Of a stretch of DNA of 64,000 bases, positions 1-64,000 are shown one piece after another (the first letter of the stretch is position 1; the number at the start of each line of letters is the position of its first letter). The stretch is from Acidobacteriota bacterium. Lineage in GTDB: Bacteria > Acidobacteriota > UBA6911 > JACQSX01. The notes below the pieces were generated by a model. The model searched no databases and was not told the DNA's origin. It worked only from the letters and a program-made list of their open reading frames with translations. The translations under genes and the position numbers were made by a program. The stretch covers positions 1,818-65,817 of the forward strand of contig DASXQR010000163.1 in NCBI GenBank assembly GCA_036507075.1, given 5' to 3'.

Positions 1-32
1 AAATCGTCGAGCAGGTCCGCGGTCTGATACAT
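1..32 (-). CDS. 5' end of a gene running off the window, possibly RraA/MenG family
   Basis: The reverse strand reads ATG TAT CAG ACC GCG GAC CTG CTC GAC GAT (MYQTADLLDD), which resembles the xxTADLxD N-terminus of RraA proteins. Only 10 codons are visible. Confidence 0.25.
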   Translation of the reverse strand, partial: MYQTADLLDD

Positions 33-189
33 TAACTTGGACCTGTCAAGCTGAATCCGAAGCTAAGTCTTAAGTGATGCTTCACTCGATGTCCCCCGCG
101 GCAAGATTTGTATGCCAGATAAACCTGGCTTGGCTCAAATCATTTCCGGCGCCACTTACAGGTTTTATTGAGATGCCCCGCGACAAGGT

Positions 190-1059
190 TCATGTCCGCC
201 TCCGGGGTTGTTTGACGTTACTGGCCAGGCCCACCGCCTCCATTGCGCAAATTAAGTACCATCCGATGTCCACCTGCCACCAGCGCAAGCCGAGGCGCGC
301 CGAGCCGGGAAAAGAATGATGATTTCGGTGCCAGTTTTCACCCCAGGCGGTTAACTGGAAGGGTCCCAACCACCAGACGTTCTGGCTGAAGTTTCCATTT
401 TCCGCATGCCCCAGGTGCGTGAGGCTATTGACCAGACACTGGCCGTGGAGCGCGTAGACCAGGCGGATGGCGCCCAGCCAGAAGAAGCCCTGCCATCCCA
501 GCGCGAGGCCGCACAACAGAGAGAGTAGGATCACCGGTACTTCGACATGCCTCCAACGTTTGTAAACGGCCCCGGTCAGTTCCGGGCACCAGCGCTTGGG
601 GTCGGCCGGCGGGGACTGATAAAGCCAGCGCACGTGCGCCCACCAGAAGCCGCCGTGAGTGGGACTGGAAATGTCCTCAGGCGTATCGGTGCGCGAGTGA
701 TGGTGACGGTGGTAGGCGACCCAACTTGACGGAGATCCTGAGCCGTTGAACATCGCTCCGAAAATCAGCAGGTGCTCGATGAACTTGTTTAGTTTGAGAC
801 TGTGGTGCGCCAGCATGCGGTGGTAACAAATCGTTGTACCGAAACCGCCCAACGCCATAAGAACAAAAGTAAAACCGAGGACTTTTCCGCGTGGCAGCGG
901 AAACAAAATCAAGCCGATTACAGCCACCACGTGTATCAAGACGAGGTAAATTAGAGTTCCAGCCTTGCCTCGGGCCGGTTTCCAGAAAGGTTGTTCCCAG
1001 GGACGGAGCTGAAGATCCGGCTGGCGGATGCATGTGTCTGGTCTAGTTTTCGACTCCAA
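190..1059 (-). CDS. Membrane fatty-acid (delta-9 type) desaturase
   Basis: Three His boxes (HRMLAH, HRHHH, HRNHH), hydrophobic segments and the WWQVDIGW C-terminal motif. TTG start. Confidence 0.92.
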   Translation of the reverse strand: MESKTRPDTCIRQPDLQLRPWEQPFWKPARGKAGTLIYLVLIHVVAVIGLILFPLPRGKVLGFTFVLMALGGFGTTICYHRMLAHHSLKLNKFIEHLLIFGAMFNGSGSPSSWVAYHRHHHSRTDTPEDISSPTHGGFWWAHVRWLYQSPPADPKRWCPELTGAVYKRWRHVEVPVILLSLLCGLALGWQGFFWLGAIRLVYALHGQCLVNSLTHLGHAENGNFSQNVWWLGPFQLTAWGENWHRNHHSFPGSARLGLRWWQVDIGWYLICAMEAVGLASNVKQPRRRT

Positions 1060-1482
1060 GTTCCAACTCCAATGTCCGGATAGATTTTCTCTTCTGCACC
1101 TGGAATAGTCCGTTCAAAATTGAACATCGGTTCAAAAGAGGCGACTTACTCAGATAAGGGGAGGCCACGCGCGGAATGCCGATTCCATGCCCGGGGCTTG
1201 TCCGGTACCTCGGATATGGATGGCGCAAAGTCTGAATCTTACCGCCAAATGAACTGCCGTCTCTGTCGCAGAAGGAAGCCACCAAGTAAAGCACCATCAA
1301 ATATTTAGTTCATCGTTCACTTTTGAACCGACAATTTGCGGCACAAGTTAGAAAATCATCAAATCGATCACACCTACGGCAGAAAACATTTCTTGGAAAA
1401 GAGAGGCTGGATCTCAGTTGAAAAACACCCTCTTCCCACGATTGATAGCTCCGGCGGGAGCTGGCAGAAAGAGAAGGTTGCC

Positions 1483-3492
1483 ATGGCGGAAAAATTGGAA
1501 TCCTGGTTTCAGCTTCAGAAATATTTTTACCTTGCCCTCTCCAACGTCCGTGATTTGGGCACTCTGTGGCCGGGGTCTCGCCGCCAGGACCAGAAGAGCT
1601 TTGACGCTGCCGTGCAGAATGCTGATGCTTATGCGGACATTGTTGCGACGGCGCGAGAACCGCTAATGGTCCTTGGGTCGGATCTGCGCGTGAAGACGGC
1701 CAATCAATCTTTTTATCAAACCTTCAAGGTTGTACCCGAAGAGACCGAAGGCACGCTCATCTACGATTTAGGGAATCGTCAATGGAACATTCCCGGGCTG
1801 CGGACACTGCTGGAGCAGATAATACCGCACAACAGCCGCTTCCATGATTTCGAGGTCGTTCACGAGTTTGAGGGTGTCGGGCGCCGGACAATGCTCCTGA
1901 ATGCGCATCGTTTCTGCCGGCAAAACACGCATGAAATGATTCTGCTCGCTATTGAAGATGTTACGGAACAGAGGCGGGCAAGAGACGCTCTGGAAGCTTC
2001 CGAAGCCCGTTACCGGCGACTCTTTGAAACGGCACAAGATGCGATTTTGATTCTCGACGCCGAAACCGGACAAATCCAAGACGCCAATCCATTCCTGATT
2101 GACCTTTTGGGCTACTCTCTCGACGATCTATCGGGGAAGCAACTTTGGCAGATAGGCGTGTTCAAGGATATTGAAGCCAATCGTTTCGCCTTTAAGGAAT
2201 TGCAACAGAAAGGATATATCCGCTACAAGCATTTGCCGCTGCAAACCAAGCAAGGAAAGCCCGTCGCGGTGGAGTTTGTCAGCAACATCTACGACGTGGC
2301 CGACACGCGCGTGATTCAGTGCAACATCCGCGATATCACCGAGCAGACGCAGGCAGAAGAGGCGCTCAGGGAGGCCGATCGCCATAAGAATGAGTTCCTG
2401 GCGATGCTGGCCCACGAGCTGCGGAACCCACTGGCTCCGATACTCAACGCAGTGTTCGTTCTGGAGAAGGCGCTAAAGCCGGAGACAGACGGGAAGGTGA
2501 ATGCGGCTGGAGAGATCATCAAGCGGCAAGTGCATCAAATGACACGCTTGATCGATGACTTGCTGGATATTTCACGCATTACTCTTGGTAAGATCCATCT
2601 GCAAAAACAGCCGCTACTGATTTCGACTGTTGTGGCGCGTGCTGTCGAAATGAGCCGGCCGATGATCGAATCCGGCAATCACAATTTTGAAGTGATCCTG
2701 CCGGAAGATGCCATTCGGGTGGAAGCGGACTCGGAGCGGTTGACGCAGGTGCTGTCGAACTTGTTGAACAATGCTGCCAAGTACACCCCCGACAGTGGCC
2801 ACATTTGGCTGGAGGTCAAAAAAGATGAAGGCATGGCCGTCATTCGGGTGCGTGACACCGGCATGGGCATTCCGCCCGAGAAGCTGTCCGGTATCTTCGA
2901 ACTGTTTGTCCAGATAGAAAGCACGCTGAAACGGTGCCAGGACGGTCTTGGCGTAGGTTTGACTCTGGCGCGCGCCCTTGTGAATCTGCACGGCGGGACG
3001 CTGCAAGCCAGTAGTGAAGGGCTGGGGAAGGGCAGTGAGTTCGTAGTGCGCTTGCCATTACGGCATGACATGGTGAAGACTATCCCACACGTGGAGGGGC
3101 GCGATGTTTCCGAGGCCGCCCACCGCAGACCACGCCGAATTTTGGTTGTCGATGACAACAAGGATGCGGCCGATAGCATGAGATTGCTGCTGGACCTGTA
3201 CGGTCACGTTGTGCGCATCAGCTTTGACGGCCCGTCGGCGATCAAGACGGCGGAATCCTTTAATCCGGAGGTGGTGCTAATGGACATTGGCTTGCCCGGG
3301 ATGAATGGATACGAGGCGGCTAAACGAATGCGCACACTACCCGGACTGCGAAACGCGCTGTTGGTGGCGCTCACAGGTTTCGGCGCTGAAGAAGACCGCC
3401 GCTCCTCTTCAGAAGCTGGATTCGATTACCACCTACTCAAGCCGCTGGATTCCCACGCGCTGCTGAAATTGCTCGACACTTCTGTGCCTTGA
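1483..3492 (+). CDS. Hybrid PAS-PAS histidine kinase / response regulator
   Basis: Two PAS domains, H-box LAHELRNPL, N-box NLLNNAAKY, G boxes DTGMGI and GLGVGL, and a C-terminal REC domain (VVDDN, LMDIGLP). The ORF is open from 1336; ATG 1483 is the preferred start. Confidence 0.92.
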   Translation: MAEKLESWFQLQKYFYLALSNVRDLGTLWPGSRRQDQKSFDAAVQNADAYADIVATAREPLMVLGSDLRVKTANQSFYQTFKVVPEETEGTLIYDLGNRQWNIPGLRTLLEQIIPHNSRFHDFEVVHEFEGVGRRTMLLNAHRFCRQNTHEMILLAIEDVTEQRRARDALEASEARYRRLFETAQDAILILDAETGQIQDANPFLIDLLGYSLDDLSGKQLWQIGVFKDIEANRFAFKELQQKGYIRYKHLPLQTKQGKPVAVEFVSNIYDVADTRVIQCNIRDITEQTQAEEALREADRHKNEFLAMLAHELRNPLAPILNAVFVLEKALKPETDGKVNAAGEIIKRQVHQMTRLIDDLLDISRITLGKIHLQKQPLLISTVVARAVEMSRPMIESGNHNFEVILPEDAIRVEADSERLTQVLSNLLNNAAKYTPDSGHIWLEVKKDEGMAVIRVRDTGMGIPPEKLSGIFELFVQIESTLKRCQDGLGVGLTLARALVNLHGGTLQASSEGLGKGSEFVVRLPLRHDMVKTIPHVEGRDVSEAAHRRPRRILVVDDNKDAADSMRLLLDLYGHVVRISFDGPSAIKTAESFNPEVVLMDIGLPGMNGYEAAKRMRTLPGLRNALLVALTGFGAEEDRRSSSEAGFDYHLLKPLDSHALLKLLDTSVP

Positions 3493-3535
3493 TTTGCGAA
3501 GAGCTTAGCCCGGATTATTCACGAACTACAGGAAC

Positions 3536-3554
3536 TAGCCGCCGATTTACGCGG
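3536..3554. repeat. Dispersed 19-bp repeat TAGCCGCCGATTTACGCGG
   Basis: Identical copy at 8996-9014 and a related sequence near 7168. All lie just downstream of stop codons. Confidence 0.6.
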
Positions 3555-3865
3555 ACAACGCTGATGGTATCGGAGTCAAAGGCCCGCTTAGTGAAGAATC
3601 CTGCGCTACACCGGGGCAAGCCCGGCGCGGGCGCTTCGCAGCCGGCTACCACTATCGATTCTGGTGTTACAGGCAACTAAAGTTAACTTTATGTGAAGTT
3701 TTCCAACAAAATCAGTCCCCTGATGGTCGAAACCGATTGACCTGTAATTCTCGTGGCGTTACATTTTTCGGGTTGACAAGGGATTCGTCGAAGCGGAGCT
3801 TGTCGCCGGGGCAAGGATCGTGGTTTCTGCGTGACATTCTTCAAGGCAGAACACGGAGTGCCAAG

Positions 3866-4549
3866 ATGCCGACAAAGAAAAAAAACAACCTGACCAACGC
3901 GAACCAGCAGAACCACTATATCGAAAAACTCCTGAAACAGATAATTGCCGGGAAAACAGTGCTGGATGTTGGCGCAAACGAGAGAATCTTTTCGCAGGGA
4001 GAGCCGGCTGCGTCTGTCTTTTTTATCGAGAGCGGCAAGGTCAAGATTTCCGTGGTTTCTGGGGCAGGCAAAGAAGCGACACTTTCCATTCTGGGCCCAC
4101 GAGAGTTTTTCGGCGAAGGGTGCATGATCGGCCAGACGATCCGAATGGCCGCGGCCGAGGCGCTGGAACCTTCCAAAGTATTCCGAATCGAGAGGCTGGC
4201 CATGATGCAGGCCATACATAGCCAGCCAGAGCTTTCCGAAGCTTTCGTCAGTCTGCTTCTGGCTCGCAACATCGCTCTGGAGGAAGATCTCTGCGACCAG
4301 CTCTTCAATCAGAGTGAAAAGCGGCTGGCGCGGGCACTTTTGAAGCTCTCTCGATTGGGCAAACACGATGTGACGCCTGATGTGACAATGCCCCATGTAA
4401 GTCACGAGCTCCTTGCTGAAATGATCGGCACGACCCGCCCGCGTGTCACTCATTTCATGAACAAGTTCAGGAGGCTCGGACTGGTCGAGTACAACGGCGG
4501 ACTGGTCGTGCGCGCAGCGCTTCTGACCGACGTGGTTCTGAGCGATTAG
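3866..4549 (+). CDS. Crp/Fnr family transcriptional regulator
   Basis: cNMP-binding beta-roll (IFSQGEPAASVFFIESGKVK, FFGEGC) and a C-terminal HTH (HELLAEMIGTTRPRV). Confidence 0.92.
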   Translation: MPTKKKNNLTNANQQNHYIEKLLKQIIAGKTVLDVGANERIFSQGEPAASVFFIESGKVKISVVSGAGKEATLSILGPREFFGEGCMIGQTIRMAAAEALEPSKVFRIERLAMMQAIHSQPELSEAFVSLLLARNIALEEDLCDQLFNQSEKRLARALLKLSRLGKHDVTPDVTMPHVSHELLAEMIGTTRPRVTHFMNKFRRLGLVEYNGGLVVRAALLTDVVLSD

Positions 4550-4659
4550 TGACGGAGGCAAAGTCCTTCGGACTTGATTCCCCGGGCTCATTGCTGCATT
4601 GAAGAGGCGAGTTACATCGGCGCGCCGCTCCCTTCCGGTCGCGGCTCTGCGGGTGCGCT

Positions 4660-4806
4660 GTCATCGCTGCCCTCCCGCTCTCCGCTCCCCGGCTCTCCCG
4701 CTCCCCGCTCCCCGCTCTCCCATCCACTGACACTTCAGCGCCTCGATAAGATCCATAGTGATAAATAACTTCGTGAAATTCGTGTGAATTCGTGAAAAAT
4801 TCGTGC
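4660..4806. repeat. Short-period repeats (GCTCCCC-like run followed by TTCGTG-AA-TTCGTG array)
   Basis: Directly visible. The reverse-complement CACGAATT array recurs at about 55660-55695. Confidence 0.7.
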
Positions 4807-4812
4807 TCAACC

Positions 4813-7164
4813 ATGAAAATTCGCGACTGCCACGCCTTGATTGCATGTGTCGTCCTGGCCGGCCTCTTCTTCGGCGACGCGCTGATTGGCGATCGCACCC
4901 TGCTGCCTGCAGGCTTTTTGTACGATCGTGAGCCGTGGATGTCCCAGTACGGAGGAGGAACCGGCCAGCCGCGCGCCCAGTTCGACTTGCTCTTTGAGTT
5001 CTATCCCTGGGCTCACTTTTATCGTGAATCCATTCATCGCGGCGAGCTTCCATTGTGGAATCCACACACATATCTTGGCACTCCATTTCTTGCAAATCCG
5101 GTGCCTGGAATTTTTTTCCCCATCCACTGGCTCCATTTAGTCATGCCGCTGCGATACTCGTTTACGCTGGTTATCATGACCAAGCTTCTGGCCATGCTGG
5201 CCGGCATGTACCTGCTGCTGAGGCGCGAGAAGCTGGGCATTGAAGCGAGCCTTCTGGGTGCGTGTGTCGCCTCGCTCTCGATGCACACTATTTTTTCACT
5301 GGCCAATCCCTTTACGAACGTGACGGTGACCTTTCCATGGGCAATTCTGAGCGTCAACCATTTCGTGCGCAATCGGACGCGGAGTGCTTATCTGGGCATT
5401 GCGACTTGTACTGCGCTCATCGTCGTTTCCGGCCAGCCACAGTCGATTATCCCGGCGTTCCTGGGCATGGCGCTTTATGCAGTAATACTGAGCTGGCGCG
5501 CTCCACGAATACTCCTGCACGCTGTCGTGCCGTTCACGGCCGGCGTTCTTGTGAGCTCCCCGCAGTGGCTCACCACCTGGGAGTATGTACAAGACAGCAT
5601 GGCGGTACTGGGACCCCGCATTGCCAAATCCGGGCCGCCTTATCTGTTCTCGAGTTTCTTACCGCTGATAATTCCCGATTTTTTTGGCAATCTTGATAAG
5701 GGCACTTTTTGGGGCTATCCGGGTTATCCCGATCTGTCTTTTTATTCTTCGGCGATCGCGCTGGTCCTGGCGCCGGCTGCCTTCCGCAATATACGCGACA
5801 AGCCGTTTTTGCGTTTCTGCCTGGTCCTGGCGATCTGCTCGGTGGGTATTATGCTCGGCCTGCCGGGTTTCGAGCAGCTCCTCAATCTGCCTTTACTGCG
5901 ATTTGTCGGGCGGAAGAAATTCGCGTTTCTGTTTATTTTCGCTTTGGCAGGCGTTGCCGCTTATGGGGCAGAAAATGTCCTCGTCGCCAAGAACCGCGGC
6001 CGGCGCCTGGCAGTCATCGCGGCATGTTTTGCGCTTTTAGTCGGTATTGTCAGCATCATCTATTATCGCGAATCCCAGACAGCGTTGGGACTGACATCCC
6101 AAACGTTGGCAAAAGCCCGGCACTTCTCCGTCTTTCTCGTCATCGGGATAGCGGCGTTGTTTATTCGTAATGCAGCCTTTCGGAGTCGATGCTTGCTGGC
6201 CGCCGTCGTGCTTGATCTGGCAATCATTTCATACCCGCTGAATGCTCGCGGCAGTGCACGGGCCTTGTATCCGGTATTGCCGGTGACCCGCACGTTGGGG
6301 GACTCGCTGCCGAGAATAGCCGCGGTGTCGGGCATATGGCCGCCCGAGTCTTGGATGCTCTATGGCTTACAATCGATCGGCGGCTACGATGTGTTGACGC
6401 CGAGGCGACTCTTCTGGTTTATGCGCGCCATCGATCCGAGGGTGGGCGACGCGTACCCATGGTTTGCAAGCCTCGACACGCATAAGATCCACCAGCAAAC
6501 TCTGACACGGCAGGCCTGGGATTCAGTAATAGCCGCTCACGGAACTGAAATAACAGACTTTATGCGCATTGGAAACTGGTGGTATCCGAATCTAGAGAAG
6601 ATCTCGGATCCGGCGCTGTTCGGCCTTTTGAATGTCCAGTATTGGTTCAGTCGCGAAGCCGTCGCGCCACCCGGTTACACGCTTTACCGCAAGGAACACG
6701 GTTACTCAATCTACGCTAACAAGCGTGCATTTCGTGCCCGGGTTTTCTGGAAATGGGTGGAATCCAATGAGACCGGCGCTCTTGAAACTCTGAGGCACAC
6801 CGATGTTACAAACGTGGCGGTTGTAGAGCAGCAACTCCCGGCGCACCCTTCAGCCTCCCATGATGCTCGCGTGCTTGAAACGGTGTTCTCTTCCAAATAC
6901 CATGTTTACGAAGTGGAAGTGTCGGCGCCGGCAGTTTTTGTTGAGTTCGAACGGTACTACGCCGGGTGGCGCGCATACCTGGATGGGCGAGTGGCGCCGC
7001 TTTTCCCGGCAGACTATTTATTTCGCGGCGTATATGTGCCTGCCGGACGTCATAAGCTTGAGTTCAAGTACCAACCGACCAGTCTCTACATCGGCCTCAT
7101 CATAGCTTTGCTGGGTTTACTGCTTAGCGGCATTGTGCTGGTACTTGCAAAAGTTCGCGTATGA
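4813..7164 (+). CDS. YfhO-family polytopic membrane protein (GT-C-like glycosyltransferase)
   Basis: PLWNPHTYLGTPFLAN motif, many TM helices, GYD motif, and the C-terminal YYAGWRAYLDG...FRGVYVPAGRHKLEFKYQP signature. Confidence 0.85.
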   Translation: MKIRDCHALIACVVLAGLFFGDALIGDRTLLPAGFLYDREPWMSQYGGGTGQPRAQFDLLFEFYPWAHFYRESIHRGELPLWNPHTYLGTPFLANPVPGIFFPIHWLHLVMPLRYSFTLVIMTKLLAMLAGMYLLLRREKLGIEASLLGACVASLSMHTIFSLANPFTNVTVTFPWAILSVNHFVRNRTRSAYLGIATCTALIVVSGQPQSIIPAFLGMALYAVILSWRAPRILLHAVVPFTAGVLVSSPQWLTTWEYVQDSMAVLGPRIAKSGPPYLFSSFLPLIIPDFFGNLDKGTFWGYPGYPDLSFYSSAIALVLAPAAFRNIRDKPFLRFCLVLAICSVGIMLGLPGFEQLLNLPLLRFVGRKKFAFLFIFALAGVAAYGAENVLVAKNRGRRLAVIAACFALLVGIVSIIYYRESQTALGLTSQTLAKARHFSVFLVIGIAALFIRNAAFRSRCLLAAVVLDLAIISYPLNARGSARALYPVLPVTRTLGDSLPRIAAVSGIWPPESWMLYGLQSIGGYDVLTPRRLFWFMRAIDPRVGDAYPWFASLDTHKIHQQTLTRQAWDSVIAAHGTEITDFMRIGNWWYPNLEKISDPALFGLLNVQYWFSREAVAPPGYTLYRKEHGYSIYANKRAFRARVFWKWVESNETGALETLRHTDVTNVAVVEQQLPAHPSASHDARVLETVFSSKYHVYEVEVSAPAVFVEFERYYAGWRAYLDGRVAPLFPADYLFRGVYVPAGRHKLEFKYQPTSLYIGLIIALLGLLLSGIVLVLAKVRV

Positions 7165-7258
7165 ACCAGCCGCGGATTACGCGGTATCATTTGTCACATC
7201 GACCCTTCAAATTTGAGGGGGAGGTTTCCTAATCCTTTCTTCGCGATCAAGGTTTTCG

Positions 7259-8299
7259 ATGCATATGTCAAGAACTATGAATCGGCTTAACGGCGGCTTT
7301 TGTCTTTCGTTCACCTTCGCAGTCTGCCTTGCGAACCTTTCGAAAATCGGAGCAGCCGAAGGCATTGTCCCCGCCGGAAGCCATGTCGAACGAGTAGCCC
7401 GCGCGGAAGCCGCTCAGGCAACTCCCTTCACCGAAGGCCCTGCCTATAAAGACGACCACCTTTATTTTACAGATACCAATAACAGTCGCATTTTACGGGT
7501 TCGCGCGGGCCAGCAAGGCGCCTTGCCCCGGGTGCCTGAGATTTTTCGAGAGCCCAGTGGTCGTGCCAATGGGCTTGAGTTCGACTCCGCCGGGCGGCTG
7601 TTGGCATGCGAAGGCGGGGGAAGCGGCGGGCAGCGCCGCGTCACTCGAACAGAACACAACGGCATGGTCACCATCCTGGCTGATCGGTATGAAGGAAAGC
7701 GTCTCAACAGTCCAAACGATCTTGCCGTCGATGCGAAGGACCGGATCTATTTTACCGATCCGCGTTACGGAGATCGATCCGACCTGGAACTGGACAAAGA
7801 GTCGGTCTATCGCATCGATTCAAACGGCAAGCTGACGCGTGTGATTGCCGACGTGCAGCGTCCCAATGGCATCGCGGTCTCGACGGATCAAAAGACGCTC
7901 TACGTCGTCGACAACCACCAGGGCAAAGACGGCGCGCGCAAAGTTTACGGCTATGCTTTGCGCCCGGATGGCTCGGCCGGCGCTCGCCGCCTGATTCATG
8001 ATTTTGGAACGGGTCGAGGTGGCGACGGCATGTGCCTGGACAACGAAGGGAACATTTATGTCGCCGCAGGACTGAACGGTGGATTTTCGGCCGCCCAGGA
8101 CGATTCCGTCAAAGCCGGCGTCTACATTTTCTCGCCTCGTGGAAAGGCTCTTGGATTTATTCCCATCCCCGAGGATTCGGTAACCAACTGCACCTTTGGA
8201 GACAGAGACCTCAGAACACTTTACATCACGGCCGGAACAAGTCTTTGGAAAATTCGCCTGAATGCCCGCGGGCGGCAATTGCCCGCCGGCAGGCGGTAG
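7259..8299 (+). CDS. SMP-30/gluconolactonase family protein
   Basis: TEGP, ANGL, LNSPNDL, RPNGIAVS, GGDGM and TNCTFG motifs. Signal-peptide-like N-terminus. Confidence 0.92.
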   Translation: MHMSRTMNRLNGGFCLSFTFAVCLANLSKIGAAEGIVPAGSHVERVARAEAAQATPFTEGPAYKDDHLYFTDTNNSRILRVRAGQQGALPRVPEIFREPSGRANGLEFDSAGRLLACEGGGSGGQRRVTRTEHNGMVTILADRYEGKRLNSPNDLAVDAKDRIYFTDPRYGDRSDLELDKESVYRIDSNGKLTRVIADVQRPNGIAVSTDQKTLYVVDNHQGKDGARKVYGYALRPDGSAGARRLIHDFGTGRGGDGMCLDNEGNIYVAAGLNGGFSAAQDDSVKAGVYIFSPRGKALGFIPIPEDSVTNCTFGDRDLRTLYITAGTSLWKIRLNARGRQLPAGRR

Positions 8300-8320
8300 T
8301 GATTTTTTCGAAGGTTCAGC

Positions 8321-8945
8321 TTCGATGCCTTCAACGGGCGCAGTCACGATGCCACGGCTATCAATGCAACAAACGGCACGGTGGACGGCACAATTCCTCT
8401 CGAAGGCAAACCGGAGTTTGCTGTCTCCGATTGGTGCGGGACACGTGTTCGTGAACATTGAAGACAAGAGCCTGGTGGAGGTGATCGACTCGCGCCAGCT
8501 CAAGGTTTTGAATCAATGGCCGCTGGCTCCCGGTGAGGGTCCTTCCGGCTTGGCACTGGACATCCGGCACCATCGGCTCTTCAGCGTTTGCCAGAACAAA
8601 ACGATGGTCGTGATGGATTCCGAGAAGGGCCGCGTGATCGCGACAATTCCTATCGGAAGTGGTACAGACGCGGCTCGTTTTGACGCCGCTACGGGTCTCG
8701 CCTTCAGTTCCAATGGCGAGGGAACTCTGACCGTGGTTCATGAAGATTCCCCGGACAAGTTCACTGTAGTAGAAAGCGTCACTACTCAACGGGGAGCCCG
8801 TACGATGGAGCTGGATCCCAAGACCCACAACGTCTATCTGGTCACGGCAGATTACAATCCCACGCCTCAACCGACAGCCGAGAATCCGCGACCACGTCCG
8901 ACGACGGTACGCAACTCTTTCACGCTGTTGATTTACGGCAAGTGA
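8321..8945 (+). pseudogene. 5'-truncated, frameshifted YncE-like beta-propeller gene
   Basis: The frame from 8321 reads AFNGRSHDATAINATNGTVDGTIPLEGKPEFAVSD. An extra T at 8431/8432 shifts to the frame reading GAGHVFVNIEDKS...GARTMELDPKTH. An in-frame TGA at 8300-8302 leaves no N-terminal half. Confidence 0.75.
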
Positions 8946-9054
8946 ACGTCCAAGCCGGAAGATTATTGGCCTCAGGATCTGCTGGTAGGGAAAATTAGCC
9001 GCCGATTTACGCGGGCCACGATGCAGCGCGAGGCGCCGCTTTTGCGGCGCCCAC

Positions 9055-9180
9055 GTAGAGACGCGGCATGCCGCGTCAGAGTCGCGCCGCGACATGTCGC
9101 GGCCAGTCACGGGACCAGCCGGCGGCAAAGGGGCCGCGATATATCGCGGCCAACTCTGACGCGGCATGCCGCGTCTCTAC
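9055..9180. repeat. About 50-bp inverted repeat built from nested palindromes (GTAGAGACGCGGCATGCCGCGTC ... GACGCGGCATGCCGCGTCTCTAC)
   Basis: Arms 9055-9104 and 9132-9180 are near-complementary and lie between convergent genes. REP/BIME-like. Confidence 0.85.
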
Positions 9181-9222
9181 AAAAGCGATCGGCATGCCTG
9201 CGCGACAATTGTCTTATCGCCC

Positions 9223-10605
9223 TCACACCACGTGCGCCAGCCAAGAGTTGTCGCCGTATTGCCCCTTGCGCTGCACTTTTTCCCTGAGCTCCGGCGCTCG
9301 GCTGTGGACGGTCGGCCGTGAGTGCGCACGCCGGTGACTGGAGTTGCGCCCGCGGCGTGGATGGAGATCTACACCCGGTCTTTGCGTCCGATGTATCGAT
9401 GTACGACGCGCGGGACCGATCGAGCCGTCGCGTGCCGAGCGCAGGCCGCGGTCGTTTGCGTCAGATTCAGCAGGATGAAAACCCGCCACTGGGGCCGTTT
9501 CGATCTTGAATGCCAGCAGGCGTTGAATGTCGCGCAGCAGGCCCTGTTCGCTCCGACTGACAAGCGATACCGCCTGACCTTCCATTCCGGCGCGGCCCGT
9601 GCGGCCGATGCGATGTATGTAATCTCCGGCAACCGTGGGCAGATCGAAGTTGATCACCAGCGGGAGCTGCTCGATGTCCAGTCCTCGTCCGGCAACATCG
9701 GTGGCGACCAGCACGGTGGTACGTCCCGATTTGAAGTCCTGCAGCGCGCGCGTGCGAGCACTCTGACTTCGGTCGCCATGAATCGCCGCCGCCGAAATAC
9801 CCGCAGCTTTGAGGTGGCGGCAGAGCCGGTCGGTTCCGCGCTTCGTACGGCAGAAAACCAGCGACCGGCGGCCCTCATCCGTCAACAGATGCACCAGAAG
9901 CTCACGCTTCCTTTCAGCAGCCACCGGGTGAACCCGATGGGAAACCGTCGCCGCAACGCTATTGTGCGCTGCCACCTGCACCTCGGCGGGATCACGCATG
10001 AAATCAGCCGCCAGCTTCTTGACTTCGTCGACCAGCGTCGCCGACAGTAGCAGTGTCTGGCGCTGCCGCGGCAAGGCGGTAAGGATGCGGCGCAGATCCG
10101 GCAGAAAGCCCATATCGAGCATGCGATCGGCCTCATCCAGCGTCAGGATCTCGACGGCCCCCAGATCAACTGCGCGCTGCTGCATCAGGTCAATGAGACG
10201 GCCCGGTGTGGCAACCACCACCTCGACGCCGCGCCTCAGGGCATCCACCTGCGGCTGAATTCCAACCCCGCCATAGATCACGGCGCTTCGCAGGCCCGCG
10301 TGCTGGCCATAAGCGCGGAGGGCGTCGTGTACCTGCACCGCCAGTTCACGCGTGGGTGTAAGCACGAGCGCCCGCGTCTTGCGCGAGATCGCCGGTTTGC
10401 GGTCACCCCGCATCAGCAGCCGCTCCAGCATCGGCAAGGCAAAAGCCGCGGTCTTGCCGGTACCAGTCTGGGCGCCGGCCATGAGATCGCGGCCTTGCAG
10501 AATTACCGGAATGGCCTCGACTTGAACCGGTGTAGGGCTGCTGTAGCCCAACTTGGCAATGACACGACAAAGTTCGGGCGAAAGCCCGAGTTGATGAAAA
10601 GACAT
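9223..10605 (-). CDS. rhlE: DEAD-box RNA helicase, RhlE-like
   Basis: Q motif, AQTGTGKT, PTRELA, TPGRL, DEAD, SAT and HRIGRTGR motifs, plus a basic C-terminal tail. Confidence 0.93.
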   Translation of the reverse strand: MSFHQLGLSPELCRVIAKLGYSSPTPVQVEAIPVILQGRDLMAGAQTGTGKTAAFALPMLERLLMRGDRKPAISRKTRALVLTPTRELAVQVHDALRAYGQHAGLRSAVIYGGVGIQPQVDALRRGVEVVVATPGRLIDLMQQRAVDLGAVEILTLDEADRMLDMGFLPDLRRILTALPRQRQTLLLSATLVDEVKKLAADFMRDPAEVQVAAHNSVAATVSHRVHPVAAERKRELLVHLLTDEGRRSLVFCRTKRGTDRLCRHLKAAGISAAAIHGDRSQSARTRALQDFKSGRTTVLVATDVAGRGLDIEQLPLVINFDLPTVAGDYIHRIGRTGRAGMEGQAVSLVSRSEQGLLRDIQRLLAFKIETAPVAGFHPAESDANDRGLRSARDGSIGPARRTSIHRTQRPGVDLHPRRGRNSSHRRAHSRPTVHSRAPELREKVQRKGQYGDNSWLAHVV

Positions 10606-10866
10606 GTAAATTTGCTCCTCGATATTTCTGGAGCGTTCCTCAAAAACCGCGCTACAGAGATGTAATTAGATTTCTGGACTGTTGCCTACGGGCGCGAGTT
10701 CGCAGGTCTGAGCGATGGAACCGAATGGTAAGAGCCGAAGCGATGGCCAGGGAGTCATAACTCCATGACCTGCAGCCCGGCATCCAAAGGAAGGTCGGAG
10801 ATGCAGCGCACAAACGAAGTCTACTATAGCCCAGAATCGGTCAGGAAGCCAGTTAAATTCCGCTTC

Positions 10867-10929
10867 GTGAGCTAGTTTGGCTGCCATAGTCTTTCCTCGA
10901 CGGGCAGCACAAACCAGCTCACTACTCAA
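10867..10929. repeat. Hairpin containing a copy of the dispersed motif CGGGCAGC-AAAC-AG-TCACTACTCAA
   Basis: Arms 10867-10885 and 10903-10922 pair. The motif recurs at 22681-22720 and 60402-60441. Confidence 0.7.
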
Positions 10930-11070
10930 ACTTTTGAGGCGTCGAACCGGTAAAAGTGTAAAATAGACGAGTTGCTCTAGCCCGTCCCTTCTTTTGCTGG
11001 AAGCGCCACGCAACAAGCACCTCCACTGAGACATGGCGAAGCGAATCGCGCAGCTAGAAAGGAATACGAA

Positions 11071-12750
11071 TTGTCCTTAGATGAATATGCAGTAAAAGAA
11101 ATGATTGGTCTTGGCAGGGAGAGGGGATATCTGCTTTACGACGAGGTCAATGACATTCTCCCGGCAAGCATTCGCTCTTCACAAGATCTGGATAGTGTCC
11201 TTTACCTTTTCGGATCCGCCGGCATCGAAGTGGTCGATTCGGAGGCCACGTTTCTGGAAATTCAGAAGAAAATCGGCCAACAGGCTGATGAAGCGCTAGA
11301 GCAGAGTGAAGCCGGGCCGGGACTCGAGGAGCTGGACAAGACAAATGACCCCGTCCGGCTGTACCTGCGTGAAATGGGTACGGTTCCTCTGTTGAGCCGT
11401 GAAGGTGAAGTCGAAATCGCCAAGCGTATCGAAAGGGGACAGAAGGCCATCACCAAGGTCCTTTGTCGTTCTCCTCTTGTGGTCAACGAAATTATAAAGC
11501 TCGGAGAATTGTTGCGCACCGGTCAACTTGGAATCAAGTCACTGATCACCATCAGAGAGGAAGAAATCACCGAATCTGTCCTGGAGCGTTATCGCACGCG
11601 AGCCCGGCGTGCGATCAGGCAAATCGCCGAGCTGGAGCAGGAGGCTGTGGCAATTCGCAAAATACTTGGCGGCATTCGCCGAACCTCCCCTCGCTTCAAG
11701 AAAAAACTACGGCGCCTGGCTCGTGTCCGCATCGCCATGGCCAATCATATTCGCGCTCTTGATCTGACACCGTCGCTGCACGAGTATCTAGAGAAAGCGA
11801 TACGGTCCACTATCGACAAGGTTGTACTGCTGGAGCGCGAAGCTCGCAATCTGCAGCAACTGCAGGGAAGCTCCTTGAAGCGGGAAGAGTCCAGAAGAAT
11901 TGAAGGGCGCCTGCGCCAGGTCCGACATCAAGTCCATGAAATCGAGGTGTCCTCACAGCAGGCGATTCCGGAACTGAAGCGCGCGTTGGCTGCAATGAAA
12001 GGTGGAAAACTCGAAGCTGACCTTGCCAAGAAGGAATTGGTGGAAGCAAACCTCAGATTGGTCGTATCCATTGCCAAGAAGTATCGCAACCGTGGTCTGG
12101 CTTTTCTCGATTTGATCCAGGAAGGCAACATCGGCCTGATGAGAGCAGTGGACAAGTTTGAGTATCGCCGAGGTTACAAGTTCAGCACTTACGCCACCTG
12201 GTGGATTCGCCAGGGTATCACTCGAGCTATAGCCGATCAGGCACGAACGATCCGCGTGCCCGTCCATATGATAGAAACGATTAACAAGTTGATTCGCACC
12301 TCCAGAGCCCTGGTGCAGGAATACGGCCGTGAGCCGACGTTGGACGAGATTGCTGCGAAAATGGATATGCCAATTTCGAAAGTACAGAAAACGTTAAAAG
12401 TCGCACAGACCCCGGTCTCACTGGAGTCGCCTGTCGGAGAGGAAGCAGACAGCCACCTGGGCGACTTTATCGAAGATTGCAGTGTAGTTTCACCCGTGGA
12501 AGCAGTCTGCAACATTAATCTGAAAGAACAAACTGCATCCGCGTTGAGAACACTTACTCCGCGTGAAGAGCATATCGTTCGGATGCGTTTCGGCCTTGAT
12601 GGGCGTGAACATACTCTGGAGGAGGTAGGACAAAGATTCTCGGTGACCCGGGAGCGTATTCGCCAGATTGAAAAGAAGGCGCTGTTGAAACTGCGTCATC
12701 CCAGCCGATCTCGGCGCCTTAGGCCTTTTCTGGAAACTAATGCGATCTAA
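11071..12750 (+). CDS. rpoD: RpoD-like group 1 sigma70 factor (stand-alone paralog)
   Basis: Region 1.1, region 1.2 ([11 protein letters not shown]), region 2 ([42 protein letters not shown]), region 3 and region 4 (TLEEVG...TRERIRQIE). No dnaG upstream. Confidence 0.93.
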
Positions 12751-12771
12751 CTGCGGAAATTTGGAGGAGTC

Positions 12772-12954
12772 ATGCCTAAGAATGTAGCAAGTTTTGAAAA
12801 GAGACGAAAAGAGAAGAACCGCCAGGAGCGACAAAGAGAAAAAGCCGCGCGGCGCGCTGAAATAAGGCAGGTGAAAAAAGATCGTCCCTCGCGTGAAGGT
12901 GGATATGATCCGGACCTGGAAGGAATTATACCCGGTCCCCAGCCGCCATCGTGA
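12772..12954 (+). CDS. Small basic protein ending in DPDLEGIIPGPQPP
   Basis: Strong RBS GGAGGAG at about 12761, Lys/Arg-rich helix, 21 bp downstream of the rpoD stop. Confidence 0.7.
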   Translation: MPKNVASFEKRRKEKNRQERQREKAARRAEIRQVKKDRPSREGGYDPDLEGIIPGPQPPS

Positions 12955-12998
12955 GCTCGTCTGACTTGGTGCCTTGGTGGTAAATACTCTTGCTAAGT

Positions 12999-15869
12999 TC
13001 AGAACGTGATGCGCACACCCAACTGAATCTGCCGCGGATCCGCGGCCGCGGTCGGCCGGCCGAAGGCAGCCAGCGGAGTCGCGCCCGTGCCGAAAGTGGT
13101 GTTGGGGAACTGAAAGTTCGTGCGGTTCAGCGTGTTAAAACTTTCCGCCAATATTTCCATCCGCAGCTGTTCGGTCAGAGAAAGCTTTCGACTCAAACGG
13201 AGATCCAGGGACGCAAAATTGAATCCTGCACCCGTGTTCCGTCCCGCACCTGCCGGGCGCGCGGCGGTTGTCTGGATAGTTTGCCCTCCGGTCACAATGT
13301 TAAACGGATACGGAGAACTGTAAGTAAGAATCCCGCTCAACTGGAATCCCTCCACGGCCCTCAACAACAAACTGCCGGACTTCAGGCTGGGCACGTTCAT
13401 TTGCCCGCTGAGAGTAAGACGGTGTCTCTGGTCGTTGTCGGAAAGACCGCGGTCGTCCCGGATGTTGAAATTGTTCTGGGGCGAGCTGAAGAAAAAGTTA
13501 CCGGTATTGTCACTGGCCCTGGAAAGTGTGTAAGAAAAACGGGCCGCTGCCCAGCTCGAAGGGCGATGCTGGAATGACGCGAACATGCCGCTGTAATAGG
13601 AGTCGCCCTGGCCGCTGTACTGCGTGATGTTTCCAAAGTTGGGATTGGGACGGCCGAGATTGACGGGATCCTGCCCGGCACTCAAAGTGGGCGTGTTCAG
13701 GTTGCGCTGCATAATGATGTGAACCCCGCGAAGATGGATATAGCCCAGTGACGCGGAGGTGCCGCGCGTAAGCTCGCGTTCGATTTGAAGGTTGGCCTGC
13801 AGACCATAGGCGTTCTTGATATTAGGATCGATAGTGGCAAGGTTAAACAGTATGCCCGCTGGAAGCGAAGCGAGTTTGTGCGGAAACACCGGGGCTCCGA
13901 CCTGAGTCCGCTGAAGGCTCACCGTCTTGTAGTCCCTGCCTGCGCCCCGCAGCGCATTGGCAACAGCCCGCAGTGGAATCCGGTCGTAGTACTGGCCAAA
14001 TCCCGCCCGAATGACGGTTTTGCGATCCCCGGGCGCGTACGCCAGGCCGATCCGGGGGCTGAAGTTATGGCTGCTGGTTTGTATCTGAGCCGCCAGCCAC
14101 TGGACATCGTAACGAAGGCCGGCATTGACAGTGAGATCATTGCGAGGCCTCCATTCATTCTGGATAAACCATCCAAGGTTCGGATTGGTCTGAAACCAGT
14201 CCACTTTTCCGAAGGCTTGCCCGAAGGTGCTGTAGTTCCCGGTCAGGAAGTCAGCCAGCCTGGCGAAACTATAGGTTCCATAAAGGGACCCCGGAAAGGC
14301 GATCAGGACACGGTTGTAAAGAAAATCTACTCCCCCCTTCAGGAAATTCGAGCCCTTTTGCGTCGAATAGTTGTTCGCGATCTCGTAAAGGTCGATGTCG
14401 CGCGCCGTCGGAGAGCTTGTGGACGCACCCAGGTTGGCCACTCCTGAAATACTGACGGCTGGACCCACAAGGTCATTGCCCGGCGCGGTAAACCGGCTGC
14501 GGGTGAATTGAAAGCGTGCTTCGTTGACCGAGTTTGGCGAAAGAGTGACCATGTCGTTCAGCGCAAACGTCTGATCGCGGTCTTCTACGCTGGTGCCGCG
14601 GCTTATTGTGCTCAGGCTGCCCACGCCGCGGGCATTAGGGCTGGAAATATCATAGAGGCTGTAGCGGAGGGCCATGCGGTTCCTTTCACTCAGACTGTAG
14701 TCGACCTTGCCGAAGAAACTTGTCCGAACATCCCCGGTAGGGTATTCGCCGGTTACGACCCGGGGCGGCGTGTAGCCCACCCGATCCAGGACCGCGTTGA
14801 TGGCGGCCACGTTGGCCGGCGAAATCGTGATGAAACCGGAGCGATGCAAACGCTCCTGCTCGAAGTTGGAGAACAGGAACGCCCGGTCCCGCCGCAGCGG
14901 GCCGCCGATGCTCAGGCCATACTGCGTCTGCGTGAACGGGCTCCGTATCCTCTTCTTTGCTATCGGATCGACGGCGGCAAAGACGTTGGTTGCGTCGAAG
15001 CGCTGGTTTCTCAAAAATCCGTAGACATTGCCGCGCACATCGTTCGAGCCGGATTGAGTCAGGATGTTAACGGTGCCGCTGGATGCCCGGCCGAATTCCG
15101 CAATGCCCCCGGAAGACACAACCTGAAACTCTCGAATGACCTCCGGGCTGAAGAACGTGACCGCCAGGTCTGCAGCGTCGTCATTGGCCGACAGGCCATC
15201 GACAACAAATCCGTTGTTCAGATTTCGCTGGCCGGTTACCGAGATCCCGGTGCCCGGCACGGCGGAAGTCTCGGCAAAACGTTCATTATTGCCGGTATTG
15301 GTGCGGCTGACCGCGGGAAGCAGCAGCGCCAGATCAAGATAATTGCGTCCGTTCAGGGGGAGATTGTTCACTTCTCTGGGAGCTACCGTCTCGGCGAGTT
15401 GGGTACGGGCGGTTTCCACGCTTGAAACCTCGCCGCTTACTCTTACGGTTTCTGCTAAACCAGCCACCACCAGTTTCACAGGCAGATCCAGCACCTGGCC
15501 AAGAGATAGTGTGAGTTCGCGCTCAAAGTTCTCAAAACCAGGTCGCTCCACTTTGAGACGGTAGCTGCCAACAGCGAGGTACAGGAAGCGATACCTTCCC
15601 TGAGGGTCGCTGATTGTCGTCCATACCTGGTTTCTGTCAAGGTTGTTGACCTTGACTTCGACGCCGCCCACCAAAGCGCCCGAGCTATCCTCGATGTGGC
15701 CGCTCAGCGTGGCCGACGTAACTGCCTGCTGAGCCTGCAACGAAGGAATCAATGCCCCCCCTGATAGCAGAAGAACGACTAGCATCCGGCAAATGACCGG
15801 CCATCGGTAAGTCTTCCGTGTGTAAGTGTGCATCCGATACATCTGATCTTCCTCAAAGTTGCCTGTCAC
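12999..15869 (-). CDS. TonB-dependent receptor, Oar-like, with N-terminal carboxypeptidase-regulatory-like domain
   Basis: Signal peptide, TLSGHIEDSSG domain, LPLNGRNYLDL plug motif, NAGLRYD, FSPRIGLAY, and terminal RQIQLGVRITF. Confidence 0.92.
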   Translation of the reverse strand: MTGNFEEDQMYRMHTYTRKTYRWPVICRMLVVLLLSGGALIPSLQAQQAVTSATLSGHIEDSSGALVGGVEVKVNNLDRNQVWTTISDPQGRYRFLYLAVGSYRLKVERPGFENFERELTLSLGQVLDLPVKLVVAGLAETVRVSGEVSSVETARTQLAETVAPREVNNLPLNGRNYLDLALLLPAVSRTNTGNNERFAETSAVPGTGISVTGQRNLNNGFVVDGLSANDDAADLAVTFFSPEVIREFQVVSSGGIAEFGRASSGTVNILTQSGSNDVRGNVYGFLRNQRFDATNVFAAVDPIAKKRIRSPFTQTQYGLSIGGPLRRDRAFLFSNFEQERLHRSGFITISPANVAAINAVLDRVGYTPPRVVTGEYPTGDVRTSFFGKVDYSLSERNRMALRYSLYDISSPNARGVGSLSTISRGTSVEDRDQTFALNDMVTLSPNSVNEARFQFTRSRFTAPGNDLVGPAVSISGVANLGASTSSPTARDIDLYEIANNYSTQKGSNFLKGGVDFLYNRVLIAFPGSLYGTYSFARLADFLTGNYSTFGQAFGKVDWFQTNPNLGWFIQNEWRPRNDLTVNAGLRYDVQWLAAQIQTSSHNFSPRIGLAYAPGDRKTVIRAGFGQYYDRIPLRAVANALRGAGRDYKTVSLQRTQVGAPVFPHKLASLPAGILFNLATIDPNIKNAYGLQANLQIERELTRGTSASLGYIHLRGVHIIMQRNLNTPTLSAGQDPVNLGRPNPNFGNITQYSGQGDSYYSGMFASFQHRPSSWAAARFSYTLSRASDNTGNFFFSSPQNNFNIRDDRGLSDNDQRHRLTLSGQMNVPSLKSGSLLLRAVEGFQLSGILTYSSPYPFNIVTGGQTIQTTAARPAGAGRNTGAGFNFASLDLRLSRKLSLTEQLRMEILAESFNTLNRTNFQFPNTTFGTGATPLAAFGRPTAAADPRQIQLGVRITF

Positions 15870-15906
15870 TTAACCTCAATCGCATTCACCGCCGCATTCA
15901 CCGCGG

Positions 15907-16154
15907 GGCCGCAGACAAAGAAAAAAAGCCGAGGACGCCCACGAGGACGCCCACGAGGACGTGCACGTCAACGATAGACGCCAACGATCACGTCCACGCT
16001 CACGAAGGAAAAAATCGCAGTTTGGAACGCATCGTGTCAATGTTGACCAAAATGATTAGGCTCTAAATTTGTCACCTAAGCATTTGGACGTGAGTCGTGG
16101 ACATTGACGTGCACGTGGTTCGTAGACGATAAACGTCGACGTTGACGTGATCGG
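15907..16154. mobile_element. Miniature element copy A: CACGTC-rich termini around a four-helix-bundle gene remnant
   Basis: Collinear with 22381-22650 in opposite orientation. The internal reading is ...LERIVSMLTKMIRL-stop. Confidence 0.6.
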
Positions 16155-16188
16155 CCTTGTTCCAACCGAAGTGTCTATTAGGAGGAAA

Positions 16189-16680
16189 TCAGGCTTGAGG
16201 AGGGTGAAACAACGGTGCGAGGTGGCCTTCCAGCACTTCGACGCGGTCGGGCGCCAAGGCGTCCTGTGGGACAGTTGTTACGATCCAGTGAACAAGACCC
16301 CTCACGACAAAGGGGTGCGCATCCGGCATTGTTCTCTGGTCATCGGATTGGCAGGCGGCCTTGATAGCGCAACCGGCACTCATGGAATGGGCACACTCTG
16401 ACTGATGACCCATTTCATGATGAACTGAAGCATTCGGACTACCGTGACAAGATTCTTTTATTAACCCGCCGGCATTCTTCATCCACACTTCTGCGGCGCA
16501 CATCAGCGGGCAACTGCATGAAGCGCCATGCATGGAGCATTCAATCCCTTCGGATACGCTGGCCACCAAGAAGTGATTGAGCGGAAGACACAGCACCGCC
16601 AGCAGCAAAACCGAAAACCGGTGTCGGGTTAATGCATTTCTCACTGCGATGATTGTAATTTCGGCAACGCAGTCATACAA
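16189..16680 (-). CDS. Cys/His-rich hypothetical protein upstream of the TonB receptor (DUF2946-like)
   Basis: N-terminal TM/signal segment, CSMHGASCSCPLMC and HHEMGHQSECAHSM clusters, C-terminal LFHPPQA. Confidence 0.6.
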   Translation of the reverse strand: MYDCVAEITIIAVRNALTRHRFSVLLLAVLCLPLNHFLVASVSEGIECSMHGASCSCPLMCAAEVWMKNAGGLIKESCHGSPNASVHHEMGHQSECAHSMSAGCAIKAACQSDDQRTMPDAHPFVVRGLVHWIVTTVPQDALAPDRVEVLEGHLAPLFHPPQA

Positions 16681-16769
16681 CGGGAAATTTTCGGGGTTTT
16701 GTATCTTGGTCCAAAAATTTGAATCACCAAGGCACCAAGCCAGAACTGAGCTTCAGCGCTTAAAAACTA

Positions 16770-16919
16770 CACCACAAAGACACGAAGGACACGAAGGGAA
16801 GACGTGGGGCAGGCAGAGGCCGGTCAGCTTCATAAACCTTTGCCGCGTTCACCTTTGGACAGGTGACCGGCCTCTGCCTTCCCCACGTCTTGCTTCGTGC
16901 TCTTTGTGTCTTTGTGGTG
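16770..16919. repeat. About 60-bp inverted repeat of the CACCACAAAGACAC family
   Basis: Arms about 16770-16826 and 16863-16919 are complementary. Family members occur at 27184-27252 and about 42375-42440. Confidence 0.8.
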
Positions 16920-16937
16920 AAAAGTTCTGGCGGATTC

Positions 16938-19538
16938 TCAGTGGATCTTCGTCCGATCGCGGCCGGCTTTTTCATCCAGCAGCGGAGCCTCACCACCGGA
17001 TGAGGAGAGCGCTCTGGTTTGGCGGTTGAGAAAAACTCCGGAACTTTCCGCGGTCGTATGCGCTTCAGTTGAGTCATCCAGAACACTTCGGACTTTTTGT
17101 GCCAGCCTTTCGGGAGTGTAAGGCTTCTGTAGAAACGGGGAGTCGGAAGTAACCATGCCGGCCTGGTCTATATATCCCTTGGCGTACCCGGAAACATACA
17201 GCACCCTGGTCTTGGGACGAGTGGCCCGGATGCACTTTGCCAATTGCTGCCCGGACATGCCGGGCATTACGACATCGGTGAGCAGCAGCGCAATGGGAGC
17301 GCGGTAATTCTCGGCTAATGCCAGTGCGGAGTCGCCATCGGGCGCCTCCAGCACTCCGTATCCCTCTCTTTGAAGGATCTTGGCCGCCAGCGTCCGGACA
17401 GAGTCTTCATCCTCGACGAGAAGAATCGTTTCCGATCCGCGGAAGCTGCTGCAGGCTTCCAATCCTGAAATCTCGATGGACGACTCGTGTTGCGGCGCCG
17501 CAGGAAAGTAGATTTCAATTTTTGTGCCGGCTCCGGCTTCGGTTTCCACCGTGATGTAGCCGTTGTTCTGTTTGACGATGCCATAGACGGTCGAAAGTCC
17601 CAGCCCGCTTCCCTTGCCCCTTTCCTTGGTGGTAAAAAAAGGTTCGAACATCTTCCGTCTCGTGTTCTGATCCATACCGATTCCGCCGTCTCGGACCGTG
17701 AGCCTGGTGTAACGGCCCGGTCGGCTCAGCGCGCTCTGGTTTTCGGGATCGACCTGCACATAGCTGTTCGATGTTTGAATCAGAAGGTTGCCTCCGTCCG
17801 GCATCGCATCACGCGAATTCACCACCAGATTCAGCAAAACCTGCTCCACTTGCCCGCGGTCGACTTTGACACACTCCAGGGCGGGTTCCAATTGAATCAT
17901 CAGCCTGACGTCCTCGCCGATGGTGCGTCGCAGAATGCGTTCCATTTCCGCGATGATCGTATTCAGATTCAGCACCTGAGGGACGATGATTTGCCGGCGG
18001 CTGAAGGCAAGGAGCTGTGATGTTAAAGCTGCGGCTGTGGATGCAGCCTTGTTTATTTCCCTTATATCTTCGAGATGGGATTCGGAAAGATCCGAATCCT
18101 TGGAAAGCATTTCGCCGATTCCCAGTATCACGGTCAGCAGGTTATTGAAATCATGCGCGATTCCCCCCGCCAGCCTTCCAACAGCCTCCAGCCGGTGCGC
18201 CTGCCGGAGCTGCTCTTCCATCTTCTTGCGATCCGTTACGTCTTCGACCAGCACCAGCACCTCCGGTTTGCCCCCGAAGTCCATTGGCTGAGCCGTGACT
18301 TCAACATCGATGAAGCTGCCATCCTTTCTTCTGTGCCTGCTCACGCCGCTCAGGGCGGGGTGTGCATCGAGGGTCGGCCCAAGAGGCGGTGTGGAGGATG
18401 CTTCTTCAGGCGCCTGGATATCGTCCACTGTCATTGAGAGAAACTCTTTTTCCGAATAGCCATAGCGCGAAAGAGCAGCCGGATTCACAGCCAGGAAAGT
18501 CAGACTGTCGCGATTGCATACCCACATGGGATGCGGATTCCGCTCGAACAGACGGCGATATCGCTCCTCGGAGCTTCTGTGCAATTCTTCGGATATCCTC
18601 AGGTTCTCGGCCACAGCGCTCAGCTCCAGCGCGTGCTGCTCGGCTGACCGGCGCCGCATCCAGAAATAAATGAGCAGTCCCGGAAACGCCAGAACCAAAA
18701 CCGTGAGCGCGATCGTGAGCGCGATCTCTCGATAAGGGGGGGCAGGGGCAAAATGGAAGTCACCGGCCGTCCGGGGCAGGAGGCGATAACCGGAATTGTA
18801 AGGCGCCGTTGTCTGATACTGTTCCAGGTTCCCGATCAGTTCAAGCCTGCCGCCCTTGAGGACGCGCTCGGTGAGTTCGGCATTTCTGCGAAGTCCGTTT
18901 GAAAGGTAAACGCGGATCTCGCCGGTGTTGTCACGAATGCGCACGTTACTGAGGTTTTCCAGAAAGTTCGCCGGTACGATCAACTCTCCGGTTACTCGAA
19001 CCAGTTGGCTCAGGTGCTTCTTGCCGAGCAGCTCGGAAACAGAAACATTGTGGATCTGAGGCACGCCGTTTCCCAGCCGTTCCAGCGTCTCGATGCGCAG
19101 TTGCTCCATTCCATTGTACTGTTCGAGCCTCCCGCCGGCGCGCACCCGATCGCCGATGGTCATGCGGCTCAGCAAAGTGCGGTCGGAGCTGACCAGACGC
19201 AGGGCTCCACTGTCATCCTGCAGATGGATCCGAACGTCTGCGTTATCCCGGGCCGGGTAGGGATCGCAGCTAAGAACTCCAGCCACGGTGAGCTGGCGGC
19301 CGAGAAGGTCAGGAATTCCATCACTGTTGCTGTCACGGAGGGCCTGCCGGGCGGGGGTTGGAAGATCTTCTGCTGCCCGGGTCGTTCTGGAATCTACACA
19401 CAGCGCAAGGATGGAGGAAAGAATGCAGATCGCGCGTTTCTGGAGAAGGCGACGTCGTACACAACCGCCGGCAGCCTGCACGCCCTCATTTAGCGCGCAG
19501 AATCTTTTCCGGCTGACTCTTCTAGAGGAGAGCCTCAT
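16938..19538 (-). CDS. Hybrid histidine kinase: extracytoplasmic tandem OB-fold-like domain, TM, PAS, HisKA, HATPase, REC
   Basis: AGGIAHDFNNLL H-box, NLVVNSRDAM, GSGLGLS, and REC with LLTDVVMP. The N-terminal region has IHLQDDSG / GDRVRAGGRLEQYNG and YRLLPRTAGD motifs. Start codon uncertain. Confidence 0.88.
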   Translation of the reverse strand: MRLSSRRVSRKRFCALNEGVQAAGGCVRRRLLQKRAICILSSILALCVDSRTTRAAEDLPTPARQALRDSNSDGIPDLLGRQLTVAGVLSCDPYPARDNADVRIHLQDDSGALRLVSSDRTLLSRMTIGDRVRAGGRLEQYNGMEQLRIETLERLGNGVPQIHNVSVSELLGKKHLSQLVRVTGELIVPANFLENLSNVRIRDNTGEIRVYLSNGLRRNAELTERVLKGGRLELIGNLEQYQTTAPYNSGYRLLPRTAGDFHFAPAPPYREIALTIALTVLVLAFPGLLIYFWMRRRSAEQHALELSAVAENLRISEELHRSSEERYRRLFERNPHPMWVCNRDSLTFLAVNPAALSRYGYSEKEFLSMTVDDIQAPEEASSTPPLGPTLDAHPALSGVSRHRRKDGSFIDVEVTAQPMDFGGKPEVLVLVEDVTDRKKMEEQLRQAHRLEAVGRLAGGIAHDFNNLLTVILGIGEMLSKDSDLSESHLEDIREINKAASTAAALTSQLLAFSRRQIIVPQVLNLNTIIAEMERILRRTIGEDVRLMIQLEPALECVKVDRGQVEQVLLNLVVNSRDAMPDGGNLLIQTSNSYVQVDPENQSALSRPGRYTRLTVRDGGIGMDQNTRRKMFEPFFTTKERGKGSGLGLSTVYGIVKQNNGYITVETEAGAGTKIEIYFPAAPQHESSIEISGLEACSSFRGSETILLVEDEDSVRTLAAKILQREGYGVLEAPDGDSALALAENYRAPIALLLTDVVMPGMSGQQLAKCIRATRPKTRVLYVSGYAKGYIDQAGMVTSDSPFLQKPYTPERLAQKVRSVLDDSTEAHTTAESSGVFLNRQTRALSSSGGEAPLLDEKAGRDRTKIH

Positions 19539-19764
19539 CGGTTCTTCTTTATCAATTCTTCACTGAATGGAACCTGCAAGAGAGATGAAATCGAGTTGCC
19601 CCTCCGGCAGGGACGTTTCTCAAGGCAATATTTGTGCCACAGATTTGACAATAGATGAACGTTCCTGAAAACGTCGACGGCTCTTGAGCTTGGATGCTGG
19701 TGTGGTCTTCTGCGGGACTACCCGCGCACGTCACGATCTTGACGGTTACGTTTGATTTTTGACG

Positions 19765-21279
19765 CTATTCTGCATCCAACACGGGCTTCAATATGACAAT
19801 GTCCTTGAGCCTGCGCTCCTCGTTGACCGCGGGGAAGGAGTAGAGATCCAGCATGGGACGCACCTCGCGGTCCCCTGCCACGGCGGCAAGGCGCATTTCC
19901 TTCTGTGGTATTTGCGACCAGAATTTTTCAGTGGGAGTGCTTCGAATCGTCACGCCCCAAACCCTGCGGCTGCTGCCGCTTTCATAAAGCGCCAGATTGG
20001 CGTGGAAGGTTGCGGGCCAGACTTTCCAGTAATCGCCCACAATGTGAGTTGCTCCCGACTGGAGAATCTCACTTGTATATTTACCTGTTGTCTTGTCGAT
20101 GTCGGCCCGCACTCTTACCAGCGACGGCCGGCCGTACAAACATGCGGGAGCGCTCAGAAACAGGGAAATGCCGGTCGCTGTGAGAATGCGCCGACCGCCG
20201 CGGCCGAAGCGAGCATAAACAGGCAGCACAGCCCAGATGACTGCGCCAAGCTGAAGCAGTACCATCGATTGCAGTGAGAATCTGGCGTCAAAGGAGCTGT
20301 TCTCGGTGTGCGCAAGTCCGCCCATCAACAAGAAGCTGACCAGCGAGGATGCTATCAGGTTCAATGCAGGAGCATTCGCGGCACGGGCGCTTCCAGGCGA
20401 CAGAAGGCGAAAAAATATTCCCAATACGAGCAGCGACGCGACGGCTATTCCCCACGGCCCGATCAGGTATTCGGACAAAACGATTTTCCCAAACTGGAAC
20501 CAGACGGCGGGCAACCTCCACGGGCGAACGGGAGGATACGGCCAGTCACCGTAGGCGGCCGAGTAGGAAACGATTCCGCAGTAAGCATAGTTGGCCAAAA
20601 AGCTGAAGATCATCAGCGCCAGAGCAATCCCTCCCTGAAACTTGCGGCGGTCAAAAAACCAGCGGAAAACAATCAGCGGCAGAAGCACAAAAATCAGAGC
20701 GGTATTGACCCAGGACGCAGCAAGCAGACAGATAAGGCTTAAAATAATTCTTGGCAGCCGAGGAAACTTCGAATTCTCCAGCAGCAGGAGACCTGCCAGG
20801 CCCAGAAACATTCCCACGCCGTAAGGATGCACTCCAAGGTAATCAAAACGCGTCTGCCTGCTGTTGAACAGAAGGAAAAGAGAAGCCGAAAGAGCTCCCG
20901 TAAACAACCATGCTCGGCGGGCCACATAGCGCGCGCACAAAAAGAAGACAGCCAGGCCGCAGAAAACATTGAAAGCGGACTGTGCCAGCAGGTTTGCAAC
21001 AGGGTTCCTGAACGGGATTGCCAGCAAGGGAACGAGCATTCCCAGCCGGTCCTGCTCCCAGTAAAAGGGTGTCCAGCGATATAAGCTCACCAGCACCGGG
21101 ACTATCGAATCGGCGTCGTGGAGGCGATGAAATGCTCCAAAATCAATCCATAACGCCGCCAGAACAGCCGCTGTCCAAAAGATAACAGTCTGGTAGCGCT
21201 GATTATCCTGCCATGTGTTCTTCTTGTTCAGAGCCGGCACCGGCATGCTATTGGTCGATACAGCGTCAGAGGAAATCAC
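19765..21279 (-). CDS. Polytopic membrane protein of unknown function (possibly GT-C-like)
   Basis: About 11 hydrophobic segments, acidic HDADS loop after TM1, and a soluble C-terminal domain. Confidence 0.7.
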   Translation of the reverse strand: MISSDAVSTNSMPVPALNKKNTWQDNQRYQTVIFWTAAVLAALWIDFGAFHRLHDADSIVPVLVSLYRWTPFYWEQDRLGMLVPLLAIPFRNPVANLLAQSAFNVFCGLAVFFLCARYVARRAWLFTGALSASLFLLFNSRQTRFDYLGVHPYGVGMFLGLAGLLLLENSKFPRLPRIILSLICLLAASWVNTALIFVLLPLIVFRWFFDRRKFQGGIALALMIFSFLANYAYCGIVSYSAAYGDWPYPPVRPWRLPAVWFQFGKIVLSEYLIGPWGIAVASLLVLGIFFRLLSPGSARAANAPALNLIASSLVSFLLMGGLAHTENSSFDARFSLQSMVLLQLGAVIWAVLPVYARFGRGGRRILTATGISLFLSAPACLYGRPSLVRVRADIDKTTGKYTSEILQSGATHIVGDYWKVWPATFHANLALYESGSSRRVWGVTIRSTPTEKFWSQIPQKEMRLAAVAGDREVRPMLDLYSFPAVNEERRLKDIVILKPVLDAE

Positions 21280-21390
21280 TTGTCAAATGTGGATTTTACA
21301 TTACGATTTTACAAAGGCCCCGATCTGATGCACGATGACGTGAAGCTTATTACAAGCTGCCGGTAACTGCGCAAAGCCCGGGAAAATTCG

Positions 21391-22332
21391 ATGCGAATCT
21401 GCTCATTGCTGCCGAGTGCCACGGAAATCCTGTTTGCACTCGGATGCGGCGATCTCCTTGTTGCCGTCACGCACGAATGCGATTATCCTGCCGGGGCCTG
21501 CCGGCTACCTAAGGTGACGCGCAGCAATATTCCGGCTGGCATCTCCAGCGACCAGATCGATTCGGCCGTGACGTCGAGTCTCCAGACATCCGGTTCTCTT
21601 TACGAGCTCGATCTTCCGCTGCTTGAACACCTGCAGCCCGATCTGATCATCACGCAGAGGTTGTGTGACGTTTGCGCCATTTCGTCTGATCGCGTGGAAC
21701 AGGCCGTAAGCGACTTGAAATCTCAACCTGAAGTTTTGAACCTGGAACCGCATTCGCTTGAAGACATCCTGCGCAGCATTCGCACCGTTGCAGACGAAAT
21801 CGGCCGGCCCCACGCAGCCGATCATCTGATTGAATCGCTGCAGCGCCGCATCGAGGCTGTCTGGCAGACCAGCAGCGATCTGACGAACAGGCCGCGCGTG
21901 TTCTGCATGGAATGGGTGAGCCCGCCCTTTTGCGGTGGGCACTGGATGAAAGAGCTGGTTGAGATTGCCGGAGGCGTGGATGACCTGTCAAATCTCCATC
22001 AGCCCTCTCGTCGGATCGAATGGACCGAGGTTCTCCGTTTTGCTCCGGAAGTGATCGTCCTTACCTGCTGCGGGTTCAACCTTGGCCGTTGCGTGGAGGA
22101 AGGCCTTAGTCTCAGCCGGCTGGACCACTTTTTTGAAATGCCTGCCGCCAAGTCCGGACGTGTGTTTGCCACCGATGGATCGGCATACTTCAGCCGGCCA
22201 GGGCCACGGATAGTAGACAGCCTCGAGATCCTCGCCTACCTCATCCATCCGGAAGTTTTTCGTGCGCCTCCGCTGTCGGAGGCCTTCTGCGTCCTGCATC
22301 CGTCGCCAGCAGAAAAAATAGGACCCAATTAA
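21391..22332 (+). CDS. BtuF-like cobalamin/Fe-siderophore periplasmic binding family protein
   Basis: RICSLLPSATEILFALG, THECDYP, PDLIITQ and YFSRPGPRIVD motifs. No obvious signal peptide. Confidence 0.85.
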   Translation: MRICSLLPSATEILFALGCGDLLVAVTHECDYPAGACRLPKVTRSNIPAGISSDQIDSAVTSSLQTSGSLYELDLPLLEHLQPDLIITQRLCDVCAISSDRVEQAVSDLKSQPEVLNLEPHSLEDILRSIRTVADEIGRPHAADHLIESLQRRIEAVWQTSSDLTNRPRVFCMEWVSPPFCGGHWMKELVEIAGGVDDLSNLHQPSRRIEWTEVLRFAPEVIVLTCCGFNLGRCVEEGLSLSRLDHFFEMPAAKSGRVFATDGSAYFSRPGPRIVDSLEILAYLIHPEVFRAPPLSEAFCVLHPSPAEKIGPN

Positions 22333-22360
22333 TTGGGGTCTTAATTGGGGTCTGTCCCTA
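22321..22360. repeat. Distal copy of the RAYT-associated REP (AATTGGGGTCTGTCCC)
   Basis: The reverse complement matches GGGACAGACCCCCAATT at 34354-34370. Overlaps the upstream stop codon. Confidence 0.7.
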
Positions 22361-22380
22361 TTGACCCTCAGAAGGCAAAA

Positions 22381-22650
22381 CCGACCACGTCAACGTCGAC
22401 GTTTATCCGTCTACGGCCACGTGCAGTCAATGTCCACGGAACACGTCCAAGCTGCTTGAGAGATTTAGTGCTTTATCATCTTGGTCAACATCGACGGGGA
22501 ATGCGTTCGAGGAGTTGCCTCCTGGCATCCCTAACCGTGCTGCAGGCAAACTTGCGAGTTTTTCTTCGTTAGCGTGGAGGTGGTCGTTGACGTCTGTCGT
22601 TGACGTGCACGCGCACGTGACCGTCCTCGGCTTTTTCTTTGGTTGCGGCC
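22381..22650. mobile_element. Miniature element copy B with a longer, frameshifted four-helix-bundle remnant
   Basis: Collinear with 15907-16154. The minus strand reads RRQLLERI / SMLTKMIKH-stop in two frames. Confidence 0.6.
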
Positions 22651-22680
22651 TACGGCTGGGCTATGCCTCTGTAGTGAAGT

Positions 22681-22720
22681 CTTTTTCCCGACGGGCAGCC
22701 AAACTTGATCACTACTCAAT
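22681..22720 (+). repeat. Dispersed 40-bp motif, copy 2
   Basis: CTTTTTCCCGACGGGCAGCCAAACTTGATCACTACTCAAT; near-identical to 60402-60441. Confidence 0.7.
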
Positions 22721-22849
22721 GAGTTAGTTTGGTACTGGCCCCACACTGTGACATACTGTGCGGGTTCCCATAGTTGAGCTTGCACCCGAAACATCTACTT
22801 TTTTAGCGGCCGACGCGGGACAACTGGTCCTTACACTCAATCCCGGGAG

Positions 22850-24361
22850 ATGCCCTTGAGAGTTCACCTGATCAATCCCAGCCATGTGTCGTTTGGTGTG
22901 GCCGTTATCACCCCGAGGTGGCTCTATGTCCTGGCAGCCGCCACCCCGCTTTCGTTCGGTGATCCACTCATTGTGGATGAGACCCTTAGCCCGCTTGATC
23001 CCTCGAGCATCCAGGAAGGGGATGTGGTGGGCATCGGAATTCATACTGGAAATGCGTTGCGCGGCTATGAGGTCGGGAGAATGGCGCGCCAGAGAGGCGC
23101 GCACGTTATTTTTGGAGGGATTCATTCCACGCTCTTTCCCGAGGAGGCACTTGAACTGGGAATGGCGCACGCTGTAGTTAAGGGCGACGGTGATGTTATC
23201 TGGACGACCGTGCTTGAGGATTGTCTTGGTGGAAGGCTCAAGCCGGTTTATGAAGGCGGCAAGATCGAGGGGGGCTCTCTTCTCCCGGGACGTTGGGACC
23301 TGCTCCCGAAAGACCGATACATGTGGGCCTCGGTGCAAACGGTGCGGGGCTGCCCCAAACACTGTTCCTTCTGTTCGGTGTGGCGCACCGACGGGCAGCG
23401 TCCCCGCCAGCGGTCATCCGACGCCGTGATTGCTGAAATCGTCCAGTTGCGTCGCCAGGGGTTTCGCTTCATCGCGCTGGCGGATGACAATTTTTACCCC
23501 GTCACGCTCGAGGATTTGGCCTTGGCCTCCCGACGCGAAGACATGCAGCGCCTTGAACAATTGAACGCCATTCGCAGCGAGCGCTTTGAGCTGATGGATC
23601 GCCTTGCGCAGCTCCCCCGCGACATGGTTTTTTACACACAGATCACAATGGAAGCTGCCGAAGACACTGTTTTCCTGGATGCGATGCGCCGGGCCAACAT
23701 CAAAGGAGCGCTTGTGGGCGTTGAATCCGTCACACAGGAAGGACTACAGGCCGTCTATAAGAACTTCAACTTCGCAGGAGAGGCCCTCGTGAATCGGCTA
23801 CAGACGTTTCGGCGGCACGGGGTGCACGTGCTCGGCTCTTTCATCTTTGGCCTGCCGACCGACCGTCCTGAGACATTCAACACCACGGTTACTGTGGCGC
23901 AAGAGGCGGGCGTCACGTTCGCTCAGTTTTTGATGTTGACTCCGTTTCCGGGAACTGTGGATTTCAACCGCTGGGAAAGCGCGATGGCCGAAAACAATAC
24001 CCGCATTGACGGGATTCCGCTGACGCGGCATTGGCTCATCCCGCAGGAAAGCCGTCCCAAAGTTTATTCGCCCCACCCAAAGATGTCGGCCCGGGAAATT
24101 CAAGAGCGCACCCAGGCGGCGTGGGACCGCTTTTACAGCTTCAAGTTGATTTGGCAGCGATCAGCGTGCGTGCGCTCCCTGCGCGCGCGCCTGGCATTCG
24201 TGTTGATTTCAAAGCTCTACCGACAAATGTATGCCAACACCGGGATCGCTACCGACAGCGCGCGAGTAAACCGTTCGGCGCGCTGGGCGCGCTGGATCGC
24301 CAAACCGTGCCGACGCCTGTTCATCTCCGCGCCCATGCCGGAGCTGCAGGTGCCTGTATGA
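22850..24361 (+). CDS. B12-binding radical SAM protein
   Basis: N-terminal cobalamin-binding region (VIFGGIHSTLFPEEA), RGCPKHCSFC (CxxxCxxC), DDNF, and GVES. Confidence 0.9.
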   Translation: MPLRVHLINPSHVSFGVAVITPRWLYVLAAATPLSFGDPLIVDETLSPLDPSSIQEGDVVGIGIHTGNALRGYEVGRMARQRGAHVIFGGIHSTLFPEEALELGMAHAVVKGDGDVIWTTVLEDCLGGRLKPVYEGGKIEGGSLLPGRWDLLPKDRYMWASVQTVRGCPKHCSFCSVWRTDGQRPRQRSSDAVIAEIVQLRRQGFRFIALADDNFYPVTLEDLALASRREDMQRLEQLNAIRSERFELMDRLAQLPRDMVFYTQITMEAAEDTVFLDAMRRANIKGALVGVESVTQEGLQAVYKNFNFAGEALVNRLQTFRRHGVHVLGSFIFGLPTDRPETFNTTVTVAQEAGVTFAQFLMLTPFPGTVDFNRWESAMAENNTRIDGIPLTRHWLIPQESRPKVYSPHPKMSAREIQERTQAAWDRFYSFKLIWQRSACVRSLRARLAFVLISKLYRQMYANTGIATDSARVNRSARWARWIAKPCRRLFISAPMPELQVPV

Positions 24362-24391
24362 GCTGTGTAAGCTTGGTGTCCTTGGTGTAAC

Positions 24392-24551
24392 AAGTTGGCA
24401 ACTTCTTGTTTTTTCGACAAGATTGCAGAAAACATCCGGTCACGTCAACGTCGACGTTTATCGACTACGTGCACGTGGACCTAGAGGATAAACGTCGACG
24501 TGCTCGGATGTCTTTTGAAATCTTGTCGAAAAAGCATGAAGTTGCCAACTT
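24392..24551. repeat. 160-bp composite inverted repeat with near-palindromic AAGTTG(G/C)CAACTT ends
   Basis: The roughly 70-bp arms pair. The core contains the same CACGTCAACGTCGACGTTTATC as the miniature-element terminus. Confidence 0.8.
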
Positions 24552-24758
24552 TCGACTTTCGACCTTCGACTTGCGCCACGCAGAGAACGCTGAGTTTACG
24601 CCCAGGACACCGTCGATTAGGCGGCAACATCTCCAAAAATCCTAGCTTCAGAGTTCCATCAGATAGAGTACAATAGTGGACGCGGAGCACCGGATGCTGC
24701 CGCAATTTTCCCTGAAAAGCTGTAATTAACAACCAAGCTTCATCTACCACAACATGCT

Positions 24759-26126
24759 ATGAGCGAATCCAAACAAAATGCCTCACGTCGTGAGTTTTTG
24801 AAAAGTACCGGACGAATTGCCGCTGCCTCGGCACTGGCGGGCGCCAGCATTCCGTTTGTCCATGCGAGCCAGGACAACACCATTTCGGTGGTCCTTATCG
24901 GCTGCGGCGGCCGCGGCACAGGCGCCGTGGCCAATGCGCTATCGGTGAAGAACGGGCCCATAAGGCTGGTCGCTATGGCCGATGTTTTCGAGAGCCGTCT
25001 CAAGGGGAGCTATAGCCGCCTTAAGGAGCGGTACAGCCAGCAGGTCGACGTTCCCGAGGACCACAAGTTCATCGGTTTTGACGCCTACCAGAAAGCAATG
25101 GACTGCCTCAGGCCGGGAGATGTGGCTATTTTTGCCACACCCCCGGGCTTCCGCTGGGTCCATTTCAACTACGCCATCCAAAAGGGCCTGAATGTGTTCA
25201 TGGAAAAGCCGGTGACAGTGGACGCACCGACAACCCGCAAAATGCTCCAATTGGCTGACGAAGCGGACAAAAAGAACCTTAAGGTGGGAGTGGGTCTGAT
25301 GATTCGCCACTGCAGGGCCCGGCAGGCGCTCAAAGAGAAGATCGAGTCCGGTCAGATCGGCGACATCTTAATGATGCGGGCCTACCGGATGCACGGTCCG
25401 GCCGGCTTTGCTTTTTCCGAGCCGAAGCCTGCCGACATCAGCGAGCTGCTTTATCAGGTCCAGCGGTTCCATAGTTTTCTGTGGGCCAGCGGCGGTCTTT
25501 ACAGTGACTTCTACATCCATCAAATCGACGAATGTTGTTGGATGAAGGGCGCCTGGCCGGTTCAGGCACAGGCGCTGGGGGCACGTCACTATCGCGGAAG
25601 CGCCGTCGATCAGAACTTTGACAATTACTCGGTCGAATACACCTTTGCCGACGGTTCAAAGCTCTTTTTGGAAGGCCGGACAATGGAAGGGGCTTACACG
25701 TCATTCTCGAGCTACGTGCACGGCACCAAAGGCGTGGGCATCGTTTCCACTTCCAGTCACAGCCCCGGCAAATGCCGCACATTCAAGAATCAGACCATGG
25801 CCGATGCCGATCTGATTTGGGCCTTCCCGCAGCCCGAGCAGAACCCTTATGACCTTGAATGGGACGACCTGATTGATGCGATTCGCGGAGACAAACCCTA
25901 CAATGAAGTGAAACGCGGCGCCCAGGCAAGCCTTGTGACATCAATGGGACGAATGGCCGCGCATACGGGCCAGGTAATTACCTGGGATAAGATGGTTAAC
26001 TGCGAACACGAGTTCGCTCCCGGCGTCGATAAGCTGGCCATGAATTCCGGGGCGCCCCTGCTGCCCGGTGCCGATGGCAAATACCCGATCCCAATGCCGG
26101 GAATCATCAAGGACCGAGAATACTAA
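24759..26126 (+). CDS. Tat-exported Gfo/Idh/MocA oxidoreductase
   Basis: SRREFLK twin-arginine signal, IGCGGRG Rossmann motif, EKP motif, and HQID. Confidence 0.9.
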   Translation: MSESKQNASRREFLKSTGRIAAASALAGASIPFVHASQDNTISVVLIGCGGRGTGAVANALSVKNGPIRLVAMADVFESRLKGSYSRLKERYSQQVDVPEDHKFIGFDAYQKAMDCLRPGDVAIFATPPGFRWVHFNYAIQKGLNVFMEKPVTVDAPTTRKMLQLADEADKKNLKVGVGLMIRHCRARQALKEKIESGQIGDILMMRAYRMHGPAGFAFSEPKPADISELLYQVQRFHSFLWASGGLYSDFYIHQIDECCWMKGAWPVQAQALGARHYRGSAVDQNFDNYSVEYTFADGSKLFLEGRTMEGAYTSFSSYVHGTKGVGIVSTSSHSPGKCRTFKNQTMADADLIWAFPQPEQNPYDLEWDDLIDAIRGDKPYNEVKRGAQASLVTSMGRMAAHTGQVITWDKMVNCEHEFAPGVDKLAMNSGAPLLPGADGKYPIPMPGIIKDREY

Positions 26127-26195
26127 AGTCCTGGCCTCGTCTGCCCAGCCGGGCTGGAGGCCAGGCCTTCTCATGGCTGCTGATATATTGCTTCG

Positions 26196-26280
26196 TCGCA
26201 GAGGCGCTGAGAACGCCAAACCGCGCAGAGTTTGAGCTTGGGCTCTGCGCAATCTTGGCGTTCTTTGCGCCTTTGCGGCG
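26196..26280. repeat. Imperfect palindrome of the CGCAGAG/CTTTGCG REP family
   Basis: Similar to 51423-51514 and 55739-55828. Lies between convergent genes. Confidence 0.6.
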
Positions 26281-26321
26281 AAGATAACGCGGCGACTTAG
26301 TTACAAAATCCGGATAAAAGT

Positions 26322-27011
26322 TCAAGCGGAAGTCGTCAAGTGTTGCTCAAACCACGCAGCGGCAAGTTGGGCTACTTTCTCCAGCGCCCCTGGCTCCTCG
26401 AAAAGGTGACTCGCTCCGGGGATGATCTCCATTTTCTTTTCACATTCGAGTTGCTGGAACGCCTCTTCATTCAGTTCGATGACGTCGTGATCGTGTCCGC
26501 CTACAATCAATAAAGTAGGGGAAACCACCTGGCGCAATGCCTGGCCGGCGAGATCAGGACGTCCCCCGCGCGACACGACGGCGCCAACCTGCGATCCTAA
26601 ACAAGCGGCCGCCGCAAGCGCAGCGGCGGCGCCGGTGCTGGCGCCGAAGTACCCGACGCGCAAGCCGCGCGTCGCGGGCTCCCTGATCACCCATTCCGTG
26701 CTGGAGACTAGCCGGGTAGTGAGCAGGCCGATGTCGAAGCGATACTGGCGCGTGTAAATGTCTATTGACTCCTCGGAAGGTGTAAGCAAATCGAAGAGCA
26801 ATGTCGACAGGACGTGATTGTGGAGTACTTCCGCCACGTACTGATTGCGGGGGCTATGGCGGCTGCTGCCGCTGCCATGAGCAAACAGCACAATCCCCTG
26901 CGACCCTTCTACCAGGTGAAGCTCGCCCTCCAGGCGGATGGAACTGGAAGGAATCTGCACGTCGCGCATTTGAACGCCGTTCTTGGTGCCTCTCATAACA
27001 ATCTCCTGCAA
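26322..27011 (-). CDS. Dienelactone-hydrolase-like alpha/beta hydrolase
   Basis: FAHGSGSSRHSPRN, GYFGASTGA nucleophile elbow, VSRGGRPDL, and ASHLFEEPG. Confidence 0.88.
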   Translation of the reverse strand: MQEIVMRGTKNGVQMRDVQIPSSSIRLEGELHLVEGSQGIVLFAHGSGSSRHSPRNQYVAEVLHNHVLSTLLFDLLTPSEESIDIYTRQYRFDIGLLTTRLVSSTEWVIREPATRGLRVGYFGASTGAAAALAAAACLGSQVGAVVSRGGRPDLAGQALRQVVSPTLLIVGGHDHDVIELNEEAFQQLECEKKMEIIPGASHLFEEPGALEKVAQLAAAWFEQHLTTSA

Positions 27012-27183
27012 AAGCTCGGGGCGCGTTTACCGCTTCATTATCTTCCCCTGAAATCATTATAGTTCCGCAGGCCAGTAGAACACCGAAAACAGCACCGCGT
27101 ACTTGAGCTTGAAATGGCGGATTCGGCAGGCGGTTCCGCACTTGTGGTTTGGCTAACCAAGGAAAAATTCGAGGCAGAGCTTT

Positions 27184-27252
27184 TCACCACGCCACAAAGA
27201 GCACGAAGCAGGACCCAAATCTTGCTGCGTGCTCTTTGTGTCTTTGTGGTGA
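27184..27252. repeat. Hairpin of the CACCACAAAG family downstream of csp
   Basis: TCACCAC...ACAAAGAGCACG pairs with CGTGCTCTTTGT...GTGGTGA. Confidence 0.7.
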
Positions 27253-27319
27253 TGGAGATTCAAACGGGCGAGGCCGCGGAGATCCTGGGTCTCCGCGGCG
27301 GTCGGTCGAAAGCTGAACG

Positions 27320-27526
27320 TTAGACCTTGCTGACGTTTTCGGCCTGGTCTCCCTTAGGCCCGCGGGTCACGGTGAATTCAACCGCCTGGCCTTCGGCCAG
27401 TGTCTTGAATCCAGATCCCTGAATCGCGGTGTGATGCACAAACACATCGGCGCCGGTGGCGCGGGTAATAAAACCAAAACCTTTTGCGTCGTTAAACCAC
27501 TTTACTGTTCCTTGTTCTCTGTTCAT
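27320..27526 (-). CDS. cspA: Cold-shock protein
   Basis: [15 protein letters not shown] (RNP1), DVFVHHTAI (RNP2), and [10 protein letters not shown]. Confidence 0.96.
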
Positions 27527-27589
27527 TGTTCCTCTTAATTGATTTTGTTGAATTTTTCACTTGTCCGTTCTTGTAACGTTCAGCGCAAC

Positions 27590-27627
27590 AAAAAAGAGCT
27601 GCCGGACCCCAGGATCCCGCAGCTCTT
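27590..27627 (-). terminator. Intrinsic-terminator-like hairpin within the csp leader
   Basis: Minus strand reads AAGAGCTGC-GGGATCCTGGGGTCCG-GCAGCTCTTTTTT, ending about 64 nt before the ATG. Confidence 0.6.
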
Positions 27628-27673
27628 ATGTTTTCCTTTGAAAGATTACAAAAACCTGACCAAGATCATGAGT

Positions 27674-27702
27674 ACCTTACGCTAGTCGGAAACATTTGTC
27701 CA
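27674..27702 (-). promoter_or_regulatory. Sigma70-type promoter for csp
   Basis: Minus strand reads TGGACA-N17-TAAGGT. Confidence 0.55.
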
Positions 27703-27793
27703 GGTTAATCTGCGGACCACGTCCAGGACCACAGCAACGCCTGACGTATCCGGATCCTCGCACGCATCAGTACCGCGACCGTAAGAACATGAG

Positions 27794-27838
27794 AAAAAAT
27801 AGACGCCACCGGGACAAGCCCGGTGGCGTCTATTTTTT
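27794..27838 (-). terminator. Bidirectional intrinsic terminator
   Basis: AAAAAATAGACGCCACCGGG-ACAAG-CCCGGTGGCGTCTATTTTTT is a perfect stem about 40 bp after the stop at 27877. Confidence 0.88.
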
Positions 27839-27876
27839 CACGCCCGGCTATCGAAGAAAACTACCCGGCTGATACT

Positions 27877-28722
27877 TTACCTGCGAGCCAGCATGAAGGT
27901 TCGCAAGGTTCGTTCCAACGACTCGCGCGGGATACCATCGACAAATCTTCCGATTATCAGTCCGAGGCCCAGCGGAATGTCGCGAGACATGCTCAATGAA
28001 GTGCACTCAATAATCACTCCGCCATCAACCTGCTCGAATTTCCAGAAGCTGTCGAACTTCCAAAGGAAGCCATGATCTTTGCCGCGGGGTTTTTCCCTCT
28101 CGGAGGGCTTATCAACATCCTCCAGTTCCGCTATTTTGGTGGCCCGATTTTCACTCCACTCGCGCAGGGGCGACAACGGGTAATAAATGCCGTCGTACTC
28201 GGTATTGTAATAAACGGTAATCACCTTGGTGCGGCGCAGTTTATAAAACACCCGAAAGAAGTTGCCGTTGCGACTGAGCAGTTTGGATTGGACGACATCA
28301 TCTTTGAAGTACTTCGAATGCTCGTTGTAGTTCTGGGCAAAGGAGGCAATATCGGAAAGTTTGGCTCCGGGAATCAGAATGGTCCCTCTCCAGTGATGAA
28401 TCAGGGCGTCGTCCAGGTCCCCGTGAGGCCTTTTCTTCGCATCGACTCTGTCAATTACGACTTCGCCCTTTTTCAATTTCGAAAGGAAGTCGGCTCGCGC
28501 CGCTTGCGGTCTTTTGTGGAAAGAAAGGAATTCCGGAGATTCCACTTCCTTCACCATTTCCTGCCGCAGAGCCCGATGGTAAAGCTCGTATTTCTCCAGA
28601 TCTTCGCGCTTTTGACCCAGCGCCATCGAAATCGCGGACGTCAGGATGAAAGCAGCGATAAACCTAAGAACACTCCGGTCAAACGGTGAAGAACAGGCCT
28701 GTGCCGGTACGCCTTGTCTCAT
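27877..28722 (-). CDS. Secreted hypothetical protein (possible START/SRPBCC-like fold)
   Basis: Signal-peptide-like hydrophobic stretch, long ORF, and its own terminator. Confidence 0.7.
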   Translation of the reverse strand: MRQGVPAQACSSPFDRSVLRFIAAFILTSAISMALGQKREDLEKYELYHRALRQEMVKEVESPEFLSFHKRPQAARADFLSKLKKGEVVIDRVDAKKRPHGDLDDALIHHWRGTILIPGAKLSDIASFAQNYNEHSKYFKDDVVQSKLLSRNGNFFRVFYKLRRTKVITVYYNTEYDGIYYPLSPLREWSENRATKIAELEDVDKPSEREKPRGKDHGFLWKFDSFWKFEQVDGGVIIECTSLSMSRDIPLGLGLIIGRFVDGIPRESLERTLRTFMLARR

Positions 28723-28816
28723 ATGGTCTTAGAGTTACCCCGTGAGGAAAAGTTGTGCCGCTCGCCGGGCGAAAATGGGCACCAGGCTAAGACTAGCACT
28801 TAGTTTCAAAAATTCC

Positions 28817-30499
28817 TTAATCGGATTTCTGAAACGGATCCTGAGGCTCACCGCCGGTGATAATGCGCGGCTCCGAGAGGTCCAGGTTTTTCAGATCAAG
28901 CAGGATCGTGTTGATGCGCTCGGCACAGTATTTGATCTCTTTGAGACATTCACGAGCCGCGGGAGTGAGCTCTTCCCATTCCATCAAGGTCACATTTCCC
29001 AGTATTCCGGTAAGCGGGTTGAAAACTTCATGCATCAGAACAAGCAGCATTCTCCTTGCCGTTTCCTGGCGTTCCCGCTCCACCATGGCGCGCTTTTCCA
29101 GGGTGATATCACGCTCCACAGCCGAGACGCTGGTGATCTTGCCGGACGGATCTTTCATCGGTGAAATACTGACGAAAACACTCAGTTGAGTGCCATCCTT
29201 TCTTACTCGCAGCGCGTCGTGGTTCTTGACGTGTTCGCCCTTCTTCACCCTGCTCAGAATCTCGGAAAAATCGCGTTGCCACTCGAGGGGAACCAGCGCG
29301 AAGGCGGATTTCCCTTCGATTTCCGGCGCGGAATAACCATAGGTTCTCTCAGCGCCGGGATTCCAGTCGAGAATTGACCCGTCCAGGGTGTAGCTGAAGA
29401 TGGCTTCGTTTGAGGACTCTACAATTTCGGCCAGCCGGGCCAGTATCGCCTCGGCTTGCTTGCGTTTGCTGATGTCGCGCAGTGATCCTTCAACCCCTTT
29501 GATCGCACCGTCATCCCCCAGCAGCAGATGCGCGTTGGCGGAAACTGGAAGCGCCTGGCCGTCCTTTCTCTTCAGCAACACTTCAAAGTCGGCGACCTCA
29601 CCCTTCGTTTTGAGTTCCTGAAGCAACTGCCGCCTTTTCTCCGGATCGAAGTAGAGGCTTTCCACGTTCACGCCGATCAACTCGTCGCGAGTATAATCGG
29701 AATATCTTTGGATGGACGAGCTGATTTCCAGAATGTGGCCTTCCAAATCCGTCTGGTAGTAGACGTCCTGCACATTCTCAAAGATGTTCCGGTATTTACG
29801 CTCGCTTTCCTTCAAGGCATGTTCTGCCTTTTCGCGCTCAGCCAGTTGCTCGTTAAGAACAAGAATTGTGATTCCAACCGAGAGGCCGAAGACATGAAAA
29901 AACCAGAATAGAAAAGTCTCGGGTGGAAAAAAGGAAATGTAGTACTGCGTCGGCACCGCCAGAGAGCCGACCGCATGCGGCAGAAAAAAGACGGTCGTAA
30001 TAAGCGCTCCGGGCAGCCGGGTGCGCTTCCAATAGCGAAAAAACCAAATCATCGCCAGCAACCGGATGGCGCCTCCCGGAATGTAACTGATCAGAAGATT
30101 GATCAGCGTCGCATCAAAGGTAACCGAGTCTGCGCCTGCGCCCACTGCCGATGCCACATAAGGCCGCAACAGATAATTTGCCGCAATCAACGGTATCGTC
30201 GCGCCAAGGTAAATTGCCGGAAATTTCTTCGACAGGCGAACGCCCAGAAATAGAGCAACTCCTGAAAAGAACAGCCATGTCGCTACCGGATACAGCACGT
30301 CGACGGCGGTGAACCAGTAGATCGAGAAACTCCAGCCCTGAGCCCGCGCCAGCAAAACGCCGGCTCGAAATGCTTCAATCACCCAGGCGCCGGCGAAACG
30401 CGGCAGGAATTCCGACTGCCGATACCAGTGCAGAATAATGAAAATTGCGGCAAAGCCGAGATGAGTCAGGATGATGACGTTAAGGTACGCTTGTTCCAC
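28817..30499 (-). CDS. 7TM-PAS-PAS-HisKA protein lacking the ATPase domain
   Basis: About 7 TM helices, two PAS domains (YYQTDLEG..., FSYTLDG...), H-box MHEVFNPL, then a stop about 65 aa later. Confidence 0.85.
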   Translation of the reverse strand: MEQAYLNVIILTHLGFAAIFIILHWYRQSEFLPRFAGAWVIEAFRAGVLLARAQGWSFSIYWFTAVDVLYPVATWLFFSGVALFLGVRLSKKFPAIYLGATIPLIAANYLLRPYVASAVGAGADSVTFDATLINLLISYIPGGAIRLLAMIWFFRYWKRTRLPGALITTVFFLPHAVGSLAVPTQYYISFFPPETFLFWFFHVFGLSVGITILVLNEQLAEREKAEHALKESERKYRNIFENVQDVYYQTDLEGHILEISSSIQRYSDYTRDELIGVNVESLYFDPEKRRQLLQELKTKGEVADFEVLLKRKDGQALPVSANAHLLLGDDGAIKGVEGSLRDISKRKQAEAILARLAEIVESSNEAIFSYTLDGSILDWNPGAERTYGYSAPEIEGKSAFALVPLEWQRDFSEILSRVKKGEHVKNHDALRVRKDGTQLSVFVSISPMKDPSGKITSVSAVERDITLEKRAMVERERQETARRMLLVLMHEVFNPLTGILGNVTLMEWEELTPAARECLKEIKYCAERINTILLDLKNLDLSEPRIITGGEPQDPFQKSD

Positions 30500-30936
30500 G
30501 TTTCGCCGCGCCGCGAATTGGAATTAAACACGCTCGTAACGTCGAGCGTGTAACAGAGTCCCCAATCGTACAACTTGTGCCTTAGGCTTGCAGAAATAAA
30601 AAGCAATCTGTTATCCATCCAAAAAATTGGACTCGCTCGAACGCCCGAGACTGGTTTGGCTGGATTCGAGGAGTTGCGGATCAAGTGAAACAAACTCACT
30701 CTTGGGGCGTAAAAAAATTTGGGGACGCGCTCATGCGATCGCGTGCGTCATCGACGGAATCGTGTTCTCTTCCAGATCCTTTCGATTTTTTTGAACTTTT
30801 TCACTTCCACACGGATCTAAGAAAAGCCGCGTTGTCGGCTCTGGTTTTTTTGGAGGTTCGGCAAGATCCCCATACGCAACCGTCGGCAGGCATTCCTAGC
30901 AGATGTCCAGCGTTGGGTCACGGTTTGCAGGCAGAG

Positions 30937-32331
30937 ATGAGCGCCACACAACTTTACATTTTGCCGTCATCATTTCGCGACCCCGCCGGCTACGTGTTCA
31001 TCGAAGACAAGACGGTGAAGCGTGCTGTTACTTTCAAAGGTAAGGCCAATTACGACTTGTTGATGTCGTCGGGTCTGTACGATCGATTGGTCGATAACGA
31101 CTGGATGGTGCGGCATCAGGAGGAGAGCCGCGACTTTGATCCGGTTTCCGGAATTTACAAAACCATTCTGCCGGAGCAGTTGGATTACATCTCTTATCCG
31201 TACGAATGGTCATTCTCGCAGTTGCAGGATGCCGCCCTTCTTACTCTTCAGATCCAGATGCTCGCCATGAAGCACGGAATGTCGCTCAAGGACGCCAGCT
31301 CGTTCAACGTCCAGTTTCGAGGCCCGCACCCCGTTTTCATCGACACTTTATCCTTCCAAGAAAACAAGCGCGGCCCTTGGATTGCTTACGATCAGTTCTG
31401 CCGGCATTTTCTGGCGCCGCTGCTGCTCATGTCGAATCTGTCGCCCAATTTCAATCAATTCCTGAAGGCAAGCCTGGACGGTTTCCCGCTGGATCTGACA
31501 TCCACTTTGCTGCCGCTTCGGACATATCTGCAATTCGGTCCGCTGATTCACCTCCACCTTCACGCCAGAACTCAAAAGAAATACGCAAGCGCGCCGAAGC
31601 GCCCCAATGGATGGGCCATCGCATCGCCGGCGCGCGACCCCAAGCCTGCGATCATTGAGTCCCTTGTTTCGACCATCGAGAGCCAGAAACTGCGTCGAAA
31701 ACAGGGCAACTGGATAAATTACTACCGTGATGCGCATCATTACTCTCCGATCGACGAAGAGTTCAAGAAATCCGTGGTTTCTTCAACGCTGAAGCAGACA
31801 AGACCGGCCTGCGTTTACGATCTGGGTGGAAATACCGGAAATTACAGCCGCCTGGCCACCGCACAGGGAATACGCTGCGTCTGTTACGATTTTGATCCGC
31901 TGTGCGTAAACGAAAACTACCTGCAATCAAAGGCGCGCAACGATCTCAGAATGCTGCCGCTATTGATGGATTTGAACAACCCAAGCCCCGGCTTGGGTTT
32001 TGACTCCTGCGAGCGCCTGAGCTTTATTGAGAGGCCGAAGCCGGATTTAGTGTTTGCTCTGGCGATACTCCATCACTTGCGGATCACGGGCAACGTTCCG
32101 CTGCGCCGGATTTCGCAGTTCTTCGCAAAGCTGACACGCTGGTTGTTGATTGAGTTCATACCCAAACAGGACGAGATGGCGATGAGGCTTCTTCAAGGGC
32201 GTGAGGATGTCTTTGATGACTACTCGCTTCCGGATTTCTATCGCATTTTCGGGCGGTACTTCAGGTTACAACAAGTTTGGGAAACCCCGGATAACAGGCG
32301 GTTGCTGTGTCTCTTTGAGAATCGTACATGA
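30937..32331 (+). CDS. Kinase-like + class I SAM-methyltransferase fusion (SFRDP family)
   Basis: SSFRDPAG start, KDASSFNVQF (DxxxxN) and VFIDTLSF in the N-half, VYDLGGNTG SAM motif and FALAILHH in the C-half. The ORF track extends to 30685 but ATG 30937 fits better. Confidence 0.8.
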   Translation: MSATQLYILPSSFRDPAGYVFIEDKTVKRAVTFKGKANYDLLMSSGLYDRLVDNDWMVRHQEESRDFDPVSGIYKTILPEQLDYISYPYEWSFSQLQDAALLTLQIQMLAMKHGMSLKDASSFNVQFRGPHPVFIDTLSFQENKRGPWIAYDQFCRHFLAPLLLMSNLSPNFNQFLKASLDGFPLDLTSTLLPLRTYLQFGPLIHLHLHARTQKKYASAPKRPNGWAIASPARDPKPAIIESLVSTIESQKLRRKQGNWINYYRDAHHYSPIDEEFKKSVVSSTLKQTRPACVYDLGGNTGNYSRLATAQGIRCVCYDFDPLCVNENYLQSKARNDLRMLPLLMDLNNPSPGLGFDSCERLSFIERPKPDLVFALAILHHLRITGNVPLRRISQFFAKLTRWLLIEFIPKQDEMAMRLLQGREDVFDDYSLPDFYRIFGRYFRLQQVWETPDNRRLLCLFENRT

Positions 32332-33962
32332 CGCGCTTTCCCGACATTTCGAGCTGGAAAGGCCGGTTCGCGGCGCTGGCTTGCATCATGGTGCTTCCAT
32401 TCCTCCGGTTTCTTCTTCAACGCCGGTACAGCCTGTTTCACCTCGACGTGGCGGTGGCGGTGGTGTTTTTGGCGGCGACGTGTCTGGTTCTCTCCGTCGT
32501 TGCCCGGAAGGATCCGGTTTTCTGGATCGTCGCGCTGCTGGGAATCCTGCTGGTGTCGGGAACTCCTGTGCAGCGCGTCACAGATCGACTACTGGGGCTT
32601 TCTATTGGCTGGGTTTTGGGGATTCTGGCGGTTCTCACAGTGACGTTAATGCGGCTTCTTCGAAAAGATTTTTTTCACATCGTGCTGGTATTCGCCCTTT
32701 CCTCGTTTGCGGTTGACGTGGCCCGGTTCTTTTTGCCGCAGTCCGTCCCTCAGGCGTCCGGTTATTCGCCGGTGATAAACGGGGCGCATCTGCCACACAT
32801 GCTCTATATCATCCTGGATGAGCACATCGGCACCGGAGGAATTCCGGATGATCTCCCGCAGGGCCGCGCTGCCGCCCGCAGGATCGAAGAAACATTCGCC
32901 CAATACAACTTCCAGCTTTATCCGCGCGCGTTCAGCAACTACAGCATGACGCTGGAATCGATCCCGAGCATTTTAAACCGCCGGTTGCTGGAGAACAAGA
33001 CTGCCCAACTGAATGAACCGGAAACCGGCGCGCGCTGGGGAATCTACTCTTTTCGAGAAAACCGGTTGTTCTCGGAATGTGCCGCCCGCGGTTACGCGAT
33101 TCACGTTTACCAGTATCACTCGATCGATTACTGCACGTCCGGGCTTGATGTCCAGACGAAGACTGAATACAGCGATGATCTGGAGACGCTTAATCACAAC
33201 CGGGGGCCCTGGTTCGCCCACTTCCAATGGATTGTAGGCAACTATCAGCGTTCGGACTTCTTGCTTTCTCGTTTTAACGGCCTCTTCCCTTTCCGCTTTC
33301 GTGCGCGCCTGGTCGAGCCGCTCGGAGTGGCGCATATCTGGCCGGCGTTGCTGGCCGACAACATTGTCGCTGCCGACAAAAAGACGTTGTTTTTTGCCCA
33401 TCTGATGGTGCCCCACCGTCCCTATCTTTATCGTCCCGACGGTGGAATTCGAAATATCACCGAATGGTTGGATGACGATCTTGAACCGAGCTTCGATCGT
33501 CAAACCTACCTGAACAAGTACCGTCGTTATTTCGATCAGCTGGAACATGTCAGAACAGACCTGGAATGGCTTTTGCAGTTCCTGAAACAGGCTGGGGTTC
33601 TGGATTCCATGCTGATCGTGATCCATGGAGACCATGGATCGCGAATCCGTTATGTTCAAAAGGATCTATTTTCCGGGCAAGGGCGGTTGAAGCGGTCCAT
33701 GTTGGATCGCTATGACTACGTCTCTCGCCCGGAATTGCGAGATCTGCTGAATCGGTTCTCGACGCTGCTGGCGATCCGTTTTCCGAAAGCGCAGGCTCCC
33801 GTCATGGTTTCAGAGAAAGGCAGCGTGCTGCGTTTTCTCAACCAGGCCCTTTATCAAAATGAGAATCGCGCTCTGCCGCCGGAAGCCGATTCGGTATATC
33901 TGTTCGATGAGAATGATCGACCTCGCGAGATCCGCCTGATTGACGAATGGACAGAGGAGTAG
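32328..33962 (+). CDS. Membrane-anchored alkaline-phosphatase-superfamily (sulfatase/LtaS/EptA-like) enzyme
   Basis: About 5 N-terminal TMs, YIILDEH, SNYSMTLES, HLMVPHRPY and HGDHGS. ATGA overlap with the upstream gene. Confidence 0.82.
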   Translation: MTRFPDISSWKGRFAALACIMVLPFLRFLLQRRYSLFHLDVAVAVVFLAATCLVLSVVARKDPVFWIVALLGILLVSGTPVQRVTDRLLGLSIGWVLGILAVLTVTLMRLLRKDFFHIVLVFALSSFAVDVARFFLPQSVPQASGYSPVINGAHLPHMLYIILDEHIGTGGIPDDLPQGRAAARRIEETFAQYNFQLYPRAFSNYSMTLESIPSILNRRLLENKTAQLNEPETGARWGIYSFRENRLFSECAARGYAIHVYQYHSIDYCTSGLDVQTKTEYSDDLETLNHNRGPWFAHFQWIVGNYQRSDFLLSRFNGLFPFRFRARLVEPLGVAHIWPALLADNIVAADKKTLFFAHLMVPHRPYLYRPDGGIRNITEWLDDDLEPSFDRQTYLNKYRRYFDQLEHVRTDLEWLLQFLKQAGVLDSMLIVIHGDHGSRIRYVQKDLFSGQGRLKRSMLDRYDYVSRPELRDLLNRFSTLLAIRFPKAQAPVMVSEKGSVLRFLNQALYQNENRALPPEADSVYLFDENDRPREIRLIDEWTEE

Positions 33963-34063
33963 ATCAAAGTGAGGAACGGGCAGAGCGAAGATCAAGGCGG
34001 GAACTAACGTCGTAATGATCAAAGTGGGGAATGGACGGAGCAGTGGATCAAAGAGGTGGACCC

Positions 34064-34372
34064 ATGAAGCTTGCCGGTTTCGGTTTACTTTTCTTCATCA
34101 TGTACTTCTTTGTTTTCCCCACTACCGCCTATGCTTACCTGGACCCGGCGGCGGGAAGCATCGCTTTACAGGTAATAGTGGGCGGCCTTTTGGCTGTTCT
34201 GGCAACGATCCGACTCTACTGGAAACGAATGAAGTCGATCATCACCAGACAAACTCAAACTCAAAATGGTGGCAAAATGGGGACAGTCCCCAATAATGGT
34301 CAAAATGGGGACAGTCCCCAATTAGACAGTCCCCAATTAGACTCCCGAAATCGGGGACAGACCCCCAATTAG
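34064..34372 (+). CDS. Small YLDP-motif membrane peptide with REP-derived C-terminal tail
   Basis: Signal peptide ending AYA, then YLDPAAGS, one TM and basic YWKRMK. The tail (MGTVPN, GDSPQLDSPQ) is translated REP DNA. Confidence 0.7.
   Translation: MKLAGFGLLFFIMYFFVFPTTAYAYLDPAAGSIALQVIVGGLLAVLATIRLYWKRMKSIITRQTQTQNGGKMGTVPNNGQNGDSPQLDSPQLDSRNRGQTPN
34279..34372. repeat. Left REP array (GGGGACAGTCCCC)
   Basis: Copies at 34279-34291, 34307-34319, 34325-34334 (partial) and 34353-34366 (variant). Confidence 0.88.
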
Positions 34373-34608
34373 CGCCCCGATTAGATTTGCATATTAGTAA
34401 TTTGGGCTCTCTCCCTTAAATCCGAGGCCTAAATTCGAGGCCTACCCTCGTTCTTTGGGGCCTGCGCCTCATTCCTTTCCAATTTCACCTTCCTTCGAAA
34501 CATTATTTCGCAGATTTGGAAGCAAGGGAGTTATGTCCGTGGTGAGGGAGTCGGAGGTGCACTCACAGCAGTACGTGGGAGCGGCTGCAGACTTTGAGGG
34601 TCAAAACT

Positions 34609-35292
34609 ATGCCACGGAAAGCAAGAATTGTCGTACCAGGATACCCACATCACGTCACTCATCGAGGCAACCGCCGCAGCGACATCTTTCTCGACGACGA
34701 TGATCGACGGTTTTATCTTTATCTGTTGCAGAAATACACGGAACGTTACAAGGTTGACCTGTGGTCTTACTCGCTCATGACCAACCATACTCACCTTATA
34801 ACATTACCTTACAGCAAAGAATCGCTCTCGGAAGCCATGAAAAGAGCAGACGGCCGCTACGCCATGTACTTCAACGCCAAGTACGGATTTGTTGGACACC
34901 TCTGGCAAGGGCGCTTCTTCTCTTGCGCTCTCGACGACCCACATCTGCGATCGGCAGTCCGTTACGTAGAACGTAATCCAGTCAGAGCCGGGATGGTGGC
35001 TCGGGCCGAGGATTATCCTTGGTCAAGCGCCGCGGCAAACTGCGGTGTAAGGCACGATCCAGTCTTGTCCGACGGCCTGCCATTAAAGCAGATCATTCCG
35101 GATTGGGCAAAGTGGCTGGAACAGCCGACAACAGAAGAGGAGTTCGAGAGAATCCGTCGAATGACCCGGGCCGGCCGGCCGTGTGGATCGGAGCAGTTTA
35201 TCGAAGAACTGGAGAAGTTATTCGGCCTTGACTTGAGACAAAAACCAAGAGGGAAGAAAAAAAAAGAGTTCGTCAGGACAGAAGGGGTCTAA
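34609..35292 (+). mobile_element. rayT: REP-associated tyrosine transposase (RAYT, Y1/HUH)
   Basis: MPRKARIVVPGYPHHVTHRGNRR, HUH motif MTNHTH, GHLWQGRF, YVERNPVRAG and YPWSS. Flanked by REP arrays. Confidence 0.92.
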
Positions 35293-35422
35293 AAGGGGGG
35301 TCTAAAAGGGGGACAGTCCCCCGTTTCATGGGTCTAAAAGGGGGACAGTCCCCCGTTTCATATCAAAAAGGGGACTGTCCCCTTTGTACATTTTGACATA
35401 AAAAAGGGGACTGTCCCCCTTT
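35284..35422. repeat. Right REP array (GGGGACAGTCCCC / GGGGACTGTCCCC)
   Basis: Perfect 32-bp tandem duplication (35298-35329 and 35330-35361), then two inverted copies at about 35366-35386 and 35401-35422. Confidence 0.9.
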
Positions 35423-35533
35423 TGCCCCAACACCCCCGGCGCGGCGGAGAAGTCAGGGCGCGATCAGACGATTTCGGACACCAGAGGGAAGCTGCCTTCT
35501 CCACGAAAGGTTGTAACGATGGACGCGAGCTGG

Positions 35534-35935
35534 TTACCTCCCTCCACAGAGCGGGCCGGGAGAGAGGTCTATCACCACTTCGGCATTCGGCATGGCGGTC
35601 ACCTCAAACATCTGTGTGCCTTGGGTAAGCTTGAGAATGGTGTACCCGTTTACCGAAGTGTGTGCCATGAAGATAAGTCGGTCGACGTTGCGGGGCAAAG
35701 TGCGCGACTCAGGAACAACTGTTGAGCTTGAATCGAATACGCGAATCTCCTCCACATCTAGTCTGCCCTTGCTTGTCACCTGTAGTATCGTGAGTGCAAC
35801 CTTGGATGACGTAAAAACCTCTAGCGTGTATGGGTGGTTACTTTCGAAGCACCCAAGGTACTGAGCCTGTGCCGAAGCACATGTCAAAATCAGCGCCGCG
35901 AATGCGCCCGCGAACAGAGAAATAAGTCTCTTCAT
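35534..35935 (-). CDS. Small secreted hypothetical protein
   Basis: Clear signal peptide (MKRLISLFAGAFAALILTCASAQA) and AGGAGG RBS upstream. Confidence 0.7.
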   Translation of the reverse strand: MKRLISLFAGAFAALILTCASAQAQYLGCFESNHPYTLEVFTSSKVALTILQVTSKGRLDVEEIRVFDSSSTVVPESRTLPRNVDRLIFMAHTSVNGYTILKLTQGTQMFEVTAMPNAEVVIDLSPGPLCGGR

Positions 35936-36062
35936 CGTTGTGTCCTCCTCTTGGGATTAGCGTTGACGTGCGTGACCTGTCTTTGCCCGCCGAAGATCAG
36001 CACGCCTTTTACTCAGATAAGACATGGCGGGAAAAACATTTCAGCTCAGTTAAAACTTGAAT

Positions 36063-36782
36063 CTATGGCGCACACTTCGAAACCGCAAATGAGACGGGGT
36101 CTGATAGAAGACCGCCGATCTCGACACGGAGTGTGTAGTGTCCTTCGTTCCCGTCGGTAAAAATCCCCCGTACACTCAGGTTGCCAGTGCTATCGGTTCT
36201 GCCCCACTCTAGAGTCTTCCAAGGTTTGCCACTGCTTGTTCCCACGAGGTGAACAGAGGTGTTCGGAAGTCCGCGGGTCACTGCCAAAGTCCAGGGACTT
36301 CCGGGACAAAATCTCGTCGCCTCCAGCGTAAGGACCGGCACAAGCGAACCACAGCGGCGCTCGTTGTTTGGGGTATTTACTGTCGTTGGATTTCCTTGAG
36401 GCACGATGAAGGTGTTGTACACCTCGACATCCTCTGTGCCCAGGTTTTTGGCTCTATGGACATGGAGTTCCGTCTCTTCGAAAGCCTCCCCCGCCTTGAA
36501 CACTTCCTCCTGACCACATCCATCCTCGACGGTCAGCGTGCCTCGCTTTATGACGTTGTAGGCGCGTCCAGGATGATAGTGCCAGGCGAGCACCTCTCCG
36601 GGCGATATAACGAGTTGTCGGACGGTCAATGTGGCAGGGCCGTCAAAGAGTTCCGAATGGGGTATGGTGCCAACAGCAATCACGGCAGTAGTTGCCGCGT
36701 ACGTCGACATGATACCGGCAAGAAATAGGACACTGAGGCCGGCTCCCAGCTTCACAATGCTGTTCAGAGGGTTTGTCTTCAT
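36063..36782 (-). CDS. Secreted cupin-domain protein with an extra C-terminal beta domain
   Basis: Signal peptide, cupin motifs WHYHPG and ETELHVHRAKN, and GGAA RBS before ATG 36782. Confidence 0.8.
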   Translation of the reverse strand: MKTNPLNSIVKLGAGLSVLFLAGIMSTYAATTAVIAVGTIPHSELFDGPATLTVRQLVISPGEVLAWHYHPGRAYNVIKRGTLTVEDGCGQEEVFKAGEAFEETELHVHRAKNLGTEDVEVYNTFIVPQGNPTTVNTPNNERRCGSLVPVLTLEATRFCPGSPWTLAVTRGLPNTSVHLVGTSSGKPWKTLEWGRTDSTGNLSVRGIFTDGNEGHYTLRVEIGGLLSDPVSFAVSKCAP

Positions 36783-36945
36783 GGTTGATTTCCTTTCTGT
36801 TCCCTGCTTGCTACGCGTTGCACGTGGGCAGTAAAATGGGCTGATAATGGCCGCCACCTCTACCCCGGGAGATTGTGGCTGGAGCCGCGGTTAAGAGTCT
36901 TTACGAGAGGCCTTCTTTTTTCTTCGCAATTCTTCCGGTTCTGCT

Positions 36946-38871
36946 ATGAGCAAGCAAACCCACCACTTCTACGAATTTGGCCCCTTCTCCCTCGATGCCG
37001 AGAGGCGACTGTTGCAGCGCAATGGCGACACCATTTCGCTGCCGCCGAAAGTATTGGACACGCTTCTTGCCCTCATTAAGAACAGGGAAGACGCGCTTAC
37101 CAAGGACGAACTGCTCAATCTGGTGTGGGGTGAAACGATCGTGGAGGAGGGGGGGCTCGCCCGGAACGTGTCTCTCTTGAGGAAAGCCCTGGGGGAGCGG
37201 CCCGACGACCATCACTACATTGTGACGGTGCCTGGCCGAGGGTATCAGTTTGTGGCGGATGTGACGGAGAAATGGGAGAACGGCAAGGAATCATCCGAAC
37301 CCATGCCGGCCGCAACGAAAAGTGGCTTGAGGCCGAAGGGGATTCTCTCGGCGCATCGCCGGCTGATTCTGGGAGGATTGGCCGCACTCGCCCTCGGGAT
37401 CCCGGCGTACCTGTTGATTTCTCGGATCATTCTCGAGCTAACGCAACCCGAAATCAGATCGCTGGCGGTGTTGCCCCTACAAAACCTGTCGGGCGATCCC
37501 GAACAGGAATACTTTGCCGATGGGATGACCGAAGCACTTATTGGAAGTCTCGCACAGATGCGCGCGCTCCGTGTTGCCTCCCGAACTGCTGTGATGCGCT
37601 TCAAGGGAAGCAAAAAACCGCTCCAGGAGATTTCGCGCGACCTGAAGGCGGATACCCTGATTGTCGGGTCGGTGCAGCCGGCGGGTGGGCGGGTCAAAAT
37701 CATGATTGAGTTGATCGACGGGCGCACCGATACGCACCTGTGGGCGCGCGACTACGATCTGGAAACGACGAATGTCCTGAAGTTGCAGGCCGAGGTGGCG
37801 CGAGATGTCGTCAGACGGATCAGGATCAAGCTGTCGCCGCAGGAGGAGGTACGCCTCGGGAGCGCTCTCCCGGTAAACCCGGAAGCTTATGATTACTATC
37901 TACGGGGACGGTATTATTCCAACCGACAAAACAAGGAAGACAACGAAGCTGCTGTCGTGAGTCTTGAGCGCGCTGTGGCCGTTGACTCGACGTTTGCTTC
38001 GGCCTATGCAGAACTCGCTCAGGCGTACGTGTGGAAGTTCTTTTTATTTGCGCCACAGGAAAGAAAGTGGGAGGAGAAGGCTTTCGTGGCGGCTGAGAAG
38101 GCACTTTCGTTAGATCCGGATCTGCCCATGGCTTATCTGGCGAGGGGACGCCTCCTCTGGACGCCCGCCAACCATTTTCCTCACGAGAGGGCCATTCACG
38201 AATATCGCCGCGCGCTGGATTTGAACCCGGAACTGGATGAAGCTCGAAATCAGCTTGCGCTTATTTATTGTCATATCGGGCTTTTCGATGAAGCGCTCCA
38301 GGAATCGCAAAAAGCGCTCGAGACCAATCCGAGCAATAACCTGGCGGTATATCGAACGGCACAGACGCTGATATTTCAGGGGAGGTATGAGCAAGGCCTA
38401 TCTGTTTTGCGGACCATCCCTGAGAAAGTCAATCCTGCGCTGGTTGGATACCAGATTCCCTGGGCCCTGTTCAATCTCGGGAGGAAGGAGGAGGCATCCG
38501 GCAGGCTCGAGCATGTGTTGAAGGAATACCCTGAAGACAGTGGCGGGCTGTATACGAGCCTGCAGGCGCTTCTAACGGCTTCAATCGGTCAAGAACGTCA
38601 GGCGGAGAAAAGGATCAACGAGGCGGTAGAACGGGGCAAAGGATTCGGCCACTTTCATCATACGGCCTATCACATCGCTTGTGCCTATGCGCTCATGAAC
38701 AAACCTGAGCCGGCCATCAAGTGGTTGGAGGCGGCCGCCCAGGATGGGTTCCCCTGTTATCCGTTGTTTGAGCGGGATGCTAATTTGGACAACCTGCGCC
38801 GAGATGTCCGCTTCATAAGGTCCATGGCACGCTTAAGGCAACAGTGGGAGCGCTACAGAACCCTGTTTTGA
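36946..38871 (+). CDS. Transmembrane regulator: CadC-like wHTH, TM, TolB-N-like domain, TPRs
   Basis: YEFGPFSLD...LRKALG...[11 protein letters not shown], a TM helix, [25 protein letters not shown], and TPR repeats. Confidence 0.9.
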
Positions 38872-38883
38872 TCGGTGTTTTCG
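38861..38883 (+). repeat. 23-bp direct repeat, left copy (CCCTGTTTTGATCGGTGTTTTCG)
   Basis: Identical to 40793-40815. Overlaps the stop codon of the regulator. Confidence 0.85.
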
Positions 38884-39024
38884 CGGCCGCTCTCCGATGA
38901 CTCACGGATCCAGTCGAGGCACAACCGGCGTGAGACGAGGAATTTGGTTATTTTTTGTGCACTTCAAACAATTGACCGTGCGCCTCGGTCGGTCGCGGTT
39001 TGCGCTCGGTTAGTTTGCAAACGC

Positions 39025-39387
39025 ATGATCCGCGAAATCGGATGTCGCGGAACGAGTGCTCGGCGGGGGTTCATCAACTTCGGGGAGGGTAAGGACAACC
39101 AAATGTCTTTTCTCGTCGACACTGGTGCAAGCGACTCGATGGCGCCAGCTGCAGAGCTCAGGAAGATAGGCGTGCAACCTGTGGGAAAGAGGACCTACGA
39201 ACTGGCGGATGGTACGATACACGAGTACCCGTTCGGACTGGTTGAAATTAGATTTATGGGCGAGGTGACTGCCGGTCGGGTGATCTTCGGCCCGGATAAT
39301 GTAGAGCCTTTACTCGGCACTACGGCGCTTGATTCAGCGGGTGTTACAGTTGATCCACGCGGCCAGACCCTGAGACGACTGCCTGCC
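39025..39387 (+). pseudogene. Clan AA aspartyl protease (AF_0612-like) lacking its own stop codon
   Basis: FLVDTGAS catalytic motif, [15 protein letters not shown] and RRLPA, then read-through into antisense kinase DNA. N-terminus atypical. Confidence 0.65.
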
Positions 39388-39908
39388 TCGGTTGGCAAAG
39401 CCGTCACCCTCGCCACTTCCGGTTCTGGCCGCCGTTCTGCCACTAGTTTGGCTAGCCCAAAGTCAAGAACCTTGGCTTGGCCGCGGACGGTAATGAAAAT
39501 GTTGGCAGGTTTGATGTCCCGATGCACAATCCCTTTTGAGTGCGCGGCATCGAGCGCATCGGCAATCTGAATTGCCAATTCCAGCAATTGGTCCGTCCGA
39601 AACGGCTTTCGCACCATGCGCGGTTTGAGCGTCTGGCCTTCGAGCAGTTCCATGACCATGAATGGCTGGTCTTCGTACACTCCAATGTCGTAAATGGTGC
39701 AGATATTAGGATGGTTCAAGGCAGAGGCAGCACGGGCTTCGCGTTGGAAACGTTCCAGCGCCTGACGGTCCCGCGAGAAGTCTTCGGGGAGGAATTTCAG
39801 CGCCACGTAGCGGCCGAGCCGAGGATCTTCGGCCTTGTAGACGACCCCCATGCCGCCGCCACCGAGCTTCTGCAGAACACGGTAGTGGGAAATCGTCTTG
39901 CCGATCAT
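39385..39908 (-). pseudogene. 3'-truncated Hanks-type Ser/Thr protein kinase
   Basis: [22 protein letters not shown] and DFG are present. No APE motif or later subdomains; the frame runs into the antisense protease sequence. Confidence 0.8.
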
Positions 39909-40113
39909 TCAAAGAGATCTCCGTCCGGAAAAGGCAATGGCACGATTATATCAAGAACGACTTGATCCTTAGTCTGTCACTGCGGCATTCCGTAAATAGT
40001 TGCAAGTGTTAGATTCTGATCCAAGCAAGTGCAGTTTTCGCAGACCCTCCTAATTCAGAATGGGCGGATCAGTTGTTTTAATTGGCGATCTGACCCGACG
40101 CTTCGCCTTACGC

Positions 40114-40142
40114 TTGACGTAACGCGTATTAAACGTTACTCT
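40114..40142 (+). promoter_or_regulatory. higBA promoter, predicted leaderless transcript
   Basis: TTGACG-N17-TACTCT, with the ATG 5 nt after the -10 box and no RBS. An imperfect palindrome (ACGT...ACGT) spans the spacer. Confidence 0.65.
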
Positions 40143-40147
40143 AGGAA

Positions 40148-40432
40148 ATGATCGTCAGCTATCGGAATAAACGCACTAGAGGTTTTGCTGTCGGAAAAAA
40201 AGTCAAAGCCTTTTCTGGGATCGAGCGTGCGGCGCACCTGAAGCTTGATCGTCTCGAAGCCGCAGTCATCCTGAAAGATCTGGCTGCCTTACCGGGCAAT
40301 CGCTTTGAAGCGTTAGTAGGGGATCGGAAGGGCCAGTACAGCATCCGTATTAATGATCAATGGCGTATCTGTTTTGAGTGGCCCGATAAATCCCCTGGTC
40401 CCGAGAATGTAGAGATTGTTGATTATCACTAG
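40148..40432 (+). CDS. higB: HigB toxin (RelE/ParE superfamily)
   Basis: LPGNRFEALVGDRKGQYSIRINDQWRICF and terminal VEIVDYH. Confidence 0.93.
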   Translation: MIVSYRNKRTRGFAVGKKVKAFSGIERAAHLKLDRLEAAVILKDLAALPGNRFEALVGDRKGQYSIRINDQWRICFEWPDKSPGPENVEIVDYH

Positions 40433-40442
40433 GAGAAGCGTT

Positions 40443-40745
40443 ATGGCACTTACGGCTATCCACCCAGGGGAACATTTAGCCGAAGAATTGGAGGCGTTGA
40501 ATATGAGCGCTGCGGCGTTGGCGCGCCAGCTCAAAGTACCTACGAATCGTATCACCGAGATCATAAATGGACAGCGCGCCATCACGGGAGACACAGCGCT
40601 GCGTTTGGCCCATTTCTTCGGCACAACCGCGGAGTTTTGGTTGAATCTGCAGAGCCTATACCAACTGCGGGTAGCGGAGCACAAGGCAGGCAAGTCCATC
40701 AAAGCGCTGCCGAGACTTAAACGCCAGGAACCTATCCCGGTCTGA
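40443..40745 (+). CDS. higA: HigA antitoxin (XRE HTH)
   Basis: IHPGEHL, RAITGDTALRLAHFFGTTAEFWLNLQ; downstream of the toxin. Confidence 0.93.
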   Translation: MALTAIHPGEHLAEELEALNMSAAALARQLKVPTNRITEIINGQRAITGDTALRLAHFFGTTAEFWLNLQSLYQLRVAEHKAGKSIKALPRLKRQEPIPV

Positions 40746-40792
40746 TATGTGTCCCGGAATCGGCGATCCCACAAAATCACGCGACCGCCCCT

Positions 40793-40815
40793 CCCTGTTT
40801 TGATCGGTGTTTTCG
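40793..40815 (+). repeat. 23-bp direct repeat, right copy
   Basis: Identical to 38861-38883. Confidence 0.85.
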
Positions 40816-40816
40816 T

Positions 40817-40854
40817 AAAAAAGGGGTCTAAAAAAAGGGTCTGTCCCCCTTTTG
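40817..40854. repeat. Distal REP copy (AAGGGGTCTAAAAAAAGGGTCTGTCCCCCTTTT)
   Basis: Shares GGGGTCTAAAA and TGTCCCCCTTT with the right RAYT array. Confidence 0.7.
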
Positions 40855-40902
40855 GCCAGGGATCTTATTCATTTCACGCTTTCGCGCCTTCGCGGTTCCG
40901 GC

Positions 40903-42366
40903 TCAGGCGAGGATCTTTGACACCACTTCGCCATGGACGTCTGTGAGGCGGAAATGACGGCCCTGGAATTTGTACGTCAGCAAAGTGTGGTCAATGCCAA
41001 GGCAGTGAAGGATAGTGGCCTGCAGGTCGTGGACATGTACCGGATCAGAGATGATGTTGTATCCGTAGTCGTCGGTTTCGCCCAGCGTAAACCCCCGTTT
41101 GATGCCGCCTCCCGCCGCCCACATGGTGAAACAGCGCGGATGATGGTCACGTCCGTAGTTGTGTTCCGTCAATTTGCCCTGACAATAAACGGTGCGCCCA
41201 AATTCCCCGCCCCAGATCACCAGCGTGTCATCGAGCATTCCACGCTGCTTCAAATCCTGAATCAGTGCCGCGGTGGGCTGATCAGTCCCCTGGCATTGCA
41301 GCGACAAATCGCGCGGCAGATCGACGTGCTGGTCCCACCCGCGATGATAAAGCTGGATGAAACGAACATTGCGCTCCGCCAGTCTTCGCGCCAGCAGGCA
41401 ATTGGCCGCATACGTGCCGGGCTTTCGCGAATCGGGTCCATACAGCTTGAAGATGTGATCCGGCTCGCCGGAAAGATTCATCAGGTCAGGAACCGATGTT
41501 TGCATACGGTAGGCGAGCTCGTATTGGGAAATGCGCGTGTCGATTTCCGGATCCGCATACGATTCCGCCTTGATATGGTTTAATTGGGCTACGGCGTCGA
41601 GCATTTGCCGCCGCGTAGTGCGATTGATTCCCGGCGGATCATTCAGATACAGCACCGGATCGGCGGCCGATCGAAAACGCACCCCCTGGTGGCTCGACGG
41701 AAGAAATCCGCTTCCCCAAAGACGTGAAAACAAAGGCTGATCCGTGTTCAAACCGTTAGCCTGCGAAATCAGCACCACAAACGCGGGCATGTCCTGATTC
41801 TCCGTACCCAGTCCGTAGCTGATCCATGCGCCGATGCTGGGACGTCCCGGCTGCTGGCTTCCACTTTGAATGAAAGTGATCGCCGGGTCGTGATTAATCG
41901 CATCGGTGTTTACCGTCCTGATGATGGTGATGTCGTCGACAACCTTTGCCGTGTGCGGAAGCAGCTCGCTCAGCCACACTCCGGATTTGCCGTGCCGGCT
42001 GAACTTGAACAGGGATTGAACCACCGGGAATCTCGGCTGGCCTGAAGTCATGCCGGTGATGCGCTGACCCATGCGCACCGAATCGGGCAGGTCTGTGTCA
42101 TGTAACTTGGTGAGAGCCGGCTTGTAATCGAACAAGTCCAGTTGCGAAGGGCCGCCGGACTGGTGCAGGTAGATAACACGCTTAGCCGTTGGCTTGAAGT
42201 GCGGCAAACCTTTCAGACCGCCGTTGCCTGCCTGAGCTGTCGAAATCGCGGCAAACAGATCAGGGTGCAATGCCGCCGCCAGCGCCGCCACGCCGATCCC
42301 TTTGCTGGCAAGACCAAATAGCTGCCGACGCGTCATGGCGAGCTGGAATTCTTTATCGATTGTCAT
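40903..42366 (-). CDS. DUF1501 family (sulfatase-like, Tat) protein
   Basis: TRRQLF twin-arginine, AKRVIYLHQSGGPSQLDLFD, WGGEFGRT, GRDHHP, and VHVHDLQAT. Confidence 0.9.
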   Translation of the reverse strand: MTIDKEFQLAMTRRQLFGLASKGIGVAALAAALHPDLFAAISTAQAGNGGLKGLPHFKPTAKRVIYLHQSGGPSQLDLFDYKPALTKLHDTDLPDSVRMGQRITGMTSGQPRFPVVQSLFKFSRHGKSGVWLSELLPHTAKVVDDITIIRTVNTDAINHDPAITFIQSGSQQPGRPSIGAWISYGLGTENQDMPAFVVLISQANGLNTDQPLFSRLWGSGFLPSSHQGVRFRSAADPVLYLNDPPGINRTTRRQMLDAVAQLNHIKAESYADPEIDTRISQYELAYRMQTSVPDLMNLSGEPDHIFKLYGPDSRKPGTYAANCLLARRLAERNVRFIQLYHRGWDQHVDLPRDLSLQCQGTDQPTAALIQDLKQRGMLDDTLVIWGGEFGRTVYCQGKLTEHNYGRDHHPRCFTMWAAGGGIKRGFTLGETDDYGYNIISDPVHVHDLQATILHCLGIDHTLLTYKFQGRHFRLTDVHGEVVSKILA

Positions 42367-42374
42367 GGTGCTGA

Positions 42375-42440
42375 TCCTTGGTGATCTTTGTGCCTTTGTG
42401 GTGGAAGGAATTTTTCACCACAAAGACACGAAGTACACAA
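42375..42440. repeat. Palindrome of the CACCACAAAGACAC family
   Basis: CTTTGTGCCTTTGTGGTG...CACCACAAAGACACGAAG. Confidence 0.65.
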
Positions 42441-42442
42441 AG

Positions 42443-45400
42443 CTACTCCTTGGTTATCGTCTCATCCAGATTCAAAATCGCTCCTGCCACAACGGTCCAT
42501 GAAGCCAGCTCCGACGGGTCAAGTTTATGATCCGCCGCAGAATCTCCGACGCGCAGCAGTTCGAGCGCCGATGCCCGATCGCGGCCGTACCGCTTCCGTT
42601 CCTGCCGCAGAAGCTTCTCAAGAATGCGGCGCTCCGCGGTTGAAGGCGGGCGCGCCGTGGCAAGGAAAAAGGCGTAATCAACCCGCGCGCGCTCCGTCTT
42701 GCCAGCCTCGCGCAGCGTCCGCTGTGCGAGGGCTCGCGCCGCTTCCACGTAGGTCGGGTCATTCATCAAAACCAGCGCCTGCAGCGGCGTATTGGTCACG
42801 GCCCGGCGCGCAGTGCACTTCTCGCGATCAGGCGCATCAAAAGTGGCCATCGACGGCGGAGGAACAGTGCGTTTTAAGAACGTGTAAAGACTGCGGCGGT
42901 ACAAATCCTTCCCCCGGGCAGGCGTGTAGGACTGCGCCGAATAGCCGGCGCCGAACGCCGTTTCCTCCCACAGCCCCTGCGGCTGATAGGGAAAAACCCC
43001 CGGGCCGCCCATCTCGGGATTGAGCAGCCCCCCGGCGGCGAGCGCGCCGTCGCGTATCATTTCGGCGGGAAGCCGGAAGCGAGGCCCGCGCGCCAGTAGC
43101 CGGTTTTCCGGATCCTTTTCGCGCAGTGCCGGCGTCAGCCTGGATGATTGCCGGTAGGTTGCCGATGTAACGATCAGTCGTTGCATGGCGCGAATATCCC
43201 ACCCGCTGCGGATGAACTCGGTCGCCAGCCAGTCGAGCAGCTCTGGATGGCTGGGAGCATCTCCCTGCAGCCCGAAATCTTCGGAAGTCTTGACGATTCC
43301 CTGTCCAAAATACATCTGCCAGAAATGATTCACAGCGACGCGGGCAGTCAGCGGATGCGCTGGATCGACCAGCCAGCGCGCCAGGGTAAGCCGGTTGGGC
43401 GGCGCCTCTGCGGGAAGGGGCGGCAGCACGGACGGAACTCCCGGGCTGACCTTTTCGGTTTTGTTCCGATAATCTCCTCGCGTCAAGAAAAAGGTATCCC
43501 GCGGCTTCTTCATTTCCGACATAACCATCACGCTTGGGATGGTTTTTTCCAGTTCGTCACGAGTCTTTTTCAGACCAACCAATTCAGAATAGGCGGTACG
43601 CATGGGCTTGGACGCAGCATAGGTGAGGAAGTAATCGCGCAAGCGCACGCTCTCTTCTTCAGTTGCTTTGCCGTTCACGCCCGAAAGAATCACCTGCACA
43701 GGAAAATGAATCGCCAACTGGTCCACTTCCACGGCGCTCAGAACGCGATCATAAATTCGGAGATCGTCGAGGTTACCCTTGAAGGGTTCGCCGATGTTCT
43801 TATTTCCGATCTGAAGCTCGGCAGCGTTTCCGACAGGACCGGTGAGCCGGTCCTGTATTACTTCAACCTCGGCCGGCTTGCCATTCACGTACACCTTCAA
43901 TCCGGCAGCCTTGCACGAGCCGTCGTAGGTGAACGTGATTTGATGCCATTCAGCCAGGGCGAAGTGCTCGGCGGTGCGAAGTTCGATTCGATTTTCAGGC
44001 CATTGTGACGTCAATCGGAACACCACGCGTGCCGCACGCTTCTGGGGACCGGTCAGGATGAGGTCGTCGAGCCACATTTCATAGCCGCGCCGTGTCACCG
44101 GATCTTCAATCTTTTGAAAAACGGAAATCGGCAGACTGGTGGATCCTCGCATCCAGACAGCAATGCTGAAAGGACTGGTATGTTCAAACGAGCCAACCGA
44201 GTCGAAAGCGACAATAGAGTCTCCATCGAATGTCACTGCGCGGCCGACCGGACCAGCTCCAAATGTCGGATCGCCGCGGACAGTACGCCCATGGAGATAA
44301 TGACCGGACACGTCCGACAAACTGCCGTTCATTTCGTACTGCGCGATCAGTCCTTCGCGGGAAGCCAGAGCCGTTTTTCCCGCCAGTGTCGTTTCCCAGG
44401 CTTCCTGTTCCGGCTTGACACAAGCGTCGGAAAGCGCTTCTGCCTTTTCCTTAATGGTAGCTTCCAGTTCCTCCATGCGCGCTTTCTGCGTCGAATTCGG
44501 CAGCTTCAGGATCGGATCGGCGTTGCCGTTCCTTCCGTCCAATCCTTTCTCAGCGACGGTATTGAAGAAAGCGAAGAATTGATAGAACTCGTGCTGCGTG
44601 ATCGGATCATGCTTGTGACTGTGGCAGCGCGCGCAGCCTATCGTCATCCCCATCCAGGTGGTGGCGGTCGTTTCCACGCGGTCCGCGACGTATTCGACCA
44701 GATACTCCTCCGGGATTGCGCCGCCTTCGAAATTGATCATGTGGTTGCGATTGAAGCCTGAGGCGATCTTCTGCTCGATTGTGGCATCGGGCAGCAGGTC
44801 TCCGGCGAGTTGCTCGACCGTGAACTGATCAAAGGGCATGTTGCGGTTGAATGCCGAGACGACCCAGTCGCGCCACGCCCACATATCCCTGTGCGGATCA
44901 ATGTGGTATCCGTGCGTGTCCGCGTAGCGGGCCAAATCAAGCCATTGCATTGCCATTCGCTCGCCATAGTGCGGCGATTGCAGGAGCTGATCGACGCGTT
45001 TCTCGTAGGCACCCGGTGCCGTGTCGGCCAGAAAAGAACGGATCTCTAAAGGAGTCGGAGGAAGCCCGGTGAGATCAATGGTCACACGCCGCAGCAGCGT
45101 AGCCTTATCAGCTTCGGGAGAAGGCGTCATTCCTTCCGCGTCAAGTCTGGACAGGATGAAATAGTCGATCGAGTTTTTTGGCCAGGAAGAAATTATCGAT
45201 TTGTTTGTATCGTGCGCGGCGACGACATGGGGATCGGCGAAACGCCCCTTTTCGTTATCCCCCCCTTTCGCATTTGCGGGCTCCCGTTTTCCTGCCAATC
45301 CGGGAACGTCGGGTCGCTTCGGCGGCACATACGCCCAATGTATTTCCCAGCGTGCTCCTTCGTCGATCCAGCGTCGGAGCAATTCGACCTGGCGGGCAGT

Positions 45401-45787
45401 CAAGCTTCGCCCGGAGTCCGGCGGCGGCATCAACCGGTCAGGATTTTCTGAGGAAACACGCTGAACCAACTTGCTGTCCGCGGACTTCCCCGGAATAATC
45501 ACACCCGGTTTTCCGAACGCGACCTCTTTGATGTCAAAGCGCAGCCGCGCCTTCCGCTTTGCCTCGTCCGGCCCGTGACAGGGATAACAATTGTCGGAAA
45601 AAATCAGTCGGATGTCGCGATTGAACTCAACGGGAACCGCTGATGTTGTCGATGGCTGAGCCGGCGGCGGGTTTTTCCCCTGAGGAGGGCTGCCTTGGCC
45701 CGCAAATATCAGAAACGAACTGGCACAACTGACCAGCGTAGCGATGCCGAAAATCAGTGCCAGCCTCAATCGGGCGCTCAGTTGCAT
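42443..45787 (-). CDS. DUF1549/DUF1553 (PSCyt/PSD1) planctomycete-type cytochrome with LamG insertion
   Basis: Heme motifs CYPCHG and [35 protein letters not shown], and TNTPLQAL. Confidence 0.9.
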
Positions 45788-46131
45788 CGAAAAAATACCT
45801 CCGCGATGAAAAAACCTGCCAGGGCGCTGCTTTGATATTAGCAATTATATTTCTTGCGTCGCCAGTTGACTTCCAAATTCTTTTCGACATTTCGCACCCC
45901 CCGGCCCGGTAGAGTCCACGATGTCTGAGCGCAAACGCAGTGAGCGACCCTCCAGGATAAGTCGTGATTGCAGCGCGAACTACTGTGTACTGAAGTGGCA
46001 TTCTGGATAGTCCCTCGCTTCGCTCGGGCTCTTGCGCAAGCCCTGATGTGATTATTTTCCGCGCGGGGAGTAGAATAAAGGCCGTTTTCTACGACAATTC
46101 CACTCTTGGCACAAGATTTTGGAGGTTCGAG

Positions 46132-46533
46132 ATGGCTAAAGTGAAGCGCACTACCTATTTCATGGCCAACCTGCAGGACAAACCTGGAGCGCTGCTCAAG
46201 GTTCTTCAGGATTTGAACACCAAAAAGATCTCGCTGGACGGTCTGTGGGGATTTGGCACTCATGGGGGACAGGCACAGTTATTCGTGGTGGCAAAGAATC
46301 CTGAAAAACTTAGAAGCGTATGGAAGACCTCCGGACTGCTGGCCGAGGAAGGCACCGGGTTCTTTGTCGAAGGCACCGACCGAGCGGGGGCGCTGATCAA
46401 AACGCTTGAAAAGATAGCTGCCGCCGGAATCAACATTCATGCCCTCGACGCGGTCGCCGTGAAAGGGCGTTTTGGCTCGTTCGTCTGGGTGGAAGGGGAT
46501 GTGGAAAAAGCTGCCAAGGCCCTCGGCGCCTGA
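46132..46533 (+). CDS. Tandem ACT-domain protein
   Basis: LQDKPGALLKVL and DRAGALIKTLEKIAAAGINI motifs; GGAGG RBS. Confidence 0.82.
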   Translation: MAKVKRTTYFMANLQDKPGALLKVLQDLNTKKISLDGLWGFGTHGGQAQLFVVAKNPEKLRSVWKTSGLLAEEGTGFFVEGTDRAGALIKTLEKIAAAGINIHALDAVAVKGRFGSFVWVEGDVEKAAKALGA

Positions 46534-46548
46534 CCACTTCGTTTTTCG

Positions 46549-46786
46549 TGTCAGTTGTGCGTGGTCAGTTGCCACTGGTCAGTTGCCACTGGTCAGTTGT
46601 CCGTGGTCAGTTGTTTTCTGTTCAGTGTTGTGAGATTGGGACCGGGACGATCCCAGTGTCGAGCCAAAATGCTTGTCCAGTCAATGCCAAGATCTACCAC
46701 AACGGACCACGGACAACGGACAACGGACAACTGACAACAGACAACGGACCACGGACACCACGGACCACTGACCACGGACGACGGAC
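46549..46786. repeat. Two complementary arrays of 7-9-bp tandem units (GTCAGTT/GTCCGTG versus CAACTGA/CACGGAC)
   Basis: Left array about 46549-46613, right array about 46699-46786, with about 85 bp of unique sequence between. Confidence 0.85.
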
Positions 46787-46824
46787 TACGCGATCGTTTT
46801 GCAGAACCAGGCTATACTCTGAGA

Positions 46825-47430
46825 GTGAAACCTCGCGGCCTTCCAGGCTTGATTCTTTTCGTTTCTGCGGGGGTGTTTTGCTCCGCCCAGACGACTTACA
46901 GGATCGCCCCCAGCAGCGTTATTACGATCGAATTATCCAGCAGCGGGCTGTTTAAATTCGCCGGACATAAACACCAGATAGACGCGCCCATCAGGCAAGG
47001 TTCGATCGGATATTTCCCGAGTAATCTGGAAAAGAGCTCCGTCGATCTGGAAGTGGCTTCAAAAGCGTTGCGGGTAGTGGACCCAAAGGCGGATGCCAAA
47101 GAAAGAGCGGAAGTGCAGCAGACGATGGAAGGTCCTAAAGTGCTGGACGTGGCGCGGTTTCCCAGAATTTCCTTCAAATCGCGGGCCGTCCGGCAGTTGG
47201 GCGATGGGCGTGTCCAACTCACGGGCGACTTGACCCTGCACGGAATCACGCGTCCTGTCACAGTCGTGGGAAAGTTCACCTCAAGTGGTTCTCGGCTGCA
47301 AGCCACCGGAAGCTGCCGCTTCAAGCAAACTGATTTCGGAATGAAGCCCGTAAAAGTGGGTGGCGGCACCGTCAGTGTGAAAGACGAGATCCAACTGAAT
47401 TTTCGGGTCGATGCGGCGTCCGGCCGCTGA
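46825..47430 (+). CDS. YceI family periplasmic protein
   Basis: Signal peptide, LDVARFPRISFKS, GDLTLHGITRPV, and FKQTDFGM. Confidence 0.9.
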   Translation: MKPRGLPGLILFVSAGVFCSAQTTYRIAPSSVITIELSSSGLFKFAGHKHQIDAPIRQGSIGYFPSNLEKSSVDLEVASKALRVVDPKADAKERAEVQQTMEGPKVLDVARFPRISFKSRAVRQLGDGRVQLTGDLTLHGITRPVTVVGKFTSSGSRLQATGSCRFKQTDFGMKPVKVGGGTVSVKDEIQLNFRVDAASGR

Positions 47431-47488
47431 TAGCAGCCCAACCACGCCGCACAAGGCCACCAAACAGAACACACCGTCGTAAAACTTT

Positions 47489-49969
47489 ATGAGAAAGGCG
47501 TTACTTCCATCAGTCATTCCTTTGCTTTGGCTGATAACAATGCCATTCGCTGCGCCCCTCCGTTTTGATCCTGCTCATCAGCCTGAAATCGGGTTCGCTC
47601 CGCCCGAGGGAAAACCATCGCCGGCCAATTCCGATCCTCTCTATCTTGAACTGAGATCCGCCAGGCTGAGCGGGGACTTTTCGCACGTCGAGAACCTGGT
47701 GCTGCAGCGGGACATAGCGACATTCACGTTCAAAAATGGAACGTTTTATTTCCTCGCTCCAATTACAGAACGGGTCACGGGCGCTGTATTCATCGGCCAG
47801 GGAGAATTCCGCATTGCGCCTGCTTTGCCGTTTGAGCAGAAACAACTCGGTATTCTGGCAGGCTCGCCGTCGCTGCTGGACGAGTTCAATAAATTAGTTT
47901 TGCGATTTACCGATTTTACTTTCCGCGACATCAAAAAAGATTTCCCCGTGAAGACCGGAACGCCTAATGCCGAAGCTCAGGATGCACTGGAAAGCCAGCG
48001 CAAACTGCTTCGCAAAGGAAAGACTTTCTCCGAACCAAATGTTGCTGCCGAGTTGCTGCCCTACAACCTGGACGCCCGAATCCTGATGGGTCTGACGTGG
48101 GGCCGGGCAGGCGGGTTCCTGCATGCCTATTTTGACGGCAAGAAATTTGGCGACATGATTTTCATCCTGGATCCTCTGGGGGCGCCTTTTGTGCGACCGG
48201 AAGAAATCGTGCTGGCCAATGTCACAAACAATGCTCTCGGCATCTGGGTCGCATCGCATCTGCAGAGCCACTACGCGTCGGGTATTCCTTCACATGAGCA
48301 GCCGGCAGCCATAGACGTCCAGCACTACGATATTGATGCCACGGTCGGCGGCAAGAGCCTGGAGGCGAATGCAAAAGTGAAATTCAAGTCGTTGGCCAAT
48401 GGGCCGCGCGTGCTTCCTTTCGATCTTTTCCCAAAACTGCGCGTGCGCAAGGTTACCGATGAAACGGGGCGGGAACTGAGCTTTATTCAGGAGAAGAAAG
48501 ATGAGGATGCCGACTTTTTTGTCTTGCTGCCCGAGGGCTTAGTGAAGGACCAGGAACGCACGCTGGCCTTTGAGTATGGCGGCAACGAAGCCGTCTCGGA
48601 CAGTGGAGGCGGCAACTACACACTGGATGCCCGCACCAACTGGTATCCGAACACCTACTTCGCGGATCGAGCCACATACGAACTTACTTTACGGGCGCCA
48701 AAGGATTTAACGATGGTGGCGACCGGCCAACCGGCAGGCGAAAGTCAGGATGGGAAGAACCTTGTCACCCGTTGGAAGAGCGATCTTCCGCTGGCCGTGG
48801 CGGGTTTCAACTATGGAAGGTTCAAGAAATCCTCGTTTCAGGATCCCAAAAACAACTACACCATTGAATCCTACGCTAATAAAGAGCTTCCCGCGTACTT
48901 GAAAGAAATCCAGCGCGCTGCGGAAGGCACCGCGACCACGCTCGGCTCTCTCAACACTGTCAGTTTGATGGACAAAGCCAGGGCTGAAGCGCAAGTTTCC
49001 ATTGATCTGTATGCACGACAGTTCGGCCCTTTGCCGTACGGAAGGATCGCGATGACGCAGCAACCCTACTTCGCTTTTGGGCAGGCGTGGCCGATGCTGG
49101 TTTATATGCCGCTGATTTCCTATCTTGACAGCACTTACCTGAACCAGTTGGGGCTGAGAACGGGCGCAACATTTCTGAAGGTTGTGGGAGCCCATGAAGT
49201 GGCGCATCAATGGTGGGGACATCTTATAGGCTGGAAAACCTACCGCGATCAGTGGATGAGCGAAGGATTCGCAGACTTTTCGGCTTCAATCTTCACCCAG
49301 ACCGTCTACGGCAACGATCAGTTCCTGAAGTTCTGGAAAGAGGAGCGGGAAAAGATCATGCAGGAGAACCTCAAAGGAAAGACTCCGGCTGCCGTGGGGA
49401 GCCTGAATATGGGCTACCGCCTGGACACGCCTAAAACGGGCGCAGTGACCAGCTCCGTGATGTATCCGAAAGGCGCGTTTGTCCTCCACATGCTTCGAAT
49501 GCTGATGTGGGATCCGAAGACAGGCCACGCTCAATTCACAGCCATGATGAAGGACTTTGTGAGTTCCTTTCAGAATCAAAATGTGTCCACTGAGGATTTC
49601 CAGAAGGTCGTTGAAAAGCACATCCTGCCGGTGATGGACGTCAATCAGAACGGCACTATGGACTGGTTTTTCAATCAATGGGTCCGTGACACGCCGATAC
49701 CCGATTACAAGCTTGCCTACAAATTGGAACCCGGCGAGCAGGGGAAGACCAAGCTCGTCGCCAGCCTCACTCAAAGCAAAGTGAATGAGAACTTCGTCAT
49801 GCCGGTGCCGATTTACGTGGATGTGGACGGCAAGATTGTACGTCTGGGAACGGCACTCGCTCGCGGAAACACCACGGTCGGCCCCCTCGAAGTGCTGCTG
49901 CCGAGCAAGCCCCAACGTGTGATGCTCTGCTACTTCGAGGATGTGCTGTGCACCAGCCAGAACCGCTGA
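47489..49969 (+). CDS. M1-family-like secreted zinc aminopeptidase
   Basis: HEVAHQWWG...WMSEGFA (HExxH-x18-E) and YPKGAFVLHMLR. Confidence 0.88.
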   Translation: MRKALLPSVIPLLWLITMPFAAPLRFDPAHQPEIGFAPPEGKPSPANSDPLYLELRSARLSGDFSHVENLVLQRDIATFTFKNGTFYFLAPITERVTGAVFIGQGEFRIAPALPFEQKQLGILAGSPSLLDEFNKLVLRFTDFTFRDIKKDFPVKTGTPNAEAQDALESQRKLLRKGKTFSEPNVAAELLPYNLDARILMGLTWGRAGGFLHAYFDGKKFGDMIFILDPLGAPFVRPEEIVLANVTNNALGIWVASHLQSHYASGIPSHEQPAAIDVQHYDIDATVGGKSLEANAKVKFKSLANGPRVLPFDLFPKLRVRKVTDETGRELSFIQEKKDEDADFFVLLPEGLVKDQERTLAFEYGGNEAVSDSGGGNYTLDARTNWYPNTYFADRATYELTLRAPKDLTMVATGQPAGESQDGKNLVTRWKSDLPLAVAGFNYGRFKKSSFQDPKNNYTIESYANKELPAYLKEIQRAAEGTATTLGSLNTVSLMDKARAEAQVSIDLYARQFGPLPYGRIAMTQQPYFAFGQAWPMLVYMPLISYLDSTYLNQLGLRTGATFLKVVGAHEVAHQWWGHLIGWKTYRDQWMSEGFADFSASIFTQTVYGNDQFLKFWKEEREKIMQENLKGKTPAAVGSLNMGYRLDTPKTGAVTSSVMYPKGAFVLHMLRMLMWDPKTGHAQFTAMMKDFVSSFQNQNVSTEDFQKVVEKHILPVMDVNQNGTMDWFFNQWVRDTPIPDYKLAYKLEPGEQGKTKLVASLTQSKVNENFVMPVPIYVDVDGKIVRLGTALARGNTTVGPLEVLLPSKPQRVMLCYFEDVLCTSQNR

Positions 49970-50089
49970 TGTTGCGCCGGCCAGAGCGATTCGAAATCTT
50001 CACCGCAAACGCTGCAAAGAGCGCTAAGAATACCGTTTTTGGCACTCTTCGCGGTTAAGTTTTCTTGAATAATCCAGGCCTGGCGCGCC

Positions 50090-51292
50090 TCAATTCACCG
50101 GCACGAATTTCACGCAAACGGGAGATGCTACTTCAACGGTTTGTCCCGCCGGCGTGAGCGCTCCGGTTTTTGAATCGATGCGAAACACCACGACCGAGTC
50201 GGAGTTTTGATTGGCAGCCAGCAGCCACCGTCCGGATGGATCGATGTTGAAATTGCGCGGAGTTTTTCCCTGAGTGGATTCATGCTCTACGGGTGTGAGC
50301 ATTCCGCTTTGCGCGTCAATCCTGAAAACGGAGATGCTGTTGTGCCCGCGATTGGATCCATACAGGAATTTTCCAGAAGGATGGACTCGAACTTCCGCCG
50401 TGCTGTAACCGGCTTCCACCGGCCCAGGCAGGGTCGACACAGTCTGAATCTCGCGCAGTATTCCTTGTGTCGCGTCATAAGCAAAAGCCGTGACAGTGCA
50501 GTGCATTTCGTTGATGCAGTAGCCGTATCGACCGTTCGGATGAAACGTGAAATGCCGCGGGCCGGCGCCGGGTTTAAGCGCCGCGAAGGGCGGATTGTGG
50601 AGCGCGAGCGTGCCTTTCGACGCGTCGAAACGATAGACCAGCAGTTTGTCGAGACCCAGGTCCCCAACCACGGCGAACCGGTTGGCGGCATCCAGGTTGA
50701 TCGAATGCGCGTGGGGTTCCTTCTGCCGCTGCTGATTCACGCTCGACCCGGTGTGCTGCACAAAGGCGGTCGCTTGGCCCAGGGATCCGTCCTTCTGTAT
50801 CGGCAGGACCGCGACACTGCCTCCTCCGTAGTTGGCCAGCAGCGCGGCCTTTCCGCTGCGGTCCACCGTAACAAAGCAGGGGCCGGCTCCACGCGACGAT
50901 TGTTGGTTGATTAGCGCCAGCTTTCCGGTTTTGTGGTCAATGGTAAAGGCCGACAAGACACCACCCGGCTGGTCCTGAAACTTTGCAATCTCGCCCACCG
51001 CGTAAAGGAAACGGTTTGTCGGGTGGATCGCCAGAAAACTGGGGTTAACCGCCTCGGCGGCAAGTCCCAGACTGGTGAGAACACCCGTTTTTGGATCCAT
51101 GTGGAAGGCATAAATGCCCTTGCTTCTGGCGCCGGTGTAAGTGCCGATGTAAACGAGGTAACCCTTGCCCGGGGAGGAAGCCGCCGCGACTGGCTGGCGA
51201 ATCCGAACAGTTCCGACCAGCGTGCAGCAGAAAAGGAGCCCGATCAGAAGCGCGCGTTTGAGGCGATTTGAAGTCTGCACCTTTTCCCACAT
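50090..51292 (-). CDS. pgl: 6-phosphogluconolactonase-like seven-bladed lactonase
   Basis: YIGTYT, NPSFLA, ANYGGGSV, HAHS, GAGPRH, SNRGHNSI, and TPRNF. The ORF extension to 51679 is repeat-derived. Confidence 0.88.
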   Translation of the reverse strand: MWEKVQTSNRLKRALLIGLLFCCTLVGTVRIRQPVAAASSPGKGYLVYIGTYTGARSKGIYAFHMDPKTGVLTSLGLAAEAVNPSFLAIHPTNRFLYAVGEIAKFQDQPGGVLSAFTIDHKTGKLALINQQSSRGAGPCFVTVDRSGKAALLANYGGGSVAVLPIQKDGSLGQATAFVQHTGSSVNQQRQKEPHAHSINLDAANRFAVVGDLGLDKLLVYRFDASKGTLALHNPPFAALKPGAGPRHFTFHPNGRYGYCINEMHCTVTAFAYDATQGILREIQTVSTLPGPVEAGYSTAEVRVHPSGKFLYGSNRGHNSISVFRIDAQSGMLTPVEHESTQGKTPRNFNIDPSGRWLLAANQNSDSVVVFRIDSKTGALTPAGQTVEVASPVCVKFVPVN

Positions 51293-51422
51293 GCTGGTCG
51301 TATCCCGGCGATTCTTTTGTCGCCAGGATGCAATATATCGCGTCTTGGGAGTTTGGGGTACTCTGGGTTTTTTTTGCGGCGGGTTGCCCCAATCGGAACC
51401 GGCCGGAGACAGCGACGTTATA

Positions 51423-51514
51423 TTCACCGCAGAGACGCCGAGAGCGCCAAGGTTCCGCTGAGGTTGTAATGAAACTCTGCGAAAACTCGGCGTTCTTTGC
51501 GGCTCTGCGGTGAA
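51423..51514. repeat. About 90-bp palindromic element (TTCACCGCAGAG...CTCTGCGGTGAA)
   Basis: Highly similar along its whole length to 55739-55828. Confidence 0.85.
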
Positions 51515-51552
51515 TGCAGAGTGCCGGGGCCAAGCAGTCTCGATCGAGGACT

Positions 51553-54500
51553 TTACTTCTTCCCCACGGCCGTCACACTGGTCGCGATTGCATTGGGCAA
51601 CAAACTTCCACCCATCCCGACGTCGGTGTTGAAAGTATAACTCTGCGTAAAGCTGTTCCCCGATTGCGCCGGCCAGCATTCGGAAGCGAGAACGCGCAAG
51701 CCGTAATCCAGATGTATCACTACTACGACAGTATTGGTCGCCGGAAATGGAACCGTCAATCGAATCGACTTCGCCCGGGTAACATTGCCCGATAACGGCT
51801 GCAGATTCCCTGGCTCCGACGGAAAGACGCCCGGTGTGCCCTGACAGTTGAATCCGCTGGTATCAGAGCACAGTGTCAACTGATAATCGGTCACAGTTGA
51901 ATTCAGATTCTTCCCTGAATTCTCCGGCGAAGCGTCGTAAACGTGCACCGGCATCGATCCTTTGAGCAAAAATCCCGGCATCACGGGCAAGCCGGCGCTG
52001 TCGGTGGCCTGCGGCATCTTAATGTTAAAGGTTACCGATGCCGCGGCGGGGTCCAGTCGAGTAGCTTTCAGAACCAGGCGCTGCGTGCCTGGATTGGTCG
52101 ACATCAACTTCTGAGCAGGCAATTGGTCGGGCCGCAAATTGGCGCAATTTCCCTTGTTGTACGGGCTGAAAACGGCCTCCAGCTTGTTTCCGGGAAGCGG
52201 ATCCGAATCCGGCCCTCCCACATAGCCGTCCAGGACGAACGCCAGTATGTTCAGGCTCGCGTTTGCGCTTTTTGCGCATCCGGCATTGCCGGTGACGCTA
52301 ATTCCCACGATGCCATAGGAATCGGGTCCGGTCTGAATGCCAAAGGAAGCGCTGCTGCCTGCGGGCGTGAGAGGAAGCGAAGCCGGAAATCCGGTCACTT
52401 TGGCGTCAGAGGGCACGCCTGAAAGACTGAGAGCGACACTTGAAGGCGCTCCGGCCGATCCCGCCGCCAGTTGCGCCGACACTAAATAGGTGGCGGTGGC
52501 GCCGCGTACTACGGTCTGAGTGGCCGGCGTCAAAGACAACGCATAGTCGTATACGTTTACACTGAGCTGCGCCGAACTTGAAAGACACCCGTTGCGCATG
52601 ACAGTAAGGGCATAAACCGTGGTACCCAGTGACGGGACGTCGGAAATGGATTCCAAAGCTGACAACGGCGTTCCATTCTTCGACCAACTGAACGTGACCG
52701 CCCCACCCGCCGGTGCGTAACTTGCCGACAGGTTAACTCTGCTTCCCTGACAAAGACTTCCCGCAGGCGCCCCCAGGATCGTGGCGGACGGAACAGGATT
52801 GACCATCACAGTGGCGCTGCCCATGCTCGAGGTGCAGCTCTTCGAATCAGATACTGTGACTGAATAATTTGAAGTCGCTGAAGGTGCATCCGAGATGGAC
52901 GCGGTCGTCGCAAATGGACTTCCGTTCTTCGTCCAATTGAATGTGAACGGCGCGGTCCCATTTGTGATGCTGGCAGTCAAGTTCACAGGAGTGCCGGCGC
53001 ACACAGGCGCCGCCGGAGCTCCAATGATGGACACGGTTGGAGGAGGATTGACTGCCACGGTGACCTGCGCAGAACTGGTACAGCCGTTGCTTGTCACCAC
53101 TACGTTGTATATTCCGGCAGCGGATGCGGCAGCGTTGGGGATTGAAGGATTCTGCAGGCTCGAGCTGAAGCCGTTAGGACCGGTCCAGGAGTAAGTAGCC
53201 CCCGCCACCAACGAGGCGGTAAGCTGCAGCGTCTGACCCGGGCAGATCGGCCCGTTGCTGGCGGCAGTCACCGCGGGCGGCGTTGTGACGCTCAGAGTTG
53301 CCGGCGCGGAGGGAACGCTGCCGCACGCGTTACTCACCAGCACATCGTAAGAACCCGCATCGCCCGCCGCAACCGGATCAATCGTGAAGGTGCTTCCCGT
53401 GGCGCCGTTGATATTTGATCCGTTCTTGCGCCACTGATAACCCAGCGGAGGCGTGCCGCTTGCCGTCACAGAAAAAGTGACTGAATTGCCCGCGCATCTT
53501 GTAGCGCTCAGCGGTGGGTTGGAAATCACCGGCGAGGTTGTCACCGTGAATCCCGTGCTGGCGGTAACAGGCGGACATGAATTATGAGAGACCGTAGCGA
53601 CGATGCTGTGCTGGCCTGCGCTCAGGCCGCTCAAGGTTGTCGTCAGGAAGGCTCCCGCTCCCAGGTTCGCGCCATCCAATGTCCAGACGACTGCAGCGCC
53701 GTCTAAATTCGATCCGGTGAGGCCAAGGTTTATCACCTGGGAGGTTCCTTGACAGAAATTCGGCACCGTGCCGGTGATATTCACGCCACCCGGGCAGCCC
53801 GGCTTGCAGGTGCCTCCGCTGCCGGCGTTGAATATGGAAGCAACTTCCGAAGCTGGAAGCGCGCGGCTGAACACTTCCACTTCATCCAGCAGGCCTTCCA
53901 AAGAGTTATCGGAGCGGGGATTAGAAGCGGCCAGGCGGAATCCGTTGTTAAACATCTCGGCGTGGGGCGTGCTGGCGCCGGACAGATTGCCGTTGATGTA
54001 GAGCCGGACAGTACCATCATACGCGAGCGCGATATGCGACCACGCGTTCAACGGAATGCTTCCCGCCGTGGTGCTTGCTCGCGGCACGCTGCTCTGCCAA
54101 TACTCCAAGTGATCGTTGTGCAAATAGAGCGCGCCGAAATTCGCGCTGGAAGAATCGTTTGACACCAGATGCTGAAAGCTGGCCAGGCGCGTGGGGAACA
54201 GCCAGAAGCTCAGAGAAAAGGTTCCCCCCAGGTTAACGGGCGCCACCTCCACGTATTGGGTCCCGTTGAAATTGAAAGCTTGGCCGACCTTTCCTGCGGC
54301 CGCAAAGGTCATGCCGCTCTGAAGGACACCGTTATTTCCCCCGACAAGATCGTTGGCGTGGCCGTCCCCAGGCCACCAGCCGGCCAGATTCGCGGGCGGC
54401 GGGGCGCACTGGGAAACATTCAGTGAGTAGGATCGCTGGCTGGATGCTCCGATAGAGTCGGTAACCCGGACCCCAAACGGGAAAGTCCCTGTGCCGAAGG

Positions 54501-55359
54501 GTGAGCCGTTCAGCATGCCGCCGCTGGTAAGGCCCATCCCCGACGGCAAGACCCCGGAGGCCAGAGTAAACATGTAGGGCGGGTTTCCGAGCGTGGCGGT
54601 GAATGCCTGCGAGTAAGAGCCACCGGAGCCGATTCCTTCCGGAAGCGTCGACGGAGCATTAATAAAAGGAGCGTTCTTACATTTCCCGGCGCTGTCGGCC
54701 GCGACAGTCGCTTGAATCTCTGAAGGCGAGAGCGCGCGGTTGAAAAGTCCCATTTCATCCAGCAGGCCTGAAAAATAATTGTCCGAGTGTGGAATAGAAG
54801 AACCAAAGCGCATTCCGTTGTTGAACACCTCGACATGAAAACCGCTGCTTTCGCCGCCCAGGATCCCGTTGACGTAAAGCCGGACGACCATGTTGTCGTA
54901 CGTCAATGCAACATGCGACCAGGTGTTCAAAGGAATGCTGCCGGCAGGTGTGGAGGCAACAAGGCTGCTGTTTTGCCAATATTCCAGATGGGTAACATTT
55001 AAATAAAGCGCGCCGAAGTTCATGCTCGAAAAATGATTGGAAGCCAGGTGCTGGTAGCCGGCCATTCGATCCGGAAGGACCCAGAAATCGATGGAAAAAG
55101 TTCGCCCGATGTTCATGGGCGGAACCTCGACTGATTGATTCACGCCGTTTAGACTGAATGCCTGACCCACTTTGCCGGCCGCAAATGTCGCGCCGTTCTG
55201 CAGGGCGCCGTGGGCGCCGCCGATCAGGTCATTCGCATTGCCGTCACCCGGCCACCAATTCACCAAGCCGGGGGGCGGGGTGACGCACTGTCCAAATGCA
55301 GATGCAGGGAGAATCAGAAGAACTGTCGCAAGAAGAGTTGTTCTGGCTGTCGCTTTCAT
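51553..55359 (-). CDS. Large secreted/surface protein: 2x LamG, putative Ig, Ig-like/PKD-like repeats
   Basis: Signal peptide, repeated WWPGDGNAND...WSHVAL.YD...GLLDE LamG units, PLGYQWRKNG Ig motif, and YSWTGPNGF. Confidence 0.88.
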   Translation of the reverse strand: MKATARTTLLATVLLILPASAFGQCVTPPPGLVNWWPGDGNANDLIGGAHGALQNGATFAAGKVGQAFSLNGVNQSVEVPPMNIGRTFSIDFWVLPDRMAGYQHLASNHFSSMNFGALYLNVTHLEYWQNSSLVASTPAGSIPLNTWSHVALTYDNMVVRLYVNGILGGESSGFHVEVFNNGMRFGSSIPHSDNYFSGLLDEMGLFNRALSPSEIQATVAADSAGKCKNAPFINAPSTLPEGIGSGGSYSQAFTATLGNPPYMFTLASGVLPSGMGLTSGGMLNGSPFGTGTFPFGVRVTDSIGASSQRSYSLNVSQCAPPPANLAGWWPGDGHANDLVGGNNGVLQSGMTFAAAGKVGQAFNFNGTQYVEVAPVNLGGTFSLSFWLFPTRLASFQHLVSNDSSSANFGALYLHNDHLEYWQSSVPRASTTAGSIPLNAWSHIALAYDGTVRLYINGNLSGASTPHAEMFNNGFRLAASNPRSDNSLEGLLDEVEVFSRALPASEVASIFNAGSGGTCKPGCPGGVNITGTVPNFCQGTSQVINLGLTGSNLDGAAVVWTLDGANLGAGAFLTTTLSGLSAGQHSIVATVSHNSCPPVTASTGFTVTTSPVISNPPLSATRCAGNSVTFSVTASGTPPLGYQWRKNGSNINGATGSTFTIDPVAAGDAGSYDVLVSNACGSVPSAPATLSVTTPPAVTAASNGPICPGQTLQLTASLVAGATYSWTGPNGFSSSLQNPSIPNAAASAAGIYNVVVTSNGCTSSAQVTVAVNPPPTVSIIGAPAAPVCAGTPVNLTASITNGTAPFTFNWTKNGSPFATTASISDAPSATSNYSVTVSDSKSCTSSMGSATVMVNPVPSATILGAPAGSLCQGSRVNLSASYAPAGGAVTFSWSKNGTPLSALESISDVPSLGTTVYALTVMRNGCLSSSAQLSVNVYDYALSLTPATQTVVRGATATYLVSAQLAAGSAGAPSSVALSLSGVPSDAKVTGFPASLPLTPAGSSASFGIQTGPDSYGIVGISVTGNAGCAKSANASLNILAFVLDGYVGGPDSDPLPGNKLEAVFSPYNKGNCANLRPDQLPAQKLMSTNPGTQRLVLKATRLDPAAASVTFNIKMPQATDSAGLPVMPGFLLKGSMPVHVYDASPENSGKNLNSTVTDYQLTLCSDTSGFNCQGTPGVFPSEPGNLQPLSGNVTRAKSIRLTVPFPATNTVVVVIHLDYGLRVLASECWPAQSGNSFTQSYTFNTDVGMGGSLLPNAIATSVTAVGKK

Positions 55360-55738
55360 AACGATCTACCGCCTTTCGCACGGAGCGCATCTGCCGGTCC
55401 GGACCGTCAAAGTCGGGTCAAAGGCTATGAATGTGGACCGGTTATTCACTCATCGGAAGGGAGCGGGGCCTGCCCCGAAGCCACCCGACTTAGTACCCGT
55501 ATGAGTGCAGTCGTTATGAATCCTGGTTTGATGCTTTTAGAAATTGATCAATTGATCAGCCTTCAGACGGTTTTTGGGAAGGTTCATAAATTGTCTCGCC
55601 GGTAAGCAACGGCTTCAAGTGATAGGAATCACCCGTGATTCAGCGCACATTTCAGGCGAGCACGAATTCACGAATTTTCACGAATTTTCACGAAGTTATC
55701 GCGAATCGTTCAAAGCCGGCAGAGACGGACGCGTTGCA

Positions 55739-55828
55739 TTCACCGCAGAGCCGCCGAGAACGCCAAGTTACGCTGAGGTTGTGCGAAGCTCTGCGGAAAC
55801 TTGGCGATCTTTGCGGCTCTGCGGTGAA
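55739..55828. repeat. About 90-bp palindromic element, second copy
   Basis: Matches 51423-51514. Preceded by a CACGAATT array at about 55660-55695. Confidence 0.85.
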
Positions 55829-55975
55829 CGCAACGCGTCTGCCTCCGCCCGACTTTGATTTGGGCAAGACCCCCTGAAAAGTCCGGTTTATTTTTTTCAT
55901 CCCTCTGGCCCCTTACGTTCATCAGTTCCGGTATAGTGCCCCTGGTCTCAAAAAGACTTCCGGGATTCCACAACC

Positions 55976-57319
55976 ATGAATCAGGTGAATCCGCAACCGG
56001 CAACTGCTATTCCAGCGCCCCAGCAAAAACCCGCCGAGCCGCCCGCCGGGGTCAGGACGGAAATAATCGCTGGCGTCACCACGTTTCTCACCATGTCCTA
56101 CATCGTGGTGGTCAATCCTGCGATCCTCGCTACTCCCGGAACCAACATGCCGTTCGGTGGGGTTCTTGCGGCCACAGTGCTGTTGTCCTTCAGCATGACG
56201 CTGCTGATGGGTTTATACGCGAAGCTTCCTTTTGCGGTTGCGCCAGGCATGGGTCTGAACGCATTTTTTACTTTCACCATCATCCTCGGTCAGAAGGTAC
56301 CTTGGCAGGTAGCCCTTGGGATCGTCTTCTGGGCGGGGATTCTATTTGTGGTCATTTCCGTTACACCAATTCGCGAAAGCATCGCCAGGGCGATTCCTCC
56401 CAGCCTCAGAATTGCTGCGGCCGCGGGGATTGGAATTTTCCTGACCTTCATCGGCCTCAAGAACGGCGGCTTCATAACTTCGGATCCGGTTACCCTGGTG
56501 AAGCTCGGGACGCTGGACCATCGGGCGCTGCTTACCATCCTGGGAATGGCAGTCACGGTGGCGCTGATGAACCGGAGGAGTCCGTTTGCCTACCTTGCCG
56601 GCATCGCTTGCGTGACGCTGGTCGCGTGGACTGCAGGTCTGATCAAGGCGCCCGATCGCCTTTTCGATGTCCCCGATCTGGGAAGTGTCTTCTTAAAACT
56701 GGACATCGTGGGAGCGCTAAGGCTCTCGCTGGTTCCCGCAATGGTGTCCATTCTTTTCACCGATCTTTTCGACTCCATCTCAACATTCATCGGAGTTTCT
56801 CATGCCGCCGGGCTGCTGGATGAAAATGGGAATCCGCGCAATCTTCGTCAGGGTTTGATCGTCGACGCGCTGGCAACGCTCGGGGCCGGGCTGGCAGGTA
56901 CTTCATCCGGCACCGCCTACATCGAAAGCATCGCCGGAATCAACATGGGAGGACGCACCGGGCTGACGGCGGTGATCACCGCGCTGTGCTTCCTGCCGTG
57001 TCTTTTCATTTCTCCTCTGGCGGGGATGGTCCCCCCCTATGCCACGGCCCCGGTGTTAATTCTGGTGGGAGCGTTCATGTTTCGCAGCGTTGCGGGACTT
57101 TCGATTTCTCGTCTGGAGGAATCGCTGCCGGCGTTCCTCACCGTCATTCTAATACCGCTGACCTTCTCCATCACGCAGGGCATCCTGTGGGGTTTTATCT
57201 CATATGCGGGACTGCATTTGATCGTCGGAAGGTGGAGAGAAGTGCATCCGGTCCTGTATCTGTTGGCAGCTCTCTCGGTAGGCTTGGTAGTCCTGGAGCA
57301 TGGCGGTTGGAAGGGCTAA
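55976..57319 (+). CDS. NCS2/AzgA-type purine permease
   Basis: EIIAGVTTFLTMSYIVVVNP, APGMGLNAFF, and YIESIAGINMGGRTGLTA. Confidence 0.92.
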   Translation: MNQVNPQPATAIPAPQQKPAEPPAGVRTEIIAGVTTFLTMSYIVVVNPAILATPGTNMPFGGVLAATVLLSFSMTLLMGLYAKLPFAVAPGMGLNAFFTFTIILGQKVPWQVALGIVFWAGILFVVISVTPIRESIARAIPPSLRIAAAAGIGIFLTFIGLKNGGFITSDPVTLVKLGTLDHRALLTILGMAVTVALMNRRSPFAYLAGIACVTLVAWTAGLIKAPDRLFDVPDLGSVFLKLDIVGALRLSLVPAMVSILFTDLFDSISTFIGVSHAAGLLDENGNPRNLRQGLIVDALATLGAGLAGTSSGTAYIESIAGINMGGRTGLTAVITALCFLPCLFISPLAGMVPPYATAPVLILVGAFMFRSVAGLSISRLEESLPAFLTVILIPLTFSITQGILWGFISYAGLHLIVGRWREVHPVLYLLAALSVGLVVLEHGGWKG

Positions 57320-57341
57320 TCCAGGTGCCCTCAAAAATTGA

Positions 57342-57498
57342 ACCGCGAAGAACGCAAAGCACGCCAAGAGTATAAAGATCACTTTGGCGGTACCTCTGTA
57401 CACATTCCAGCAAATCCGATGTTTTGAATTGTTTGCTGGACATAACTTGTTTAGATCCCTTTGAGCCTTGGCGTGCTTGGCGTTCTTGGCGGTTCCGT
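57342..57498. repeat. Inverted repeat AACCGCGAAGAACGC...GCGTTCTTGGCGGTT
   Basis: Terminal arms of about 28 bp pair across about 100 bp. Confidence 0.6.
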
Positions 57499-57547
57499 TT
57501 TTCTGAAATACTCGACAACGTTCTCGGCGTGCTCGTAGAGTAGATGC

Positions 57548-59785
57548 ATGCAGGAAACGCTGGTGGGGCGTTCCATTGCCCGCAAAGAAGGACGCGACAA
57601 AGTCACGGGGAAAGCCTGTTACGTCGACGACATGTCCCTTGCGGGAATGATATACGGCGCAACCGTCAGAAGCCCGGTCGCCCGCGGAAGGATCCGAAAC
57701 ATCACTTTTGCTCCGGGCATACCATGGGAGCAATTCACCATTGTCACGGCTGCAGACATCCCGGGCAGAAACGTCGTTGCGCTCATTTCCGATGATCAGC
57801 CGTATCTGGCAGACCGTACTGTAAATCATGCCGAAGAACCGGTCCTCCTGATCGCCCATTCCGACAAGTACCTGCTGGAAGAAGCACGCAGGCGGATAGC
57901 GATTGAAATCGAACCGCTGCCTGCGGTTTTTAGCATCGAAGACTCCCTGGCCGGGACGGAAGTCATCTGGGGTTCCGACAATATTTTCAAAACCTATCTT
58001 GTCGAGAAGGGGGCCGTCGACGAGGTCTGGAGGGATGCTGCGCTCATCGTGGAAGGCGAGTACAGTACCGGCGCGCAGGAACAGCTCTACATCGAAACCA
58101 ATGGAATGATTGCTGTGGCCGATCCGCGGCAGGGCGTGACCGTGTGGGGTTCAATGCAATGTCCCTACTATGTACACCGTGCTTTGATGACGCTGTTTGG
58201 CATGCCCGAGGACAAGATCCGCGTGGTTCAACTGGAAACCGGGGGCGGTTTTGGCGGCAAGGAAGAATATCCGTCCATGATCGCCGGGCACGCCGCGCTG
58301 CTCGCATGGAAATCCGGCCGGCCCGTGAAAGTCATTTATGACCGGTTTGAGGATATGGTCGCAACCACCAAGAGACACCCGTCCGTGACGCGGCATCGCA
58401 CGGCGGTGAGCGGCGACGGGAAGCTGCTTGCGATGGATGTGGATTTCACTATTGACGGCGGCGCCTATGCGACACTTTCTTCGGTAGTTCTTTCGCGCGG
58501 CACAATCCATGCCGCCGGACCCTATTTCTGCCCCAACGTGAGAATTCGCAGTCGCGCTGTGGCCACCAGTTATCCTCCTCACGGGGCTTTCCGCGGATTT
58601 GGCGCGCCGCAAAGTCTTTTTGCGCTCGAGAGACACATGAACAAGGTGGCTCAGGCCTTGAACCTGAGCCCGGAAGAGTTCCGCCGGCGGAACTTTCTTC
58701 ATCAGGGACAAGCAACCGCTACTGCCCAGATAATCAAGGAGAGGATCGATCTCGAACGGTTGATGAATCGAGCCTTTGAATTGTCAAATTACCATGAAAA
58801 AAGAAAGCAATGCTCTCTGCAGAATCCCAACCAGAAAGTGCGCAAGGGGATCGGATTCTCTTGCTTCATGCACGGGGCGGGCTTTACCGGTTCCGGAGAA
58901 CGCTACCTGAAATCCGTGGTTGCCGTTCAGGCCACGGCTGCCGGCCAGGTTCAAATTTTGACTTCAAGCATCGAGATGGGCCAGGGCACCAAAACGGTCC
59001 TGGTACAAATCGCAGCGCAGACACTCGGCCTTGGCTGCGAAAGTGTGGAGCTGAGTCAGGTGGACACGGCTGCCGTGCCAAACAGCGGACCGACGGTGGC
59101 CTCGCGCACCTGCATGATTGTGGGAAAGCTGGTGGAAACGGCCGCCGCAGGGCTGAAGCAAACCCTGATCGCCGCAGGTTTGCTTGCAGAAAGTTACAGT
59201 GCTGAAGAATTCCGGAGGGCTTGCCGATCCTATATCGAAGAATTTGGATCGCTTAAAGCTTTCAGCCAGTATCAGCCGGCGGCGGATATTTACTGGGATG
59301 ACGACAAGTACCGCGGCGATGCCTATGGAACGTACGCCTGGGCCGTATATGTCGCCGAGGTAAGTGTCGACATGGTGACCTTTGAAACGCGCGTGGATGA
59401 CTTCGTGGCGGTTCAGGAAGTGGGCAAGGTTATCAATCCAATTCTGGCGGCGGGACAAATCGAAGGGGGAGTGGCTCAGGGAATCGGCTTTGCGCTTTAC
59501 GAAAACACGGAGTGGAAAGAAGGCCGCATGGTAAACAGCCAGATGACCAACTACATCATTCCCACCGCTCCCGACACACCGCCCATCCGAGTTCATTTTG
59601 AAGAGGCGCCTTACCGGGACGGTCCCTTCGGCGCAAAAGGATTGGGAGAGCTTCCCATCGACGGACCGGCGCCCGCGATTTTAAATGCGGTGGAGCATGC
59701 GACGGGACTAAGTATTAATCATGTTCCTCTCACACCGGAGGCGCTGATGGAAGCCTTGGACGTTGAAAATGCCGGCCTCCGCTAA
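57548..59785 (+). CDS. Xanthine-dehydrogenase-family molybdopterin-binding subunit
   Basis: GGGFGGK, FRGFGAPQ, EMGQG, QIEGGVAQG, and GAKGLGE. Confidence 0.93.
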   Translation: MQETLVGRSIARKEGRDKVTGKACYVDDMSLAGMIYGATVRSPVARGRIRNITFAPGIPWEQFTIVTAADIPGRNVVALISDDQPYLADRTVNHAEEPVLLIAHSDKYLLEEARRRIAIEIEPLPAVFSIEDSLAGTEVIWGSDNIFKTYLVEKGAVDEVWRDAALIVEGEYSTGAQEQLYIETNGMIAVADPRQGVTVWGSMQCPYYVHRALMTLFGMPEDKIRVVQLETGGGFGGKEEYPSMIAGHAALLAWKSGRPVKVIYDRFEDMVATTKRHPSVTRHRTAVSGDGKLLAMDVDFTIDGGAYATLSSVVLSRGTIHAAGPYFCPNVRIRSRAVATSYPPHGAFRGFGAPQSLFALERHMNKVAQALNLSPEEFRRRNFLHQGQATATAQIIKERIDLERLMNRAFELSNYHEKRKQCSLQNPNQKVRKGIGFSCFMHGAGFTGSGERYLKSVVAVQATAAGQVQILTSSIEMGQGTKTVLVQIAAQTLGLGCESVELSQVDTAAVPNSGPTVASRTCMIVGKLVETAAAGLKQTLIAAGLLAESYSAEEFRRACRSYIEEFGSLKAFSQYQPAADIYWDDDKYRGDAYGTYAWAVYVAEVSVDMVTFETRVDDFVAVQEVGKVINPILAAGQIEGGVAQGIGFALYENTEWKEGRMVNSQMTNYIIPTAPDTPPIRVHFEEAPYRDGPFGAKGLGELPIDGPAPAILNAVEHATGLSINHVPLTPEALMEALDVENAGLR

Positions 59786-60254
59786 AGCGATCTCGGTTCG
59801 ATTCACGGTGAACGGAAGCGCGACCACCATCGAGGTGCATCCGATAAAGCGGCTCCTCGACGTGCTGCGTGAGGACCTGCGCCTTACCGGAACCAAGGAG
59901 GGCTGCGGGGAAGGCGAGTGCGGCGCCTGCGCGGTAATGGTGAACGGCCAATTGATCAACAGTTGTCTGGTGCCGGTGGCGCAGGTCGAAGGGGCTGAGA
60001 TAAAAACGATTGAGGCGCTGGCCACCCAGGATCAGCTTCACCGGGTCCAGGAAGCTTTTATTCAATTCGGGGGCGCGCAGTGCGGCGCCTGCACGCCGGG
60101 AATGGTACTGGCAGCCGTAAACCTGCTGGAGCGTATTCCTGAACCCAGCCAGGAACAAATAAAGACGGGATTAGCAGGCAATTTGTGTCGCTGCACGGGC
60201 TACACGAAGATTTTTGAGGCGGTGCTCAAGGTGTGCGCGAAAAACAGTGGTTGA
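59763..60254 (+). CDS. Xanthine-dehydrogenase-family 2Fe-2S subunit
   Basis: TKEGCGEGECGAC, QCGACTPG, and GNLCRCTGY. Confidence 0.95.
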   Translation: MKMPASAKAISVRFTVNGSATTIEVHPIKRLLDVLREDLRLTGTKEGCGEGECGACAVMVNGQLINSCLVPVAQVEGAEIKTIEALATQDQLHRVQEAFIQFGGAQCGACTPGMVLAAVNLLERIPEPSQEQIKTGLAGNLCRCTGYTKIFEAVLKVCAKNSG

Positions 60255-60330
60255 CGGGTTTGCGGGTTGACGGGTTGACGGGTTTGCAGGTTGCGGTTGA
60301 CGGGTTACGGGTTTGCAGGTTGCGGGTTGG
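60249..60330. repeat. GGGTTGAC/GGGTTTGC short tandem array
   Basis: About ten degenerate 7-8-bp units inside the xdh operon. Confidence 0.8.
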
Positions 60331-60401
60331 CGAGTGATCTGTTGACGAATTCGAAAATTAAAAATTCAGAATTACCAAACTCGGAAAACAGGCAATTTTC
60401 G

Positions 60402-60441
60402 TCTTTTTCTCGAGGGCAGCCAAACTAGATCACTACTCAAT
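60402..60441 (+). repeat. Dispersed 40-bp motif, copy 3
   Basis: TCTTTTTCTCGAGGGCAGCCAAACTAGATCACTACTCAAT. Confidence 0.7.
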
Positions 60442-60495
60442 TTTCAATATAGTGCTCTTTGATTTTTTTGAATTTCTAAATTTTCGATTCGCTTT

Positions 60496-61365
60496 ATGAG
60501 GGCTTATCTTCCCGCCTACGAATTAGTTACGCCTTCAGACCTGCATGAAGCGCTCGGGATGCTGGAGCGCGAGCCGGGCGCATGGAAAGTGTTTGCGGGC
60601 GGCACGGATCTGATGGTTTCGTTGGCGGCCGGCCATCTGCCGGCGGGGAAATTTATCAACCTATGGAACTTCGCCGAACTGAAAACGATTCGGGAAGATC
60701 CCGACCACATAACATTGGGAGCTCTGACCACTTACACGCAGGTGCAGGAAAACCGGACTCTGCAGTCTGAATTTCCTATGCTTTGCCAGGCTGCCTTTGA
60801 GACCGGCGGCATTGCGATTCAAAATCGAGGCACGCTCGGAGGAAACATCGCCAATGCTTCTCCTGCCGCCGATTCCTGTCCCCCATTGCTCGCCTATGAT
60901 GCAGAGCTGGAACTGGTGTCTGCGCGCGGCGCCCGCCGGGTGCCCTATCGAAATTTTCACACCGGGTATAAAGCAACTTTGATGCATCCTGATGAGTTGA
61001 TTGCGCAAATCCGGCTGCCGAGGCTTAACTCGCCTGCCTGGCGCCACTACTTTCGCAAGGTGGGAACCCGCAGGGCTCAGGCAATCTCAAAAGTCTGCCT
61101 TTCGGCGCGGGCACGGGTGCAATCCGGCAGAATCGAAGAGATTTGCATCGCGCTGGGAAGTATCGCGCCCACGGTAATCCGCTGCCCGAGTACAGAATCA
61201 ACGCTGACAGGCAGCACCATCGATCGTGGAATGATTGACCAGGCGCGCCAGGTGCTGGCCCGGGAGATTTCACCCATCAATGATATGCGCTCCACTGCCA
61301 GGTATCGAACCAGAGTGGCGGGAAATCTGCTGCAGGAATTCCTGGAAGGCCTGATACCGGAATGA
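60496..61365 (+). CDS. Xanthine-dehydrogenase-family FAD-binding subunit
   Basis: AGGTDL, IQNRGTLGGNIANASPAAD, and FRKVGTRRAQAISKV. Confidence 0.93.
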   Translation: MRAYLPAYELVTPSDLHEALGMLEREPGAWKVFAGGTDLMVSLAAGHLPAGKFINLWNFAELKTIREDPDHITLGALTTYTQVQENRTLQSEFPMLCQAAFETGGIAIQNRGTLGGNIANASPAADSCPPLLAYDAELELVSARGARRVPYRNFHTGYKATLMHPDELIAQIRLPRLNSPAWRHYFRKVGTRRAQAISKVCLSARARVQSGRIEEICIALGSIAPTVIRCPSTESTLTGSTIDRGMIDQARQVLAREISPINDMRSTARYRTRVAGNLLQEFLEGLIPE

Positions 61366-61406
61366 AAACTCACCGCGAAGGCGCGAAGGCCGCGAAACCA
61401 ACAACT

Positions 61407-62708
61407 ATGGCCGGGCTTTCCGTCCACCAGTCGCAAACTCTGGACAAACTACAGAGAGATTCGTTCGGCTATTTTATTCACGAAACAAACCCGGACAACG
61501 GCCTGGTGCTGGACAAAACCCGCGACGACTGGCCGGCAAACATCGCCGGGGTCGGCATGGCGCTGGCCGCGTATGTAATCGGCGCAGAGCGAGGCTTTAT
61601 CAGCCGCAAGGAAGCAGTGAAGCGGGTGCTGACATGCTTGCGTTTTTTCTCAACGTGCGAGCAAAGCCGGGGGGAGCAGGCCAGCGGGTTCCGTGGGTTT
61701 TACTATCACTTCCTCGACATGAAATCCGGACGGCGCGCCTGGAAGAGTGAGCTGTCCACTATCGATACGACTTTCCTTGTGGCGGGCGCGCTGGCTGCGG
61801 GAGCTTACTTTCAGGCCGAGGATGAACAGGAACAGGAAATACGAACCCTGGCTGATGCCCTGTACCGGCGGATGGACTGGAATTGGGCGCGAAACGGCGA
61901 CGCTCTTGTCTCGCATGGCTGGAAACCGGAAAGTGGATTCTTGCGTTATCGATGGCAGGGTTATGATGAAGCAATCCTGCTCTATATTCTTGGTCTCGGT
62001 TCTCCCACCTATCCGCTGCCCGAAGAGAGCTACCAGGCATGGGCTTCCACTTATCGCTGGAAGAAAATTTGTGGTTACGATTTCCTGTATGCCGGACCGC
62101 TGTTCATTCACCAGCTCTCTCATTTATGGGTTGATTTCCGACTCATACACGATGCCTTCATGCGCGACAAAGGGATTGACTATTTTGAGAACAGCCGGCG
62201 CGCCGCCTTTGTTCAGCGTGAATACGCCATCCGAAATCCGAAGGGATTTAAGGGATACTGCGAGACCTGCTGGGGAATCACTGCCAGTGACGGTCCCGGG
62301 CCCGCGGTCCGCAAAGTGGACGGGGTGCGGCGCCGGTTTTACGACTATGTAGCCCGCGGCGTGCCTTATGGTCCCGATGATGGGACGGTGGCTCCGTGGG
62401 CTGTGGTGGCGTCTTTGCCTTTTGCTCCCGAGATCGTGATTCCCACGATAGAGCATTTTCACCATCTAAAACTGAGGGCCGCCAACCCTTATGGATTCAA
62501 AGCAACCTTTAACCCCACGTTTCCCGGCAAACCTGGAAGCAAGTACGGATGGATTTCGCCCTGGCACTATGCCATCAACGAGGGTCCGACGGTGCTGATG
62601 ATTGAAAATTATCGCTCCGGTTTTCTTTGGGAATGCATGCGCCGCTGTCCCTATGTGGTGGCCGGATTACGCAGGGCCGGCTTTCGCGGCGGATGGCTCG
62701 AGGGTTAG
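61407..62708 (+). CDS. Glucoamylase-family (DUF3131/GH144-like) glycoside hydrolase
   Basis: NGLVLD, GFYYHFLDM, ELSTIDT, GPLFIHQLSH, WGITASDGP, and INEGP. Alternative start 61362 overlaps the upstream stop but its first codons are REP-derived. Confidence 0.85.
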   Translation: MAGLSVHQSQTLDKLQRDSFGYFIHETNPDNGLVLDKTRDDWPANIAGVGMALAAYVIGAERGFISRKEAVKRVLTCLRFFSTCEQSRGEQASGFRGFYYHFLDMKSGRRAWKSELSTIDTTFLVAGALAAGAYFQAEDEQEQEIRTLADALYRRMDWNWARNGDALVSHGWKPESGFLRYRWQGYDEAILLYILGLGSPTYPLPEESYQAWASTYRWKKICGYDFLYAGPLFIHQLSHLWVDFRLIHDAFMRDKGIDYFENSRRAAFVQREYAIRNPKGFKGYCETCWGITASDGPGPAVRKVDGVRRRFYDYVARGVPYGPDDGTVAPWAVVASLPFAPEIVIPTIEHFHHLKLRAANPYGFKATFNPTFPGKPGSKYGWISPWHYAINEGPTVLMIENYRSGFLWECMRRCPYVVAGLRRAGFRGGWLEG

Positions 62709-62883
62709 CATCGGGTCGTGCTTTGGTGTCGCGACGCGACATGCTGCACCCTCAAGGTCACACAAGTGTTCGCGACGCCTGAGTTTTGTTTCAGTCATCT
62801 TTGGCCTCAATGAAGACAGGAATATTTTGCCGCATGATAAGGTATTGCTTCTCGCGCAATAGCAGTCAAAGGTCTGAACCAGA

Positions 62884-63606
62884 ATGCTGAATGAAAACGA
62901 CCTCATTGTGCAGCTCAAAGTGAGAGTCCTGGGCAAAGCCACTCCAGCCAAGGACGCTGTGGTCTTCGGCGACATGTACCTGGTTGACGGCGCCTACGCG
63001 ATTAAGTGCGTTGAATTCGGGTGCGAAAATGTTCTGTTAATTGACACACTGGAAACGGCGAAGTGGGCGGAGTCGCGGAGAGCATATCCTCAGATCAATT
63101 TCTATAAAGGCGACTTTTCCAATGCCCTATTCATGAAAAGCTTCACACAGACTTACGAGATGGGTGTTTGTTTTGACGTCCTGCTGCATCAAGCGCCGCT
63201 TATCCATACGCTTCACCTGATGCTCGAGAAAGTGGAGCGGTCGTTTTGTATCGTCCAGCCTGTCCTGCGGGAGCAACGATTCAAAAACACGCTGATTTAT
63301 CTTCCCGGATCACCCCATGATGCTGAGCTCTATCCGCTGAGCGCGCGAGACGGAGAACGCCAGGTTTTCGACTTATATGAAGTGAACCATTCGCGCTGGA
63401 TCTGGGCTATGACACCCTCCTTCATCGATTCAGCCTTAAAGGGCGAAGGATTCGAAATTGATTACCAGGAAACACTCTGCCCCCTGCCAAATGACAACTG
63501 GTTGTGGTGGGGATGCGTGGCACGACGAGTGGCGGAAAGGCCAAAAGCCCACCACTGGAGCAATTACCGGACCAACAAGGAATTGTATGTGGGTGATTGG
63601 GCATAA
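62884..63606 (+). CDS. Hypothetical protein with class I SAM-methyltransferase-like features
   Basis: FYKGDF and YEMGVCFDVLLHQ resemble MTase motifs II-IV; motif I is atypical (VFGDMY). Confidence 0.6.
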   Translation: MLNENDLIVQLKVRVLGKATPAKDAVVFGDMYLVDGAYAIKCVEFGCENVLLIDTLETAKWAESRRAYPQINFYKGDFSNALFMKSFTQTYEMGVCFDVLLHQAPLIHTLHLMLEKVERSFCIVQPVLREQRFKNTLIYLPGSPHDAELYPLSARDGERQVFDLYEVNHSRWIWAMTPSFIDSALKGEGFEIDYQETLCPLPNDNWLWWGCVARRVAERPKAHHWSNYRTNKELYVGDWA

Positions 63607-63632
63607 GGCCTTGAGAAACTGCTCCGACGTGG

Positions 63633-64000
63633 CTACGCCGCACTCAGCTTGGCCAGCGTGTGGGCCAGGACCTCGGTGCCTGTGCTGATGTGTTCGGGCG
63701 ACGCATGCTCGTCCGGGCGATGGCTGATACCTTGGCGGCAGGGAATAAAGATCATCGTCGTGGGACAGATCTGCGCCATGAAAAGAGAATCATGGTAAGC
63801 GCGGCTGATCATCTTGCGGCACGGAATCTTCAGCTCGCGGCAGATCGCCTCGACTGCGGAAACAAGGTCCCCGTCGCAGGCTGCCGGGGGATCGGCATTG
63901 AGAACCTCAAAAGTTAATTCGATACCCCGGCGGCGCGATATTTCTTGAGCTGACGTCTCGATTTTGGCCAGGACCTGATCGCGGATGTCGGCATCGGTGT
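63633..64000 (-). CDS. 3' part of an M20 Zn amidohydrolase (ureidoglycolate/allantoate amidohydrolase-like), not in the ORF track
   Basis: Manual translation gives ...KMISRAYHDSLFMAQICPTTMIFIPCRQGISHRPDEHAS...LAKLSAA-stop (TAG at 63635-63633). Confidence 0.85.
   Translation of the reverse strand, partial: TDADIRDQVLAKIETSAQEISRRRGIELTFEVLNADPPAACDGDLVSAVEAICRELKIPCRKMISRAYHDSLFMAQICPTTMIFIPCRQGISHRPDEHASPEHISTGTEVLAHTLAKLSAA

Follow-up and report, generated by a model that had tools for sequence, protein, structure and literature searches.

Dispersed gene-less copies of a foldback cassette that end in the last helix of a four-helix-bundle gene in a soil Acidobacteriota genome

The window (the whole 64,000-nt stretch of DNA that was analysed) belongs to the 6.1-Mb metagenome-assembled genome (MAG) of a soil bacterium of the phylum Acidobacteriota and carries two homologous, inverted copies of one repeat, copy A at 15907–16165 on the + strand and copy B at 22376–22650 on the − strand. 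An earlier note had aligned the two in opposite orientation, which we confirmed; the ends that it gave were too narrow, as the conserved unit reaches further on both sides, from about 15881 in copy A and up to about 22715 in copy B. The arms of both copies are, as that note had described, rich in CACGTC/GACGTG, and in a repeat search the inverted arms came out as collinear stretches of 71 nt (at 85%), 39 nt (82%), 32 nt (91%) and 25 nt (88%). The MAFFT alignment of the two copies had 78% column identity, flanks counted, with a single 38-nt gap in copy A. A 30-nt remnant probe matched the window at copies A and B only and gave no matches in 100 shuffles, and an Rfam search of positions 15500–25000 found no rRNA.

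Copy A begins with a left scaffold (15881..15916, +; TRF and alignments) that consists of a TTCACCGC-type leader, in which the 12-nt unit CGCATTCACCGC occurs twice, and of GGGGCCGCAGAC, and that aligns as a shortened version of the family module TTCACCACAGAGGCACAGCCCGGCCGTAGGCCGCAACC. It is followed by an A-run (AAAGAAAAAAAG) and the left arm, a series of NNACGN units of about 6 nt each (15917..16004, +), inside which TRF detected a private 12-nt duplication (15930–15961, +; CGAGGACGCCCA x2.7), a change of the arm by unit gain or loss. Of the promoter, a remnant of the −35 half is left (16005..16024, +; AAAAAATCGCAGTTTG; PWM score −0.7), the −10 half and the Shine–Dalgarno sequence having been lost through the type-M deletion (see below), whose junction, TTTG|GAACGC, lies at 16024/16025 (+). 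The reading frame noted earlier is present as ...LERIVSMLTKMIRL plus TAA (16022..16066, +). Its inherited four-helix-bundle part begins at 16025 (ERIVSMLTKMIRL), and the first Leu codon, TTG at 16022–16024, lies on the promoter side of the junction and is read in both parts. The spacer past the stop codon (16067..16083, +) is the foldback apex, and the last part (16084..16175, +) is made up of the right arm (TTGGACGTG...GACGTGATCGG), which reaches 16154, and of a T-rich tail that is degenerate.

Copy B, on the − strand, has its right arm at 22381..22450 and the spacer past the stop codon at 22451..22464. Its interior (22465..22516) proved to be as first read, RRQLLERI followed by a 2-nt insertion that breaks the frame and by SMLTKMIKH and TAA, and represents the last 16 codons of the gene (QLLERI/SMLTKMIKH plus TAA). 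The Shine–Dalgarno sequence of the lost gene (22517..22525, −; CCAGGAGGC), identified by comparison with the full-length cassettes C37, L010 and L011 (see below), abuts the junction of the type-L deletion, GGC|AACTCC. Next to it are a decayed 37-nt cassette promoter (22529..22565, −; AGAAAAACTCGCAAGTTTGCCTGCAGCACGGTTAGGG; PWM score 14.1 bits), the left arm with its A-run (22568..22642, −; arm to 22630, A-run visible as a + strand T-run at 22631–22642), and the left scaffold with a further outer module common to the copies C105, C69, C167 and C60 (22643..22715, −; CACTACAGAGGCATAGCCCAGCCGTAGGCCGCAACC). A third family member in the window (24365..24549) is a gene-less palindrome of two right-arm halves that has the shared module GTTGGCAACTTCTTG-T6-CGACAAGAT... 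on either side and begins 4 nt past the stop codon of a radical-SAM gene.

Sequence comparison supports the assignment of the 3′ part of both copies to the last helix and stop codon of a four-helix-bundle (PF05635/TIGR02436) gene. Full-length homologs of the subfamily end in ...LLERIVSMLTKMIKF*, with which the copy A remnant agrees at 13 out of 14 residues, LERIVSMLTKMI being identical. A subfamily HMM, built without the proteins of this genome, was run against its complete set of 214,444 six-frame peptides. Beyond the seven known gene loci, it gave 14 C-terminal-only matches that reach the HMM end (112/113) and are followed by a stop, all of them inside copies of the repeat, copy A among them; their genome-wide E-values were 0.002 to 3, and nothing comparable was seen elsewhere except for the real genes. 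The 23–26-aa peptides of copies A and B had no NCBIfam match on their own.

The note's proposal required a full-length gene with the same flanks, and one exists in the same genome, at C37:4143–4481 (67.7 bits against PF05635, cut-off 33.8; 64.4 bits against TIGR02436, cut-off 24). Thus, both of the points on which that proposal had been staked, such a parent and similarity of the peptide to the family, were found. The family also matches 2GSC (XCC0516; E 4.3e-9), a solved relative that is a pentamer of four-helix bundles. Three further full-length cassettes were found on metagenome contigs (L010, L011 and L203). In all four, the arms are arrays of NNACGN hexamers, an A-run and a T-run lie at the base and the cassette promoter is present. 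Here, as in most homologs across the phylum, the ORF is enclosed by a stem of terminal inverted repeats. The order in an intact cassette is A-run, left arm (~ 6-nt NNACGN units), promoter and Shine–Dalgarno sequence, gene, right arm and T-run. The gene, which codes for a 113-aa four-helix bundle of the 23S-rRNA-IVS or S23p family, is the only cargo in these four cassettes, none of which carries a transposase. The C37 gene is the single full-length representative of the subfamily in the genome and its C-terminus differs from those of the remnants, so that their direct parent is absent from this genome.

The element had been described as two-copy, which is not borne out: a blastn search of the genome with copies A and B gave 154 merged loci, and stricter segment probes gave about 105 arm loci, about 25 of them with an ORF remnant and about 80 with arms only, so that the total of loci with ACGT-rich arms is about 105–150, depending on the search. 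There are 27 long copies; all 25 long gene-less copies are intergenic, within tens of nt of the adjacent ORFs and in mixed orientation relative to these. The earlier idea of internal-deletion derivatives holds, as the copies retain the promoter/Shine–Dalgarno side and the last 14–16 codons and dispersed copies share their junctions. Eleven dispersed copies, including copy B, belong to type L and have a single junction in common, at which the promoter and Shine–Dalgarno sequence are fused to the last 16 codons; this type arose by one internal deletion that removed codons 1 to about 97. Four copies, including copy A, form type M and share an additional 38-bp loss that goes back to a second deletion, with TTTG and CTTG as the microhomologies at its ends. 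The types S and XS, which are shorter, are also present, so that several junction types coexist, and type L includes subclades L1 and L2, which have the same junction and differ over the rest of the element. Since the same deletion junction is found at unrelated intergenic sites, the gutted element multiplied after gene loss. The loop and remnant are better conserved (0.86–0.91) than the arms (0.69–0.77). The copies sit in scaffold modules that are also used by other arm families, and the true mobile unit may therefore have other ends than those given here.

Related cassettes are scattered sporadically over Acidobacteriota and Myxococcota-type MAGs. Of 301 Acidobacteriota genomes that were scanned, 17 have a homolog; inverted hexamer arrays, which vary in unit sequence, enclose most of these genes and score 36–62 bits as inverted repeats vs ≤ 26 bits in displaced controls. 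Between genera the sequence families change and the architecture stays. The orthologous cassettes L037–L039 differ in the number of arm units. In related Myxococcota cassettes the ends are CTAA/TTAG and often coincide with a neighbour's stop codon. That the gene and its repeats move as a unit, as had been suggested, receives indirect support from multi-copy gene-carrying cassettes: genome G247 has seven, and at least 30 near-identical ones were counted in the Myxococcota-type MAG MGR_bin5, with about 32 contig ends that share an identical 3′ end and have different flanks. Copies of the family break assemblies, as recent repeats do. No target-site duplication was seen, nor was an empty site in the nearest relatives available for comparison, which belong to other genera and differ in intergenic content and synteny.

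The cassette promoter is a 37-nt motif with 61 matches in the genome vs none in a shuffled genome. It precedes six of the seven four-helix-bundle genes, 10 of 12 RAYT-type transposase (Y1_Tnp) genes, four PDDEXK_3 (GxxExxY nuclease) genes, and dprA, radC, comEA, comF, comM, ssb, recA, recG, recQ and a pilin gene. The motif is conserved in the sister genus, where it is found, among others, upstream of four four-helix-bundle genes. This apparent promoter link between the cassettes and genes of DNA uptake and recombination is a new side result; gene content is the basis on which the set could be read as a competence-type regulon.

Taken together, these comparisons identify copies A and B as gene-less, non-autonomous descendants of a small foldback cassette. 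We consider it probable that such gutted copies spread after gene loss and were moved in trans. Movement in trans, of full and gutted cassettes alike, is proposed because the four-helix-bundle protein has no recognizable catalytic motif. The route that we prefer would involve a single-stranded foldback intermediate handled by hairpin-recognizing enzymes, such as the RAYT/IS200-type Y1 transposases of this genome, because one promoter motif is common to the four-helix-bundle genes, the DNA-uptake/recombination genes and most RAYT genes, so that joint expression could be expected at times of abundant single-stranded DNA. The four-helix-bundle protein, a putative pentamer, may recognize the arm units as binding sites, in the way that its relative Avd binds nucleic acid in diversity-generating retroelements. 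With its A-run/stem/T-run base, each copy is potentially a bidirectional terminator or an RNase III substrate, which would make intergenic insertion tolerable. Several observations count against parts of this reading, among them the negative result on empty sites and target-site duplications, the absence of the direct parent and the scaffold modules used in common with other arm families. In addition, no Y1 transposase gene adjoins a family copy, the nearest match being 300 bp to 24 kb away, and the predicted folding energy of the copies is no better than that of dinucleotide shuffles (z about −1), as ACGT-rich sequence self-pairs anyway.

Spread of the deletion allele without transposition is conceivable if full-length cassettes were dispersed first and a deleted variant then overwrote them by gene conversion through recombination between the arms. 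The arms and scaffold do offer long homology, and subclades with one junction and different sequence elsewhere (L1 and L2) are what conversion could leave behind; nevertheless, an earlier dispersal of the gene-carrying unit is still needed, just one full-length copy is left in the genome, and the arm loci without a remnant exist side by side with several junction types, all of which makes this scenario unlikely. Somewhat less credible is that the host maintains the copies for transcription termination in both directions, for RNA processing or as small-RNA units with a promoter, their likeness to a gene cassette being a historical accident and mobility no longer ongoing. At the base of each copy a GC-rich stem lies between an A-run and a T-run, all copies are intergenic and near gene ends, the loop and remnant are the best conserved segments, and the region is enriched in terminator-like sites (25 vs 10.5 expected). 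This alternative, however, leaves the origin of about 100 copies unexplained, and the mixed orientation to neighbouring genes, the persistence of the architecture while sequence families vary by genus and the breakage of assemblies at the copies all speak against it.

We find it quite improbable that the cassette moves through RNA, i.e. that a transcript from its own promoter is trimmed at the stem by RNase III and then reverse-transcribed by a host enzyme, the four-helix-bundle protein taking the role of Avd, the accessory protein of diversity-generating retroelements (DGRs), and that the cDNA integrates. The family PF05635 includes Avd-like proteins of DGRs (PMC10053308), IVS stems are RNase III substrates (PMC4990558), the cassette has a promoter of its own and the genome contains two RVT_1 matches. 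These, however, lie on contigs C146 and C119, neither of which has a four-helix-bundle gene, and no reverse transcriptase is near any gene of that family; the copies keep the promoter and sequence upstream of the likely transcript start, both of which an RNA copy would lose, and have neither poly-A nor template-repeat features. Avd itself, a nucleic-acid-binding pentamer, has a homologous four-helix-bundle fold (PMC10053308), whereas the cassettes lack an adjacent reverse transcriptase, a template repeat and a variable-region target gene.

For the preferred reading, that of gutted foldback cassettes probably moved in trans, one of the closest known counterparts is the 23S rRNA intervening sequence (IVS) with an S23p ORF, reportedly described by Ralph and McClelland in 1993. 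Such IVSs are known in Leptospira, Coxiella burnetii and Xanthomonas (PMC4990558). They share with the cassettes the protein family, an ORF in the loop of a long stem built by terminal inverted repeats, short tandem repeats beside the ORF in strain-variable number, and decay of the ORF while the stem persists. The cassettes differ in occupying about 100 sites per genome outside rRNA and in having long hexamer-array arms, their own promoter and multiplied gene-less derivatives; an IVS inserted into rRNA (helix 25 or 45) is ruled out by the position of the 25 long copies, A and B included, between protein-coding ORFs. The label 'MITE-like' fits in part. Like Correia/NEMIS, ERIC and IS630- or IS5-derived MITEs, the copies are small, non-coding, multi-copy and intergenic with inverted ends, and stem from internal deletion of a longer gene-carrying element followed by amplification, but the sole gene of the parent codes for a helical bundle without a transposase motif and the ends are short-unit arrays instead of a defined terminal inverted repeat. 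Intergenic hairpin-forming repeats at high copy number also recall REP/REPIN–RAYT systems, the more so as the 12 Y1_Tnp genes have a RAYT setting and share their promoter motif with the four-helix-bundle genes. However, the elements are 200–300 bp long with array arms, compared with 20–40 nt for REPs, and contain gene remnants. Where both flanks are on the contig, the Y1_Tnp genes that we examined have REPs of their own kind, not ACGT arms (clear inverted REPs at five of seven), and as the ACGT-armed elements flank no RAYT gene, we rejected their assignment as REPs or REPINs of the RAYTs.

The origin and mobility of 23S IVSs and the function of S23p proteins have been questions since the early 1990s (PMC4990558). 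The same gene-in-stem unit outside rRNA, with gutted copies whose junctions can be dated, is direct sequence evidence of proliferation: these little-studied hairpin cassettes multiply and decay in the manner of mobile DNA. The shared promoter would point to DNA uptake and recombination as the condition of expression, with RAYTs and GxxExxY nucleases as candidate partners. In practical terms, the repeats fill intergenic DNA and break MAG assemblies of soil Acidobacteriota and Myxococcota. A more speculative possibility, which we put forward tentatively, is that single-gene cassettes with inverted ~ 6-nt arrays form one undescribed, cross-phylum class of mobile elements. As cargo they would carry a RAYT, a GxxExxY PD-(D/E)XK nuclease or a four-helix-bundle protein of the IVS type. 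The 23S rRNA IVSs of the classical kind would then represent chance landings of this class in rDNA, and the ACGT-armed hairpins its MITE-like offspring. If so, the acidobacterial cassettes would be wired into a natural-competence/recombination regulon (dprA, radC, comEA, comF, comM, ssb and recA) and would work in single-stranded form while DNA is taken up, either by moving or by acting on the incoming DNA.

A repeat search of the window joined positions 15923-16159 to 22376-22636 by inverted collinear arms, with matches of 71 nt at 85%, 39 nt at 82%, 32 nt at 91% and 25 nt at 88%. Copies A (15907-16154, plus strand) and B (22381-22650, minus strand) are 78% identical in a global alignment with one 38-nt gap, in copy A, which also carries a private 12-nt duplication. 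The frame of copy A at 16022-16066 encodes LERIVSMLTKMIRL-stop and that of copy B (minus strand, 22465-22516) encodes RRQLLERI and, after a 2-nt insertion, SMLTKMIKH-stop; a 30-nt remnant probe had two matches in the window, at the A and B sites, and none in 100 shuffles. An earlier note had described this pair as a two-copy MITE-like element with the last helix of a four-helix-bundle gene. The homology and the remnants stand but the observation is confirmed only in part because the element is not two-copy: a blastn search with A and B of the same genome, an Acidobacteriota MAG (6.1 Mb, 233 contigs, 56% G+C) in which the window corresponds to C163:1818-65817, returned 154 merged loci. Rfam contained no family matching copy A or copy B. 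Their minimum free energies are about 1 sd better than those of dinucleotide shuffles (z about -1), a value that is uninformative for or against a hairpin because ACGT-rich sequence is self-complementary. Copy B is adjoined by a REP of the GGGGACAGTCCCC type (22329-22365), which together with the last codons and TAA stop of a periplasmic-binding-protein gene makes up a palindrome (GGACCCAATTAATTGGGGTC).

With stricter probes the genome has about 105 arm loci; an ORF remnant is present at about 25 loci and lacking at about 80. Alignment of the 27 longest copies revealed an element that starts with a left scaffold (TTCACCACAGAGGCACAGCCCGGCCGTAGGCCGCAACC), an A-run, a left arm of NNACGN units of about 6 nt and a promoter stretch, first read as a 5' UTR, that ends in the Shine-Dalgarno sequence CCAGGAGGC; these are followed by the last codons and stop of the ORF, a 14-nt spacer, the right arm and a T-rich tail. 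In many copies the tail is followed by the module GTCTTCTGAAATCTTGTCAAAAAAACAAGAAGTTGCCAAC, which occurs 62 times in the genome, beside several different arm families; the elements are thus mosaics whose outer boundaries are uncertain. Every one of the 25 long copies lies in intergenic DNA, each site has its own flanks and its own neighbouring ORFs, none alike, and the arms evolve through gain and loss of units. A gene-less third relative lies in the window at 24365-24549 and is abutted by a tandem array of the 7-mer ACTTTCG (3.6 repeats, 24548-24572). A second gene-less ACGT-armed family is more abundant (81 blastn hits in this genome, among them C57:16455, C187:8503 and C152:27643) and combines the left scaffold and right module of the first with a different loop (...CAGTCTGTGACGAACCGAGCGAAGTCGTAAACG...). 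At 16770-16919, directly after a histidine-kinase gene, lies a further foldback, separate from these and 150 nt long, whose arms consist of CACGAAG/CACAAAG units; it has at least eight near-identical copies elsewhere in the genome, and the matches of its hairpin to miRNA models in Rfam are spurious.

Curated HMMs had no hit to the short A and B peptides alone. Many of the 1015 database homologs end in ...LLERIVSMLTKMIKF-stop, identical to the remnant of copy A at 13 of 14 residues. A subfamily HMM, based on 99 of these homologs with the proteins of this genome left out, was searched against its 214,444 six-frame peptides and had 22 hits: the seven genes or pseudogenes that are also found in the genome with PF05635, one weak stray (E 5.3) and 14 C-terminal-only matches that end at model position 112 of 113 and are followed by a stop. 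All 14 fall within repeat copies, copy A included, and copy B is missing only because of its frameshift.

A full-length gene at C37:4143-4481 (contig C37 of this genome) scores 67.7 bits with PF05635 and 64.4 bits with TIGR02436, is similar to 2GSC, a pentameric four-helix bundle (E 4e-9), and ends in ...LLVRIVSMLSKMMKF-stop. Its arms are of the same kind as those of A and B (left, AAAGAAAAAGCCG-(NNACGN)n; right, (NCGTNN)n-CGGTTTTTG). The cassette layout is shared by three metagenome or MAG loci, L010, L011 and L203 (77%, 75% and 65% identical to the C37 gene), in each of which an A-run and an NNACGN array precede a promoter-like stretch and a Shine-Dalgarno sequence, and the gene is followed by an inverted array with a T-rich tail. 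The C-terminus and arms of the C37 gene are somewhat unlike the remnants, and the assembly of this genome lacks a direct parent of A and B.

The remnant-bearing copies form a deletion series. In type L, which comprises 11 dispersed copies (B and those on contigs C105, C133, C149, C60, C69, C167, C233, C120, C10 and C143), a common junction, GGAGGC to AACTCCTCGAACGC, fuses the Shine-Dalgarno sequence to the last 16 codons, with about 295 bp deleted. The type consists of two subclades, L1 and L2, that are different throughout and have the junction in common. Pairwise identity in type L is highest in the remnant (0.86) and the spacer (0.91), and is 0.69-0.77 in the arms. The four copies of type M (A, C48:53318, C148:6619 and C192:20567) share the junction CGCAGTTTG to GAACGC, which falls within the region kept by type L, and a 38-bp deletion between TTTG and CTTG in an L2-like copy could account for the type. 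Types S and XS are shorter, with only ...TKMFKL-stop or MIKL-stop as remnant. Since identical junctions are found at unrelated sites, the gutted copies were themselves copied, and the alignments show descent by deletion with amplification after it; the main alternative source of common junctions is gene conversion. As a whole, the interpretation in the earlier note is supported: full-length four-helix-bundle genes with such flanks exist, the remnant peptide resembles that family, and the type-L and type-M junctions common to dispersed copies identify these as internal-deletion derivatives. A cis-requirement for the 3' end of the ORF was considered as a reason for its retention and is not claimed, as the remnants in this genome go back to a very small number of deletions and about 80 loci carry none; in other genomes the search pattern was the gene 3' end itself, an ascertainment bias with which the data cannot show preferential 3'-end retention.

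Among 301 Acidobacteriota genomes, 17 encode a homolog (E <=1e-10), a sporadic distribution. Most of the homologs are bracketed by inverted arrays with 6-nt periodicity and differing units (AATCGT, CCCTTG/GGCAAG, CACGGG, CATGCT), and the inverted-repeat scores around them lie at 36-62 bits, compared with at most 26 bits for displaced controls. In one genome (G247) the cassette is found seven times, at different sites, and one orthologous cassette is common to three genomes of a single genus, with differing numbers of arm units. A search with a degenerate codon pattern for I(V/L)SMLTKMI returned 48 loci from named MAGs, among them 'Deltaproteobacteria' MGR_bin5, 'Proteobacteria' OH_PBrB_153, Kofleriaceae, Myxococcales and a further Acidobacteriota MAG; these loci include full-length genes 43-49% identical to that of C37 as well as 5'-truncated derivatives. 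In MGR_bin5, a Myxococcota-type MAG, about 32 contigs end inside the four-helix-bundle gene, with one identical 3' end ...CTCTGGGGTTAG and then 32 different flanks, which looks like a recent burst. At 22 of 36 such junctions the TAA at the terminus, which is the complementary-strand reading of a TTA in the element, is the in-frame stop of an opposite-strand open frame of at least 100 codons (8 and 5 junctions in the remaining two frames); there the terminus CTCTGGGGTTAG gives a stop to the convergent neighbouring gene.

The sequence upstream of the C37 gene is also found upstream of the Y1_Tnp genes, of which this genome has 12. A position weight matrix from 25 seed sites, with a cut-off of 18 bits, defined a promoter-like 37-nt motif of fixed spacing, AAATtTTTTCGCAGATTT-N7-ctGGcCaGTTATGT (given also in the promoter form TTCGCAGATTT-N12-GTTATGT), that has 61 hits in this genome versus none in the shuffled genome; examples are window 34500-34536, C208:30342, C111:1490, C45:16779 and C110:8681. 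It precedes 10 of the 12 Y1_Tnp genes, 6 of the 7 four-helix-bundle genes and four PDDEXK_3 (GxxExxY) nuclease genes, which too are bracketed by unit arrays. According to Pfam, the genes directly 3' of the motif include ssb, comEA, recA, comM, comF, recQ, recG, dprA and radC, as well as those for an ERCC4-HhH nuclease, a GspH-like pilin and a zf-HC2 anti-sigma factor (the last at C17:71535), a gene content that suggests a competence-type regulon. The motif is lineage-specific and is abundant in this family of Acidobacteriota alone. With up to 2 mismatches it occurs 33 times in this genome, 33 and 24 times in two sister-genus genomes and 0-3 times in most others of the class; the reversed pattern, used as a control, had no match in nearly all genomes and one match in one genome. 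Four four-helix-bundle genes of the sister genus are preceded by the motif at a distance of 45-60 nt, and the ssb gene there has no match at up to 2 mismatches. A variant, TTCGCAAATTTGCCACCAGCCCGGTTGTGT, is identical at 12 or more sites in one sister-genus genome (G003) and at 2 in another (G001), a recurrence that suggests another multi-copy promoter-carrying cassette. The motif stands at the same distance from the start codon in L010 (25.3 bits) and L011 (11.4 bits), is decayed in copy B (14.1 bits) and has lost its -10 half in copy A (-0.7 bits); the 'UTR' of the gutted copies is therefore the cassette promoter. In the type XS copy C192:81790, a well-preserved promoter (35 bits) is fused directly to ATG ATT AAG CTC TGA (MIKL-stop), which yields a four-codon mini-ORF from what was the end of the lost gene.

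Among known systems, the nearest is the 23S rRNA IVS with an S23p ORF (PMC4990558), which has the same protein family, ORF-in-stem layout, variable-number tandem short repeats and ORF decay, although copies of the present family lie outside rRNA. MITEs are similar in size, copy number, inverted ends and deletion origin but, unlike them, the parent here has no transposase gene. Membership among REPIN/RAYT systems or DGRs fails on adjacency. Full-text literature searches found no description of four-helix-bundle cassettes as dispersed mobile elements.

Carriage by a defence system, plasmid or phage was rejected: PADLOC had no hit, the four plasmid hits were weak and there was no phage hit. Integron attC cassettes were rejected too, as the copies are dispersed singletons rather than arrays and attC-like core sites are not evident. 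Retro-mobility, with the bundle protein in an Avd-like role (PMC10053308), is less likely, given that the copies include sequence from beyond the upstream side of the promoter and that no reverse transcriptase lies close by. We favour a single-strand foldback route, in which Y1 enzymes that recognise hairpins, and whose genes have promoters of the same class, would process the cassettes. As the specific route this step is rather improbable, because no RAYT gene has ACGT-arm flanks, so that adjacency was rejected as direct evidence, and neither a target duplication nor an empty site was obtained. Of the Y1_Tnp genes with both flanks on the contig, 5 of 7 examined have clear inverted REPs of their own, in the manner of RAYTs; the one in the window (IS200-like, RAYT-type, 34606-35292, plus strand) lies between GGGGACAGTCCCC(AATTAG) REP hairpins. 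Three genomes of other genera (G004, G001 and G003) contained no empty site, only the radical-SAM gene being shared and the upstream DNA being different. In L063, the closest contig in the metagenome scan (84% aa), another gene and no element lie between the radical-SAM and oxidoreductase genes, an arrangement consistent with a recent insertion, though not a clean empty site.

At the level of sequence, it is established that intact cassettes exist, that gene-bearing cassettes are multi-copy elsewhere, that the copies are intergenic and that the promoter motif is shared. As the 113-aa bundle has no catalytic motif, the cassettes are probably moved in trans.

Follow-up and report, generated by a model that had tools for sequence, protein, structure and literature searches.

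How did an intact toxin-antitoxin operon come to lie, together with two broken genes, between two perfect copies of a 23-nt sequence, one of which overlaps the end of a regulator gene? The islet that raises this question measures 1.9 kb and belongs to a 64,000-nt stretch of an acidobacterial genome, analysed here as a whole and referred to as the window. The original prediction took the repeat for an att-like or target-duplication scar of a minimal island, kept by HigBA addiction, excisable by recombination and possibly mobilised in trans. Our analysis supports a repeat that is non-random, unique and duplicates the end of the regulator gene, as well as decay of the bracketed DNA, at least part of which looks foreign; the islet itself looks like an ordinary recombination scar and not like an active mobile island. 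The features on which this view is built are collected in Table 1.

Table 1. Features of the islet and its flanks (positions counted from the first nucleotide of the window).
Feature	Position	Strand	Basis or remarks
Regulator gene, winged-helix Trans_reg_C and TPR domains, 641 aa	36946-38871	+	Pfam
Left 23-mer copy	38861-38883	+	last 3 codons of the regulator, TGA and 12 nt of 3' flank
P1, non-coding (225 nt), just inside the left repeat	38884-39108		comparisons with L020, X4 and X11
Clan-AA (retropepsin-like) aspartic protease, internal fragment of a 120-aa gene	39109-39386	+	Pfam; NCBIfam TIGR03698
Ser/Thr protein kinase, first 174 codons and 51 nt upstream	39387-39959	-	start codon 39908; Pkinase positions 1-152 of 263
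higBA upstream region, putative promoter	39960-40147	+	read from the sequence
higB, intact 94-aa RelE-fold toxin gene, no stops	40148-40432	+	PF05015, E = 9.5e-13
higA, intact 100-aa HTH antitoxin gene	40443-40745	+	TIGR02607 antidote_HigA equivalog, 97 bits against a cut-off of 47.7; HTH_3
Tail, higA stop to right repeat (47 nt)	40746-40792		sequence; ends at the presumed illegitimate joint 40792/40793
Right 23-mer copy	40793-40815	+	present in L043, L044, L045 and L046
REP hairpin units, AAAAGGGG-TCTGT-CCCCCTTTT type	40817-40854		resemble REP units flanking the RAYT gene
DUF1501 gene, right-hand flank	40903-42366	-	PF07394, E = 2e-156

Results

The 23-nt repeat and its template

The 6.1-Mb genome contains the sequence CCCTGTTTTGATCGGTGTTTTCG at exactly two sites, in perfect copies placed as originally described and with the regulator TGA inside the left one; the flanks of the two copies are unrelated on both sides and identity ends exactly at 23 nt each way. 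No further matches were retrieved with up to three mismatches and none in 100 shuffles, and the 23-mer is absent from the metagenome_contigs, genome_contigs and viral_contigs collections. The shuffles together with the two-copy count rule out chance or a high-copy repeat, and the search for other genomic copies proposed along with the original prediction thus ended with these two. Membership of the REP family was also rejected, the 23-mer counting two copies against 158 genome-wide hits of the REP core; REP units adjoin the right copy but none lies within the 23-mer. With regard to structured RNA, attC or terminator elements, the 23-mer gave no Rfam match and no fold better than shuffles. Three independent assemblies (L043, L044 and L045) contain both copies at equal spacing, and the right one is also spanned by L046. 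An assembly artefact was rejected, since a second JGI assembly, obtained from a sibling sample, and one Logan contig each contain both copies; another Logan contig spans the right copy, and the independent assemblies show strain-level differences.

All orthologs of the regulator (77-92% protein identity) share the C-terminus ...RYR(T/S)LF*, and the relative X4, whose gene is 94% identical, matches this locus without differences over 38843-38891, that is, through the 23-mer and 8 nt beyond it, before passing into unlike DNA. Because of this shared ending and of the X4 identity, the left 23-mer can be taken as the native copy and the regulator 3' end as the template of the repeat. The right copy is read as the fossil 3' end of a second regulator allele, or else as a target or att duplicate. 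L020 and G001 are identical to this locus as far as the regulator stop codon, and in each relative the differing DNA begins 0-20 nt past that stop.

DNA inside the left copy

In L020, with a regulator gene 93% identical to ours, 58 nt of P1 (39025-39082) lie six bases past the regulator stop (alignment score 86 versus a shuffle maximum of 24) and no other part of the cassette is present; X4 shares the P1 bases 38884-38891 beside its own regulator. The post-stop DNA of L021, L022 and G001 showed no significant homology to P1. Pieces of P1 are therefore linked to the regulator in two lineages apparently without the rest of the cassette, which argues against an att or target-duplication edge at this place, and a P1 that travels with the regulator fits a donor locus and not an element arm. 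Correspondingly, the left edge of the repeat does not look like that of an inserted element, given the stretches shared with X4 and L020. Within P1, 139 nt (38958-39096) constitute an indel polymorphism, an X11 contig skipping them and having otherwise no differences.

Pieces of the regulator gene with 93-94% identity were found in unrelated contexts in other lineages (the G001 fragment and L020), and strain X1 carries a 65-nt patch of 10 SNPs (38774-38838) just before the repeat, both of which show recombination activity at this gene. When identity to L020 was profiled across the cupin and regulator genes, no sharp break marking a recombination breakpoint appeared.

Origin of the two broken genes

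The two broken genes and the intact higBA that had been described between the copies are indeed there, but the fragments are not separately captured cargo: they are what a 1.9-kb deletion has left of a single contiguous protease/kinase pair. The protease fragment is truncated at both ends (without ~23 N-terminal and 5 C-terminal codons) and 93% identical to positions 5070-5347 of contig L038, inside an intact 120-aa gene whose native ending, ...RRLPAISLK*, is present in L038 and X23. The kinase gene breaks off just past the DFG motif and is 94% identical to L038 7284-7645; X4 and X18 diverge beyond 39959. On the L038 contig the intact protease and kinase genes are convergent neighbours, and the junction 39386/39389 amounts to a 1936-bp deletion relative to it. 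The remaining L038 genes find no match above 74% identity in this genome, which holds no second copy of either piece. An identity of 93-94% to an otherwise at most 74% genome, with no other copy here, points to import, and the cassette DNA overall is probably foreign.

The higBA operon

The genome contains a single match to the HigB family, the higB gene of the islet, which no NCBIfam model matches and whose identical protein is encoded in four independent assemblies. The order is toxin-first, with higA directly downstream on the same strand after a 10-nt gap. Upstream, a putative promoter may be formed by TTGACG (40114-40119), a 17-nt spacer and TACTCT (40137-40142), which a consensus scan did not flag, and an operator-like inverted repeat, GTAACG-N9-CGTTAC, is found at 40119-40139; the higBA transcript is probably leaderless. 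Nucleotide homology with loci of other genomes in the class covers the operon only (~40100-40720), starting at ~40100-40108, and no conserved flanks common to the higBA cassettes of those genomes were detected. Since higBA is the only intact content between the repeats, its retention by addiction, as originally proposed, is reasonable to assume, and the operon presumably slows the loss of the islet; what the sequence displays is the intact content, from which the stabilising role itself is deduced.

The right edge

The tail that follows higA bears no similarity to the 3' coding region of the regulator, and no microhomology is evident at the joint 40792/40793. The RAYT-type REP reported right after the right copy was confirmed by its resemblance to the units around the RAYT gene (34610-35292), which lie within 34.3-35.4 kb; L044 has 18 nt more at 40829, an indel that completes a second full REP unit. 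These units are probably a shared terminator region. The DUF1501 gene on the other side is convergent with the regulator and higBA. The DUF1501 flank was met at high identity only in the occupied strains X1 and X2.

Searches for mobility genes, empty sites and excision

The domain search between the copies returned only protease, kinase, HigB and HigA domains, in agreement with the earlier observation that no integrase or transposase is there. The cassette holds no recombinase, transfer, phage or IS remnants and no inverted repeat joining its inner ends, and no part of it has a second copy in the genome. Phages, plasmids and viral contigs yielded no parent element, the matches consisting only of generic higBA and kinase similarity, and no attC-like family was matched in Rfam at E <= 1 in 38500-41200, so the islet is not an integron cassette.

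Empty alleles were sought in 61 relatives and in 137 genomes belonging to the class, by pattern scans (exact and degenerate) of two collections, in the surroundings of the most similar regulator and DUF1501 proteins and in the contigs of 15 public runs, and none was found; the three sampled strains are all occupied, and more distant relatives are not syntenic, sharing only the cupin-regulator pair. Metagenome contigs of the runs holding the locus, which would miss rare forms, revealed no excision joint. These searches thus brought no recombinase remnant, core elsewhere, empty allele or excision joint to light, and the att-like minimal island, excisable and mobilised in trans, finds no backing in them. 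Neither a recipient-type locus (regulator, 23-mer, REP and DUF1501) nor a complete donor locus was retrieved; the donor-type arrangement exists in pieces only, namely regulator-P1 (L020, X4), protease-kinase (L038) and kinase-higBA (X41), which outside the occupied strains are not linked on one contig.

Similar brackets in the same genome

At least four other addiction-type cassettes of this genome lie between low-copy direct repeats of 21-360 nt, and none of these repeat-bracketed cassettes has a recombinase. At C46, a Fic/DOC gene is enclosed by 360-nt repeats that represent two allelic 3' ends of an MBL-fold gene, 92.5% identical and with 20 of their 27 differences at third codon positions; at C224, a HEPN/MNT pair stands between 339-nt repeats; and at C10, 3.7 kb rich in ParE are framed by 21-nt repeats, each supplying the last codons and the stop of a gene. 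The sharp-edged repeats of the genome measure 21, 22, 23 and 26 nt, with addiction modules within three of the four. Matches to ParE, PF09720 and HigB fall in three sharp-edged brackets in 5 of 13 cases, these brackets totalling 11.8 kb or 0.19% of the genome, an enrichment figure that is post hoc. Empty alleles of the C10 and C132 brackets were not found in X1, X2, X3, X5 and X11, and an exact-protein look-up of the C10 flank gene returned no record.

Discussion

We tentatively favour, at a little under an even chance, the reading that homology-anchored acquisition left the right 23-mer behind as a fossil gene end, which would thus be no attachment site of a mobile element, with higBA slowing the loss of the islet. 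In such a course of events a related acidobacterium would have carried a segment with its own regulator end followed by P1, the protease/kinase pair and higBA, and this segment would have entered, by recombination, a chromosome where that regulator gene stood directly before the REP terminator and DUF1501. One side could have been resolved through the shared regulator sequence, either by homologous recombination or by a single crossover of a circularised fragment with a short homology patch, whereas the other would have been joined illegitimately 23 nt before the loci cease to be alike, so that the resident regulator locus retains its final 23 nt downstream of the insert. Later on, unselected DNA would have eroded, the 1.9-kb deletion fusing the protease and kinase genes and the 139-nt indel being still polymorphic, while higBA stayed intact, presumably since cells deleting it are poisoned. 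The arrangement of donor and recipient and the recombination route are what we infer from these remains, as is the role of higBA; the situation is symmetrical, and the incoming DNA could just as well be that of the DUF1501 side.

Several lines of evidence are consistent with a fossil gene end: a repeat that is sharp-edged, unique and far beyond chance, a native left copy with P1 beside the regulator in L020, contents corresponding to ordinary chromosomal genes in the relative L038, with no mobility remnants, the recombination activity at the regulator gene seen in the 93-94% pieces elsewhere and the X1 patch, and the comparable architecture at C46, C224 and C10. Weighing against it, recipient-type and complete donor loci are both missing from the genomes searched, and 23 nt sit at the lower limit for a RecA-dependent crossover, the minimal efficient processing segment. 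The length is also typical of att cores and the gene 3' end typical of integrases, L020 and X4 could stem from an occupied ancestor that lost most of the cassette, and the other bracketed loci may have different origins. As to the route, homology-facilitated illegitimate recombination (HFIR; de Vries & Wackernagel 2002 and Prudhomme 2002, as cited in PMC5361080) has been proposed for the displacement of toxin-immunity modules (PMC5361080), and single crossovers of partly homologous circles duplicate the homologous stretch, 109-950 bp in E. coli experiments (PMC3240628). As is proposed for the islet, both place foreign DNA beside a conserved anchor gene with no need of a dedicated recombinase and can duplicate the homologous stretch on the two sides of the insert. 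Former gene ends or immunity genes stay behind as fossils, examples being V. cholerae T6SS arrays and the displacement of Rhs C-termini. The islet differs in that only 23 nt are left over and in that microhomology is not seen at the illegitimate joint; moreover, experimental HFIR usually deletes recipient DNA rather than duplicating it.

We consider it unlikely that the 23-mers are the cores attL and attR left by an integrative element. In that scenario, the element would have entered the regulator 3' end through a recombinase of the tyrosine or serine type and been reduced to a CIME-like fossil by loss of its integrase and most cargo, maybe still excisable by a related integrase in trans. CIMEs, cis-mobilizable elements that are decayed ICEs or IMEs keeping attL and attR, are a defined class (PMC5704250), and the islet resembles them in short direct repeats that take in the 3' end of the target gene and in the absence of integration and transfer genes. 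A sharp 23-nt repeat overlapping a protein gene end with its reading frame preserved, a distally placed toxin-antitoxin pair, as is seen in many islands, and relatives whose DNA differs from 0-20 nt past the regulator stop, like an integration hot spot, would all suit such an element, and the genome has 15 Phage_integrase matches, some adjoining toxin-antitoxin genes. Nonetheless, the cassette shows no integrase, relaxase, phage remnant or other ICE/IME gene trace, neither a related intact element nor a second use of the core was found in the genome or the three public collections, and contigs of the runs with the locus, in which rare forms would be missed, contain no excision joint; parts of the supposed arm (P1) lie beside the regulator in L020 and X4, where the rest is not seen, and the cargo is an ordinary chromosomal gene pair of a relative. 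A true target-site duplication, in which the ends of a cut staggered by about two helical turns were filled in around a segment of 1.9 kb or originally larger, appears improbable. The model could be the still little understood insertion with long target duplication known from restriction-modification units (Furuta, Abe & Kobayashi 2010, PMC2853133; Nobusato et al. 2000, as cited there), or a transposase that acts in trans and generates long duplications: integrase-free insertion of addiction units with long variable duplications has been described (PMC2853133), IS1630 makes duplications of 19-26 bp (noted in Furuta et al. 2010, PMC2853133), and the narrow range of the sharp-edged repeat lengths, most of them enclosing addiction modules, would be in keeping with it. 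The islet likewise has an addiction unit between low-copy direct repeats copying the target, no mobility gene, a size (1.9 kb) below 20 kb and repeat lengths that vary by site in one genome (here 21-360 nt). It departs from that class in holding a toxin-antitoxin pair and debris instead of a restriction-modification unit, in its 23 bp against a criterion of more than 30 bp and in the failure to find the class-defining empty site in our searches; the inner ends have no terminal inverted repeats, there is no transposase, P1 is common to lineages apparently without the rest of the cassette, and the long C46 repeats are diverged alleles and not made at insertion.

Even less probable, in our view, is that nothing was inserted and that native DNA was reshuffled in place, by local duplication of the regulator end plus deletions or by a REP-associated rearrangement, the 23-mer being accidental and unrelated to higBA. 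The region is certainly unstable, as judged from the 1.9-kb deletion, the 139-nt and 18-nt REP indels and the SNP patch, a REP hairpin abuts the right copy, and the protease-kinase and kinase-higBA adjacencies occur in other samples; yet two independent sharp edges exactly 23 nt apart are unlikely for a leftover, the protease and kinase pieces point to import, and toxin-antitoxin genes are enriched in such brackets genome-wide, although this figure is post hoc.

Toxin-antitoxin pairs stabilise dispensable DNA in superintegron cassettes and genomic islands. The islet is like the chromosomal type II HigBA stabilisers in its toxin-first higB-higA order, its putative own promoter and operator, and a position as the only intact content of a decaying stretch; it is unlike the superintegron ones in not residing in an integron, with no attC-like match, and its stabilising effect is a presumption drawn from gene content. 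It is tempting to speculate, although we hold it somewhat doubtful, that addiction modules (HigBA, ParE, HEPN/MNT, Fic) spread recombinase-free in this acidobacterium, and perhaps widely, through fragments with a short conserved gene-end patch that integrate by host recombination and leave a duplication of 21-360 nt, the module guarding the insert from deletion. If this were true, this genome alone would contain at least five such cases, and the islet would be a decayed one. Taken alone, the locus is ordinary genome debris held by a toxin-antitoxin pair, and the surrounding pattern, in which low-copy repeats reproducing the end of the adjoining gene enclose several unrelated addiction cassettes, may matter more. 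It also calls for caution, as a sharp-edged repeat of 20-25 nt at a gene 3' end is not automatically an att site. Should such repeats be fossils of homology-anchored recombination, they would record the entry of selfish cassettes without mobility genes, and with it the origin of the donor DNA.

The islet and its direct repeat

Our analysis confirmed that a perfect 23-bp direct repeat encloses the islet, CCCTGTTTTGATCGGTGTTTTCG being present in two copies whose identity ends at exactly 23 nt, with the surroundings gaining nothing by local alignment. No third match was found in the window at up to 3 mismatches (0 in 100 shuffles), and a search for other genomic copies retrieved from the whole assembly (6.1 Mb, 233 contigs) only the two at the islet edges, so that this is not a high-copy repeat; the 23-mer was not found in metagenome, genome or viral contig collections. 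The two copies lie 1932 nt apart in three assemblies, represented by a JGI contig without differences from the window (L043), a sibling-sample contig showing 6 SNPs and a single 18-nt indel (L044) and a Logan contig of sequencing run X1 with 10 SNPs (L045). Therefore, the repeat is real, and the shared arrangement rules out an assembly artefact as its source. The left copy comprises the final three codons (T-L-F) of the regulator gene, encoding a 641-aa winged-helix protein that also contains TPR repeats, its TGA and 12 nt beyond.

Features of the islet, its flanks and other repeat-bracketed cassettes of the source genome (C, its contigs; G000, the genome itself)
Feature	Sequence	Positions	Strand	Repeat; spacing	Remarks
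REP arrays around IS200-like RAYT gene	window	34279-35420
23-mer, left copy	window	38861-38883	+
P1	window	38884-39108			non-coding
Clan-AA aspartic protease gene, internal fragment	window	39109-39386			~23 N-terminal and 5 C-terminal codons missing
Ser/Thr kinase gene, first 174 codons	window	39387-39908	-		cut directly past DFG motif
higBA segment	window	from 39960 on
23-mer, right copy	window	40793-40815	+
REP beside right 23-mer	window	40817-40854
Islet studied	C163			23 nt; 1.9 kb	higBA and debris
Bracket	C26			26 nt; 3.1 kb	no toxin-antitoxin gene seen
Bracket	C132 (L041)	2146-2167, 8323-8344		22 nt; 6.2 kb	26/27 with next bases; orphan PF09720 antitoxin and paralog from regulator's family
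Bracket	C10 (L040)	2600-2620, 6280-6300		21 nt; 3.7 kb	two ParE toxins, PF09720 antitoxin, IS91 fragment
HEPN/MNT pair	G000:C224	1-1623		339-nt direct repeats, 93.5% identical
Fic/DOC gene (DUF4172 + Fic)	G000:C46	17663-21170

The REP noted near the right copy was likewise recovered, with units resembling those around the RAYT gene at 34.6-35.3 kb and starting one base past the 23-mer; 18 extra nt in L044 make the second unit complete. This REP thus varies among strains, with 1.5 or 2 units according to the 18-nt indel (L044 3257-3274). Another repeat of ~46 nt (...TTCACGCTTTCGCGCCTTCGCGGTTCCGGCTCAGGCG), which differs from the GGGGACAGTCCCC REP, occupies 40855-40903 and begins right at the stop codon of the DUF1501 gene; it has >40 copies in the source genome and is very deep in several soil metagenomes.

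Content of the islet

No integrase or transposase lies between the 23-mers, no inverted repeats were found at the inner ends of the islet, and no Rfam family matched within it. P1 occurs in soil run X11 as a variant lacking 38958-39096 and otherwise identical. The two broken genes have intact counterparts in L038, a contig of another MAG, whose protease and full kinase genes are convergent neighbours (93% identity between window 39109-39386 and L038 5070-5347; 94% between 39389-39750 and 7284-7645); because both are intact there, their junction in the window is a 1936-bp deletion within a formerly contiguous gene pair. The remaining genes of that contig (RND pump, PAP2 phosphatase) have no match above 74% in the source genome, which holds no second copy of the protease and kinase pieces either, and both pieces look imported. 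The protease family, with a length of 120 aa, is very widespread, including at least 120 cluster representatives at 73-91% identity to the fragment (P0241-P0360) and >1400 at E <= 1e-10, among them records named as Nitrospinae and Acidobacteria. For a gene of this size such conservation is unusual, which hints at frequent transfer.

Past 39959 the contigs of runs X4 and X18 are unlike the window, and that of X41 runs across this point. The segment that follows carries a putative promoter (TTGACG-17-TACTCT) and inverted repeat (GTAACG-N9-CGTTAC) 5' of higB (PF05015), the sole HigB-family gene of the genome; higA is a TIGR02607 equivalog, separated by a 47-nt tail from the right 23-mer. That higBA alone is intact would fit post-segregational selection against deletions. 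Another genome of the class carries on contig L030 (G048:C111) a higBA homolog with 76% DNA identity, lying together with two more small ORFs between 52-nt imperfect direct repeats (79%; 315-366 and 2244-2295) with nested palindromes (TATGGATCTATCCATATCGATATGG) and a spacing of 1929 nt.

Relatives of the regulator locus

No empty site was found. The closest orthologs of the regulator are on L020 (92% protein, 93% DNA), L021 (88%) and L022 (77%), contigs of other assemblies; further relatives are a 426-nt fragment in the related genome G001 (94% DNA) and contigs in runs X3 and X4. Their common ground with the window is the cupin-regulator pair only, with homology extending from the cupin stop codon to the regulator stop codon or just past it, and the neighbouring genes differ in all of them. 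At the other edge, the contig with the closest DUF1501 ortholog ends 41 nt past that gene, and the right flank of the window was seen at high identity in occupied strains only.

Two relatives share DNA with P1. X4, with a regulator gene 94% identical, matches the window perfectly over 38843-38891, a stretch that takes in the 23-mer and 8 nt beyond it, before unlike DNA begins; in L020, 58 nt starting six bases past the regulator stop are homologous to window 39025-39082 (alignment score 86; the best of 300 shuffles scored 24) and are followed by unrelated DNA. Given these shared stretches (38884-38891 and 39025-39082), parts of P1 are tied to the regulator in two lineages in which no other cassette DNA was seen.

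The cupin-regulator pair (36063-38871) is 79-93% identical to copies on the otherwise non-syntenic L020 and L022, the homology ending at the two stop codons, and a MAG of another genus carries a 3' regulator fragment (426 nt, 94%; L004 1501-1926) with an MFS transporter gene on one side and an unrelated gene on the other; both observations suggest horizontal exchange of the module and of pieces of it. In the X1 strain (L045), all 10 differences from the window over 2.6 kb fall within 38774-38838, a 65-nt stretch shortly before the left repeat, and L020, X3 and X4 have four of them in common with it, as if a short patch had undergone gene conversion.

Gene-end repeats elsewhere in the genome

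A scan for unique exact direct repeats within 15-80 kb, where ~0.1 pairs of at least 21 nt are expected by chance, returned four pairs sharp-edged at both sides. The two C10 copies each supply the last codons and TAA of a different gene, namely a small 78-aa gene reading into the bracket (...GDA-stop) and the parE at the far end (...RDA-stop); this bracket also holds a broken hydrolase gene, and its IS91 fragment is a Y2_Tnp. In the C132 bracket the winged-helix/TPR regulator paralog is accompanied by a divergent gene for a secreted protein, an outer-membrane-like gene is also present, and an empty allele was not found in four runs. Five of the genome's 13 matches to the ParE_toxin (7), PF09720 (5) and HigB (1) families fall inside three brackets totalling 11.8 kb, or 0.19% of the genome, an enrichment that is indicative only since the families were picked after being seen.

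Imperfect low-copy repeats added two cases. Those of C224, the first cut by the contig end, comprise the ~55 last codons of the neighbouring gene and about 170 nt of downstream flank. On C46, inner repeats of 50 nt (94% identical, 1578 nt apart) and outer repeats of 360 nt (92.5%) surround the Fic/DOC gene, each outer copy being the 3' end of an MBL-fold hydrolase gene. Because 20 of the 27 differences between the 360-nt copies are at third codon positions, these diverged as functional alleles in different lineages; the same excess rules out a duplication made at insertion, and the C46 'repeat' is a foreign gene end plus a resident one.

Origin of the islet

The islet is a real DNA-acquisition scar enclosing an intact HigBA module, and nothing points to its being mobile at present; of the original prediction the scar is kept, but the excisable att-like island finds no support. 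Repeat length and position are typical of att cores, as retained by decayed integrative elements of the CIME kind (PMC5704250); however, no remnant of such an element was found, the core is not used at any second place found and an excision joint was sought in metagenome contigs and not found, and the occurrence of parts of P1 beside the regulator elsewhere is awkward for this origin, which we consider unlikely. Were the 23-mers att cores or the product of a target-site duplication, P1 would have to belong to the element, and X4 and L020 would both trace back to an occupied ancestor, each having deleted the remainder independently. A target duplication at a staggered cut, by an enzyme unknown or acting in trans, is distinctly improbable, and local reshuffling alone even more so.

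What fits best, and what we tentatively favour from the sequence comparisons, is a homology-anchored acquisition leaving the recipient's last 23 nt as a fossil gene end. Donor DNA from a related bacterium, running from its own regulator end through P1 and the protease/kinase pair to higBA, would have recombined in, the regulator sequence common to both partners acting as anchor or homology patch, and the far end would have been joined illegitimately 23 nt short of where their likeness stops, so that the recipient's last 23 nt would remain behind the insert. Erosion came later, as three changes show, namely the deletion of 1.9 kb, the indel of 139 nt and the one in the REP. Such a history would explain both sharp edges (one the homology end, the other the illegitimate joint), the lack of a recombinase, the P1-regulator linkage in other lineages, the cargo of ordinary chromosomal genes and the varied repeat lengths at other cassettes. 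The evidence for it is indirect, with tests at two places only, C46 and P1; no donor or recipient locus was found, the illegitimate joint shows no microhomology, and 23 nt is a marginal length for RecA. Experimental precedent for a duplicated homologous stretch comes from E. coli, in which single crossovers of circles with partial homology gave duplications of 109-950 bp (PMC3240628). Restriction-modification units inserted with long target duplication show a similar pattern, although the 23 nt of the islet fall short of the 30-bp criterion of that class (PMC2853133). Of wider interest than the islet itself is that gene-end repeats recur at addiction cassettes across this genome.
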